Source of the DNA: a virus
Lineage: Duplodnaviria > Caudoviricetes
Reading direction: 5' to 3' (one strand)
DNA length: 49,127 bases
IMG/VR virus record: IMGVR_UViG_3300032335_000765
Coordinates: 1-49,127 of that record
Each line of letters begins with the position of its first letter. Position 1 is the stretch's first letter. Below the pieces are notes generated by a model. That model was not told the DNA's origin and made no database searches. It saw only the letters and a program-made list of their open reading frames with translations. A program made the position numbers and the translations under genes. Positions 1-49,127 of this stretch are shown here, one piece after another.

Positions 1-52
1 GAACCAGTGTTTCTGCGGTTCCCGATATCCACGCCCGCCGTCGTGATAACGC
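1..52 (-). other. attI-like integron recombination site (continues from 49121-49127)
   Basis: (ACA)GAAC-CAGTG-TTTCTGC = R box, 5-bp spacer, inverted L box; further GTT-core repeats TCGTGATAACGC (41-52) and TCGTGAGAACGC (113-124). Confidence 0.5.
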
Positions 53-131
53 GCGGCGGCCATCGTGACGCACGGGCGAAACGCACGCGGCCCGGTGCTA
101 CCGCGTCGCCGGTCGTGAGAACGCCGCTCGC

Positions 132-150
132 TTGACACCGTCGCCACTCT
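132..150 (+). promoter_or_regulatory. TTGACA-N7-CACWST motif copy 1
   Basis: TTGACA ccgtcgc CACTCT 6 nt before rusA ATG; same motif at 18696 and 31690. Confidence 0.55.
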
Positions 151-156
151 GGCGGC

Positions 157-558
157 ATGGCGATCACGTTCAGCGTTCCCGGCGATCCCGTGCCCCAGCC
201 ACGAGCCCGCGTCTCGACCGTAGGCGGATTCGGCCGAGCGTATGTGCCGAAGACGCACGCGGTTCACGCGTACCGCAGGGCGGTCGCCCAGGCCGCGAAG
301 GCCACAGGATGCGAGCCGCACGGTGAGCCAGTCAATGTCGTGATCGACTTTGTGTTCGCTCGCCCGAAGTCGCACCTTCGCAAGAGCGGGCTGCGGGCAG
401 GAGCCCCCGTGCTGCCGCGAGCCGATCTCGACAACTGTGCCAAGGGAGTTCTCGATTCGCTGAACGGCGTCGCGTGGCACGACGATTCGCAAGTCTCTCG
501 GTTGGTGCTGGAGAAGAGCTACGGAACGGAGGGCCGCACGACCGTGCGGATTTCGTGA
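157..558 (+). CDS. rusA: RusA-family Holliday junction resolvase
   Basis: VPGDPVPQPRAR N-terminus, DLDNCAKGVLDSLNGVAWHDDSQV catalytic motif. Confidence 0.9.
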   Translation: MAITFSVPGDPVPQPRARVSTVGGFGRAYVPKTHAVHAYRRAVAQAAKATGCEPHGEPVNVVIDFVFARPKSHLRKSGLRAGAPVLPRADLDNCAKGVLDSLNGVAWHDDSQVSRLVLEKSYGTEGRTTVRIS

Positions 559-1184
559 TGCCCGAGATCACACTGAATGACGAGTTCGGCCGAGCGATCG
601 TGCTCACGATTCAACGGCTCAACATCCAGAGCGTCATTGAGGTCGGCTCGTGGGATGGCACGGGCTCGACCGCTGTGCTGATTCAAGCCCTAAAAGACAC
701 GCCCGATGCACGGCTCACTTGCATTGAGCCTGACATTCATCGGTACGCAGCCTTGCATCGCACAGTGGTTCAGTTCCCGTGGGTCACAACCATCCGCCGC
801 CGCAGCGTCTCGCGGGCGGCGATGACGCCGAAGCGGTTCGAGGATGTATGGGAATCACCGTACAACAATCTGGTCTACCCAGAGCACCTCGTGCGGGAGT
901 GGTGGAATGAGATTCCCGCCGACCGGCCCGGCGAGCTCGGGTATCTGGAGACGCTCACTACCGAGCGGTGGGATGCCGCCCTCATCGACGGGTGCGAGTT
1001 CGCGGGCTATGACGATTTCCGACTGCTCAAGGATCGCGTGCGGGTGCTGATGCTCGATGACGCGTTCCACGCGTACAAGTGCTCGCAGGCTCACGCCGAG
1101 CTCGGGCACGATCCGCGATGGGTGTGTATCTGGTGCTCCACGTTCGTTCGCAACGGGGCAAGCATCTGGGTGAGAATCTCGTGA
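558..1184 (+). CDS. Class I SAM-dependent methyltransferase-like protein
   Basis: VIEVGSWDGTGST motif I, CIEPD, ALIDG; ATG overlaps rusA stop (TGATG). Confidence 0.65.
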   Translation: MPEITLNDEFGRAIVLTIQRLNIQSVIEVGSWDGTGSTAVLIQALKDTPDARLTCIEPDIHRYAALHRTVVQFPWVTTIRRRSVSRAAMTPKRFEDVWESPYNNLVYPEHLVREWWNEIPADRPGELGYLETLTTERWDAALIDGCEFAGYDDFRLLKDRVRVLMLDDAFHAYKCSQAHAELGHDPRWVCIWCSTFVRNGASIWVRIS

Positions 1185-1894
1185 ACATCACTGTCTCCGC
1201 GTACAACCGCCCGGCGTATCTCGAACAGACGCTCGCCGCGTTGCGTGAGTGCGACGGGATCGCCGACTGTCAGGTGATGGTGCTGATCGACCCGTCAGAG
1301 GCAGCGGATCACTCAGCCGCTCTCGCGGCCCGGTACGGTTTTCAGTCGGGCACATATCCCGATCGGGTTGGCTGCAACCGGGCGATCCGCACCGCCTTCG
1401 CGTTCGGGTTCAACAAGATGGAGAGCGAGTTTCACCTTCACCTAGAGGATGACACGGTGCCCTGCCGCGATGCCCTGCGGTGGTTCGCGTGGGCTCGCGA
1501 TCACTACCGCGACGATCCCGCCGTGATGTGCGTCTCGGGCTACCAGCGGGTCAGCAACGGTCGGCTCGGCGAGTGCGGGCTGCGTCGCTGGTTCACGCCG
1601 TGGGGCTGGGGCGTCTGGCGGGATCGCTGGCTCGGGCTGACCCTCGGGTGGGTGCAAGGTGATGAGACCTCGTGGGATGTGATCGTGAACCACGCCCTAC
1701 GGGCCGGGCGATACGAAGCGTTCCCCACGGTCAGCCGCATTCAGAACATCGGGGCAGAGCAGGGCACGCACGTGCCCAGTGCGGAGTGGCACGCCGAGCA
1801 TCACCGGGTGGCGGTCACAGCCGATGACATCGACGGGCCGCAGCCCGAGGCGTGGCAGGAAGTGCGGAGGGCCGATCGTGCAGATCACGATTGA
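1181..1894 (+). CDS. GT-A fold (GT2-like) glycosyltransferase
   Basis: ITVSAYNRPAYL, HLEDD, FTPWGWGVWRDRW, SRIQNIG. Confidence 0.8.
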   Translation: MNITVSAYNRPAYLEQTLAALRECDGIADCQVMVLIDPSEAADHSAALAARYGFQSGTYPDRVGCNRAIRTAFAFGFNKMESEFHLHLEDDTVPCRDALRWFAWARDHYRDDPAVMCVSGYQRVSNGRLGECGLRRWFTPWGWGVWRDRWLGLTLGWVQGDETSWDVIVNHALRAGRYEAFPTVSRIQNIGAEQGTHVPSAEWHAEHHRVAVTADDIDGPQPEAWQEVRRADRADHD

Positions 1895-2771
1895 AGAAGT
1901 CGAAGCCCATCGGCCCGATGTGCTGCTCCCGCCCGACCCAGAGTTCGCGGAGGACTACGCCGCGAAGGTCGAGCTCGGCAGGACGTTCGCCGCCGAGGCC
2001 CGCGTTGCCTTGGTCGCCATCTGCCGCAACGCGATGCCGTGGCTGCCGCGAACGCTCGATCTCGTGGAGCGAACCGGGTCGGCGTTCAAGTCGTGGTCGG
2101 CGTTCGTGTTCGAGAACGATTCGACCGACGGCACGCAAGACTTCCTCAAGGCGTGGGCCGACGGCGACCGGCGCAAAGTCTCGCTGAACATCCACCATCG
2201 CCCGCACCTCTCGCACACGATCGCCCAGGAGCGGACGGTCGCCCTTGCCGAGTACCGCGAGCAGTGCCAGCACTGGGTGCGGAGCCGCGAGCCTGTGGAC
2301 TACGTGATCGTCTTCGACACCGATCCTTGGGGCGGATTCAGCATCGACGGCGTGATGAACTCGATCGCGTGGCTTGCTCTCGATCGCTCGTGGTACGGGC
2401 TGGCGAGCTACTCGTGGTGCGAGATGAACGTCGGCGGCAAGCCGTTCCCGGCCCACTACGATGCGTTCGCTGCGAGGCTCAACCACTGGGGGCGACGCGA
2501 TCAGCAATGGTTTCATCACTGGCATCCAGCGGTCGGCTCGCCCCCGGTCGAGTTCAACTCCGCATTCGGGCAGTTGTGCGTCTACCGTGCTGACCCGTAT
2601 CTCTCTGGCAAGTACGGCGGCTCCGACTGCGAGCACGCTGTGCTGCATCGTTCGATTGCAGAGCAGGCGAGACTATGGAGCGACGAGCACTACCGGCTGG
2701 GCTTGAACCCATCGAGTCGGGCGGTCTCCTTCTGGGTGCCAACGGATGGCGGGCAACACGGCGGCGATTGA
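1878..2771 (+). CDS. GT-A glycosyltransferase (CAP59/mannosyltransferase-like)
   Basis: FVFENDSTDGT, LAEYRE, VIVFDTD, SAFGQLCVY, DCEH; GGAGG before GTG. Confidence 0.7.
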   Translation: MQITIEEVEAHRPDVLLPPDPEFAEDYAAKVELGRTFAAEARVALVAICRNAMPWLPRTLDLVERTGSAFKSWSAFVFENDSTDGTQDFLKAWADGDRRKVSLNIHHRPHLSHTIAQERTVALAEYREQCQHWVRSREPVDYVIVFDTDPWGGFSIDGVMNSIAWLALDRSWYGLASYSWCEMNVGGKPFPAHYDAFAARLNHWGRRDQQWFHHWHPAVGSPPVEFNSAFGQLCVYRADPYLSGKYGGSDCEHAVLHRSIAEQARLWSDEHYRLGLNPSSRAVSFWVPTDGGQHGGD

Positions 2772-3153
2772 CGCGGCGACGCTGCGACTCCAGTGGAACT
2801 CCTATCTGCCGATGGGAGCCATCTGCCAATACTGGACTGTCACGGTGCATCAACTGGTGCGGCTCCGCGTCGCGTGGGAACTGCCGCCCCGCAACGATCG
2901 CAAGCGACGGTACAAGCCGAGCCGAGACGAGCGGCTCCTCGATCCCGACGCCGACGAGCTCGCCGCCAGCGAGTCGTGCCTCGACCTCGCCCCGATGGTC
3001 GCCGAGCGGGTGACGGTCGTACAGGCTACGTGGACGGTGGCCGATTGGGCAGAACGTCAGGCGGTGAAGCCGGGGCCGTTCCGGCTGGCTCGCATCGACA
3101 CGCCCGACGAAGCCCGCGATCTCGTGGACGAGACCAGCGAGGGCGAGTGGTGA
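2746..3153 (+). CDS. Hypothetical protein, possible N-terminal HTH
   Basis: ORF in operon, helical N-terminus. Confidence 0.6.
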   Translation: MAGNTAAIDAATLRLQWNSYLPMGAICQYWTVTVHQLVRLRVAWELPPRNDRKRRYKPSRDERLLDPDADELAASESCLDLAPMVAERVTVVQATWTVADWAERQAVKPGPFRLARIDTPDEARDLVDETSEGEW

Positions 3154-3407
3154 AGAGCCTGCCCGATTACGTGGAGCGGCGGATCGTGCTCGAATACGGG
3201 CGGCAGTACGCCTATCTCTACATGACCACGGGCGACGGGAAGCTCATCAAGACGCGGGAGGAAAGTTTCAAGCAGCCGTTCCGGCTGGAGCTTCGCGAGT
3301 CTCGCGAAGAAGCCGAGACGGCGTGGGACGTTTTATACGACTTCCTCAACGACACAATCAACTTCCCAACTGCGGGGAACGGCGAGGCGGATGGTAAACC
3401 GGAGTGA
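3150..3407 (+). CDS. Hypothetical protein
   Basis: GTGA overlap with previous gene. Confidence 0.55.
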   Translation: MKSLPDYVERRIVLEYGRQYAYLYMTTGDGKLIKTREESFKQPFRLELRESREEAETAWDVLYDFLNDTINFPTAGNGEADGKPE

Positions 3408-3726
3408 TAGCCCCGGAGTGCCAGCCATGCCCGCGTATGAGATGACCCCGGCCGAAGTGGCCGAGTACGGCAACACGCTCAACATCTGGCAGGCGATCCG
3501 CCTGCTGCAAACGTGGAGCCCCCTGCTCGCGTATGGGCAGCAGTTCGTCCAGACGATCGACCCGTATCAGAAGGGCTTGATTGTGGGCGAGGCGGCTGAG
3601 TGGCTCGCGAGCAAGACCGACAGCGAGGTGGACGATCAACTCGTGCGGAAGCTCGCCGCCGTCGCCACCACGAAGGAAGGCGAAGACCTCATTCGATTCT
3701 GCCTCGGGCTCGCGGGCGTGAAGTGA
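3391..3726 (+). CDS. Hypothetical protein (start may be 3427)
   Basis: ORF coupled to next gene by TGATG. Confidence 0.65.
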   Translation: MVNRSDSPGVPAMPAYEMTPAEVAEYGNTLNIWQAIRLLQTWSPLLAYGQQFVQTIDPYQKGLIVGEAAEWLASKTDSEVDDQLVRKLAAVATTKEGEDLIRFCLGLAGVK

Positions 3727-4334
3727 TGGATCGTGAAACACTCCTACGCACCCTCGCAGTCGGGGCAGCCGTGGCGATCCTGGCCGCGCCGTATTGGCGT
3801 GTGGTGGCTGCTGCTCTCGAAAAGGCAGTCGCCGCCTCCCAGGCCCACGCCCACACCCTCGGGCGGATCGCCGCCGCCGGGCTGATCGTGGCGGCAGCGT
3901 GGGGAAAGATCCCGCTGCCTGCGTTCGAGCCGCCCGCCGTGCCTGCGGTGACGGTCGAGGAGCCGACAGCCGAGATGAAGACGTTCGTCGCCCCCGTCGC
4001 CGCCGCCCTGCGGTCGCTGCCCGCTGGGGATCGGATGCTCTGGGCTTCAACGTGGAGCAAGGCCGCGATCGTGGTGGCTGGTGATGCGACCGCCCGCGAG
4101 GCTGCGTTCACCGATACCCGCAGCCTCCAGGCGTTCACGGGGCTGGCTCTCGACATCGCATGGCGGCGGATCGGGCAGCACGAGCCCGGCGAAAACGAGC
4201 CGCTGCGGAAGGCTCTGGAAGCCGCCTACGGGGCAGCGGTCGGCACCGACGAGGTTCCGGTCACTCGCGACATCCGCGACCGTTACGCCGCGTTTGCGAA
4301 AGCCGTGGCATGGGCTGGCGTCAACGGGGGGTGA
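3726..4334 (+). CDS. Membrane protein with two N-terminal hydrophobic segments
   Basis: LAVGAAVAILAAPYW and IAAAGLIVAAAWG; coupled start. Confidence 0.7.
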   Translation: MDRETLLRTLAVGAAVAILAAPYWRVVAAALEKAVAASQAHAHTLGRIAAAGLIVAAAWGKIPLPAFEPPAVPAVTVEEPTAEMKTFVAPVAAALRSLPAGDRMLWASTWSKAAIVVAGDATAREAAFTDTRSLQAFTGLALDIAWRRIGQHEPGENEPLRKALEAAYGAAVGTDEVPVTRDIRDRYAAFAKAVAWAGVNGG

Positions 4335-4337
4335 GCG

Positions 4338-5276
4338 ATGGCGGGTGAATCTTTCCTGCCGTTGTTCGGCTACCAACCCGACCCCGAGGGCTCGGCGGCG
4401 TTCGTCGCCTCGCTTCCGCACCCGACGCTCGCGGACGCCGGGCCGGATCTCCAAGCGGCGAAGACCGACGTTCACCTAGAGCGGGCTCTCCTCCAGTGCT
4501 CGCCCTCGTGGAAGCGGGGCAGCCAGCCGATCGGTAGCTGCGTTGGCTGGGGGTTCGCGATGAGTTGCGATGTGCTGGCTGCGGCAGACATCGTGCTCCG
4601 CAAAGAACCCGAGACCTGGGGCGGTCGCACGATCGAGGCGAGCGTCTACGGCGTGAGCCGGGTCGAAGCTCGCGGGCGAACATCGGCACCGGGCGGCGAC
4701 GGGAGCACGGGCTTTCATGCCGCCAAGGCTGTCAGGGATTGGGGCGTGCTGCACTACGGGCAGCAATACGGCAGCGTTCGGTTCGACCAGCAGTTCACCG
4801 GCACGCAAGAGAAAGCGTGGGGTCGGGACGGAATGCCGGATTCGCTGGAACCCTACGCGAAGCAGCGGCGGTGCTCCGAGGTCACGCTCGTCAAGTCGTT
4901 TGACGATTGTGCAAAAGCGATCAGCAACGGCTACCCGGTCGCTCTCTGCTCGATGCGTGGGTTCTCGATGCGGTTCGCCGATCGAGGCTCTCTCGGCGGC
5001 GGGTGGCTCTCGCCCGCTGGCACCTGGGCACATTGCATGATGGGCTGCGCGGTGAGGCGGGATCGCCCCGCGATCCTCGTGCCCAACTCGTGGGGCAACT
5101 GCTACTCCGGCCCGGTTGACTCGCGGCTACCCGAGGCGTTCCAGAAGTCGGCGGGCTGGGTCGATGCCGAAGTGATCGACTCGATGTGCAAGGGCGGCGA
5201 TTCCTACGCTCTCGCGGGCTTCAGTGGCTTCAAGCCGACCGCACTTCCGAACGATTGGCTGGAGGGGATTCTTTGA
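4338..5276 (+). CDS. Papain-like (C1) cysteine peptidase, candidate lysis enzyme
   Basis: QPIGSCVGWG (Gln/Cys), WAHCM (His), PNSWG (Asn). Confidence 0.8.
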   Translation: MAGESFLPLFGYQPDPEGSAAFVASLPHPTLADAGPDLQAAKTDVHLERALLQCSPSWKRGSQPIGSCVGWGFAMSCDVLAAADIVLRKEPETWGGRTIEASVYGVSRVEARGRTSAPGGDGSTGFHAAKAVRDWGVLHYGQQYGSVRFDQQFTGTQEKAWGRDGMPDSLEPYAKQRRCSEVTLVKSFDDCAKAISNGYPVALCSMRGFSMRFADRGSLGGGWLSPAGTWAHCMMGCAVRRDRPAILVPNSWGNCYSGPVDSRLPEAFQKSAGWVDAEVIDSMCKGGDSYALAGFSGFKPTALPNDWLEGIL

Positions 5277-5575
5277 ACATTCGCTGGCTCATCGTGTTCG
5301 TGATCGTGTCGATCGGTTGCGTCGCTTCGCTGCCGACAGACCCCGGCATCTCTGCGGATCTCGCGGTCGAGACCGCCCGCATGGTGATCGCCAACCGGGC
5401 CGCGCCGCCTGCTCCTGCTCCTGACGCGGGGCGTTGTGAAAACTGCAACGGCACCGGAAAGATCGGAGATGGTCGGATCGTGATGACATGCCCCGAGTGC
5501 AACGGCACCGGCAAGGTCGTGAAGTCGGTGCTCCATCCTGCCGCGTTCGTTCCGTGCAAGGAGTGCGATCTGTGA
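5273..5575 (+). CDS. Putative lipoprotein with DnaJ-type zinc finger
   Basis: Signal peptide ending VSIGC; CENCNGTG and CPECNGTG. Confidence 0.7.
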   Translation: MNIRWLIVFVIVSIGCVASLPTDPGISADLAVETARMVIANRAAPPAPAPDAGRCENCNGTGKIGDGRIVMTCPECNGTGKVVKSVLHPAAFVPCKECDL

Positions 5576-5931
5576 CCGTCGCGGATCTAAAGCTCTGGGT
5601 CTGGCGAAACGTCGGCATCCGGCGGCACCTCGTGGGCCGTCAGGTGATCGATGACTTCACCGAGCTCGCGGTGCAGCACTGGGAGATCGAGGCGTACACG
5701 CACGCCGTCGATCCCGAGCAGCAAGCGGTCGTGACCGAGCAAGTGCTAGCGAGCGTCAAGCGGGGCTATCAAGTCGTGAGCGACAAGGAGCCGCAGGAGT
5801 ACGGATTCTTCTGGGCACTCGTGCTCCAGGCGGTCGCCTCGATCGTGGTGCAACTCATCCTCCGGTGGTGGATGGAGAGCCGCATGAACAAGGTGCGGAT
5901 GCTGGTCTGGCAACAGGAGCTCACGCGATGA
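5572..5931 (+). CDS. Membrane protein
   Basis: C-terminal TM FFWALVLQAVASIVVQLIL; GTGA overlap. Confidence 0.7.
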   Translation: MTVADLKLWVWRNVGIRRHLVGRQVIDDFTELAVQHWEIEAYTHAVDPEQQAVVTEQVLASVKRGYQVVSDKEPQEYGFFWALVLQAVASIVVQLILRWWMESRMNKVRMLVWQQELTR

Positions 5932-6179
5932 CTGATGCCGCGAAGGATACGCTCCTCTCGGTGCTGAAAGACTACGGCTTCGCGACCGTGGTCGCGTTGG
6001 CTTGCCTCTATGTTGGGCGGCAGGATGTCCTGCTCCCGCTCGTGAAAGCTCACACCGCGTTTCTTGACAAGCTTGCGACAACCCAAGTCGAGATCGCCGA
6101 GGCGATGCAGGAGCAGACGCGGCTGCTCTACGCGTTGCAGCCCAGGGAATCACGCGAGTCGGTACAGGAGCAAAAATGA
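5928..6179 (+). CDS. Holin-like small membrane protein
   Basis: One TM (YGFATVVALACLYV) plus coiled-coil tail; ATGA overlap. Confidence 0.55.
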   Translation: MTDAAKDTLLSVLKDYGFATVVALACLYVGRQDVLLPLVKAHTAFLDKLATTQVEIAEAMQEQTRLLYALQPRESRESVQEQK

Positions 6180-6445
6180 TGGCATTCACAGATCCCAGCA
6201 TCTCGGGAAGCCGTTTTAGGTTGCGTCGATCCTCAACGCCGGGCGAGGTTCCGGCCACGCAGGAACTTCGCCTTGGCGAGCTAGCGATCAACGCTGCCGA
6301 TGGAGTGATGTACGTGGGCAAGAGTGACAACACGGCTGGCGTCATCCCCGGTGCGACGGGCGTCAGGAAGATCGTCGCCCTCACGCAGGCCGCTTACGAC
6401 GCCCTGGCGACGAAGGACTCGCAGACTCTCTACGTCATCACCTGA
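6176..6445 (+). CDS. Small tail-fibre-associated protein
   Basis: GELAINAADG and LTQAAYDALATKDSQTLYVI motifs typical of phage fibre proteins. Confidence 0.65.
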   Translation: MMAFTDPSISGSRFRLRRSSTPGEVPATQELRLGELAINAADGVMYVGKSDNTAGVIPGATGVRKIVALTQAAYDALATKDSQTLYVIT

Positions 6446-6463
6446 CAGGAAGGCTCTAGCCAC

Positions 6464-6619
6464 ATGAGCGTGAAACTAGGCAGCGGTGCTGTGAGTTTTC
6501 GGCTGGGAAATGCCACGCCAATCAGAATCGCCATTGGAGCCGTTCAAGTGTGGACGGCATTAGCACCAAGTCTCTGGAAAGCAGAAACCTTTTCGCCCCC
6601 GTACCACTGGAGCACATGA
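6464..6619 (+). CDS. 51-aa protein not in ORF track (MSVKLGSGAVSFRLGNATPIRIAIGAVQVWT...)
   Basis: Fills the gap, AGGAAGG upstream, ATGA overlap with next gene. Confidence 0.6.
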   Translation: MSVKLGSGAVSFRLGNATPIRIAIGAVQVWTALAPSLWKAETFSPPYHWST

Positions 6620-6978
6620 TGGTCGCGCCGAATGTGAACAACCCGACCCGCGTCGAGTTCAAATCCTCACGCCTCGCCGCCACGACGGCATCGCAGACCA
6701 TCGTCACATGCGGTGCGACCAGCAACATGGCGATCCGAGTCGTGTCGCTCGTCGCCGCGAACATCGACGGAACGAACGCCGCTGATGTGACCGTCACGAC
6801 GAGCGACGGCACAGCGACGCGCAGCATCGTTAGCACGGTCGCTGTGCCTGCCGACGCCACGCTCGTCATCGCCAGCCGCGAGAACCCGATTCATCTCCCC
6901 GAAGGTTGGACGCTCGCGGGCTTGGCGAGTGCGGCGGGCGACATCGAGTTTACGACCGCCCATGAGGAGATCACTTGA
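6616..6978 (+). CDS. Beta-rich putative virion protein
   Basis: APNV...ANIDGTNAADVTV...VAVPADATL pattern common in phage fibre blocks. Confidence 0.65.
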   Translation: MMVAPNVNNPTRVEFKSSRLAATTASQTIVTCGATSNMAIRVVSLVAANIDGTNAADVTVTTSDGTATRSIVSTVAVPADATLVIASRENPIHLPEGWTLAGLASAAGDIEFTTAHEEIT

Positions 6979-7433
6979 TGCCCGAAGTCAACGATCCCTG
7001 CTGGCGCGACGCGAGCGGCGTGGCTTTTCTGGAGCTGCCGTTCCGCGTGCGGATGCCAGACGGCAGTACGCGGACTGATCCCTCGCAGTGGAGCGAAGAC
7101 GCGGACGTTCTCGCCGCGACCGGGTGGACGCGATCCACGCTCACGCAGGCTGACCTAGACGCCCTGTTTCCGCCGCTGCCGGAACCCACATGGCTGGAGG
7201 CTGGCTACGAAACGAGCGAGGGCTGGCGGCTCGGGTGGCAGGCCGATGATGTGGCCCTGCTCACCGGGCTGTACGTTCTCGCCGCGAGGGCGAACCAGTT
7301 GGGTGCGACGCAGCCGTGCGTCGTGACCGACATGGCGGGCGAGCGACATACGCTCACGTTCGCGGAGTTTGAATCGGTGATGCTCGCCTATGGTGCGGCA
7401 CGGGCGGCTGCCTCCGCAGGAGGTGACGCATGA
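6978..7433 (+). CDS. Tail-fibre assembly/chaperone-like protein
   Basis: DGSTRTD N-terminus, DUF4376-like C-terminus; position in fibre block. Confidence 0.5.
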   Translation: MPEVNDPCWRDASGVAFLELPFRVRMPDGSTRTDPSQWSEDADVLAATGWTRSTLTQADLDALFPPLPEPTWLEAGYETSEGWRLGWQADDVALLTGLYVLAARANQLGATQPCVVTDMAGERHTLTFAEFESVMLAYGAARAAASAGGDA

Positions 7434-8179
7434 GGGGGCGAGGGGGATTCATCGGCCACTCTGTCTCGCCTGCACTGTACTCCGGCGCGGGTGGCATTTG
7501 GAATATCCGCGAGGCCGAATCGTTGCGGCGAGAGTCGCGGTGGCCTGCTGGCGATATTGTGTCGGACGCCTTTACCGGCAGTAACGGGACGGGGCTGTCC
7601 TCTCGCAGCCCCGATGTGATGCAGTCCGGCGCGTCCGGCTGGGCTAATCAGTACGGCACCGCCGCCATCACTGGAAACCAGGCGTACTTTATCGCCTTCA
7701 CCTACTACGCATTGTTCGATGCAAATATCGGAATCGCCACGGTCAACGCCAACGCCGCCAACTGCGTGGTGCGCTCCGTTGTGAAGTGGGGCGACAACGG
7801 ATTCGGATATGGGGTTGGCGGCGTTGTCCTGCGATACCAGGACGCCAACAACTTTCTCATCGCCTTGTCCGACTATGTGGCAACAAGTTGTGCGAAGTGG
7901 TCGGTTGTGCAGGTGCAGAGTGGAGCGTTCTCGGAGTTGGCTAGTTCGCAATCAATCGGATCATGCCTCGGCGGCAGCCCAGGGCAGACTGGACAAATCC
8001 GCGTCACGCTCAACGGCAGCAGCATCACGGCAGAGTTCGCCGCCAACAGCACCACAGCGTTTACGCACTCGCTAACCTGTACTTCTAACGTCGGTCTGTC
8101 GGCTACCCGGCACGGCATCTACGGCCCGAGCATTCACAGCAACGCCCGCTGGGATGATTTCTCTGTGCGTCCTCTGTGA
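7430..8179 (+). CDS. Lectin/concanavalin-like putative receptor-binding protein
   Basis: SDAFTGSNGT...IRVTLNGSSIT...RWDDFSV beta-sandwich pattern. Confidence 0.6.
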   Translation: MRGRGGFIGHSVSPALYSGAGGIWNIREAESLRRESRWPAGDIVSDAFTGSNGTGLSSRSPDVMQSGASGWANQYGTAAITGNQAYFIAFTYYALFDANIGIATVNANAANCVVRSVVKWGDNGFGYGVGGVVLRYQDANNFLIALSDYVATSCAKWSVVQVQSGAFSELASSQSIGSCLGGSPGQTGQIRVTLNGSSITAEFAANSTTAFTHSLTCTSNVGLSATRHGIYGPSIHSNARWDDFSVRPL

Positions 8180-8202
8180 CGTAATACAAACGGACTCCGC
8201 CC

Positions 8203-8940
8203 ATGTGTGCCATGAATCCCCGACTGCTGCGACCCAAGGCGAGTGGCTTCAACCCTAAGAGCATCGCGGGTCTGGAGGTGTGGCTTGATGGCAGCGACTC
8301 CACGACGTTTACGCTGAACGGCAGCACGGTTTCCGAGTGGCGAGACAAGAGCGGTAACAGTCGGCACTTCTCGCAGGCGACAGCGTTGCGGCAGCCCGCC
8401 GTAACGGCTGCTGCCAAGAGCGGGAAGGCTGCGGTGGCATTTACCGATGACTGGATGGCTGGCTCTTACACCTACACCATCGGGTCGATCTTTGTGGTGT
8501 GGGAGCATCCGACAACTTTTGGCTCTGACTTTTACGCCTGCATGGTATCGTCGCGCACAGTGAATGCCGGGAAGGTAGCAAACGGATCTCTCAGTTTTGG
8601 AGTGATGGTGCCAGATTCGGTCAATAACGTGTCGATGGAGCCTGGCCCTGCTGGTGGCGTGTTTCTGCTAAACGGCAGTACACCAGGCGGCACCTTTACT
8701 TCATACGCCGTTGGCGTTCCTGCTCGCACATCCCCTCACCGCTGGAATCAGTTGAGCGCAACATTCACCCCCGTGGCCGGGTCGAAGCCCATTGTCCTCG
8801 GCGGCGATTCGTTTGGAGCGTCTGGCGAGCGGGTGATGAAAAACGGCCACATCGGTGAGGTGCTGATCTACTCGGCCGCGCTGACTGCCAGCCAAGTCTC
8901 TGCCGTGAATCGCTACCTATCCAGCAAGTGGGGGCTGTGA
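8203..8940 (+). CDS. LamG/ConA-like domain protein
   Basis: WLDGSD...VSEWRDKSGNSRH...GHIGEVLIYSAAL...YLSSKWG. Confidence 0.75.
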   Translation: MCAMNPRLLRPKASGFNPKSIAGLEVWLDGSDSTTFTLNGSTVSEWRDKSGNSRHFSQATALRQPAVTAAAKSGKAAVAFTDDWMAGSYTYTIGSIFVVWEHPTTFGSDFYACMVSSRTVNAGKVANGSLSFGVMVPDSVNNVSMEPGPAGGVFLLNGSTPGGTFTSYAVGVPARTSPHRWNQLSATFTPVAGSKPIVLGGDSFGASGERVMKNGHIGEVLIYSAALTASQVSAVNRYLSSKWGL

Positions 8941-9218
8941 TGAGATACTTTCGGGCGGTGCCTGCCGTCTACGCTTCGATCTGCGCCCAACTGGACGCGG
9001 CATACGGCTACCCCAACGCGGAGACGAAGACCGAGCGGACGTTGCCGCTGATGGCTGAGTTGCCGACTGACGCCGAAGGCCGCGTGTACCTCGCCGTCGA
9101 TGCGTCCTATTGTGATTTCATTCTGCCGGGCCAGATGCTGCCGGATCTGATTACCAGCGGTGTGGTCGAAGAGATCAACGAGGCGGTGTATCGTGACTCG
9201 CTGCCGCAGATGCCGTGA
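8940..9218 (+). CDS. Hypothetical protein
   Basis: TGATG coupling. Confidence 0.65.
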   Translation: MRYFRAVPAVYASICAQLDAAYGYPNAETKTERTLPLMAELPTDAEGRVYLAVDASYCDFILPGQMLPDLITSGVVEEINEAVYRDSLPQMP

Positions 9219-9370
9219 GCGACCAGCAACCCATCGCGTGGATGTTCAAGAACCCAGACGGCTCGGTGAAGTTCGTGCTGCACGACGCCGACCGGGCCGA
9301 GGCGTGGGGGCGGAACTTCAAGGGCACGGTCGTGCCGCTGTACGAAAAGCCGCAGGAGAAGCAGGCGTGA
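9215..9370 (+). CDS. 51-aa hypothetical protein not in ORF track (MSDQQPIAWMFK...PLYEKP)
   Basis: GTGA overlaps at both ends. Confidence 0.6.
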   Translation: MSDQQPIAWMFKNPDGSVKFVLHDADRAEAWGRNFKGTVVPLYEKPQEKQA

Positions 9371-9558
9371 AGGGCATCGAGCTGACCAACCACCTGCGTC
9401 TGCTCTCGGGCTACCACATGGGCACCGACCTGATCGACCGGCTCACCGCAGCCGAGCGGTTCCAGAAGCAGCAACGCGAGGCACTCGCCCAGGCGGCTGA
9501 CGAGATCGAGCGGCTCACGGCAGAACTGCAAGCCAAGCAGGCCCAGCCCGTAGGCTAG
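9367..9558 (+). CDS. Small coiled-coil protein
   Basis: AADEIERL motif; GGAG upstream. Confidence 0.6.
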   Translation: MKGIELTNHLRLLSGYHMGTDLIDRLTAAERFQKQQREALAQAADEIERLTAELQAKQAQPVG

Positions 9559-9608
9559 AAGCAACGGCCACGAGTCGGGCCTGACCCGCGCCACCACGAG
9601 GTAACACC

Positions 9609-9965
9609 ATGTCCGAAGTTCGCATCAAGCGTCGCGTTCGCACGATCTCCCTGACCCTCGGCACCGCGACCGCAGCGGCCACGGTCATGCGACTCGATGA
9701 CATGGCTGGCGGGATCATCTCGGTCGGCACGATGGCAACCTCGGCATCGACGCTCCAGATGTTCGGGGCTACCGATGAGGCTGGCCCGTATCGTCGCGTC
9801 TATGGGGCCGATGGCTCTGCCGCCGATGTGACCCTCGCACCGAGCACCGCCGATGGTCGGATCTACTCGCTCCCCGATTCCGCCTATGCTCTGCCCTACG
9901 TGCGGATCGTGAGCGGCAACACCCACGCGACTGCTGTGCCTGCGACGGTGGTGCTCAAGAGCTAG
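9609..9965 (+). CDS. Beta-rich putative virion protein
   Basis: GAGGT RBS; Thr/Ala-rich. Confidence 0.65.
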   Translation: MSEVRIKRRVRTISLTLGTATAAATVMRLDDMAGGIISVGTMATSASTLQMFGATDEAGPYRRVYGADGSAADVTLAPSTADGRIYSLPDSAYALPYVRIVSGNTHATAVPATVVLKS

Positions 9966-9967
9966 GC

Positions 9968-10312
9968 GTGCCAAGTCGCATACCCACCCACAGGCCGCCG
10001 CGTCTCCGCTCCGCTTCCATCCAGGCGGCAGAGCACACGAGGCCAAACGCGGCAGCCCGTGGGTACTGCGACGCGCGGCACAAGGCGTGGCGGCTCGCGG
10101 TGCTGACCCGCGACGCGTGGCAGTGCCAAGACTGCGGGCGTGTGTGTGCCGATCGCCGCGAGGCCCACGCTGACCACATCTCGCCGATCGTGCATGGCAC
10201 CGAGGTCTGTCGCGATGGACGATCGCGGTATGACGTAGCCGGTGGTCGCTGCCTCTGCGTGCGGTGCCACAGCCGGAAGACGAACAAAGAAAGTCGCTCG
10301 CAAGCAACGTGA
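9968..10312 (+). CDS. Terminase-associated HNH endonuclease (HK97 gp74-like)
   Basis: RDAWQCQDCG, ADHISP, LCVRCHSRKT; upstream of terS. Confidence 0.85.
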   Translation: MPSRIPTHRPPRLRSASIQAAEHTRPNAAARGYCDARHKAWRLAVLTRDAWQCQDCGRVCADRREAHADHISPIVHGTEVCRDGRSRYDVAGGRCLCVRCHSRKTNKESRSQAT

Positions 10313-10349
10313 AAATCCGTACACTTCCATCTCCACAAGGAGGTGGCGA

Positions 10350-11393
10350 ATGGCGTGCATGAAGTGCGGGTCGGATTGGGTGACGCTCAAGGGTAAGGAC
10401 ATGGTTTCCTGCCCCGAGTGCTGCAAGCAGCAACGGTGCAAAGCGAGGAAGCAGGGCAGGCTGCCAGCGGTTCGGCACAAGGGCTGCGAGAGATGCGGTC
10501 AAAAGTTGATCGTGCGAGGCTCTGCCGTCGCGGCGTCTAGGTTCTGCGACGATTGCAGGCTGCCCGCAAGGAACGAGCGTCGCAAGGCTTGGGCTGAATC
10601 GAAGCAGACGGAATCGGCCCGTAGGCTTCGTATCCATCGAGCCGTGTCTTCGTTCATGTCAGATGTCAGGGCAGCGATGAACGCTCAGTGCCTAGCGTCA
10701 AGGCGTAGCGTCTGTGCGTTGAGCAATCCGCCAAGAGCTTGCCTGTCTTGCGCAAAGCCTTTCCTGTCTGACCCTAGGCATGACTCTCGCTTCTGTTCAG
10801 TCGAGTGCGCTGGTGCTTGGTCGCGAGATGCTTCGTGCCTCATGTGCGGCGATCATGTCACGATTCGGGCAGTTGGCAGGAACGCCCGCAAGCGTCGATC
10901 CTCGGCACTGTGCAGGAGATGTGCGGTTCGCAAGTGGCGAGGAACCAGCAAGGCGAAAGATTCGAGAAGACTGCGAGACAACCATCGCAAGCGATGTAGG
11001 CTGCATGGCGTGCCTTACGATCCGAGCGTCAAGTCGCGGCTAGTGTTCGAGAGGGATAACTATGTGTGCCACTTGTGCGGCAGGCAGACGCTCATGATGT
11101 TTGCCTGGGTAGGCTCTGTGCCAGATGAGAGATCCCCGACAATCGACCACCACCCATACCCGCTGAGTGCCGGGATCAGCGGGCATGAGTGGCACAACGT
11201 CAAGTGCGCATGCTGGGGGTGCAACGTCCGCAAGGGCGCGGCGATTTCGCCGCAACATTTGTGCTGCAAAAGTAAGCAGCCGCTGCCGACGGGGGGGCAG
11301 GGTCAGCCTTGCTGGGCACGTCTGAGGAAAACCAGAAGTTCCTATAGGGAGGGGTGGTCGCGAAAGTCAGCAAAGGGGGTAGGTCATGACTAG
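10350..11393 (+). CDS. Multi-zinc-finger HNH endonuclease (homing-like)
   Basis: Many CxxC pairs; FERDNYVCHLCG, TIDH, HEWHNVKCACWGCNVRKG; AGGAGG RBS. Confidence 0.8.
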   Translation: MACMKCGSDWVTLKGKDMVSCPECCKQQRCKARKQGRLPAVRHKGCERCGQKLIVRGSAVAASRFCDDCRLPARNERRKAWAESKQTESARRLRIHRAVSSFMSDVRAAMNAQCLASRRSVCALSNPPRACLSCAKPFLSDPRHDSRFCSVECAGAWSRDASCLMCGDHVTIRAVGRNARKRRSSALCRRCAVRKWRGTSKAKDSRRLRDNHRKRCRLHGVPYDPSVKSRLVFERDNYVCHLCGRQTLMMFAWVGSVPDERSPTIDHHPYPLSAGISGHEWHNVKCACWGCNVRKGAAISPQHLCCKSKQPLPTGGQGQPCWARLRKTRSSYREGWSRKSAKGVGHD

Positions 11394-11889
11394 AACCGGC
11401 CGCCCCCGCACTCCTACTGCTCTAAAAATACTCAAGGGAAATCCCGGCAAACGTCCGCTAAACGCCGACGAGCCGCAGCCGCCGACCGATGGCATCACGA
11501 TGCCGCCGCACTTGGGCGAAGTCGCCGCCGCCCGGTGGCACGAGTTGCTGGCCATGCTCCAGGCGACGCGGGTGATGACGCGGGCCGATGTCGAGGCACT
11601 CGCCCGTTACTGCGATACGTGGGAGTGGTGGCTTGCGGTGCGGGTGAAACTGAAGAAGGAAGGCGACACGTACCCGATTCTCAATGACGGCGGCGAGATC
11701 AAATACATCGCACAGAGGCCCGAGGTCTCGATCGCTCACAAGCTCGCCGGGCAACTGCGTCAGTTGGAGTCTGACTTCGGGCTCTCGCCTGCCGCCCGAG
11801 CCTCGCTGAAGGTGGAACCGGATGCCAAGGCGGAAAGCGCAATCGACAAGTTCCGCGCCCTCCGCGATGCCCGCAAGGCGTCGGGCTGA
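11386..11889 (+). CDS. terS: Terminase small subunit, P27 family
   Basis: PTALKILKGNPGKRPLN, FGLSPAARASL. Confidence 0.92.
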   Translation: MTRTGRPRTPTALKILKGNPGKRPLNADEPQPPTDGITMPPHLGEVAAARWHELLAMLQATRVMTRADVEALARYCDTWEWWLAVRVKLKKEGDTYPILNDGGEIKYIAQRPEVSIAHKLAGQLRQLESDFGLSPAARASLKVEPDAKAESAIDKFRALRDARKASG

Positions 11890-13456
11890 GTGGGTCGCGG
11901 GCTACCGCTACGATCAAGACGCCGCCGATCTGGTGGTCGGATTCTTGGAGTCGGTGTGCTGCCACACAAAAGACTCCCCGACCGCCAAGGCTGGCGAGCC
12001 GATGCGGCTTCTGGAGTGGCACAAGCAGGATGTGATCGAGCCGCTCTACGGGTGGCGAACCGAGGAAGGGCTGCGGAGATACAGACTCGCCTACATCGAA
12101 GTGCCGAAAAAAAATGCCAAGTCAACGCTGCTCTCGTGCCTCTCGATCTGGCACTTGCTGATGGAGGGCGAGGGCGAGCTCGGCTGCATCGCGGCGAAGG
12201 ATCGCAATCAAGCGGCGATTATTTTTGACGAGACCGCCGCGATGGTGAAGCGGTCGCCCGAACTGGCGGCGTCGCTCGAGGTGGTGGACTCGAGAAAAAC
12301 GATCGTCTGCCAGCAAACCGGCTCGAGCCTGCGAGTGATCTCGCGAGATGCCGGTGCGGCGGAAGGCCCGTCCTACTCGTTCGTCTTCTGCGACGAACTG
12401 CACGCGTGGCCCGACCGGCGACTATTCGAGGCACTCCGCTATTCGGGCCGCTCCAGGCGCGAGCCGCTCCTCGCGACGATCTCAACGGCGGGCGATCGGC
12501 GTGACACGATTTGCTGGGAGCAGCACGAATACGCCGAGTTGACCGCTGCCGATCCGAACTACGATCCCCGCTTTTACGGCAAGATTTTCGGAGCGAGAAC
12601 TGATGGGAGCGATGACTACTTCGACCCGGCGGTGTGGCGGCGGGTGAATCCCGGCATGGGCGTCACCATGACCGAGGAATCATTCGCGGCGGATGCCCGC
12701 GAAGCGAAGAACAAAGCGACCAAGCTCAACGGCTGGCTCCGCTACTCGCTCGGGGTGTGGACTGAGAGCACGAACCGCTGGCTCGATCCCGAGAAGTGGG
12801 CCGCGTGCTCGGGTGGCCCGACCTCACCCTTCGCGGGGCGGAAGTGCATCCTCGGGATGGACTTGTCGAAGTCAACCGACCTCTCCGCGATGATCGCTCT
12901 CTTCCCGTGCGAGGGTGACGAGTTCGAGGTCGATGCGATGTTCTGGGCTCCCCGCGATCTCATCATGGAGCGGGAGCGAACCGACCGCCAGCCGTTCCAG
13001 CACTGGGTGAGCTCCGGGTACATCACGGCAACCGACGGGAACGTGATCGACCACTCGAAGATTCGCGAGTACGTGCTTGAGTACGCGAAGACGCACCAGA
13101 TCGAGCACATCTACATGGATCTCACCGGGGCGGTTCAGTTGGCGGTGGAACTGCAAGGGGCGGGGCTGAAAGTGGCAGGATGGAGCCAAGGCTTCCGGGG
13201 CATGAGCTCGGGTACTAAGAGGCTCGAATCTCTGGTGCTTCAGAACCGCATCCGCCACGGTGGCAACCCAGTGCTCTCGTGGATGTCGGCGAATGTGACG
13301 GTGGAGACGAACTCGTTTGAGGACGTTCGGCCGGTGAAGAAAAAGAGCACGGGCCGCATCGACGGGATCGTCGCTCTGATCTTCGCTCTTGGCGGCTGGG
13401 AGTCATCGCAGATCACCAACAAGCCCGCAGCCGAACCCTCCATCCTGCTCATATGA
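11867..13456 (+). CDS. terL: Terminase large subunit (start 11822 or 11867)
   Basis: Walker A PKKNAKST, Walker B FCDELH, nuclease GMDLSKSTD, RIDGIVA. Confidence 0.95.
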   Translation: MPARRRAEWVAGYRYDQDAADLVVGFLESVCCHTKDSPTAKAGEPMRLLEWHKQDVIEPLYGWRTEEGLRRYRLAYIEVPKKNAKSTLLSCLSIWHLLMEGEGELGCIAAKDRNQAAIIFDETAAMVKRSPELAASLEVVDSRKTIVCQQTGSSLRVISRDAGAAEGPSYSFVFCDELHAWPDRRLFEALRYSGRSRREPLLATISTAGDRRDTICWEQHEYAELTAADPNYDPRFYGKIFGARTDGSDDYFDPAVWRRVNPGMGVTMTEESFAADAREAKNKATKLNGWLRYSLGVWTESTNRWLDPEKWAACSGGPTSPFAGRKCILGMDLSKSTDLSAMIALFPCEGDEFEVDAMFWAPRDLIMERERTDRQPFQHWVSSGYITATDGNVIDHSKIREYVLEYAKTHQIEHIYMDLTGAVQLAVELQGAGLKVAGWSQGFRGMSSGTKRLESLVLQNRIRHGGNPVLSWMSANVTVETNSFEDVRPVKKKSTGRIDGIVALIFALGGWESSQITNKPAAEPSILLI

Positions 13457-15609
13457 TCTCCCCAAACGCTCGCATCTTGTGGCTCCCCGGCGAAGACTCC
13501 CGCAACTGGGATTACGAGTCGGGCGGCTGGGCTGGCGGCAACCGCAACCCGAGCGGCGTGAAGGTGGACGCCGAGACCGCGTTGCGATCGACGGTGGTGC
13601 TCGCGTGCATCCGCGTGCTCTCGACTTCGGTCGCTGGGCTCCCTCTGCATCTCTACCGGCGGCTGTCGGGTGGCGGGAAGGAGATTGCCCGCGAGCATCC
13701 GCTCTATCGGCTCCTGCACTCGCAGCCGAACTCGTGGCAGACCTCGTTCGAGTGGCGCGAGCAGATGATGCTGCACTTGCTCTCGCATGGGTTCGCTCTC
13801 GATGAGAAGGTCTACAGCGGGGGGACGATCAGCGAGATCGTGCCGCTGCACCCGAGCCGCGTGAAGACCGAGCAACTCGAAAACAACCGGCTGCGGTACA
13901 CGTACCGCGAAGCGTCTGGCTCTTCGACGGTCTACACCCAGGATGCGGTGATGTCGGTGCGGGGGATGTCGGATGACGGCGTGAACGGGATGAGCACGAT
14001 TGAGCTCGCCCGCGACGCGATCGGGCTGGCTCGGGCGTGCGAGATCCACGGGGCGACGTTCTTCGGGAATGGTGCCCGGCCTGGGGTGATCTTGTCCACC
14101 GATCAGATGCTTTCGCCGGAGGCAGCCGAGAACACGCGGAACCAGTGGGAGCGAGCTCATCGCGGGCCGGATCGCAGCAACCGAACGGCGGTGCTGCAAG
14201 GTGGGCTCAAGGTTTCGGAGCTCGGCGGGAACAACCAAGAGAGCCAGTTTCTTGAGGCTCGCCGCTTTCAAGTCGAAGAAGTGTGCCGCCTCTTCGGCGT
14301 TCCCCCACATCTCGTGGGCGATTTGACCAGAAGTTCTTTCTCGAATATCGAGCAGCAATCGCTCGACTTCTTGACGAACGGGCTGATGCCGTATCTGCGT
14401 CGCATCGAATCTTCGATCGCTCGCGACTTGCTTGACGGTGACGAAGAGCACTTCGTGGAGTTTGACACGCGCGGCGTGCTGCGAGCCGACGCGGCCGGGC
14501 GAGGTGCGTACTACAACACGATGTGGAACCTTGGCGTGTTGAGCGTGAACGAGATCCGCTCACTGGAGAATCTGAATCCCGTCGAAAGCGGCGATGTGAG
14601 GTTCGTGCAGTTGAACATGACCACGCTCGATAAGGCGGCGGCTGCTCCTGAGCCGATGCCCGCGACCGTGGTCGAAGAGATCGTAGTGGACGAGACCGCC
14701 CCGGCTCCCGAGCCGGTCGCGGATGCCGCCCCGGCCCAGGCTGATGAACCGCAACTCGCCGACGTTTCGCTCAACGGTGCCCAGATCACCGGCATCTTGG
14801 AAATCCTGACGCAAGTCAGTGGCGGGCTCCTGACCACCGACGCGGCTGGGGCGTTGATTCTCGCATCGTTCCCCAGCATTCCACCCGCTTCGGTCGATCG
14901 CATTCTCGCGGGCACGAGTACGCAGGCTGCCGCTCCTGCGCCGGTCGCAGAGCCACCCGCTCCCGAGCCCGCCGCCGCCTCGCTCCCCGCGAGCCGAGCG
15001 ATGACGATCAGCGTCGATTTTGACCGGACGTTCTCTGCCGATCCCCGGCTCTGGGGCGAGTTCGCCCGCAAGGCGGTCGCGGACGGCAATCGTGTCGTGA
15101 TGATTTCTCGCAGGCCCGAGGCGGATCGAGAGGAGGTGATCTCATCTCTCGGCGACTACGCCGAGGCTTTCTCCGATGTGCTGCTCGTGGGTAGTGACAC
15201 GCTCAAAAACGATGCGGCCCAGGCGGCCGGGATCGCCGTGGACGTGTGGGTGGACGATTCGCCTCAGTTCATTCGGGGCGAGCAGCGTGCCCAGCCGGGC
15301 ACCGTGTCGGAGGGTGACTTCGTTTCGTGGGATTCGTCGGGCGGTCGTGCTCGCGGGCGGATCGACCATGTGATGGACTACGGCACGCTGGACATACCCG
15401 GCACCGATTTCAAGATCGACGCGACAGAGGAAGACCCCGCCGCCCTCATCACGGTCTACGAAGAGGTCAGCGGCGGATGGCGGGCGACCGAGACGCAAGT
15501 CGGTCACAAGGTCGCGACGCTGACCAAGATCGACCCGCTGCCCGAGCCGCCCCCGGTTGAGGAGAGCTCCTACGGCAAGCCGAAGCGGAAGGGGCGGAAG
15601 CGTGGCTAG
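13453..15609 (+). CDS. HK97-family portal protein with C-terminal HAD-like and Tudor/SH3-like extensions
   Basis: Portal motifs (FFGNGARPG, FGVPPHLVG, SNIEQQ, NEIRSLENL) to ~14630, then DFDRT HAD domain and GDFVSWDSSGG domain. Confidence 0.9.
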   Translation: MISPNARILWLPGEDSRNWDYESGGWAGGNRNPSGVKVDAETALRSTVVLACIRVLSTSVAGLPLHLYRRLSGGGKEIAREHPLYRLLHSQPNSWQTSFEWREQMMLHLLSHGFALDEKVYSGGTISEIVPLHPSRVKTEQLENNRLRYTYREASGSSTVYTQDAVMSVRGMSDDGVNGMSTIELARDAIGLARACEIHGATFFGNGARPGVILSTDQMLSPEAAENTRNQWERAHRGPDRSNRTAVLQGGLKVSELGGNNQESQFLEARRFQVEEVCRLFGVPPHLVGDLTRSSFSNIEQQSLDFLTNGLMPYLRRIESSIARDLLDGDEEHFVEFDTRGVLRADAAGRGAYYNTMWNLGVLSVNEIRSLENLNPVESGDVRFVQLNMTTLDKAAAAPEPMPATVVEEIVVDETAPAPEPVADAAPAQADEPQLADVSLNGAQITGILEILTQVSGGLLTTDAAGALILASFPSIPPASVDRILAGTSTQAAAPAPVAEPPAPEPAAASLPASRAMTISVDFDRTFSADPRLWGEFARKAVADGNRVVMISRRPEADREEVISSLGDYAEAFSDVLLVGSDTLKNDAAQAAGIAVDVWVDDSPQFIRGEQRAQPGTVSEGDFVSWDSSGGRARGRIDHVMDYGTLDIPGTDFKIDATEEDPAALITVYEEVSGGWRATETQVGHKVATLTKIDPLPEPPPVEESSYGKPKRKGRKRG

Positions 15610-15877
15610 GTACGACCACATCGACTTCACGCCCCCGGCTGGCGTGCGTGAGGAAGCAGCGAAGGGGCTCGCGTGGCGAGACGAGTACGGCCGAGGCGGC
15701 ACGGCAGTCGGCGTTGCCCGAGCACGCGACCTATCGAACGGCGTGAAGATCAGTCCCGAGACCGCTCGGCGGATGAAGGCGTATTTCGACCGGCACGAGA
15801 TCGACAAGCAAGGAAAGGGCTATAGCCCAGGCGAGGACGGCTTTCCATCAGCCGGACGCATCGCCTGGGCACTTTAG
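15602..15877 (+). CDS. Head-module domain protein, interrupted by in-frame TAG, same frame as protease
   Basis: GGTAVGVARARDL...RMKAYFDRH...PSAGRIAWAL*LWGG. Confidence 0.75.
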   Translation: MARYDHIDFTPPAGVREEAAKGLAWRDEYGRGGTAVGVARARDLSNGVKISPETARRMKAYFDRHEIDKQGKGYSPGEDGFPSAGRIAWAL

Positions 15878-15961
15878 CTTTGGGGTGGAAACCCCGGTCA
15901 GGATTGGTCAAGCAAACTGGTGCGGCAGATGAACGCCGCCGACGAGGAAGGCAGGAGCATC

Positions 15962-16621
15962 ATGGGCAACATCGAACGGCGTTCTCTGGCGATTGACGAG
16001 ATCGAGTCGGCGGTGCCGCTGCTCGCGGTCGAGAGCCGCAGCGAGGACGGCAACGATCAGGAATGGATCGTGGGCTACGCCGCGAAGTTCGGCGTCAACT
16101 CGCTCGAACTTGATGGCTCATTCATCGAGCGGATCGACCCCGCTGCCTTTGGCATTGTCGCCGAGCGGCGCGGCCGCAAGAAACCGCTGGAGACGCGGGC
16201 TCTCTGGAACCACGACGCGAACTACCCGCTCGCCCGCTATCCCGGCACGCTCAAGATGACGGTCGATGAGATCGGGCTGCGGTATGAGTTCCCGGTGCCC
16301 GACACGACCTACGGCCGCGACATCGCCAGCAACATTCGGGCGGGCATCGTCAAGGGCTCGTCATTCAGTTTCACCGTGCCCAGCGGCGGCGATTCGTGGG
16401 CGGTCGAAGACGGTCGCAGTGTGCGGACGATCCAGAAGATCGACACGCTGCTCGATGTCGGGCCGGTCACGTTCCCTGCGTATCCCGATGCCGATGTGAC
16501 GGTGGCCCAGCGATCATTCGATCACTTCCGCCAGGAGCGGCGGCAGCACGAGGAAGCCCGCAAGTATCTCGCGGATCGGGCCGCGTTCTATCGCGACGTA
16601 CTGAGGCAGCATGGCCGCTAG
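15962..16621 (+). CDS. HK97-family prohead protease
   Basis: GYAAKF, ALWNHD (His), GSSFSF (Ser), VTFPAYPD; AGGAG before ATG 15962. Confidence 0.93.
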   Translation: MGNIERRSLAIDEIESAVPLLAVESRSEDGNDQEWIVGYAAKFGVNSLELDGSFIERIDPAAFGIVAERRGRKKPLETRALWNHDANYPLARYPGTLKMTVDEIGLRYEFPVPDTTYGRDIASNIRAGIVKGSSFSFTVPSGGDSWAVEDGRSVRTIQKIDTLLDVGPVTFPAYPDADVTVAQRSFDHFRQERRQHEEARKYLADRAAFYRDVLRQHGR

Positions 16622-16793
16622 TGGTGATTCGTGCTCGCGTTGTCGCGAGGGCAAGTACGCCGTCGCGTCGAGCGTTCGCAGCGGCGAGTATCAGACGCGC
16701 TATCTGCGGTGCCAGCGGTGCGGCTGCACCGACAAGCAGATCGTGCCGGGCAGTGAAGTGCGGCGGAAGTCTTTTACTGCCGACGCACGCTAA
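16611..16793 (+). CDS. Ogr/Delta-like zinc-ribbon protein
   Basis: CSRC...TRYLRCQRCG. Confidence 0.6.
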   Translation: MAASGDSCSRCREGKYAVASSVRSGEYQTRYLRCQRCGCTDKQIVPGSEVRRKSFTADAR

Positions 16794-16879
16794 CTGCATG
16801 GTTTCAAGGCGGGGCTCTTAGTTTCGGGATAGGCGAACGCGATCGCGTTGCCGTGAACCCGAATACAGGAGCGATCCTC

Positions 16880-18235
16880 GTGGACAAGATCAAGCAACTG
16901 CTCGAAGAGTTGGCCGCCGTCGTTGCCGAGATGGAGGCGATGACCGAGGACGCCCCCGAGGGTGAGGCTCCCGCCGAGCCGATGACCGAAGAGCAGGAGG
17001 CTTCGCTCCGGTCGCTCGAAGTTCGGGCCGACAAGCTCAAGGAGCGGATCGAGTTCCTGACCCGCGTGCAGGCCAAGGAACTTGAGCTCCGCAGCGTTCT
17101 GGAGCGTGCCGCTCCCGCCAAGAAGATCGAAGCCACCACCGAGGAGACTCCCGTGGAGAAGCGAACTGTGTTTGCCGTGCCGAAGGCGTCTCGTCCCCTG
17201 CGTGGCTTCCGCTCCGAGGAGCGTGCCTACCGTGCTGGCATGGCGATTCGTGCCGGTCTCTTCAATGATGACGAGGCTCGGCGGTGGTGCATGGATCACG
17301 GCGTCGAGAGCCGTGCCCAAGCTGGCGGCATCAACTCGCTCGGCGGTGTGCTGACCAATGATGAGCTGTCGAGTGAAATCGTGAGGTTGGTCGAGTCGTT
17401 CGGTGCCTATCCTGCGAACGCCCGCAGCGTGACGATGAACAGCGACACGCTGCTCATCGCCCGTCGCACCGGCGGTCTGTCGGCTCGCCCGATCGGCGAG
17501 AACGCCGCTCCGGCCACCAGCGATGTGACGTTCGACAACGTGCAACTCGTCGCCAAGCTCTGGGGCGTCGACAACCGCGTGCCGATGTCGCTGATCGAGG
17601 ACTCGGTGATCGACCTTGCCGATGCGATGGCGGTCGAGGTGGCGCAGGCTTACGCCGAAGCCTTCGACAACGCTGGCTTCATCGGCACGGGTGCCGGTGC
17701 CGTGTATCACGGCACGGTCGGCGTGGCGGTCTCGATCAACGACGGCACGCACTCGGCGGGCGTGGTCAATGCTGCGACCGGCAACAACGTGTTCAGCGAA
17801 CTCGACCTGAGCGACTTCACGAACCTTGTCGCTCGCTGCCCGCTGTACGCGCGTCGCAATGCAAAGTTTTTCATCAGCCCGGCGGGCTACGGCTCTTCGA
17901 TGCTGCGGCTCCTCATGGCCGCTGGCGGCAACAACGGAGCCGACGTGGCCGGTGGCGGCGGGCTCCAGTTTCTCGGATTTCCTGTGGTTCTAACCCACCC
18001 CCTTGAGAGCCGCCTGACCGGCACGGGTTCGGCGATCGCCTGCCTGTTCGGTGATCTGTCGCAGGCTTGCACGATGGGCACTCGCCGAGAGATCAGCGTC
18101 AAGACCGACGCGTCTCGCTTCGTGGAGTTCGACCAGCTTCTGACCTTCGCGACCGCTCGCGTGGCGATGGTCGCCCACGACCTTGGTGACACCAGCAAGG
18201 CTGGCCCGATCGTCGCCCTCAAGTTCGCCTCGTGA
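16880..18235 (+). CDS. HK97-fold major capsid protein with N-terminal scaffold (delta) domain
   Basis: Coiled-coil N-terminus, GGVL, IGEN, LIEDS, FGDLS; AGGAG RBS before GTG. Confidence 0.93.
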   Translation: MDKIKQLLEELAAVVAEMEAMTEDAPEGEAPAEPMTEEQEASLRSLEVRADKLKERIEFLTRVQAKELELRSVLERAAPAKKIEATTEETPVEKRTVFAVPKASRPLRGFRSEERAYRAGMAIRAGLFNDDEARRWCMDHGVESRAQAGGINSLGGVLTNDELSSEIVRLVESFGAYPANARSVTMNSDTLLIARRTGGLSARPIGENAAPATSDVTFDNVQLVAKLWGVDNRVPMSLIEDSVIDLADAMAVEVAQAYAEAFDNAGFIGTGAGAVYHGTVGVAVSINDGTHSAGVVNAATGNNVFSELDLSDFTNLVARCPLYARRNAKFFISPAGYGSSMLRLLMAAGGNNGADVAGGGGLQFLGFPVVLTHPLESRLTGTGSAIACLFGDLSQACTMGTRREISVKTDASRFVEFDQLLTFATARVAMVAHDLGDTSKAGPIVALKFAS

Positions 18236-18263
18236 CCTCTGACCCTCTAGGAGACTCTGACTC

Positions 18264-18692
18264 GTGAACTACCTCGAAGCATCCAGGACGGTCGTGGGTT
18301 CCACCGTGACCTCGGCCGCCGGAACGGCGACCCTGACCATCGACCGCCTCGGCTACGACTACGCGTCGGTCGATGTGGTCGTGGCGGTGTCGGCGACCCC
18401 GGCGAATACTTCGGCGTCGATCCTCAACGTGCTGACGCTCTCGCAGGGCGACACGACCACGGCGGGCTCCTCGGTCTACACCGTGGCGGTTCCCGCTGCG
18501 AGCGTGGCCGTGACGGCTCGCCCGAGCGTGGTGCGGCTCGATGTCGATCTTCGCGGCAAGGGCCGATACTTGAAGATCGACGCCACTCCCGCGACCAGCC
18601 TCGCGACCACGATCGTGGCCCGGCTGGGCAAGGGCGAGATTGGCCCCGAGACGGCCGACGCCAAGGGCGTGCTCGCGAAGTACACCGGCTGA
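18264..18692 (+). CDS. Putative capsid decoration/minor head protein
   Basis: Beta-rich protein directly after MCP. Confidence 0.6.
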   Translation: MNYLEASRTVVGSTVTSAAGTATLTIDRLGYDYASVDVVVAVSATPANTSASILNVLTLSQGDTTTAGSSVYTVAVPAASVAVTARPSVVRLDVDLRGKGRYLKIDATPATSLATTIVARLGKGEIGPETADAKGVLAKYTG

Positions 18693-18695
18693 CGC

Positions 18696-18714
18696 TTGAC
18701 AGCCTCGACACAGT
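18696..18714 (+). promoter_or_regulatory. TTGACA-N7-CACWST motif copy 2
   Basis: TTGACA gcctcga CACAGT, intergenic. Confidence 0.55.
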
Positions 18715-18715
18715 G

Positions 18716-18756
18716 GATGGCGGGTGCGGCTGGTGCCGTGCCCGCCATCTCTGTTT
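18716..18756 (+). terminator. Terminator-like hairpin
   Basis: GATGGCGGGTGCGGC-TGGT-GCCGTGCCCGCCATC followed by TCTGTTT. Confidence 0.55.
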
Positions 18757-18765
18757 GAGGGCTCC

Positions 18766-19500
18766 ATGATCGTCAAGGTCGGCGGTACGGATGTCGATGT
18801 TCGGATCGAGTGTGTGATGAGCGGCCCGCGATTCGGCCCGCTCGCGAATCTCTTCGGCTGGGCTCAAGCTCTCATGCCGCTCGGCATCCGCCCGACGCTC
18901 GGGCAGGGGGCTCTCTGGGGGCAAGTGCTCCAGCGGTGCATGGAGCAGTTCATCGACTCGACCGAGTACATCCTCTGCACTGACTTCGATTCGTTCTGGG
19001 ATCGCAAGACGGTCGAGGAGCTCGTCGCCCTCGCGATGGCGTTTCAGTGCGACGCCCTCGCCCCGTTGCAAGTGAAGAGGGAAGACGGTCGCCCGATGTT
19101 CACGTTGCCCGGCACACTCGACAAACCGCCCCAGGGCGGGGCGACTGAACTGCCTATGTCGTGGTTCGCCGAGCCCGTGCAGGAAGTCGATTCGGCTCAC
19201 TTCGGCTGCACGCTGATCTCGACCAAGGCTCTGAAGCGAACTCCGAAACCTTGGTTCCAAGACATCCCTAACGACAAGGGGGAGTACGGAGACGGCAGAA
19301 CTGACTCTGACATCCATATGTGGAGGCAGTTCCGTAAGGGCGGGAATCGCGTCTACATCACGCCCCGCGTCTCGATCGGCCACGGCGAGTACGTGTCGGT
19401 CTGGCCGGGCAAGGATCTCCAATCCCCGGTGTTTCAATATGTCGGCGACTACACCGCGAACGGTAAGCCGAAAACTGCATGGAGTCTGCCTAAATCGTGA
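18766..19500 (+). CDS. GT-A glycosyltransferase-like protein within head module
   Basis: YILCTDFDS (DxD), HFGCTLI, PKPWF, SDIHMW, IGH. Confidence 0.7.
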   Translation: MIVKVGGTDVDVRIECVMSGPRFGPLANLFGWAQALMPLGIRPTLGQGALWGQVLQRCMEQFIDSTEYILCTDFDSFWDRKTVEELVALAMAFQCDALAPLQVKREDGRPMFTLPGTLDKPPQGGATELPMSWFAEPVQEVDSAHFGCTLISTKALKRTPKPWFQDIPNDKGEYGDGRTDSDIHMWRQFRKGGNRVYITPRVSIGHGEYVSVWPGKDLQSPVFQYVGDYTANGKPKTAWSLPKS

Positions 19501-19736
19501 AAATCAAACTGGTGCAGAACTACTCGACCTACACGGTCGGGCGGGTGGTTGAGTGCGAGAACGAGACAGCGGAGCGGCTCATCCGCGACGGCATCGCCGT
19601 GCGAGAGTCGCAGATGGATCTGATCGAGACGGCGACAGCCGAGCCCGATGTCGAGCGGGCTGACGCACGACCGCGACGCGGCAGGAAACCGAATGCGATA
19701 CCGCAGCCTCAAGACTCTGACCCAGCCGACGGTTGA
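19497..19736 (+). CDS. Small head-tail region protein
   Basis: MKIKL...GRVVE...AERLIRDGIA. Confidence 0.65.
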   Translation: MKIKLVQNYSTYTVGRVVECENETAERLIRDGIAVRESQMDLIETATAEPDVERADARPRRGRKPNAIPQPQDSDPADG

Positions 19737-20289
19737 GCCGGTCTCGCTCGCCGAAGCCAAGGCGCACTGTCGGGTCGATACCGACGCCGACGATGCTCTG
19801 ATCGCTGCCTACATCAAGGGGGCTCGCGAGTGGTGCGAGGCGTACTGCGACGAGACGTTCGTGCATTCGCAGTACCGCATGACGCTCGATGCGTTTCCCG
19901 TTGAGATCGAGCTCCCCCGGCCGCCGATGGCATCGGCGGGCACGGCCACGGCGGTGAGCGTGACCTATACGCTGGAGAACCAGAGCACTGCGACGCTCTC
20001 GACATCCGAGTACCGCGTGGATCGCAACAGCGTGCCCGGCGTTCTCCGCACGAACTACAACGGCTCCTGGCCCTCGCATCTGCTGGACTACAACGCCGTC
20101 ACGGTCACATGGTGGGCCGGGCGTGACGCGACCGGGGCGAGCACCCCGCAGCGGGTGAAGAACGCGATCCTCTGGCTTGTGGGCATGTGGTACGAGCGGC
20201 GAATGGCGGCAGACGCGGTGAGCCTCTCGGAGATTCCGTTCGGCGTGAAGTCGCTGCTCGATTCCGCCAAGTGGGGCAGCTACCGATGA
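19693..20289 (+). CDS. Head-tail adaptor (gp6/gp15-like)
   Basis: EPVSLAEAKAHCRVD...AILWLVGMWYERR. Confidence 0.9.
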   Translation: MRYRSLKTLTQPTVEPVSLAEAKAHCRVDTDADDALIAAYIKGAREWCEAYCDETFVHSQYRMTLDAFPVEIELPRPPMASAGTATAVSVTYTLENQSTATLSTSEYRVDRNSVPGVLRTNYNGSWPSHLLDYNAVTVTWWAGRDATGASTPQRVKNAILWLVGMWYERRMAADAVSLSEIPFGVKSLLDSAKWGSYR

Positions 20290-20693
20290 GCGTGTCGGGT
20301 CGCATCGCGATCGACGTTGAGTTCCTCGACCGCACGGCCACGGCGGCCGGGAGTTCGCTGAACACAATCGCACTGCGGAATGCGAGCGAGTACGCAACTG
20401 GCAAGGTGGCTGTTATCGCCGGAACGTGCAGCACGAGTGCCGTCACAGTGGCGACAGCCTTGGCTGCCTACCGCGACGCTGCCGGGTCTGCCGTCACGTT
20501 CACTTCTCTATCGCGAGTGGCGTTCTCATCGCCGACTCTCGCGTACTTGGATTGCGAGCAGCGTGGGCTCGGCAGCGACAACATCATCGCCAGCCGAAAC
20601 GGCGAGGTGACTGTCGTGGATACGCCGAGCGTGACGTTCGTCTACACAACCGCTGGCACCGCGTCCTACACGCTCGTGCTCTATGGAACATGA
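20286..20693 (+). CDS. Putative virion protein, paralog A
   Basis: Clear similarity to 20703-21131. Confidence 0.7.
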   Translation: MSVSGRIAIDVEFLDRTATAAGSSLNTIALRNASEYATGKVAVIAGTCSTSAVTVATALAAYRDAAGSAVTFTSLSRVAFSSPTLAYLDCEQRGLGSDNIIASRNGEVTVVDTPSVTFVYTTAGTASYTLVLYGT

Positions 20694-20702
20694 GGCACGA
20701 GC

Positions 20703-21131
20703 ATGAGCGACGTTCGCGGCAAGTTCGTGATCGACGTTGACTTCACCGACCGCACGACGGCGACGGGCGTGCAGCGGATGAAGCTCGTGTCGCTTGCGTC
20801 TGCCACCGAGTACCCCGACGGCAAGGTAGCGGTCGTGTCGGGCACGGTCGGCACGGCGGTTGTGAGCGTGCCCGTCGCCCCCACGACCTACCGCAACGCA
20901 GCCGGGAATCTGGTCTCGTTCGGCAGCGTGTCGCGGGTGGCGTTCCAAGCGAGCGGGCCGACGCTCGTGGCGTGCGACGGCATCGGCGGGTGCGGCGTCA
21001 ATGATTGGACGATTTACTCGCGAGCGGGGCAGGTTGCGGTTTCCGAAGCGATAGAGACCGCATCGTTCTCGATCAGTGTGTTCGGCACCGCTGGCACCTC
21101 TTCCTACACGCTGGTGATGTATGGCACTTGA
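20703..21131 (+). CDS. Putative virion protein, paralog B
   Basis: Shares IDVxFxDRT, EYxxGKVAV, SRVAF, AGTxSYTLVxYGT with paralog A. Confidence 0.7.
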   Translation: MSDVRGKFVIDVDFTDRTTATGVQRMKLVSLASATEYPDGKVAVVSGTVGTAVVSVPVAPTTYRNAAGNLVSFGSVSRVAFQASGPTLVACDGIGGCGVNDWTIYSRAGQVAVSEAIETASFSISVFGTAGTSSYTLVMYGT

Positions 21132-21444
21132 CCCCGGTCGCCTTCGCGAGCGGATCACGATTCAGCAGGCGACCGAGCGACGCAACTCGCTCGGGGAGAG
21201 CACGCTGGAATGGGCGACGTTCGCGACGCGGTGGGCGAGCGTCGAAGGGCTCTCGTCTCGCGAGGTGTTGCTCTTGGGGCAGCAGCAGACCGACGGCACG
21301 CACCGCGTGCGGCTGCGATACGTGACGGGGCTTGTGCAGACGATGCGGCTCTTGTGGCGTGGTCGGGTGATGGAGATCACGACGCTGCTCGAGCACGCGA
21401 ACCGCAGCGAGCACGAGTTGCTGTGCCAGGAGAGGGTGGACTGA
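21121..21444 (+). CDS. Head closure protein (SPP1 gp16-like)
   Basis: PGRLRERITIQ, WASVEGLSSRE, THRVRLRY. Confidence 0.9.
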   Translation: MALDPGRLRERITIQQATERRNSLGESTLEWATFATRWASVEGLSSREVLLLGQQQTDGTHRVRLRYVTGLVQTMRLLWRGRVMEITTLLEHANRSEHELLCQERVD

Positions 21445-22208
21445 TGGCTGTCGCAGGGATCGAGATCACCGCCGAGATGGCTGAACTGCGGCAGTTGCAG
21501 CAGGACATCGGCAGGCTGTTTTCGTTAGATGACAAAGCCCGCATTCTGAAGGCGGCGTTGACGAAGGCGATCGAGCCAGCGTTCTTGGCGTTGAAGCAGA
21601 CCACGCCGCTGGGGCCGACCGGCAACCTGCGGCGGGCGGTGGCGAAGAAGGTGATCGCCTACACGCGAGATGGGGCGGCCGTCGCGGTGCTGGGCTTTCG
21701 CCGGGCGGGGCTTGCTCGCTCGGAGAGTGCGGCAGGCGGCACCGTGCGATCCGGCCCTGACCGAGCGTTCCACCAGTGGTGGCTGGAAGAGGGGACGCAG
21801 GCCCGGCAAGTCAGCACGCTCTCGAACAAGCCCTACGGGAGAAAGGGGCATCTGCGTCGCATCAAGGGTCGCCCTGCGGTTGAGGTTCGTCCGCACATCG
21901 TGCAAAAGGGGCAGGGCGGGTACATCGCTTCGAGTTTCAACCGGCTCGGGCCATTCAAGATGATCCGCACTGACGATGGTCGTGTTCAGACCGAGCCGGG
22001 CTATCCCAATGCGTTTTTTCGTAAAAGCAAAACGCCGATCACGATTCCGGCAATGAACCCCGGCGGAAGCGGCGAGCCGCCCCTCAAGGCTGCCTGGGGA
22101 CGCACGCAGCCCACTGTCGCCGAGATCCTCCAGCGGGAACTGCGGCTGACGCTGGAGCAAGCCCTCGACACCCTCTCGCAGCGATCCTCGGGAACTATCG
22201 GCACATGA
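21444..22208 (+). CDS. Neck/tail completion protein (HK97 gp10-like)
   Basis: TPLGPTGNLRR, WLEEGT; position. Confidence 0.75.
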   Translation: MAVAGIEITAEMAELRQLQQDIGRLFSLDDKARILKAALTKAIEPAFLALKQTTPLGPTGNLRRAVAKKVIAYTRDGAAVAVLGFRRAGLARSESAAGGTVRSGPDRAFHQWWLEEGTQARQVSTLSNKPYGRKGHLRRIKGRPAVEVRPHIVQKGQGGYIASSFNRLGPFKMIRTDDGRVQTEPGYPNAFFRKSKTPITIPAMNPGGSGEPPLKAAWGRTQPTVAEILQRELRLTLEQALDTLSQRSSGTIGT

Positions 22209-22624
22209 GCGTGAAATCCCCCGAACGCCTGCTCGCTGACGCCCTCGCTGCCGCCCCGCTCGTGGCCGACTTGGTTGGCGATCGGGTCTACCCGGTCATC
22301 GCCCCCGCCTCGGCGGCGATCCCGTTCGTTACGTGGCGGCGGCAGGCGGTGCAGCGGGAAGCGACCCTATCGGGGCCGTCTGGAATCGCGACCGTGACGC
22401 TCGCCGTGGATATGTACGCGACCACGTATGAGGGAGTAAGGGAGCTCGCCGACCGCTGCCGGGAAATACTGGATGGTTTCAACGGGGCGTTGGGAAACTG
22501 GATTTCAGTGCGAAACGTGTCGCTACTGAGTGAGAGCGACGGGTTCGTGCAGTTGGCCGGTGGCGAGTTGCCCGCCGTCTACAGCGTGACGCAGACCTAC
22601 ACCATACTCTGGCAGGAGACTTAG
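22205..22624 (+). CDS. Tail terminator (DUF3168-like)
   Basis: LVGDRVYP, VDMYATTY, LDGF. Confidence 0.8.
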   Translation: MSVKSPERLLADALAAAPLVADLVGDRVYPVIAPASAAIPFVTWRRQAVQREATLSGPSGIATVTLAVDMYATTYEGVRELADRCREILDGFNGALGNWISVRNVSLLSESDGFVQLAGGELPAVYSVTQTYTILWQET

Positions 22625-22627
22625 CCC

Positions 22628-23062
22628 GTGCCTACGTTTTCGACTCCGCACGATACCTCGGGTTCCGGCAGCGGCACCAAGCTCACGCTCTCTCTGAACG
22701 GTGTGACCTCCACCTATGTGGTGAGCAACATCGTTATCTCGAACACGAATCCCGCAGCGGGTGCCGATGCTCAGGTCGACATCTCGCACTTAGGTCAGAC
22801 AACTGGCGAACTCGCTGCCCGGATGGAAACGCCCCTCGTGATTCCCGCCGAGGATGGTGGCAGCGGTCGGCAGATCACGTTCGACTACATTGGCAAGGTT
22901 GTCATCGCCGACGGGGCCACGGGCACATACCATATCCAAGTGGCTGGCGTGACGCTGGTCGGCGGAACCACGGCGAGCTACCACACGGTGCAGAGCTCGA
23001 CCTTGACGCTGGCGACGAACGATGCGATCCGGGGGCAGGGCGTCATCACGGTCGCCCGCTAG
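22628..23062 (+). CDS. Putative major tail tube protein
   Basis: Position after terminator; DISHL motif. Confidence 0.6.
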   Translation: MPTFSTPHDTSGSGSGTKLTLSLNGVTSTYVVSNIVISNTNPAAGADAQVDISHLGQTTGELAARMETPLVIPAEDGGSGRQITFDYIGKVVIADGATGTYHIQVAGVTLVGGTTASYHTVQSSTLTLATNDAIRGQGVITVAR

Positions 23063-23080
23063 TCATGACGGGGTGCCGTC

Positions 23081-23443
23081 ATGGCGATTCCATGCCAAGG
23101 GTTCACGATCACCTGGGGCGGTCAGCCGCTGAAAGAGGTGCAGTCGGTTGAGTTGGACGCTCAACGCGGGCTGCCTCTAGGTCGCATTACCACTTGGACG
23201 CCAAGCCTTGGAACGCTGCGGATCGCAGGTTTCTCTACGGCTTCGCTGCCTGATAGCGAGTATGGGCGTCGCAAGCAGTTGACGTTCAAAGGGCTCACCG
23301 CCTCCGCTGGCAGTTTGGTGACGTTCTTCGATCGCGACTGCATCTACGAAGACGCACGCATCGAGGCAACAGCGAACGACGCCGTGCGATTTGCCTTCAC
23401 CTTTAGGGTGATGGATACGGTCGGTGCTCCGACCGCACCATAG
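23081..23443 (+). CDS. Tail-region protein (possible second tube-like protein)
   Basis: Position between tube and chaperone genes. Confidence 0.55.
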   Translation: MAIPCQGFTITWGGQPLKEVQSVELDAQRGLPLGRITTWTPSLGTLRIAGFSTASLPDSEYGRRKQLTFKGLTASAGSLVTFFDRDCIYEDARIEATANDAVRFAFTFRVMDTVGAPTAP

Positions 23444-23454
23444 GAGAGACGCAG

Positions 23455-23799
23455 ATGGCATTGACGGCAGATCAGATTCTCGCGGCCGATGACATGGGAC
23501 TGAAGCGGGTCGCCGTTCCTGAGTGGGGAGGCGATGTGTTCATCCGCGTGATGAGCGTGGGCGAGCGTGATTCGTATGAGCGGAGGTGGATCGGCAAGAA
23601 GGAGACCGGCATCGAGAACTTCCGGACGCAGTATCTCGCGGGTGTGCTGTGCGACGAAGCCGGGAAGCTCCTGTTCAGCCGCGACCAGATCGACAAGCTC
23701 GCGAGCAAGTCGGGTGCGGTGATGGGCCGACTGTTTGATGAGGCGATGAAACACAACCGGATGACCGAGGAGGATGTGCAGGAGTTGGGAAAAGGCTGA
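23455..23799 (+). CDS. Tail assembly chaperone (G-like)
   Basis: VPEWGGDV, ends LGKG with slippery GGGAAAA. Confidence 0.85.
   Translation: MALTADQILAADDMGLKRVAVPEWGGDVFIRVMSVGERDSYERRWIGKKETGIENFRTQYLAGVLCDEAGKLLFSRDQIDKLASKSGAVMGRLFDEAMKHNRMTEEDVQELGKG
23787..23793 (+). other. Programmed -1 frameshift site G GGA AAA
   Basis: X XXY YYZ heptamer; -1 frame open into ORF 23823-24131. Confidence 0.85.
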
Positions 23800-24131
23800 A
23801 CGCGAGCCCAACTCGGCGGTACATGTTCGCGGTCGCCCGCGACTTGAAGATGACCGTCGGCGAGTTGAGCACGCGAATGGATTCGGCCGAGTTCGCTGAG
23901 TGGATCGCCTACAACCGCTACTACTCGGCACTGCCCGACTCGTGGCGGGAGACGGCGTTAATCGTTACGGCTCTCCTAGCTCCGCACATCGGCAAGAACC
24001 AGAAGCGACCGAAGCCCGAGGATTTCATTCCGATTGAAAAGCCGCCGCAGCACGAGTCACAGGATATGGCGGCGTTGCTTGAGTTGCGGAGGCAGTTCGG
24101 TCTAGGCGATCTCGAAGTGAACGATGGCTAA
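23793..24131 (+). CDS. Tail chaperone frameshift extension (T-like)
   Basis: TVGEL...MDSAEFAEWIAY...KPEDFIP; precedes tape measure. Confidence 0.8.
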   Translation, partial: RLNASPTRRYMFAVARDLKMTVGELSTRMDSAEFAEWIAYNRYYSALPDSWRETALIVTALLAPHIGKNQKRPKPEDFIPIEKPPQHESQDMAALLELRRQFGLGDLEVNDG

Positions 24132-27048
24132 CATTCTTTCCCTTGCGTTGCGGGTCACGGCTGACGCGAGCCAACTGAAGCTCGATCCGGTGCAGCGTGC
24201 GCTGGTCAACCTCGGCGACCAGGCCGACAAGCTCACGGGTCAGTTCGACAAGTTCGCTTCCGGCAGTGCCGGTGCCGCTCGGGCACAAGAAGAGTTTGCT
24301 CGTCGCTCTCAGGATCTCATCAACAATCTGCGAGACGGCGGCGGTGCGACGCAGTTTGCCGCCGCGTTTGAGAAGCTGGCCGAGGAAGCCCGCGCCGCTG
24401 CGGCGGCGTTCGAGGAAGGTGCTCGGGTCACAGAGGCAAACCGGACTGTTGAAGAGCGACGGGCAATCGAGATCGAACGGCTGAATCGGCTCTTGAACGC
24501 TGGGGCGATTGAGCAGGAAACCTACAACCGAGCGATTGCAGAGGCGAGCGGTGCGAACGCCGCCGCCGCCCAGGCAGAGCGAGAGAGGGTTGCGGCCCTC
24601 GCGGCTTCCGAAGCGTTGTTGGCCGAGGCGGAACGGCAGCGTGCTGCGGTGCTGCAGGAAGGCGCACGCGTCACCCAGCAGTTTGCGACTGCCGAAGAGC
24701 AGCGAGCATCTCGCCTGCAACGCATTCAAGAGTTGCTAGCGCAGGGAGCGATCAGCGAAGAGATTGCAGCCAGAGCGACCGCAGAGGCGAGCGGTGCGAA
24801 CGAAGCAGCGGCGAAGGCTGAGCAAGATCGGGCGGCTGCATTGGCAGCAGCCTCAAGGATCATTCAGGCGAACCTTACGCCGCAGGAGCGGTACGACACG
24901 CAGATCCAAGAACTTCAGTCGCACCTCGACGCGGGGCGTCTTAGCCAAGAGCAGTTCAACAGAGCAGCGGAGAAAGCAAAGACTGATCTCGACAAGGTAG
25001 GGCAGGCTGCGACCAAAACCGACAAAAACGTAGAGTCACTCGCGAAGAACGTCCGAATCTTGTCTGTCATTGAGATTGGCCGACTTATCGTCGACGGTCT
25101 CCAGACGATCGGCAATGTCATCTCGGGTGCGTTGAATCAGATTTCCGCGTTCGTCTCCCGCGTCTCGTCGGCGTTCGACTCTTTCAACGATCTCTCGGCC
25201 CGCACCGGCATCGGGGTCGAAGCCCTGCAAGGCTACTCGCTCGCAGCGAAGTTGGCGGGTGTTGATACGGCAGAGTTTGGCGCAGCAGTTCAGCGGCTGG
25301 GCGTGACCATCGGGAAGGCAACGCCAGGCGACAACCTTGACAAATCACTGCGGGCAATCAATCTTTCCGTCGCCGAACTTCGTGGGCTGGCACCTGAGCA
25401 ACAGTTCTCAGCCATCAGCGATGCCATCTCGGGTCTTCCTACGGCGGCGGATCGAGCGGCTGCGGCAGTAGAGATCTTCGGCAAGCAGGGTGCCGCGTTG
25501 GCTCCGCTTTTCCGCGAAGGGGCTGCGAGCATCGAGGAGCTTCGCGACCGTGCCGAGCGGCTCGGCATCATTGTTGACGAGACGCAGATCAGCAACATCG
25601 CAGAGATGAACGACGCATTCGACCTCGCTCGTGCAACGGTCGAAGGCATCGCAGGGCAGGTGATTGGCAACCTTGCCCCGGCGGTCACGGCAGTGGTCGA
25701 TCAGTTCTTGGAGTTCATCGAAGCGTTCGCGGGAGCGGAAGGCACGGGCGGCAGTGGCATCGCGAATGCGATCAGCAACGTGCTCTTCGACGGGGCCGAG
25801 GCTCTGGCTGGCGTGTTTGATTCTTTCGTCGGTCAGTTTCAAGGCTTTTCGGTTTCGCTTGAAACCGCTGCGGATGTCTTCTACCGCACAGGCCAGTTTT
25901 TCTACAGCGTGTTCGAGGGGCTTCGGACTGTGTTCAACACGTTCGAGCTCGCTGGTAACGCGTTGCTGATCGGACTAGGGAAGATCCTCGAAGGGCTCGG
26001 AAGTTGGGTGAGCTCTGATCTGGAGCAAGCGGGTCGAGACCTCCAGGCTTCTGGGCAGGCTGCCGCCGAGAGAAACAGTCGGCAACTAGAAGAATCAGCA
26101 ACGAACGCTGCCAATGCGTTCACCAACACACTGACGGGCGGCTCGGGCTCATCTTCGGCGGCGGGCGAGGGTGCCGCCTCGCAGTTCATCCAAGGCGTGC
26201 GGCAGAAGTTCGAGCAGTCGCAGGCTCCCGAGTTCAAGATCGCGACGAATCTTGAGACTAGCGGCGAGCGGTTGACCTCGTTCATTGCGACAGTAGGCGA
26301 GGGGGCCGACAAGTTCTACCTCGATTCGGTCAAGACGCTGGAGGTATTCCAGCAGCAGGCAGCGGCCGGGAACCTGACGGCAGATCAGATCGAGACGATG
26401 ACCACGTTCTCGGAGCGTCTGAACAGTCAACTCGATGCCGAGATCGCCAAGCGACAGGAAGCGGCTGAAGCCGCGACGAAGCAGGCGGAAGAAGTCGACA
26501 AGATTGTGACGGCTAGCCTGGAGCAAGCACGGATTGAGAGCCAGTTCCGTGGTGACTCAGGACGAGCGAAGGCCGCCGAGAATGTTCTCAAGATTCAGCA
26601 AGAGATCGTGCGGGTCGAGGAGCAACTTCAAGCAGCACGAGCCGCCGGGGACACCGAGGCGATCAACACGCTGACTTCCCGCCTCGCGACGCTCGATCAA
26701 GTCGAGGCCCGCGAGAGCGATATTGCGAGTGGTGCCAAGAAAGCCCGCGAGGAAGCAGCCAAGCAAGTTGAAAAGTTGAACGAAGATATCGCAAAGCGGC
26801 AGGGCGATCTGTTGGCAAAGTCGTTCGAGATCGAGCTCGCTCGCGCCGAGGAGCTCGCGACCGTCCGCACCGGCTCGGTCCAGATCAACGACCTTCGCTC
26901 TGGCGGCATCTCGGCGTTCTTTGACACGCTGAAAGAAGACCCGGCGATCACCGAGGCGAAGAAGCAGACGAAGGAACTGGAGGCGATGCGAAAAGAGATC
27001 GCCAAGCTCAACGCCGAAAAGGTTGACATTCTCTCGGGGACGGGCTGA
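24124..27048 (+). CDS. Tape measure protein
   Basis: 974 aa Ala/Glu/Gln-rich helical protein after chaperones; internal 243-bp-period repeat. Confidence 0.92.
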   Translation: MANILSLALRVTADASQLKLDPVQRALVNLGDQADKLTGQFDKFASGSAGAARAQEEFARRSQDLINNLRDGGGATQFAAAFEKLAEEARAAAAAFEEGARVTEANRTVEERRAIEIERLNRLLNAGAIEQETYNRAIAEASGANAAAAQAERERVAALAASEALLAEAERQRAAVLQEGARVTQQFATAEEQRASRLQRIQELLAQGAISEEIAARATAEASGANEAAAKAEQDRAAALAAASRIIQANLTPQERYDTQIQELQSHLDAGRLSQEQFNRAAEKAKTDLDKVGQAATKTDKNVESLAKNVRILSVIEIGRLIVDGLQTIGNVISGALNQISAFVSRVSSAFDSFNDLSARTGIGVEALQGYSLAAKLAGVDTAEFGAAVQRLGVTIGKATPGDNLDKSLRAINLSVAELRGLAPEQQFSAISDAISGLPTAADRAAAAVEIFGKQGAALAPLFREGAASIEELRDRAERLGIIVDETQISNIAEMNDAFDLARATVEGIAGQVIGNLAPAVTAVVDQFLEFIEAFAGAEGTGGSGIANAISNVLFDGAEALAGVFDSFVGQFQGFSVSLETAADVFYRTGQFFYSVFEGLRTVFNTFELAGNALLIGLGKILEGLGSWVSSDLEQAGRDLQASGQAAAERNSRQLEESATNAANAFTNTLTGGSGSSSAAGEGAASQFIQGVRQKFEQSQAPEFKIATNLETSGERLTSFIATVGEGADKFYLDSVKTLEVFQQQAAAGNLTADQIETMTTFSERLNSQLDAEIAKRQEAAEAATKQAEEVDKIVTASLEQARIESQFRGDSGRAKAAENVLKIQQEIVRVEEQLQAARAAGDTEAINTLTSRLATLDQVEARESDIASGAKKAREEAAKQVEKLNEDIAKRQGDLLAKSFEIELARAEELATVRTGSVQINDLRSGGISAFFDTLKEDPAITEAKKQTKELEAMRKEIAKLNAEKVDILSGTG

Positions 27049-27050
27049 CC

Positions 27051-27914
27051 ATGAGCGTTCACAGTTGGCGAGAGCTACCGCGTACCGTCACGCACTTGAT
27101 CGGGGCGTCGCCCGAGTTCGAGCGGCGGTTCGTGGTCACGCTGAACAATCCCGATACGAACGCCGGGATCATGGTCGCGGCGGTGGGTGCCCAGCATGGA
27201 TCGGCGCACCCCGAGGTATCGGCGGCGAAGTGCCGCGAGGTATCGGTCACAGAGGCATATGAGGGGAATCGCTACTGGGCCGAGGTCGTCGCGCAGTACG
27301 CGATCCCGACAGTAGGCGACATCCAACTCCTGCCGTGGTTGCGACCCGATGTATGGAAGTTCCAGACTCAAGGCGTCGCTGTTCCAGCTCTCTACTATTA
27401 CGACGGCACCACGCAGAAGCCTCTCACCAACTCAGCAGGCGATTACGTGGAGGGGCTGACTGTTGACGAAGCCCAACAAAAAATCACGATCACGAGCAAC
27501 AGGCAGAACTTTCCTTCGGCTCTTGCTGCCGCCGTGACGAACTGCGTGAATGGCGACGCCTATCTTGGGTTTCCTCAAAACGGCGTGAAGGTGCAGGGCA
27601 TTAGCGGCGAGCAGGTGATCGAGTCGGTGAACGGGCAAGATGTTCGCTACTGGAAAATCACGAGCGAACTCTTGGGGCGACAGAGCGGCTGGGATCTGTT
27701 GCTGCCAGATGTCGGGTTCAACTACATCGAAGGCGGGATCAAGAAGAGAGCCGACGTTCGTGGGCCGGATGGCGATCAAGTCGCCTCGGCGAATCCGATC
27801 GCCCTCAACGGCAGCGGTGGAAAGCAGTCAGGTAGTACGCTTCCTGCGATCCTGACGCGACGCGTTTATAAGCAGATTTCTATGTCGCAGTATTTCGGCA
27901 CGCCACCGACCTAG
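27051..27914 (+). CDS. Putative distal tail/hub protein
   Basis: Follows TMP; NSAGD motif. Confidence 0.6.
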   Translation: MSVHSWRELPRTVTHLIGASPEFERRFVVTLNNPDTNAGIMVAAVGAQHGSAHPEVSAAKCREVSVTEAYEGNRYWAEVVAQYAIPTVGDIQLLPWLRPDVWKFQTQGVAVPALYYYDGTTQKPLTNSAGDYVEGLTVDEAQQKITITSNRQNFPSALAAAVTNCVNGDAYLGFPQNGVKVQGISGEQVIESVNGQDVRYWKITSELLGRQSGWDLLLPDVGFNYIEGGIKKRADVRGPDGDQVASANPIALNGSGGKQSGSTLPAILTRRVYKQISMSQYFGTPPT

Positions 27915-27922
27915 GAGCTCTC

Positions 27923-28291
27923 ATGGCCGACATTTCCTACAGTCTGAACATCAACGTGAGTGCCGGTGCGTTGCAGCAGAATCTCAACGCCTCGAACATC
28001 ACGAGCGATTTCTCCACGACCGGCATGCTGGCGGTCACGCTCAACGTCGGCACGGCAACGCAGGCGATCAGCACGGCATCCGCGTCAGTGCTCGGGCTTA
28101 CGTTCGCTCGGTCGCTCGCGACGGCTGGCACGCACACGATCTCGTTCGGCCGAATCAGCGGTACAACGCTGTTCGATGTGGTGCGGCTCAAGGCAGGCGA
28201 GGCGGCGGTACTGCGAATGGCTCCAGGCAACTACGCAGCCAAGGCCGATGCTCCAGGCTCGCGGCTCTTGCTCCAGATTCTGGAGGAATGA
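27923..28291 (+). CDS. Putative tail protein
   Basis: AGGAG RBS; RLKAGEAAVLR. Confidence 0.6.
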   Translation: MADISYSLNINVSAGALQQNLNASNITSDFSTTGMLAVTLNVGTATQAISTASASVLGLTFARSLATAGTHTISFGRISGTTLFDVVRLKAGEAAVLRMAPGNYAAKADAPGSRLLLQILEE

Positions 28292-28611
28292 TGAGCACGG
28301 CTCGTGTCGATTTCACTCGCAGTGCTGCGGAGAGGATCGCCGCAGTCGTCCGCAAAGTGGAGCAGGGGGATCGCGACGGATCGCCACTCGTGTATGGCGT
28401 CGCCGATCAGCCTAACAAAACTTTTCGGGTGTGCACGTTCACGGGGAGTTGGAGTGTCAACACGTCGAAGACGGTCACGCTTCGCAACAGCACGGCAACT
28501 CTAGTTGCCATCAACGTGTTTGGGCCAATCAATGCCGACTGTGGTGGCTCGCCTGTTGGCATTGCGCGTGACGGGTCTGCTTGGTATGCCATCGCGGCGA
28601 GGTGCCAGTGA
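28288..28611 (+). CDS. Putative tail protein
   Basis: AERIAAVVRKVE; coupled start. Confidence 0.6.
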   Translation: MMSTARVDFTRSAAERIAAVVRKVEQGDRDGSPLVYGVADQPNKTFRVCTFTGSWSVNTSKTVTLRNSTATLVAINVFGPINADCGGSPVGIARDGSAWYAIAARCQ

Positions 28612-31403
28612 CACGCCTTGGTTTTTGGCGTCGCGATCCGCCGTATCGCCCGTGTCCAATACAGCCCGGCACAGTACGGGTCACATTCTCAGGCTTGAGC
28701 AATGTATTCAAGCAGCAGGATTACTTTAGGTCAGAGTTTCTCATCGTCAGCCCATTTGATAGCCACCTAGAGGATTACATCAGAGTCGTCGCCACTGGTC
28801 CTGGGCAAGTCGGGGGAGCACTTCCAGACTACAGCACGTTTGGCGGCCCTATTACTGGCTTCAAGTGGATGCCCGGTGAGGGCGTTCGCTTTGCGATCCT
28901 CGGTCGCGTCGCGCCCACTGTTCGCAATGTGGTCAATCACACTGGCAACGGGGCGACGTTTACTGCAACTTTTTCTGAGCAGGAACAGCAATCTCCGGTT
29001 CGGCCGTACTGGTCGGTGCAGTCAATAACAATCAGCGGAGATGGATACGGCTACCAAGACAACAGCCGAATGATTGTTCTGCTTGAGGATGACAGCAAGT
29101 GCGACAGGCCGGTTGTGGCAGGACTGCAAACTGGTCACGCTCTTCCTACACTTGACTGGTCTGTGATTCCAGTCCCATGCCGAGCAAACGCGGGGCGCGG
29201 AGCTAAACTTGAAATCTCCTATGCGCCAGTCAGCACATCCCCCGGCGGCGAAACGTGGCGCGTAAGTGCTGTTTCCGTTGTCTCGGGTGGCTCAGGGTAT
29301 GAGAACGGGCATCAGCTTCAGTTTCACGCTGGAGCTGGTGATGTAATCACTTCGCCGCCAACGGCAGTTCTTAGCGTCATCGACGGCGTAATCGTCGCCG
29401 TGAGCGTCACGGCTGGTGGGGTCGCCTCGAAGCAAGGCGTGCCGAGGTCAATCACTATTGGAGACTCCGGCTATTACTACGGAGAAGACCGCTCGCTCCC
29501 GTCAATCGTCGCTGCCGACGCCGATCTGTCTGTATTGAAAGTGCGCGGAGGTGTCCCCTCCGGCGGAGACGATGATACCCCGAAGTTTAGCGTGCAGATT
29601 GACAGTGATGTAGACAGCGAAACCTTCGGCCACGTCACTGACATCAGCCTTGCCGATGGCGGCGACAATCAGTTGGCATGGATACGACGCGAAGGCCGGT
29701 GCGCCGAACTCTTGAACGGCGTGACGTTGACGCTTGGCTCTCCTGTTGGCAACAGGGGCGGCGTAAGCATCTGCGCCGAGTCTTCTTTTGGCACGCCTGC
29801 CACGTTCCAAGTCGAGTTGCCAGAGGACTACGACAACCTTGAAACAGGAATACCGGGCGTCGAGCGTTTGACCCCCGGTGAAGGGCTTGCGATTCGCCGT
29901 CGTGTACAGCCTGTAGTTTCTGTCGGACAGGAGACTGGCAGCGGCGCAGCCTTTGAGGTTTATTGGCGGCGAACGGAATCGCCGCTCAGGCCACCGGAGT
30001 GGGAGATCTATGACATCACGGCGACTGGAGGATCTGGCTACGGTGAATATGTGCTTCTCAGCATCTCGCCCGCAACGTCGGCGGATAAGGTTGTGACGCC
30101 AGCGACAGCCCGTATTTATCAAAAGCGGTTTTCGCCAAATGTTACCGTTTCAACCTCTGGACATGGAGGTGGAGCGAGGTTCGAGGTCGACTGGGAGGAG
30201 CAAGTAGTATCCGGCGCGCCGCCGACTTTTCGCATTTCATCCGTTCGTGTCATCGATGGTGGAGCAGGATACAGCGGACGGGTTCCTCTTTCCGTTGATG
30301 TCTCCGCTGGCGGCAGCCGAGTGCGGGCCGCCTGCATGACTGCTCATGCCAACGATCGCGGAGAAGTCGCCTGGGCTTCCGTAGAGGACGGGGGCAGTTA
30401 TTACCGACGCACATCAGAGGCCGGGTATGTCGATGTGATAACGAAGGGGCGGTACTACAGAGAGACAAGCGATGTTGAGGTTGCCGATGTGAGCGTTACG
30501 GTTCGCAGCCTGTTTCCCGGTCACGGCTCGGGGGCACAGTTGTCAGCAGTAATCGACGATGACCCAGACAGCCAGACGTTCGGCACCATGACGGCCATCG
30601 TTGATCAGCAGGGGAGCGGCTACTTTCTCAATACCGGATCGTTTTATCGGAACTGCTACAGTGGTTCTCCCGCGAGCGGACTTGGCATAGCATACAGGCT
30701 GTTCTTCCCGCTTTGCCAACACCCTGCGACTATTCGGGCGTATCCACGGCTAGAGCTTGGCCTCGCAAGAGCAGACGATCAAGGGCTTGACGCAGACGAC
30801 CCCTTGTTGCTGTTTCAGGCTGACAGAGACGCAGCGGAAGAGCTTTCGGATACTAACCGCTCAATCGTTCTGCGTCCCCTTCTTGATGGCAACACCGGGG
30901 AGGCATTGATTGAGTGGGGCGGCGTTGCCGATGAAGAGACACAAATCTGCTCGTGCTGCGATGTGACAACCGCAATCTGCGAAGATCCGCCGGAGAGCGG
31001 ATGGCCGTTATCGGACGGCGGCATTGATTCGTTGATGCTGGTTTATTCAGTGACGTGCAGGGGGGTGAATCAGAACCAAGAGTTTCTGGGGGACAATGGC
31101 GGCCCGGTCTACTACAGAATCATCTGGGATGAGCAAGGGTTCTTTTCCAGTTATCAATACCTGTGCGGGGAGTGCAACGAGGCTATCGAAGTTCTGGGGC
31201 CGGGCGGTGTGCCATTCTATACCACCCTCCCGACTGTCCCTGGGTTGGACGGTATTCAGCGTGGAGAACAACATCTGACTGCCTGCACATGCTTCCCCGA
31301 TGATGAGGAGCAGCGATGCTCGTGGGATTTGGAGATAGAGAATGGATGTTGGACGGGTCAGTATGTGACTGTTGACGTTCCCTGCGAGAATCCGCTGCCA
31401 TGA
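28608..31403 (+). CDS. Large tail-tip/adhesin protein with GGxGY repeats and Cys-rich C-terminus
   Basis: Repeated G.GA.F...I.SV.V..GGSGY units; relaxed codon bias. Confidence 0.7.
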   Translation: MTRLGFWRRDPPYRPCPIQPGTVRVTFSGLSNVFKQQDYFRSEFLIVSPFDSHLEDYIRVVATGPGQVGGALPDYSTFGGPITGFKWMPGEGVRFAILGRVAPTVRNVVNHTGNGATFTATFSEQEQQSPVRPYWSVQSITISGDGYGYQDNSRMIVLLEDDSKCDRPVVAGLQTGHALPTLDWSVIPVPCRANAGRGAKLEISYAPVSTSPGGETWRVSAVSVVSGGSGYENGHQLQFHAGAGDVITSPPTAVLSVIDGVIVAVSVTAGGVASKQGVPRSITIGDSGYYYGEDRSLPSIVAADADLSVLKVRGGVPSGGDDDTPKFSVQIDSDVDSETFGHVTDISLADGGDNQLAWIRREGRCAELLNGVTLTLGSPVGNRGGVSICAESSFGTPATFQVELPEDYDNLETGIPGVERLTPGEGLAIRRRVQPVVSVGQETGSGAAFEVYWRRTESPLRPPEWEIYDITATGGSGYGEYVLLSISPATSADKVVTPATARIYQKRFSPNVTVSTSGHGGGARFEVDWEEQVVSGAPPTFRISSVRVIDGGAGYSGRVPLSVDVSAGGSRVRAACMTAHANDRGEVAWASVEDGGSYYRRTSEAGYVDVITKGRYYRETSDVEVADVSVTVRSLFPGHGSGAQLSAVIDDDPDSQTFGTMTAIVDQQGSGYFLNTGSFYRNCYSGSPASGLGIAYRLFFPLCQHPATIRAYPRLELGLARADDQGLDADDPLLLFQADRDAAEELSDTNRSIVLRPLLDGNTGEALIEWGGVADEETQICSCCDVTTAICEDPPESGWPLSDGGIDSLMLVYSVTCRGVNQNQEFLGDNGGPVYYRIIWDEQGFFSSYQYLCGECNEAIEVLGPGGVPFYTTLPTVPGLDGIQRGEQHLTACTCFPDDEEQRCSWDLEIENGCWTGQYVTVDVPCENPLP

Positions 31404-31693
31404 TTCGATGCCATCGGAAACACCTTGAGCAGCGATGCCGCCAGCGGGGGCGGTCGCTGGAAGATGTGCGGGCCTGCATTGTCTCAGAGGATGGCGACTA
31501 CATCACCGTGGACGAGACGCACAGTGCCTACCCGCGAGCCAAGATGGGGCTGGGCGACATGATCAAGTCTGGGCTCTCTGCCATCGGCATCACACCCGAG
31601 CGGGTGAGCAAGGCACTAGGCGTGAAGGATTGCGGCTGCCGCCAACGTGCCGAGGCACTCAATCGCATCGGTCGCAAGTTCGGGATCGGTTGA
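31400..31693 (+). CDS. Small Cys-containing protein
   Basis: GLGD...GIT...CGCRQRAEALN. Confidence 0.65.
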   Translation: MIRCHRKHLEQRCRQRGRSLEDVRACIVSEDGDYITVDETHSAYPRAKMGLGDMIKSGLSAIGITPERVSKALGVKDCGCRQRAEALNRIGRKFGIG

Positions 31694-31708
31694 CAGCCCT
31701 GCCACACT
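31690..31708 (+). promoter_or_regulatory. TTGACA-N7-CACWST motif copy 3
   Basis: TTGACA gccctgc CACACT at module boundary. Confidence 0.55.
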
Positions 31709-31727
31709 GCGACCGAGAGGGCGAGCC

Positions 31728-32012
31728 GTGGCAGAAGATCACCACATTACGATCGACGGTCGCCGCTGGTTGCTGCGGTTCACGCGGCTGAAGGGCGACG
31801 CAATCGGCTGGACGTTCTTCGACAATGCCACGAGCCCCCGGATCTTGATTGACGATCGGGCACGCGGCGGGCAACGCCTGGAGACGATCCTTCACGAGAT
31901 CGCTCACGCTGTGCTCGGGCCCAGCATCAGCGAGGAAGCCGTGACCGAGCTCGCTCGCGTGCAGCGGCGGGTGCTCACGATGCTGAACTATCGGGAGGTG
32001 CCGCGTGAGTGA
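31728..32012 (+). CDS. Small HExxH metallopeptidase-like protein
   Basis: ETILHEIAHA...EEAV. Confidence 0.7.
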   Translation: MAEDHHITIDGRRWLLRFTRLKGDAIGWTFFDNATSPRILIDDRARGGQRLETILHEIAHAVLGPSISEEAVTELARVQRRVLTMLNYREVPRE

Positions 32013-32256
32013 TATCGTTGCCGAGATCAAGGCGGGCATACCGACGCGACAGCGCACGAGTCAGTCATGGCATCAGCGTGTAACGCCCGAGCAGCGGGAG
32101 TTGCTCGATGCGATAGCGTCTGCGTGGCTTGCTGGCGAGCTCGGCCATTCGGCCCGTGCGGTCTCGGTGAGTGCATCCCAGCGGTTGCGTGAGCACGGCA
32201 TCCACATCGGCCCGTATGGAGTGCGTGAATGGCTGGGCGAGCTCAAAAGGTCGTGA
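32005..32256 (+). CDS. Hypothetical protein
   Basis: GGAGG upstream; operon context. Confidence 0.6.
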   Translation: MSDIVAEIKAGIPTRQRTSQSWHQRVTPEQRELLDAIASAWLAGELGHSARAVSVSASQRLREHGIHIGPYGVREWLGELKRS

Positions 32257-33416
32257 AGCAGATCGCCGCCGAGGCGAACGGTGGCAGGGTCACGATCGAA
32301 GAAGTGACGCAGCGGCAGACGCCCGAGGGCGTGGAGGCCCGTAGCGTCTCGGATCGCATCCGCACCGTCGATGATCTTCTGCGGCACATCGAAGCGGACA
32401 TGAGCCGATTCGAGATCGCCGTCAGTGAGGCGACGAAGTGGGAAGGATTGACCGCCGATCGCCAGTCGGGCGAGCCGGTCGTGACCGAGTTGCATCGCGT
32501 GTTCGTGCGGCTGCGGCCGAAAGCCGGGCCGGGGATTGCCGAGGCTGTCGAGTCGATGATCGCGGCGGCGACCCGCGACATTCGGCGACCGGCTGCGAAG
32601 AGCCACGGCAAGCCCAAGCCGGGGCTCTGGCAAGTGCTCGTGGTCAGCGACACGCACTTCGGCAACTACTCATGGAAGGCGACCACTGGGGCGGATTGGG
32701 ATCTCGCGATTGCGGAGCAAGTGGTTCGCGACACCGGGCACGAGCTCCTGGCGGTGGGAGATTCCCACAATCCCACTCGCCGCACGATCGCCTTCCTCGG
32801 TGATCTGTTCCACTATGACGCAGCCGAGCGTGCCCAGACTTCGAGCGGCACGCTGCTCGAACGCGACGGGCGACTCCAGAAGATGCTGGATGTCGGCGTC
32901 ACGACATTCCTCGGGATCGTGGAGCGATCTGCCGAAACCGTGCCGACCGATGTCGTGCTCGTGAACGGCAATCATGACGAGACGCTCTCGTGGGTTTTTC
33001 ATCGGCTCCTGCTGGAGCGATACCGCAACGACAAGCGGATCACGATTGACGCTCACTACACCGGGCGAAAGTACCTGAGCCACGGGCGGAACCTCTTGGG
33101 ATTCGCCCACGGGCACAAGGCGAAGAAGAAGCTTCCGCAGTTGATGGCGATCGAGGCGGCGTCGCAGTGGGCGGCGTGCCCCTATCGCGAGTACCACACC
33201 GGGCACTACCACTCCACGGCGGCCGAGTGGTCGCGGCCCATCGAGACGATCGACGGCGTGCTCGTGCGAACGGCACCCTCGCTCTGCGTCGCGGATGATT
33301 GGCACGCGAGCCTCGGGTTCCTCAACGCTAGACAAGCGATGGAAACTTTCCTCTACGCCCACGACGGCGGGATGATTGCAACGCATGTGGCCGGGCCACG
33401 AAAGGAAACGACATGA
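32229..33416 (+). CDS. Calcineurin-like metallophosphoesterase
   Basis: SDTHFG, LGDLFH, GNHD, HGH, GHYH. Confidence 0.88.
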   Translation: MAGRAQKVVKQIAAEANGGRVTIEEVTQRQTPEGVEARSVSDRIRTVDDLLRHIEADMSRFEIAVSEATKWEGLTADRQSGEPVVTELHRVFVRLRPKAGPGIAEAVESMIAAATRDIRRPAAKSHGKPKPGLWQVLVVSDTHFGNYSWKATTGADWDLAIAEQVVRDTGHELLAVGDSHNPTRRTIAFLGDLFHYDAAERAQTSSGTLLERDGRLQKMLDVGVTTFLGIVERSAETVPTDVVLVNGNHDETLSWVFHRLLLERYRNDKRITIDAHYTGRKYLSHGRNLLGFAHGHKAKKKLPQLMAIEAASQWAACPYREYHTGHYHSTAAEWSRPIETIDGVLVRTAPSLCVADDWHASLGFLNARQAMETFLYAHDGGMIATHVAGPRKETT

Positions 33417-33904
33417 CGGCGGCGATCTTGGAAAAAGCGAACGAAGCGATGCGGATGGCAGTGCGGGAGCGGCTCGCGAGCACCGACCCGAACGATGAGA
33501 AGCTGATCGGGTACAAGCTCGACCAGGGCGACCCCGAGCCTGCATGCTGCGAAGGCACGCGGCTGCGTGGCGACGCGTTGCTGCATGATGACGTTCACCC
33601 CACGAGCCGCGAGTTCTTCGATCTGTGCGACGCGTTGAAGGAGATGCACCGCCGCAAGAGCCGAGACTACGGTTGCCCGAGTGGCGAAGACCCGCTCGCG
33701 AACATTCGCAACGGGGCGAAGTTCGTGGGCATCCCATCGTGGAAGGGGGCGATGGTTAGGCTCTCCGACAAGGTGACGAGACTCGCGGCGTACAACGCAA
33801 CCGGGCGGCTGGAGAACGAGTCGCTCGAAGACAATCTGTTCGACCTCGCGAGCTACTCGCTGCTCGCCCTTTTGTTGCACCGCGAGGAACACCGTGGATC
33901 GTGA
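33413..33904 (+). CDS. DUF1599/Nmad1-like nucleotide-modification-associated protein
   Basis: RKSRDYG, RLSDKVTRL, ESLEDNLFDLASY. Confidence 0.75.
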   Translation: MTAAILEKANEAMRMAVRERLASTDPNDEKLIGYKLDQGDPEPACCEGTRLRGDALLHDDVHPTSREFFDLCDALKEMHRRKSRDYGCPSGEDPLANIRNGAKFVGIPSWKGAMVRLSDKVTRLAAYNATGRLENESLEDNLFDLASYSLLALLLHREEHRGS

Positions 33905-34103
33905 GCCTCTGACCGACGCGTACCTCGCAGAGTGCGAGCAGCGGGCACGCCGGTTCTCGGGCTGCTGGGATGCGGGCACCTCTGGGCAACTGGCAGCGGA
34001 TGTGATGCGGATGATCTTCGAGGTGCGACGGCTCAAAGTCGAGGCTGCGTACCGCGAGAACATAAGGCGACCGATGCCCGCGTTGGGCTATCTCGCCGAC
34101 TGA
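33894..34103 (+). CDS. Hypothetical protein
   Basis: GAGGA upstream; overlap with previous gene. Confidence 0.6.
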   Translation: MDREPLTDAYLAECEQRARRFSGCWDAGTSGQLAADVMRMIFEVRRLKVEAAYRENIRRPMPALGYLAD

Positions 34104-34118
34104 GCCGGGCCGGGGCTT

Positions 34119-34155
34119 GAGCGGCGGGGGCTTTCTCCCTTTCACCCCGCCGCTC
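34119..34155. terminator. Strong hairpin between convergent genes
   Basis: GAGCGGCGGGG...CCCCGCCGCTC with CT-rich loop. Confidence 0.6.
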
Positions 34156-34168
34156 GCCCTGTGCCGAG

Positions 34169-34474
34169 TCAGCGAGTCGCTGTCTTCCAGCCCTGCCAGA
34201 ACCCGAACTCAAAGTCGCGAACGAATCGGCTCCGATCATCGGCATCGACGTTGCTCTTCGTCGCAGCCTCGCGAGCCAGTGCATTCAGCCGCTCCTCGGT
34301 TGGCTTTTCGGCTCCTGCGTTCGCCATCTCAACGGCGGCGATTCCGCCCATATACATCGCCCCGCTCGGCTTGCCGTTTGGCTTCGGAGCGAGCCCGGTC
34401 GCCTGGAGTACGAAGCCAATCCCGGCCATGCCGAGAAACACGGCGAGCACGATCTGCCAAATCTTGAGTTTCAT
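34169..34474 (-). CDS. Membrane-anchored moron-like protein
   Basis: N-terminal TM; GGAGG RBS on minus strand; downstream of int. Confidence 0.7.
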   Translation of the reverse strand: MKLKIWQIVLAVFLGMAGIGFVLQATGLAPKPNGKPSGAMYMGGIAAVEMANAGAEKPTEERLNALAREAATKSNVDADDRSRFVRDFEFGFWQGWKTATR

Positions 34475-34538
34475 CGAACCCTCCCTTGAAGGAATGAAGC
34501 CTACCCCCGGCGGATGCCGGTGGATACGTGAACATCCG

Positions 34539-35657
34539 CTACGCCGCAGGCTCGGCTGGCGGCTCTTCCTGCCCCGCCGCCCAGCCGCCCACGAGCCCCT
34601 GACGGTAGTGGCCGACCATTTCGACCGGCACGCCCGCCCCCGCCGCCAGAGCGTCTATAGAAGCCCGTGCCGGGCAGGGCTCCCCTCGGGCTGCGAGATC
34701 CCGGCCCGCCAGCCGACCAGCCCGCAGGGCGGATTCTCGTGCGTCTGCCACGGGATCGGGCGGCTCCTGTCCGAGATCTAGGTGCGGCAGCATATCGAGG
34801 TGGCTGCGGGTCGGTTTCGCGATGGTCTGATCCACGTAGTGCTGCTGGGTTGTGGTGGCACTTGCGTGCCCTAGGGCGGCGGCGGCTTCAGAGAGCCCGC
34901 CAGCGGCCGCGATGTAGGAGGCGGCAGCACGCCGCAGCCCGTGGTATCCGCGAGGTTGCACCCCCGCCCGCTTGCAGATCCCACGCAGATGCCCCCAGAG
35001 ATGCGTGGGCGTGCGATCCCAACGCCAGACGAGCCGTCGCTCGCCAGCATCCCGGCGAAGTTGCGATAGCCAGCCAGCGGTGATCGCCGAGATCGGCCGT
35101 AGGAGGTCTTGGTGGCTTCCTTTCCGGTTCTCGGCCCGCAAGAGAATCGTCCGCTCGGGCAGATCAACGTCGCGCCACTCGACCGAGAGCAACGCCCCCA
35201 CCCGCTCGGCGGTCTCGAACGCGGCCCGCACAAGCGAGGCGTGCCAGATCGACGCCGGGCGGCCGTCGATGCCGCCGTGGGTGGCGAGGCAGGCCCGCAG
35301 GATGGCGGCGACCTCATGATCCCGGTATGCCCGAGGCACTCGGCGTGGAGCTCGCATCGGCGGCAGCACAGCGGCCGGGGCAACCTCAACGCGCCGCAAC
35401 CGAAAAAGGTGATTCCACAATGCCGCTAGGTGGGTGCGATCCTTGAGCGCAGTGGCGACCGAGACCTTTGCCTTCCTCGCGGAGAGAAACCGCTGGACGG
35501 CGATCCCGGTCAGGTCGGCGACGGTCGGCTCGTGGCCCAGGTGCTCGGCGAACCTCTGGAGGGACAGCCGGAACTGGGTGAGGGCTTTGGGCTTCAGCCC
35601 TCGCAGGGGTGCGTAGTCTGCGTCGAGGATCGAGCGGAGCGTTTCGGGATCGTGCAT
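34539..35657 (-). CDS. int: Tyrosine recombinase (phage integrase)
   Basis: ETAER (R), RKG (K), HGLRR, LGH, HY catalytic residues; SAM-like N-domain. Confidence 0.92.
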   Translation of the reverse strand: MHDPETLRSILDADYAPLRGLKPKALTQFRLSLQRFAEHLGHEPTVADLTGIAVQRFLSARKAKVSVATALKDRTHLAALWNHLFRLRRVEVAPAAVLPPMRAPRRVPRAYRDHEVAAILRACLATHGGIDGRPASIWHASLVRAAFETAERVGALLSVEWRDVDLPERTILLRAENRKGSHQDLLRPISAITAGWLSQLRRDAGERRLVWRWDRTPTHLWGHLRGICKRAGVQPRGYHGLRRAAASYIAAAGGLSEAAAALGHASATTTQQHYVDQTIAKPTRSHLDMLPHLDLGQEPPDPVADARESALRAGRLAGRDLAARGEPCPARASIDALAAGAGVPVEMVGHYRQGLVGGWAAGQEEPPAEPAA

Positions 35658-35705
35658 TTTTCAGCCTCCAGCAGCATCAAGACGGTATCACACCTGTACA
35701 TATGT

Positions 35706-35723
35706 GAACCCCCATCGTCTCCA
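35706..35723 (+). other. Candidate attP core resembling tmRNA/tRNA-Ala 3' end
   Basis: GAACCCCCATCGTCTCCA = T-arm 3' half + CGTCTCC-A acceptor strand with U70; beside int. Confidence 0.55.
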
Positions 35724-35810
35724 TTCGCGTTCTGTTCAGTAGTGCATCTTACGCGGCGGTATCCGCGATCGGCAAAAGATGCTTTTCGCGGGCGAAAGGC
35801 CCGCGATTAT

Positions 35811-35839
35811 TTGACCCGCCTGTAGGCTAGCGGTAGTAT
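35811..35839 (+). promoter_or_regulatory. Sigma70-like promoter with inverted operator
   Basis: TTGACC-17-TAGTAT; contains reverse copy TACTACCGCTAGCC. Confidence 0.6.
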
Positions 35840-35846
35840 CTGAGGG

Positions 35847-36116
35847 ATGGTCAGCATGGCTTACAACATCGACGGCGTGGATTACCTCACGGTCGCGGAG
35901 GCGGTCGAGTACATCGGCTGCACCGACGGCTGGGTGCGGCATCTCTGCCGCGAGAAGAAGCTCGCGAGCCGGATGCTCGGCCTACGGCTGCGGCTGGTCG
36001 AGAAACGCTCGGCCACCGAGATCCGCGACAGCCTCACGACCAGGGCGACGGGCAAGAAGCACCTCGCCAAGCGGCCCGCCGCCCGGCGGAAAAAAGCCGC
36101 CAAGCGGCGGAAGTAG
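35847..36116 (+). CDS. HTH_17/excisionase-like DNA-binding protein, candidate regulator
   Basis: YLTVAEAVEYIGCTDGWVRHLCREKKL; basic tail; divergent from int. Confidence 0.8.
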   Translation: MVSMAYNIDGVDYLTVAEAVEYIGCTDGWVRHLCREKKLASRMLGLRLRLVEKRSATEIRDSLTTRATGKKHLAKRPAARRKKAAKRRK

Positions 36117-36164
36117 CGTTTTCCCCGGTGGAAACGCGGCACCAGAATCTTTTCCCTACACCCC

Positions 36165-36193
36165 TTGAAGCCCAACTACCGATAGGCTACACT
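36165..36193 (+). promoter_or_regulatory. Early promoter with AACTACCGATAG operator
   Basis: TTGAAG-17-TACACT. Confidence 0.75.
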
Positions 36194-36246
36194 ACAGGGG
36201 ACGCGGGCAAGTGAGACCCGCATGACGCCAGCCGGGAAATGAAACC

Positions 36247-36471
36247 ATGAACGCCACCATCGACAACCTGACCAACGCCAAGCGTCTCGCCACGGCCATC
36301 GGCATCAAGCAAGCTTGGTGCATTCAGCAAGATCGCGGCACGCACTACATCGTCTCGGATGTCTACGGGCAACTCGGCTCGGGGCGGCGATTCCATCTGA
36401 CAGACGATGATGCCATCGAGCTCGCTCGCAAGGCTGGCGTCAAGTGTGACGATGACGGACGGATCGCTTGA
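36247..36471 (+). CDS. Hypothetical protein
   Basis: ORF behind promoter unit. Confidence 0.65.
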   Translation: MNATIDNLTNAKRLATAIGIKQAWCIQQDRGTHYIVSDVYGQLGSGRRFHLTDDDAIELARKAGVKCDDDGRIA

Positions 36472-36492
36472 CTCATCGACCACGCTGCAAGG

Positions 36493-37392
36493 ATGCGACC
36501 GATGACCTTCGGATCACTCTTCGCTGGGATTGGCGGCTTTGACCTCGGCCTAGAGCGGGCCGGTATGGCTTGCCGCTGGCAAGTGGAGCGGAATCCGTAT
36601 GCGACAGCAGTGCTGGAAAAGCACTGGCCTGCCGTCACGCGATGGCGAGAGGTCGAGACGTTTCCGCCTGACACCGGATGCGATTGGAAAGTCGATCTAA
36701 TCTGTGCTGGCGTGCCGTGCCAGCCAATCAGTCTCGCTGGCAAAAGGAAGGGCCGAGACGATGAGCGATGGATGTGGGGTGAGTGTCTCCGAGTTGTTGC
36801 GACTCTCAGCCCAAGATTCTTTGTGGCGGAAAATCCCGCCGGGCTTCTCAGCGATGATCGAGGCCGCACGTTCGCCGGGCTACTCGCCGCCATTCAAGCG
36901 GCAGGGTACAGCGTTGATTGGACAACTATCGCCGCTGCGGATCTCGGTGCCCCACATCGACGGGAAAGGGTCTTCTTGGTGGCGAGGAAAAAGCCCGGCG
37001 TGGATCAAGTGCCCGTGCTGCGAGAACTACCTTTGCACGATTCACGAGATGCACGCGCACGACTGCACATGCCCAGCGGTCGCGGAGTGGCAGACCAGCC
37101 CATACCAGCCGCGACTGTTGTGGCCGACGCCAACGGCGAGGGACTACAAGGGGCCGTGCTGGAACACTCCGGCGAGAGACTGCCTAGATCATGCAGTCGA
37201 GCGTGGCGAGACGAAGAGCAAGACGTTTCCGAAGCCGCCGCCGGATGGTGGCAGACTGAACCCCGAGTGGGTCGAGTGGCTCATGGGGTTCCCAATCGGG
37301 TGGACAGGCTGCGATGCCTCGGGAACGCTGTCGTGCCCCAGGTCGCCGAAGTGATCGGCCGGGCCATTCTGTCGCAGGATGGGCGACCCTAG
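36493..37392 (+). CDS. DNA cytosine-5 methyltransferase, alpha polypeptide
   Basis: SLFAGIGG (I), GVPCQ (IV), ENP (VI), HRRER (VIII), LGNAVVP (X); no motif IX in this frame. Confidence 0.9.
   Translation: MRPMTFGSLFAGIGGFDLGLERAGMACRWQVERNPYATAVLEKHWPAVTRWREVETFPPDTGCDWKVDLICAGVPCQPISLAGKRKGRDDERWMWGECLRVVATLSPRFFVAENPAGLLSDDRGRTFAGLLAAIQAAGYSVDWTTIAAADLGAPHRRERVFLVARKKPGVDQVPVLRELPLHDSRDARARLHMPSGRGVADQPIPAATVVADANGEGLQGAVLEHSGERLPRSCSRAWRDEEQDVSEAAAGWWQTEPRVGRVAHGVPNRVDRLRCLGNAVVPQVAEVIGRAILSQDGRP
36761..37354 (+). CDS. Nested alternative-frame beta polypeptide of the C5-MTase
   Basis: LWPTPTARDYKG and LNPEWVEWLMGFPIGWT (motif IX-like); start uncertain. Confidence 0.7.
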   Translation: MSDGCGVSVSELLRLSAQDSLWRKIPPGFSAMIEAARSPGYSPPFKRQGTALIGQLSPLRISVPHIDGKGSSWWRGKSPAWIKCPCCENYLCTIHEMHAHDCTCPAVAEWQTSPYQPRLLWPTPTARDYKGPCWNTPARDCLDHAVERGETKSKTFPKPPPDGGRLNPEWVEWLMGFPIGWTGCDASGTLSCPRSPK

Positions 37393-37447
37393 GCGTTTCG
37401 CGTTTTCCCCCGCGAAAACGACCCCAAAAAAATCTTTGCTCATCCCT

Positions 37448-37476
37448 TTGACGCCCAACTACCGATAGCCTATAGT
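37448..37476 (+). promoter_or_regulatory. Early promoter with AACTACCGATAG operator
   Basis: TTGACG-17-TATAGT with upstream A-tract. Confidence 0.8.
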
Positions 37477-37533
37477 ACCCCCAGACGCGAGCGAATGAGA
37501 CTCGCGGGGACAAACGCAAGGGAGACCGAAGCC

Positions 37534-38025
37534 ATGAAGACGATTCACGAAAACCCGAAGAGTGCCGCCAAGGCGATTCGCAGCGAGCTCAAGGTCAAGT
37601 TCCCCGGCATCAAGTTCTCGGTGCGATCCGACGCCGGTCGCGGCTCCAGCATCGACATCGGCTGGACGGATGGCCCGACCGATGAGCAGGTCGCTGCCGT
37701 CACCGGCAAGTACGCCCTCGGTCACTTCGACGGGATGACCGACTCCTACCACTACGACCCCACGCTCGTGGTTGCTGAAGACGGCGAGATCATGAAGCTC
37801 GGCGGTGCTTCCTACATCTTCAACAATCGCCGCATCTCCGATGACGCTCGGGCTGCCTGCTTCGCGGCTTGCGAAACCTACTGGGCCGATTGGGCCAGCC
37901 TCGCCGACTACGAGCGTGATGAGCGGGTCTACCGCATCATCCGCAAGTCTGACTTGCGTGGCGTGAAGGCTGCCAAGTTGCAGTATGCCGACAATGCTGG
38001 CGAGTCGATCTTGGTCGCCGCCTGA
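37534..38025 (+). CDS. LPD29-like (large polyvalent protein-associated) domain protein
   Basis: AKAIRSELKVKFPGIKFSVRS...WTDGP...FDGMTD. Confidence 0.75.
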   Translation: MKTIHENPKSAAKAIRSELKVKFPGIKFSVRSDAGRGSSIDIGWTDGPTDEQVAAVTGKYALGHFDGMTDSYHYDPTLVVAEDGEIMKLGGASYIFNNRRISDDARAACFAACETYWADWASLADYERDERVYRIIRKSDLRGVKAAKLQYADNAGESILVAA

Positions 38026-38090
38026 CGAACTACCGCCCGCTGGCACCTAGCCCAGCGGGCACGACACCACGAGACGAAAGGGAACGAACG

Positions 38091-38300
38091 ATGAGCAAGG
38101 CAACCAAGATGGCGACATACGCGAAGGTTTGGGACGAAAACGAAACGCAGACGGAAGACAAGGACGGCCGCATACATCTCGGCGTTGTCGGCTGGGTTTA
38201 TGAAGTGCGAGTTGGCGGCGAGTACGTTGACCACTTCGACTCGCTGAAGAAGGTGAAGCGGGCGTACCCGAACGCAATCGAACGAGACATCGACAACTGA
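38091..38300 (+). CDS. Hypothetical protein
   Basis: ORF with purine-rich RBS. Confidence 0.65.
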   Translation: MSKATKMATYAKVWDENETQTEDKDGRIHLGVVGWVYEVRVGGEYVDHFDSLKKVKRAYPNAIERDIDN

Positions 38301-38382
38301 CCACACAAGGGTGGGGCCACCCGGCCCGCCGACAGCCGCGAAACGGGTGGCACTTTCAACTTCAACCAACAAGGAACGAACG

Positions 38383-38580
38383 ATGCACGCCACTGTTTCA
38401 CAGAAGCCACAGGTTGATAGTGCAGCCGCTACGCCACGCTTGTGTGCTTGCGGCAACAAGCCTATCGCGGGCGGCATTAGGCAAGTGCGAAACGGCCGAT
38501 GCGATTGGACGGTGCATGACTGGTTTCTGTGCTATCGAGTCGTGCGAGGAACCGTCATCTGGAGGAAGTCGGCAACATGA
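38383..38580 (+). CDS. Hypothetical protein
   Basis: AAGGA RBS. Confidence 0.5.
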   Translation: MHATVSQKPQVDSAAATPRLCACGNKPIAGGIRQVRNGRCDWTVHDWFLCYRVVRGTVIWRKSAT

Positions 38581-38777
38581 GTGCGATGCCGACTCTGGTG
38601 ATTCCGAGATGCCGGTCTTGCGGCCGAGTGCTTTACGATTTCCACAGTCGCTCGTGCTTTCTGGCGTGCTTGCGAGTTCATGTCAATCACACTGAGTCAT
38701 CGAGCGTAGTGCAGCCGCCGAGCGTGCTGCCCGCCGCGCAACACTTCACACCTTCAGCCCCAAAGAGCCAAGCATGA
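38577..38777 (+). CDS. Hypothetical Cys-containing protein
   Basis: GGAGG upstream, ATGA overlaps at both ends. Confidence 0.45.
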   Translation: MSAMPTLVIPRCRSCGRVLYDFHSRSCFLACLRVHVNHTESSSVVQPPSVLPAAQHFTPSAPKSQA

Positions 38778-39259
38778 CCCCCGAACTTTCCGCCCTGCTC
38801 GAATACGGTGCCGCCTGCGTTCGCGTTGCTCCCGGCGACAAGAGACCGCTCGGCAACGCGTGGCAGACCCTCGCGACCAGCGTCGCCGATGTCATCGACG
38901 GCTGGCTCGACCAGGGCTACAACCTCGGCATCTTGCTAGGGCACGGCAATCTGATCGACGTTGAATATGACGATGCCGATGGTCGGGCCGTGCTCGCTAC
39001 TCGCGGTCTGCTCGACATCGAGACGCCGACCTGGGCGAGCGGACGGGGCGAGCATCGGCTCTTCCGCCTTGCTGACCCGCTGCCTGCGATGGGCTGGCGG
39101 AAGATCGGCGGTGCGGAGATCCGCATCGGTGGCAAGCCTGCCCAGAGCGTGCTGCCGCCGAGCCGCCACCCAAGCGGCAGACCGTACACATGGATCGTGT
39201 CTCCCCTGCAATGCAGCCCGGCAGTGGTGACGCTCGCCGACCTCGGGCTCGCGACTTAG
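38774..39259 (+). CDS. Stand-alone bifunctional primase-polymerase N-terminal domain
   Basis: KRP...W, NLGILLG, IDVEYD, GRGEHRLF, VLPPSRHPSGRPYTW. Confidence 0.8.
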   Translation: MTPELSALLEYGAACVRVAPGDKRPLGNAWQTLATSVADVIDGWLDQGYNLGILLGHGNLIDVEYDDADGRAVLATRGLLDIETPTWASGRGEHRLFRLADPLPAMGWRKIGGAEIRIGGKPAQSVLPPSRHPSGRPYTWIVSPLQCSPAVVTLADLGLAT

Positions 39260-39279
39260 TTCACCGCCAAGGAGGGCAC

Positions 39280-39351
39280 ATGAACGCTGAAATCTGGATC
39301 GAGCTCGCGATCGTTTTGCTGCGGATTCTCGCTGCCGGTATTTCTGGTTGA
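39280..39351 (+). CDS. 23-aa hydrophobic peptide MNAEIWIELAIVLLRILAAGISG
   Basis: Strong AAGGAGG RBS; single TM-like helix. Confidence 0.6.
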   Translation: MNAEIWIELAIVLLRILAAGISG

Positions 39352-39376
39352 CAGAACTACCGATAGCCAATAGCCT
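39348..39376 (+). promoter_or_regulatory. Promoter with AACTACCGATAG operator
   Basis: TTGACA-17-TAGCCT. Confidence 0.7.
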
Positions 39377-39536
39377 AAATGCCGATAGACCATACGGCAC
39401 GAACGAAAACGCCTCATTTCCTAGAGCGAAACGCCGGGAGAAAAAGTTGCTTGACCGGGCAGATGAGGGGGTTACGATACGCCCCCTCACCGATGGACAG
39501 ACGATCAGTTCTTCACCTCGCAGGGAGTCAAAACGC

Positions 39537-39773
39537 ATGGACGCAAACACGATGCCGGGCGACGCGGAAGCCGCCGCCGCGATCGCCGCGATGGGCGAGA
39601 TCTACATCAGCGGATGGACGCCCGAGCCGGGCGACATGGTGCGGGTGCCTCGCCCGTTCTACGGCACGCACTACATTGGCCGCGTTGCCGAGAACGTGGG
39701 CGAGCGGTGGCTGATTGACACGCCTGACGGGCGGCTGGAGTTCCTGCTCGATGAGATCGAGCGGGTGCGATAA
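39537..39773 (+). CDS. Small SH3/KOW-like hypothetical protein
   Basis: GGGAG RBS; PGDMVRV...IGRV. Confidence 0.6.
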   Translation: MDANTMPGDAEAAAAIAAMGEIYISGWTPEPGDMVRVPRPFYGTHYIGRVAENVGERWLIDTPDGRLEFLLDEIERVR

Positions 39774-39808
39774 CCCCAGAAATCACGGGTGTTTTGGCAT
39801 GGGTTTTG

Positions 39809-39825
39809 CCCCCCCCCCCCCCCCC
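39809..39825 (+). repeat. C17 homopolymer in a putative promoter spacer
   Basis: TTG-C17-TATCTT. Confidence 0.85.
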
Positions 39826-39837
39826 TATCTTGCCGCC

Positions 39838-39970
39838 GATTGAGGGAGGACACGCGTTCACACACTGCGAGAGGGAATCAACCACCCAACAAGCAAACAG
39901 GAGAGCCGTCGGAGACGGCGACGCCAAGGAAGGGACACCGCCGCTGACCTAGGACGGGGACGCGGCTTTT
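39838..39970 (+). ncRNA. Putative GGA-rich CsrB/RsmY-like RNA or leader
   Basis: Nine GGA in ~120 nt, some in hairpin loops; ends in GCCGC...GCGGC-TTTT. Confidence 0.45.
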
Positions 39971-40007
39971 CATCAGCGGAACAACAGAAACGAAAGGAAC
40001 TCGACAG

Positions 40008-40916
40008 ATGGTTCAGATCAGAAAAGCCCGCCGCTCGGCAACGAAACTGCGGCTCTTGCTCACCGGCCCGAGCGGTGCGGGCAAGACGTTCGGAGCCTTG
40101 CTCGTGGCGAAGGGGCTCGGCTCCCAGCGGACGATCGTCATCGACACCGAGCAGGGTTCGAGCGATCTCTACGACCGGCTGCACGACTTCGATGTGATCG
40201 ATGTCGCCCCGCCGTTTACGCCCGAGGCGTACATCGAGGCGATCGACGCGGCCGAAGCGGCCGGTGCCGACTGCATCGTGATCGACTCGATCAGTCACGA
40301 GTGGAATGGGAAGGGAGGCTGCTTGGAACTCGTGGATGAGATCGCGAGGGCGAAGTTCAAGGGCAACACATGGAGTGCCTGGAGCGAGCTCACCCCGCGT
40401 CACCGAGCGTTCATCGACCGGATGCTCCGCAGTTCGGCCCACATCATCGCGACGGGCCGGGCGAAAACCGAGACGGCGCAGATCGATGACCACGGGCGGA
40501 AGAAGGTGGTCAGGCTCGGCATGAAACTCGAAAGCCGCGACGGTGCCGAGTATGAGTTCACGACCGTTCTCGACATCGTTCACGACGGGCACTTCGCGGT
40601 CGCTAGCAAGGATCGCACCGGCATTTTCGGGGGCGATCCCAAGCCGATCGGCGTCGAGACCGGAAAGGCTTTCGCCGAGTGGCTCGCGGGCGGCACGCCG
40701 ACCGTGACGCCGCCGAGCGAGAAGTTTCTCCAGGCGGGCGACTACATCGCCAAGGCGGCGACCGACGCGGATCTCCGCAAGGCGACCCGAGCGATCGACG
40801 GGTACGTGGTCGCCGGGCAGTTGACCAGCGATGAGTGGTCGCGTCTCACCGACGCGATCACCGAGCGGCTGGCCGCGATCGAGACCACGGCGGGCGAGCC
40901 CGCTGCGACTGAGTGA
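40008..40916 (+). CDS. AAA_24/Sak4-like ATPase (ssDNA-annealing recombinase)
   Basis: GPSGAGKT, IDTE, IVIDSISHEW, EYEF, KDRT. Confidence 0.85.
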   Translation: MVQIRKARRSATKLRLLLTGPSGAGKTFGALLVAKGLGSQRTIVIDTEQGSSDLYDRLHDFDVIDVAPPFTPEAYIEAIDAAEAAGADCIVIDSISHEWNGKGGCLELVDEIARAKFKGNTWSAWSELTPRHRAFIDRMLRSSAHIIATGRAKTETAQIDDHGRKKVVRLGMKLESRDGAEYEFTTVLDIVHDGHFAVASKDRTGIFGGDPKPIGVETGKAFAEWLAGGTPTVTPPSEKFLQAGDYIAKAATDADLRKATRAIDGYVVAGQLTSDEWSRLTDAITERLAAIETTAGEPAATE

Positions 40917-40958
40917 ATGGAACGGAATCGACACCCCTACGGAAAGGACACGACAGAG

Positions 40959-41432
40959 ATGGATTTCGTGATTGACGATCAGCCGACCGAGACCGTGACG
41001 CATGAGCGGGCGATTGTGCCGCCTGGGCGGCACGAGATGTTCGTGAAGCTGTGCGAGGAAGGCACGAACGAGTACAAGCGTCACGAGACGAACCCGCACG
41101 GCAACTGCCTCAAGCTGCGGCTCGCGACGGTCGAGGGCGACTATCGGTTCGTCTTCGATGACATTCCGCATCACCTCGGGTGGCGGGCCGCGAACCTTGC
41201 CGACGCCCTCGGCATCAAGCCCGTCGATGGTCGCCTCTCGCTCTCGCCGGGCGACATCGAGGGGCAGACGCTCGTGGTGGAGATCAGCCACTACACATCG
41301 AAGGCTGGCAAGACGAGTGCGGTCGTGAAGCGGTACGTGCCCGCGACGGTCGCCGCGAAGCCTGCCGCGCTCAAGGCGACGCCGAAGCCGCCGCCTGCGG
41401 ATCGCCTGCCCGGCGATGACATCCCGTTCTGA
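40959..41432 (+). CDS. SSB-like protein (DUF669-like)
   Basis: VPPGRH N-terminus, acidic DDIPF tail; follows Sak4-like gene. Confidence 0.75.
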   Translation: MDFVIDDQPTETVTHERAIVPPGRHEMFVKLCEEGTNEYKRHETNPHGNCLKLRLATVEGDYRFVFDDIPHHLGWRAANLADALGIKPVDGRLSLSPGDIEGQTLVVEISHYTSKAGKTSAVVKRYVPATVAAKPAALKATPKPPPADRLPGDDIPF

Positions 41433-41437
41433 TCTCT

Positions 41438-41576
41438 CGGCACGCGGTTGCCGGTGGCTGCCAAGCCACATCCGCCGCCACGCACGCAGAGGCGTTGTAT
41501 CGGTGCAGTCGAGGCTCATACCTCCTTGCTTGCGAGTGACTCGACCGGATGCGGCACGACACGCCGCCAATACACC
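41438..41576 (+). ncRNA. Candidate structured RNA
   Basis: Several nested stems in an intergenic region; ACCTCC exposed in a loop. Confidence 0.35.
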
Positions 41577-41590
41577 CCAAGGGACGAAGC

Positions 41591-41869
41591 ATGAAGACGG
41601 TCTATCGAGCGATTTTACAAGTCGGTTCAGCACACCCGAAGTACGTGAGCATCACGATCCAGAGCGGCGAGATGCGTGCGATCGCTGGGATGTGGTGGGT
41701 CGAGATGCCCGGCGGATTCATGACGCAGCACGATGAGAAATGGTGCGACAGCGAGGCTAAAGCGTGGAGCATGGCTGCGATCAGCATCGAGGCGATTGCC
41801 AACGGGCTGGGTGATCGAGCGAACTTCTGCCGCGACATGGCAGACGCGTCGAAGGCGGTGCCCGCATGA
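41591..41869 (+). CDS. Hypothetical protein
   Basis: AAGGGA RBS; coupled to next gene. Confidence 0.6.
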   Translation: MKTVYRAILQVGSAHPKYVSITIQSGEMRAIAGMWWVEMPGGFMTQHDEKWCDSEAKAWSMAAISIEAIANGLGDRANFCRDMADASKAVPA

Positions 41870-42099
41870 GCGACGCCTACCTGGGCACGAGGCCCATCGT
41901 TCGGCTCAATGCTCTGGCCGATCGTCTCGTGGCGATCGAAGCCGAGAAGCGGCAGCGAGGCGATTGCGACTACGCGGCACTGGTGCCCGAGGTTGCCGAC
42001 GCGTTGCGGGAGCTTGCCGCGATCAAGTTCGCCGAGTGGCGGAAAGAGAACCCAGAGACCGAGCGATACGTGCCGCCAAAAACATGGAGAGGGGACTGA
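41866..42099 (+). CDS. Hypothetical protein
   Basis: ATGA overlap. Confidence 0.6.
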   Translation: MSDAYLGTRPIVRLNALADRLVAIEAEKRQRGDCDYAALVPEVADALRELAAIKFAEWRKENPETERYVPPKTWRGD

Positions 42100-42101
42100 C
42101 C

Positions 42102-43553
42102 ATGAACATCTATCTCGATGACACAATCGACGCGTACCGCACCTTTCTCAAGATCAAGGCACTGCCTCGGTATGAGATTCACGGCCGCATGGCGGTCGTG
42201 CCCGACGAGTACGCCGCGAGCCTGGGCGTGGTCGGCGAAGAGCATCGCGATGTGCCCTACGTTCCGCGCGAGGGGCTATTCGACTACCAGCGGGACATCA
42301 TCCGCATGGCGATCCAGAAGCAACGGTTCGCGATCTTCGCGGACTGCGGGCTCGGCAAGACGCTCATGCTCTTGGAGTTTGCTCGCCATGTGCGGGCGGT
42401 GCAGGATCGCCCGGTGCTGATCGTCTCGCCACTGATGGTGGTGAAGCAGACGATCGAAGAGGCGGCGAAGTTCTACGGTGACTCGCTGCCGATCGAGCAA
42501 GTCTCCGCGAAGGCGTTGCCGAAGTGGCTGAACACGCCCGGCGGGCGACTCGGCATCACGAACTATGACGCCCTGCGGGATGACACTCCGACCGGAGACC
42601 TGGGCGGGCTCATCCTCGATGAGTCTTCGATGCTCAAGAGCCACTACGGCAAGTGGGGGCAAGTCTGCCTACGGCTCGGGGCTGGTATCCCGTGGAAGCT
42701 CGCCCTCACCGGCACGCCTGCGCCGAACGATCGCATCGAGTACGCGAACCACGCCGTCTTCCTCGACGCGTTCCCGAATGTGAACTCGTTCCTCGCTCGG
42801 TTCTTCATCAACCGGGGGCAGACGAATGAGCGATGGGAACTGAAGCCGCACGCGTTGCGGCCGTTCTATCGGGCTCTCTCGCACTGGTGCATCTTCCTCA
42901 CCGACCCGAGCACCTACGGATGGAAGGATAACGTCCACAACATCCCTCCGATCCGCGTGAGCATCGAGGAAGTTCGGCTTTCGGATGAGCAAGAGCGGAA
43001 GGTGCGGATCGAGACCGGGCAGCTATTTGTGACTGAGCTCGGCGGGATCACGACTCGCTCGAAGCTCTCGCGGATGGCGAAGTGCGAGAGCAGCCCGAAG
43101 CCGCAGTACATCGCTGACCTCGTGCGGTCGTGGCCCGATGAATCCACGATCATCTGGTGCCGCTACAACGACGAGCAGCGGGCGATCGAGCAAGTGCTGC
43201 CCGAGGCCGCGAGCATCGACGGCGATACGCCGATCGAAGAGCGGCAGCGGATCGTTGATGACTTCAAGGGGGGCCGCGTGCGCGTGCTCGTGACGAAGCC
43301 CAAGATCCTCGGGTTCGGATTGAACCTCCAAGTCTGCACACGACAAGTCTTCAGCGGCTTACAGGACTCCTATGAGGAGTATTACCAAGCCGTGAAGCGG
43401 TCGAACCGTATCGGCAGCACCAACCCGCTCATGGTGCATATCCCGGTTTCCGACGTTGAGCGTCCGATGGTCGAGAACGTGCTACGGAAGGCACGTCGCG
43501 TCGAGGCTGATACCCGCGAACAGGAGGCGATGTTCCGCAATGCTGCTCTCTGA
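42102..43553 (+). CDS. SNF2-like superfamily 2 helicase
   Basis: CGLGKT, LDESS, TGTPAPN, GFGLNLQ, QAVKRSNRIG. Confidence 0.9.
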   Translation: MNIYLDDTIDAYRTFLKIKALPRYEIHGRMAVVPDEYAASLGVVGEEHRDVPYVPREGLFDYQRDIIRMAIQKQRFAIFADCGLGKTLMLLEFARHVRAVQDRPVLIVSPLMVVKQTIEEAAKFYGDSLPIEQVSAKALPKWLNTPGGRLGITNYDALRDDTPTGDLGGLILDESSMLKSHYGKWGQVCLRLGAGIPWKLALTGTPAPNDRIEYANHAVFLDAFPNVNSFLARFFINRGQTNERWELKPHALRPFYRALSHWCIFLTDPSTYGWKDNVHNIPPIRVSIEEVRLSDEQERKVRIETGQLFVTELGGITTRSKLSRMAKCESSPKPQYIADLVRSWPDESTIIWCRYNDEQRAIEQVLPEAASIDGDTPIEERQRIVDDFKGGRVRVLVTKPKILGFGLNLQVCTRQVFSGLQDSYEEYYQAVKRSNRIGSTNPLMVHIPVSDVERPMVENVLRKARRVEADTREQEAMFRNAAL

Positions 43554-44424
43554 CTCCTATCACGTTCATCACGGCGACTGCATCCCGCACATGCTGGAGA
43601 AGATGCTGCCTGCATCGGTTGATTTCGCCGTGTTCTCGCCGCCGTTCCCGAGCTTGTTCGCTTACACGAGCAAGCCCGAGGACATCGGAAACAGCGAGGA
43701 CATGCGGGGCGAGGCGAAGTTGCACCTTGGGTATTTCTTTCGCGGTCTGCGTCGCGTGCTCAAGCCGGGCCGTGCTGCGGTCGTGCATGTGATGCAGATC
43801 CCGCGACTGAAGCGGAGCGGCGAGGTCGGGCTGCACGACTATCGCGGGCTGAACATCCGGCTCGGGGAGCGGGCCGGGCTGGTCTACGAATACGATTGGG
43901 TTGTTCGGAAGAACCCGCAAGCCCAGGCGATTCGCACGCGGAGCCGCGAGTTGCAGTTCGCCGGGCTCGAAAGCGACCGAGCGAAGCAGCGGGGATGCCT
44001 GCCCGACTACCTCATCAAGTTTCGAGCCCCCGGCGAGAACGCCGTTGCGATCGACTCCGAGGGCGACGTTTCGCGGAACGAGTGGATTGATTGGGCCGAG
44101 TGCTGCTGGAGCGACATCCGCGAGACGAACACGCTCAACGTGAAGGAAGCCCGCAGCGAGGAAGACACGCGGCACATCTGCCCGCTCCAGTTGGATGTGA
44201 TTGACCGGCTCGTGAGGCTCTACACGAACCCCGGCGAGATCGTGTTCAGCCCGTTCACCGGGATCGGGAGCGAGGGCTACGTGTCGCTCCAGCGTGGGCG
44301 GCGGTTCTACGGCTGCGAACTGAAGCCCGAGTACCACGCCCAGGCTCACAAGAACCTCGCCAGTGCCCAGCGGAAGCACGCGGCAGACAGCCGCACCCTC
44401 TTCGACGCGGAGGCTGTGGCATGA
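43540..44424 (+). CDS. DNA N4-C/N6-A methyltransferase (beta class)
   Basis: SPPF, HICPLQ, SPFTGIGSEG. Confidence 0.88.
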   Translation: MLLSDSYHVHHGDCIPHMLEKMLPASVDFAVFSPPFPSLFAYTSKPEDIGNSEDMRGEAKLHLGYFFRGLRRVLKPGRAAVVHVMQIPRLKRSGEVGLHDYRGLNIRLGERAGLVYEYDWVVRKNPQAQAIRTRSRELQFAGLESDRAKQRGCLPDYLIKFRAPGENAVAIDSEGDVSRNEWIDWAECCWSDIRETNTLNVKEARSEEDTRHICPLQLDVIDRLVRLYTNPGEIVFSPFTGIGSEGYVSLQRGRRFYGCELKPEYHAQAHKNLASAQRKHAADSRTLFDAEAVA

Positions 44425-44606
44425 ACTGGCTCCGCAACATCTTCCGCCCCCGCCCCTCCCGCGATCTGCGGCAACTCGCCGAGTCGCTGGAGGCTGAGAA
44501 CGAACGGCTCCGCGAGGAGAACCGGCGGCTGCACACGCTCTGCCGGTGCCTTCGCGATGTCAACGAACACCTCGACAAGCGGCTGCTCGCGGAGGAAACG
44601 CGATGA
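44421..44606 (+). CDS. Coiled-coil hypothetical protein
   Basis: ATGA overlap. Confidence 0.6.
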   Translation: MNWLRNIFRPRPSRDLRQLAESLEAENERLREENRRLHTLCRCLRDVNEHLDKRLLAEETR

Positions 44607-44881
44607 GCAAGATTCACAGCAGGAGCGAGCGGCTCGCGAAACTGCTTTCACTAAGGGCACCGCTCTCTCTTATCACGAACGAAGCGAGGATGCTGATTCG
44701 CGGGCACGAGGAGATCGACTTGAAGTGGGGATTCGGCGTCACGAGCCGATGGCCCGCCCTGGCTATCTGGGGGCTGGCTTGTCTTTGCAACGAGCAGGAC
44801 AGCGAGATTCGCGAGCTCAAGCGACAAGTGCGTGATTTCAAGAAACGCAAGAAATCGGACGGGAAGGATGTGCAGGCATGA
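44603..44881 (+). CDS. Hypothetical protein
   Basis: GGAGG RBS, ATGA overlaps. Confidence 0.55.
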   Translation: MSKIHSRSERLAKLLSLRAPLSLITNEARMLIRGHEEIDLKWGFGVTSRWPALAIWGLACLCNEQDSEIRELKRQVRDFKKRKKSDGKDVQA

Positions 44882-45171
44882 ACACGCTCGAAGACCTACC
44901 GCTCTTTCAGTGGCACAGCCGCACCAGCCGGGCCGCTGCCGAGTCGCTGACGCCGACCACCATCAACGCGTGCCACAGGAAGGTACTCGACTACCTCGCC
45001 GATCACCCCGAAGGGGCGACCGATGAGCAGATGCAACTGGGTATCCCGATGTCGCCGAGCACCCAGCGGCCCCGACGGGGCGAGCTTGTCGCGAAGGGGA
45101 TGATTGTCCAGGCGGGCGAAGGGAAGACCGCGAGCGGACGGCGGGCGGTGAAGTGGGCGTTGCGGGGTTGA
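44878..45171 (+). CDS. Winged-helix DNA-binding protein
   Basis: GATDEQ...RPRRGELVAKG...SGRRAVKW. Confidence 0.7.
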   Translation: MNTLEDLPLFQWHSRTSRAAAESLTPTTINACHRKVLDYLADHPEGATDEQMQLGIPMSPSTQRPRRGELVAKGMIVQAGEGKTASGRRAVKWALRG

Positions 45172-45204
45172 TCGTCAGGAATGAATACGAACAGGAGCCA
45201 ACGG

Positions 45205-46008
45205 ATGGCACGGGCGACGGTTGACCACTACATCCCGTTCTTCGGTCGCGACTTCTACGCGAGCACCGCCATGTGGACGGCGGAAGAGGTCGGGCACTAC
45301 ATGCGGCTCCTCATCATTCAGTGGGATGCTGGGAGCCTGCCGTCGGATCTCAGCCGCCTGGAGCTCGTCTCCCCAGGCGTCGGCCGGGTCTGGGATCTGC
45401 TTGTCGAGAAGTTCCCCCTCGGAGAGGACGGGCTGCGGCGGAACCACCGGATGGAGGAGCACCGACTTCGGGCGGCGGAACTCCAGGCAGCCCGGTCAGA
45501 GGCTGGCAAGATCGGCAACGAAAAGCGGTGGGGGGATCGCAAAGCGATCGCAAACGGATCGCAAAGCGATCGCAAGGCGATCGCAAACGGCATCGCAAAA
45601 ACATCGCCTCCATCCCCATCCCCATCTCCATCCCCAAATACAAACTCCATCCCCGTCCCCAAAGAAGAAAACACACACACACACACCGCCTGCGGCGACG
45701 ATTTTCGGAAGCCCGGATGGGCAGCCGACGAGTGGGAGCGGTTCGTGGCGGTCTGGAACCAGACGGGCCGTGCGGCTCGCTGGGAGCCCCGTATAGCCCC
45801 GTCGGCGTGGGTGGACTATGCCGCGTCGCCGGGCTGGCAGCAGCGGGCATACGCAGCCCTGGAGCGTCTGCCGGGGTGCGAGTTCTTTGAGACGCCGCTG
45901 GCCGTGACCAAGTTCTTCGAGTTCGTGGATCGCATCCTCGCTGGCGAGTTTGACAGGCAGCGGCAGGATGGACGGCGAGCCAAGCAACGGACAGGAGGCA
46001 ACCTGTGA
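45205..46008 (+). CDS. DUF1376/YdaU-family replication initiator-like protein
   Basis: YIPFFGRDF...EEVGHYMRLL...GSLP; internal iterons. Confidence 0.75.
   Translation: MARATVDHYIPFFGRDFYASTAMWTAEEVGHYMRLLIIQWDAGSLPSDLSRLELVSPGVGRVWDLLVEKFPLGEDGLRRNHRMEEHRLRAAELQAARSEAGKIGNEKRWGDRKAIANGSQSDRKAIANGIAKTSPPSPSPSPSPNTNSIPVPKEENTHTHTACGDDFRKPGWAADEWERFVAVWNQTGRAARWEPRIAPSAWVDYAASPGWQQRAYAALERLPGCEFFETPLAVTKFFEFVDRILAGEFDRQRQDGRRAKQRTGGNL
45535..45600 (+). repeat. Iteron-like tandem 11-mers (GATCGCAAAGC), putative origin
   Basis: Five tandem 11-bp copies plus one partial, then CCATCC repeats and an AC-rich tract. Confidence 0.75.
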
Positions 46009-46520
46009 GAACGTGGGATGAGAACAAGACCGCGATCAACCAACTCTGGCCCAGCCACGAGTGGAGCGTCGAAGAGGCGAAGCTCGTGCGGGAAGATCTC
46101 TCCCCGCTCGATCAGCCGACGCTCTATGACGCGATCCGCAACGCCAAGCGGAAGCACGACACCCCGTTCGTGCATCTCAAGTGGCTGCTCGATGAGTATC
46201 GGGAACTGGCTTCGGCCAAGCGTCACGCGTTGAAAGCGACCAAGCCGACAGACCCGAAGCTCCAGATCAGCATTGATGACGATCTCGACCGCAAGCTGTC
46301 GGCGGATTTCGTCGCGTGGATCGACGGGTGCGAGCCCGGTGACTTCGGCGATGTCGAGGCGAAGGTGCTCGACAAACTTCCGCAGATGCACTCGCTCTCG
46401 GCTCTCAAGGTTCTGGGTTACGCACGGTCGCGATTGCTGGGGCAAGAGACCCAGTTCGGCCGGATCACAAAGTCGGGCGACATCGAGCCCGTTCGAGTTC
46501 TTCGCAAGGAGGTGACATGA
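46005..46520 (+). CDS. Hypothetical protein (possible replication accessory)
   Basis: AGGAGG RBS; follows initiator. Confidence 0.65.
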   Translation: MRTWDENKTAINQLWPSHEWSVEEAKLVREDLSPLDQPTLYDAIRNAKRKHDTPFVHLKWLLDEYRELASAKRHALKATKPTDPKLQISIDDDLDRKLSADFVAWIDGCEPGDFGDVEAKVLDKLPQMHSLSALKVLGYARSRLLGQETQFGRITKSGDIEPVRVLRKEVT

Positions 46521-46753
46521 AGACGATGGAACGTCCGCCGCTGACAAAGCGGCAGAAAGCGGTCTACCGCTGGATCTCGAATACCTACGCGGAGCGAGGC
46601 TACGGCATCGGCGTTCGCGAGATCGGCGAAGCGTTTGGGTGGGCGTCGCCTTCGGCGGCGTACTGCCATCTCGCCGCCCTGGAGAAGCGGGGCTTCGTGA
46701 CGCGTGCGCCCGGTCGGGCGAACAGCATCGTGCCGATCGGGGGTGACGCATGA
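46517..46753 (+). CDS. LexA-type DNA-binding domain protein (no peptidase domain)
   Basis: LTKRQKAVY...VREIGEAFGWASPS...HLAALEKRGF. Confidence 0.85.
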   Translation: MKTMERPPLTKRQKAVYRWISNTYAERGYGIGVREIGEAFGWASPSAAYCHLAALEKRGFVTRAPGRANSIVPIGGDA

Positions 46754-47007
46754 AACGCCGCCCCCTCGCTTCCTCGGTGGTCGCCAATCTCTGCGAGGCT
46801 CACTCGTGGGATGATGATCTTTCCGACGGTGCCCGCCGAGCCTTGGAGCTCGCCCACCACCACATCCGACGGCTCGCGGCCCGAGCCTCGCGGTGTGCGA
46901 TGCGGGCCGAGCACTTCGAGGCGAAGTGCGAGCGGCTCGAAGAAGACAACCGCCGGATGGCGAAGTACCTCCAATCCCTGCTCAAGCAGCAAGGCGGTGC
47001 CGCATGA
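46750..47007 (+). CDS. Hypothetical protein
   Basis: ATGA overlaps. Confidence 0.6.
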   Translation: MKRRPLASSVVANLCEAHSWDDDLSDGARRALELAHHHIRRLAARASRCAMRAEHFEAKCERLEEDNRRMAKYLQSLLKQQGGAA

Positions 47008-47207
47008 CGATCGAACAACTCACGCTTGTGTGCGTGGGCGTGTTGGTGAATGGATTGACCTTTGCCCTCGGGCTTCTCTCGGGGGCTTCCCTGCGACGAA
47101 AGGATTCGACAAATGACCGCGACCGCAACCAAGCCCGCCAAGCCTCGCAAGACCCGAACTGGTGGCATCGCCCTCAACGCCGCGACGCTCGCCCGAGCGA
47201 TTCGTGA
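47004..47207 (+). CDS. Small membrane protein
   Basis: N-terminal TM; tail overlaps dnaN. Confidence 0.5.
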   Translation: MTIEQLTLVCVGVLVNGLTFALGLLSGASLRRKDSTNDRDRNQARQASQDPNWWHRPQRRDARPSDS

Positions 47208-48294
47208 AGTTGAGCCAGCGGTGCCCAGCCGCAGCCCGAAGCCGGTGCTCCAGAATGTGCTGCTCGCCGATGGGCACCTGACCGGCACCGACCTCGAACT
47301 GCGGATCTCGGTGCCGCTGCCCGAGGCGACCGGCCCGGCGATGCTCCTGCCGTTCGCCCGGCTGAAGGCGATCGTCTCGACCCTGCACCCGACCGACGCG
47401 GTGACGATCACCGCCGACGGCACGAAGTGCAAGATCGAAGCTCGCGGCGGCGAGTGGACGATCCCCGTGGAGGATGCCGCCGAGTTCCCGGCCGCGACGG
47501 CGACCAGCGGCACGAGCATCGGTCGGCTCCCAGCGGATCAGTTGGTGAGCCTCGTGAATGCGGTGCGGTTCTCGACCGACACCGAGAGCAGCCGCTACGC
47601 CCTCGGGGCGGTGTGCGTGGAGTTCCAGCGGGGCGCGGCGGATTCCGAGACCGGGCTGATCTCGTTCGTCGCGACTGACGGGCGGCGAATGAGCGTGGCG
47701 GCTGCCGAGGTCGCGAGTCAGGATCTCGACAACTCGCAGACGCTGGTGCCGTCGCGGGCGATCGCCGCCCTGGTGCGGCTCGCGGGCGGGGGCGAGGCGG
47801 TGCAGATGCTCGCGACCGACACCGAGTTCGTCGCGATCGTCGGCACGTATGACGAGGAGACGGGCGTGACGGGCACGACGCTCCATGCCCGGCTGACCGA
47901 GGGCCGGTTCCCCCGGTGGCGTGACGTTGACCAGAAGCACGAGGTGCCCGCGAGCACGGCGGTGATCGGCGATCTTCTCCATGCGATCCGCATGGCGGAA
48001 ATCTGCACGAGCGAGAACAGCAAGAGCGTGACGCTGACGGTGACGCCCGACGGCATCGACCTCACGGCTCAAGCCGCCGAGGCTGGGCAGGCGCAGGTTC
48101 ACTGCGATCTCGTGACGGCGGGGCAGCCGGTGACAGTCAGGATCGACCCGCGATTCGCGTCGCAGTGGCTGGCGTGCGGTTCGTTCGACATGGCCGAGGC
48201 GGTGCGGCTGGAAGCCGTCGATGCTCAGTCGGCGGTGGTGCTGCGGTGCGGCGACCATTGCCGCACGATCATCATGCCGATGGCGGATGAGTGA
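47113..48294 (+). CDS. dnaN: DNA polymerase III beta sliding clamp
   Basis: KPVLQNV, GTDLE, SRYALG, VATDGRRM, EGRFP, IIMPM. Confidence 0.9.
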   Translation: MTATATKPAKPRKTRTGGIALNAATLARAIREVEPAVPSRSPKPVLQNVLLADGHLTGTDLELRISVPLPEATGPAMLLPFARLKAIVSTLHPTDAVTITADGTKCKIEARGGEWTIPVEDAAEFPAATATSGTSIGRLPADQLVSLVNAVRFSTDTESSRYALGAVCVEFQRGAADSETGLISFVATDGRRMSVAAAEVASQDLDNSQTLVPSRAIAALVRLAGGGEAVQMLATDTEFVAIVGTYDEETGVTGTTLHARLTEGRFPRWRDVDQKHEVPASTAVIGDLLHAIRMAEICTSENSKSVTLTVTPDGIDLTAQAAEAGQAQVHCDLVTAGQPVTVRIDPRFASQWLACGSFDMAEAVRLEAVDAQSAVVLRCGDHCRTIIMPMADE

Positions 48295-48363
48295 CCCCGT
48301 GCCGGGCGGCTGGCGGGGGGTGCCCGCCAGCCTGCCCCGGCTCATCCCGAGAGGAGGAACGAG

Positions 48364-48684
48364 ATGGATCTCGCCCGACTGATTGCGTTGTGGGAAGACC
48401 GCACGCTCCGCACCGATGAAGTTGCGGAGCAACTGGGGTGCTCGCTTCAGATGCTCTACAAGCTCGCCGCCAGGCACGGGCTCGGTCGCCGAAAGGGGCC
48501 GCGCAAGAAGCAGCGGTCGAGGGACGATGGCACCGAGATTACGTGGCGTGACCCGACGCCCGATGAGATCGAGCGGCTGAAGGAAGAGTTGTGGCAGCGG
48601 AAGCTCGCCAAGCTGCGGGTCGAGACCCCTCAAGAGACTGCCGATCGTGTGCTGCGAGAGTTCGGGGAGGTCTACGCAGGCTGA
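48364..48684 (+). CDS. HTH-containing hypothetical protein
   Basis: DEVAEQLGCSLQMLYKLA; GGAGG RBS. Confidence 0.7.
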   Translation: MDLARLIALWEDRTLRTDEVAEQLGCSLQMLYKLAARHGLGRRKGPRKKQRSRDDGTEITWRDPTPDEIERLKEELWQRKLAKLRVETPQETADRVLREFGEVYAG

Positions 48685-48830
48685 TGGCTGCGCCGCTGAT
48701 CGCACTCACCGGGATCATCTACGCGGGCGTCTGCCTCGATCTCGCAATGCGGGGACGGTATGACCTCGCGATCGCCTACGCGGGCTACGCGTTCGCGAAT
48801 GTCGGGCTGTACTACGCGGCGAGAACTTGA
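48684..48830 (+). CDS. 48-aa membrane protein
   Basis: LIALTGIIY...YAGYAFANVGL; TGATG coupling. Confidence 0.7.
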   Translation: MAAPLIALTGIIYAGVCLDLAMRGRYDLAIAYAGYAFANVGLYYAART

Positions 48831-48857
48831 CCAGTAGGTGAATGATGAACGGGTCAG

Positions 48858-48906
48858 TGAGAACGCCAGCGATCAGCGGCTCGTCCGCTGCATCGCGTGG
48901 TTCTGT
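48858..48906 (-). other. Integron attC-like site
   Basis: Minus strand: ACAGAAC-CACGC-GATGCAGC-GGACGAGCC-GCTGATC-GCTGGC-GTTCTCA = R''-5-L''(8)-loop-L'(7)-6-R' with one extrahelical base. Confidence 0.7.
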
Positions 48907-48929
48907 GGGTTTAGCAACCGGAGAAAGTG

Positions 48930-49118
48930 ATGGCGAAACTCATCATCGAACGCAACGACAAAGGCGTTTACTGGTACTACGAGTCCGACCGGCAGCACCG
49001 CGTCTGCGAACCGCAGCGGAAAGCCGAAGGGCTGCGGCGAGTCGATTGGAACGATCTGGCCGACGAGTGCGAGATTCAGTCAGGCACCTACATGGTGGTG
49101 CCGATTGTTGAGGTGTAA
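48930..49118 (+). CDS. 62-aa hypothetical protein carried as a putative gene cassette
   Basis: GGAGA RBS; bounded by GTTCTGTGG and CCACAGAAC. Confidence 0.65.
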   Translation: MAKLIIERNDKGVYWYYESDRQHRVCEPQRKAEGLRRVDWNDLADECEIQSGTYMVVPIVEV

Positions 49119-49127
49119 CCACAGAAC

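Follow-up and report, generated by a model that had tools for sequence, protein, structure and literature searches.

The window, meaning the whole stretch of DNA analysed here (49,127 nt), is a complete 49-kb genome of a tailed, temperate phage with annotated terminase, portal, capsid and tail genes; its IMG/VR record is classed as linear, without end repeats, and has 100% completeness. On the plus strand, genes for a methyltransferase, a helicase, replication proteins and a clamp follow one another up to position 49127, and the series resumes at 157 with a gene for a RusA-like resolvase. Between a conserved 48-aa ORF and RusA, across the two ends of the record, lies a slot holding an attC-type hairpin, one small gene and an attI-like sequence (Table 1). 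No intI gene was found in the window and nothing in it matched Rfam. Elsewhere, two intergenic 35-bp repeats (36161-36195 and 37444-37478, 86% alike) precede the methyltransferase gene and the next gene, and look like promoters or operators.

Table 1. Features of the cassette slot and its surroundings, and phage cassettes with modification genes (positions in the window unless another contig is named)
Feature	Position	Strand	Remarks
attI-like site	1..50	-	AAC core 2-4, 5-nt spacer, L-like box 10-16
attI-like direct repeats GATA(T/A)C	24-29 and 45-50	-	21 bp apart, conserved in alignment
RusA-like Holliday junction resolvase	157..558	+	phrog_140, E 5.5e-31; downstream bound of cassette slot
Tyrosine recombinase	34539..35657	-	PF00589 match
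Sak4-like annealing protein	40008-40916		E 3.8e-10
DNA polymerase sliding clamp	47062-48294		phrog_947
Conserved 48-aa phage ORF	48684..48830	+	Upstream bound of cassette slot
Fixed left flank of array	48831..48863	+	Common to L197, where other cassettes sit behind it
attC site, 49 bp	48858..48906	-	Classical top strand is minus; plus (coding) strand is bottom strand
attC R'	48864-48858	-	GTTCTCA; 5-nt and 6-nt spacers between box pairs
attC L'	48877-48871	-	GCTGATC, then spacer GCTGGC
attC L''	48894-48887	-	GATGCAGC, unpaired base 48891, then 9-nt loop
attC R''	48906-48900	-	ACAGAAC, then spacer CACGC
Gene cassette, 263 bp	48864..49126	-	attC core and one gene; ends complementary over 9 bases
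Cassette ORF, 62 aa	48930..49118	+	GGAG at 48920-48923
Cassette start and R box of hybrid attI	49119..49127	-	GAAC at 49124-49127 coincides with 1-4
Phage cassettes with PAPS-reductase-like, Mom-like and DNA methyltransferase genes	L289:192-1064, L042:3925-4794, L229:2875-3306		
Same modification-gene cassette group, continued	L300:4106-5077, L313:147-551, L318:614-1261		

Read on the minus strand, the attC site has R'' and R' boxes with AAC and GTT, L boxes at spacings of 5 and 6 nt, an extrahelical base at the fourth position of L'' and a hairpin fold. An earlier note, made from the letters alone, had described these boxes and spacings, the 49-bp length and the unpaired base, and all were found where it had placed them. 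None of 200 shuffles folded as stably as the minus strand (z -3.57), and 2 of 200 did so for the plus strand (z -3.07). A strict box-geometry detector, whose motifs were taken from the same site family so that motif bias is possible, found one site in the window and none in 30 shuffles; no second attC was found in the window. A second extrahelical T six pairs from the first is absent, the stem ending in a 5-nt loop without further bulge. Crossover is predicted at G|TT, between 48864 and 48863. At 49 bp the site falls below the 57-141 bp range in Nivina 2016 (PMC5027507), and sites of 49-50 bp account for 62 of 357 viral and 3 of 232 host sites of the family. The extrahelical base of the bottom strand is C in 346/357 viral and 222/232 host sites, whereas it is usually G according to Nivina 2016 (PMC5027507). 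The GAAC core, which the note had taken for a departure from the usual TAAC, is in fact the usual form in this family (304/357 viral, 160/232 host sites). The site had no match among 50,697 GenBank phages.

One gene is bracketed by 48900-48908 and 49119-49127, which complement each other exactly, as had also been observed earlier. The ORF of this gene, which probably starts at the ATG at 48930, runs antisense to integron polarity and in the direction of the phage operon. Its 62-aa product has seven homologues of 76-90% identity (of six aligned, five are 62 aa and one is 63 aa long) and matched no family in PHROG, NCBIfam or Pfam; the ESM Atlas held nothing at 0.9 or above, the best score of 0.81 being at chance level. 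The window's cassette recurs at internal array positions in six other contigs (L409-L414), where it is followed by attC and not by attI, and RusA of three of these phages is just 65-68% identical to that of the window. In L412 the hairpin that precedes the gene belongs to the same short type; L409-L411 have a truncated one, and L413 and L414 one of a different type. Exchange or decay of hairpins therefore also takes other routes. Truncated attC sites were seen at L197:160-200, L409:2950-3000 and L410:2950-3000; such truncation would fix the adjacent gene in place as a permanent phage gene. The fixed left flank of the array may be either the distal half of the initial docking site or the remaining end of a cassette since lost.

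On the RusA side the slot ends in a sequence of a different kind. No hairpin was found in positions 1-110, which fold no better than shuffles; an R box and a degenerate L box lie 5 bp apart and are accompanied by two upstream direct repeats. This layout of core, L-like box and repeats 21 bp apart is that described for attI1 (PMC8946536), and the point of cassette insertion is predicted between 49126 and 49127. On the side that in the window faces RusA, viral arrays close with a conserved sequence that forms no hairpin, and the consensus of 67 such ends is close to the window's positions 1-30. In host loci, intI is co-oriented with the attC sites and a related sequence shortly past the 3' end of intI closes the array. 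At three host loci (L138, L183 and L187) the arrays lie 5' of intI or on both sides of it, the inverted arrangement not being universal there.

The likeness to host sites holds in both directions. Scored with a matrix built from 9 host sites beside intI, the window's site came top among 1181 AAC positions. A matrix built from 65 viral ends was applied to the 26 host loci with enough DNA past intI, and placed its best site 42-340 nt past the 3' end of intI with a score above 10 in 12 of them, or in 14 when two weak sites are counted; 14 of the 26 had no strong match at the expected place. The best single host match to the attI-like site, at 37 of 49 bases, lies beside an intact intI in a planctomycetotal locus (L195), compared with a background of mean 14.8 and sd 3.1 over 23,349 positions. 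The sequence is thus homologous to a site beside intI, which bears out its earlier description as attI-like. A decayed attC at the window start was ruled out, as the sequence does not fold and matches host attI.

Both exact arms of the attC site were found together in 48 IMG/VR stretches, mostly as arrays in the same orientation with a spacing of a few hundred bases; the densest viral array has up to about 14 sites in 6 kb. A second attC pattern with a long loop occurs in at least 128 IMG/VR stretches. In GTDB the right arm was found in 102 stretches, most of the 80 matches listed being Planctomycetota; further contigs with the arm carry labels such as Cyanobium and Betaproteobacteria. The sites bound mobile cassettes with complementary ends: among cassettes of 100-2000 nt, counted with no filter on their ends, all four bases after GTT complement the four before the next AAC in 77/100 viral and 104/160 host cassettes, compared with 18/100 and 15/160 for the flanks of one and the same site. 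Such complementary ends are the mark of cassettes that were once circular. Phage cassettes have a median length of 282 nt, host cassettes of 579 nt.

Polarity and gene direction were analysed in cassettes of 100-1500 nt with at least 3/4 end matches. For cassettes shared between arrays, it was the hairpin preceding the gene that varied less, in 7/8, 10/12 and 18/23 viral clusters at identity thresholds of 90%, 80% and 70%, respectively, and in 7/8, 15/16 and 15/17 host clusters; between 1/8 and 5/23 of the viral clusters went against the rule. The better conservation of the upstream hairpin is what the 5/6 spacing and the bulge predict, and it identifies the minus strand as the top strand and 48864-49126 as the cassette.

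By this polarity, 120 of 183 viral clusters carry their gene reversed, 3 in the classical direction, 40 in both and 20 in neither; the corresponding numbers for 118 host clusters are 14, 42, 7 and 55. The antisense direction that the note had read from the window's single gene is therefore common to viral cassettes at large (120 against 3), and in 182 of the 183 viral clusters a stop codon lies just before the closing AAC. The three viral ORFs counted as classical look like shadow frames. Reversed genes as a trait of the whole planctomycete integron were ruled out, since host cassettes are mostly classical; three short contigs binned as host that hold reversed cassettes (L071, L090 and L112) may be phage DNA placed in the wrong bin. 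A weak scan for sigma-70-like sites, in which planctomycete promoters are poorly covered, found none in 1-300 or 48250-49127, and a terminator scan of the slot region found nothing.

The cargo of the two pools is different as well. Of the 42 host classical ORFs, 18 matched Pfam and 9 encode toxin-antitoxin or Fic proteins. Viral cassettes mostly encode small uncharacterised proteins (median 85 aa, 67 families among 120), with DUF551, DNA methyltransferases, Mom-like and PAPS-reductase-like proteins among the remainder; the PHROG search covered 43 of 76 cassette proteins. Judged by sequence, the cassettes with PAPS-reductase-like, Mom-like and methyltransferase genes (Table 1) would form a swappable DNA-modification kit; the cargo pool is phage-specific and likely serves counter-defence and host takeover. 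The largest group of cassette proteins (24 of 120; L348:1566-1979 and 23 related) shares a short C-terminal motif and matched no Pfam or PHROG family; the same motif is fused to DUF551 in L314.

One host integron with an intact intI (L078) has a reversed DUF551 cassette of the phage type in first position, beside attI, and the end of this cassette resembles those of many phage cassettes. This points to one enzyme serving both phage and host. That the contig is itself a phage with its own intI was ruled out, the neighbouring genes looking like housekeeping genes when their translations were read. A further contig, labelled Cyanobium, carries a reversed phage-type cassette of the window's attC family beside an attC of a different type (L079:891-1281), and two IntI genes lie elsewhere in its genome; such cassettes may pass between phyla, unless the contig is misbinned.

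Variation at the crossover was found in run X1, possibly the run from which the window came. A contig of depth 48.7 stops precisely at 49127, and contigs with a summed depth of 36 begin 30 bases before this position and continue on; another contig starts exactly at position 1 and is entered by contigs of 56 bp (depth 25.3) and 708 bp (depth 12.7), the paths having been identified from lengths, depths and branch point. The length of the shorter bridge, 56 = 26 + 30, had been predicted beforehand for a direct join of the two ends with a 4-base overlap. About two thirds of the population would thus have the direct join and about one third at least 678 extra bases. From its length and branch point, we infer that the longer path contains one or more extra cassettes; it may stem from a co-occurring strain and not from a fresh insertion. 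Depth rises to 60 in short contigs over the attC core, from 49-50 on both flanks, as would be expected if the minor form had a further attC copy. Two places of substitution in all were found over 47800-49127 (1.3 kb).

Relatives of the phage show the same kind of variation between the same flanks. In L197, with RusA 96% and clamp 97% identical to those of the window, a single contig spans the join and contains two cassettes other than the window's, the hairpin of one being truncated. Further relatives in X2 and X4, whose contigs were paired between analyses by length and depth, have other inserts between attC and attI (426 nt in X4, 219 nt in the window), and the contigs from L197, X2 and X4 all run from attC through attI to RusA. 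Both the different neighbours and the graph branch were seen at AA|C beside the attI-like site. The join across the record ends, which the earlier note had assumed, is accordingly backed by the X1 bridge, as judged by its length, and by the spanning contig of L197; the variable content that it expected at the break, and the different genes that it expected in related phages, were both observed. An empty, cassette-free site was seen neither in the contig matches of X1, X2 and X4 nor in the slots of relatives. More distant relatives lack att sites and have a protease-like gene in the same slot, which suggests that the platform itself is a module gained or lost; platform and protease gene are alternatives there. 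The protease gene lies between the 48-aa ORF and RusA (L198:5190-6000, also L199-L204 and L206), looks secreted and is presumably trypsin-like, going by motifs.

IntI was searched for with TIGR02249 in chosen loci, 49 of 64 phage and 50 of 99 host (L049, L225 and L232 stand outside the genome searches). No match over the cut-off was found in 48 array-bearing phage records, 11 of them near-complete, whereas 26 of 50 genomes chosen for the attC arm had one. As for the host, the clamp of the window was most similar to that of a planctomycete (39%, compared with 25-29%, among 5 genomes), another planctomycete of the same 5 giving a partial clamp match only. Among 301 genomes from the order to which G069 belongs, no close prophage was found, the best integrase identity being 41%. 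The homology of attI and attC and this small clamp comparison make a planctomycete the likely host.

Taken together, we consider it probable, with roughly three chances in four, that the phage carries an integron platform without integrase, and that its cassettes are moved in trans by IntI from the host, likely a planctomycete; the note, too, had proposed a host IntI. The attI-like site, placed where a run of phage genes ends downstream, would serve as docking site, with one attC-bounded cassette currently in place. IntI is known to exchange one strand, at AAC, between double-stranded attI and the folded bottom strand of attC (Nivina 2016, PMC5027507). During lysogeny or infection, the host IntI would bind the phage attI in double-stranded form and the incoming attC as a folded plus (bottom) strand; exchange at AA|C would set the new cassette next to attI with a hairpin in front of its own gene. 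Cassettes would be added at the operon-distal end, where read-through from the upstream phage operon would read the reversed genes. Because these genes are antisense to integron polarity, operon read-through would suffice and an integron promoter would not be needed.

Other explanations fit parts of this evidence. The sites could derive from an integron while cassettes now move mainly by homologous recombination between hairpins, helped by an annealing protein and independent of IntI. In its favour, hairpins are repeated almost unchanged both inside one phage and from phage to phage, a Sak4-like annealing protein is encoded in the window, and L413 and L414 have a different hairpin ahead of the window's gene. 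Homologous recombination would not keep cassette ends complementary, however, and leaves unexplained both the conserved non-repeat attI-like end and a branch exactly at AA|C; we regard it as unlikely, with perhaps the best standing among the competitors of host IntI. Slightly less probable still is a relic, in which part of a host integron was taken up a single time and the present differences are old differences between strains without current recombination. The truncated attC halves in L197, L409 and L410, the related phages without the module and the minor form of X1, which could be a second strain, would all agree with a relic. It accounts poorly for a population with two places of substitution over 1.3 kb yet two forms at the crossover, for a cassette pool that is phage-specific and reversed, unlike host cassettes, for a phage-type cassette standing first in the intact integron of L078, and for the conservation of the attI repeats.

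The earlier statement that the phage has no IntI stands, there being no match to the IntI model, although the note had overlooked the tyrosine recombinase at 34539-35657. Shuffling driven by this enzyme is improbable. A PF00589 match was obtained in the window and in 34 of 40 picked array-bearing records (19 of the 20 near-complete ones), but the window's enzyme has no TIGR02249 match, shares 24% identity with IntI with gaps over the IntI-specific insertion, and is encoded 13 kb from the array. A tyrosine recombinase was also present in 13 of 14 near-complete RusA relatives, and the attC pattern in just 1 of these 14; the 32 relatives picked had been chosen mostly for having no array near RusA, and the pattern missed a known site in G434. 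Conversely, G037, a genome complete with terminal repeats, has attC and the attI-like end and no PF00589 match. By its sequence the enzyme is likely a prophage integrase, neither an IntI nor part of the platform. Least probable, and for the most part refuted, is that the attI-like junction arose as an artefact from joining unrelated contig ends on a 4-base overlap. The record's linear class without end repeats would allow it, but the 56-bp bridge in X1, the contigs of L197, X2 and X4 that span attC, attI and RusA, and the dozens of arrays ending in the same type of junction all argue against it.

The favoured reading, host IntI acting on a phage platform, can be set against known systems. Clusters of attC sites (CALINs) and integrons in phage genomes were reported, together with IntI1 activity, by Qi 2023 (PMC9892861), where TJE1_attC1, of about 50 bp as read from its primer row, was recombined by IntI1. 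Those phage CALINs and the window share attC sites and small cassettes without intI, and DNA methyltransferase cargo occurs in both groups. A CALIN as defined there requires at least two attC sites and no intI; the window has one, many of its relatives fit the definition and the minor form in X1 perhaps does. An attI is given in that paper for Shewanella prophage M16-3 alone, beside a complete integron, and illegitimate capture is suggested; the sections covered here describe no phage attI without intI, no reversed pool, no variation at the crossover within a population and no family-wide system, and the term "Planctomyc" does not occur in the covered supplement. A complete integron would differ from the window by having intI; in addition, the weak scan found no Pc-like promoter on the attI side, and the cassette genes face attI.

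Sedentary chromosomal integrons with an inverted integrase are known from Planctomycetota (Cury 2016, PMC4889954; Ghaly 2021, PMC8352920). The phage arrays share with them the attC family and the sequence at the attI position, and differ in the lack of intI, the opposite gene direction, shorter cassettes and a phage-like cargo in place of toxin-antitoxin genes. With classical attC and attI1 sites (PMC5027507, PMC8946536) the window has in common the R and L boxes, the unpaired central spacer and the extrahelical L'' base, and, with attI1 (PMC8946536), the AAC exchange site, R, L and two direct repeats; it departs from classical attC in its length of 49 bp and its one extrahelical base, a bottom-strand C. 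Its genes face away from classical attI-driven reading, an orientation described as unexpressed from Pc (PMC5027507, PMC8946536). IntI can also place cassettes outside integrons at attG (bioRxiv 10.1101/2022.09.11.507474), and by analogy an off-target insertion of this type could seed single cassettes in phages; the target in the window is a conserved, reused attI homologue with repeats, in contrast to the short genomic consensus of attG.

Clusters of attC in phages were hence already known. We found no published phage attI without intI and no reversed phage cassette pool, in a coverage outside which most subscription papers and bioRxiv supplements lie, and the attI homology and the reversed pool appear new to that extent. 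Further contributions of the window are that the crossover branches inside a single population, that the attI match between phage and host holds in both directions, and that a host integron contains a cassette of the phage type. From the reversed pool it follows that models of cassette origin must allow for a gene on either strand.

A wider interpretation, to which we give somewhat less than an even chance, is that the members of a widespread group of freshwater planctomycete phages parasitise the host integron, using a copy of its attI, the host IntI and a reverse-polarity cassette pool of their own, with gene direction acting as a filter. It is speculative that reversal silences host cassettes in the phage and phage cassettes in the host. 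If true, host cassettes, which are rich in toxin-antitoxin genes and elsewhere include anti-phage genes (integrons have been described as stores of such genes, bioRxiv 10.1101/2024.07.02.601686), would enter the phage in antisense and stay silent; host integrons would in turn store phage cassettes in silent form, for later phages to retrieve, and run X1 would show integron parasitism caught in the act. A one-cassette platform measures about 350 bp, and a matching host IntI is known. A phage that keeps the docking site and borrows the integrase would have turned a bacterial tool to its own use, and the integron platform would give phages a defined, site-specific route to mosaicism.
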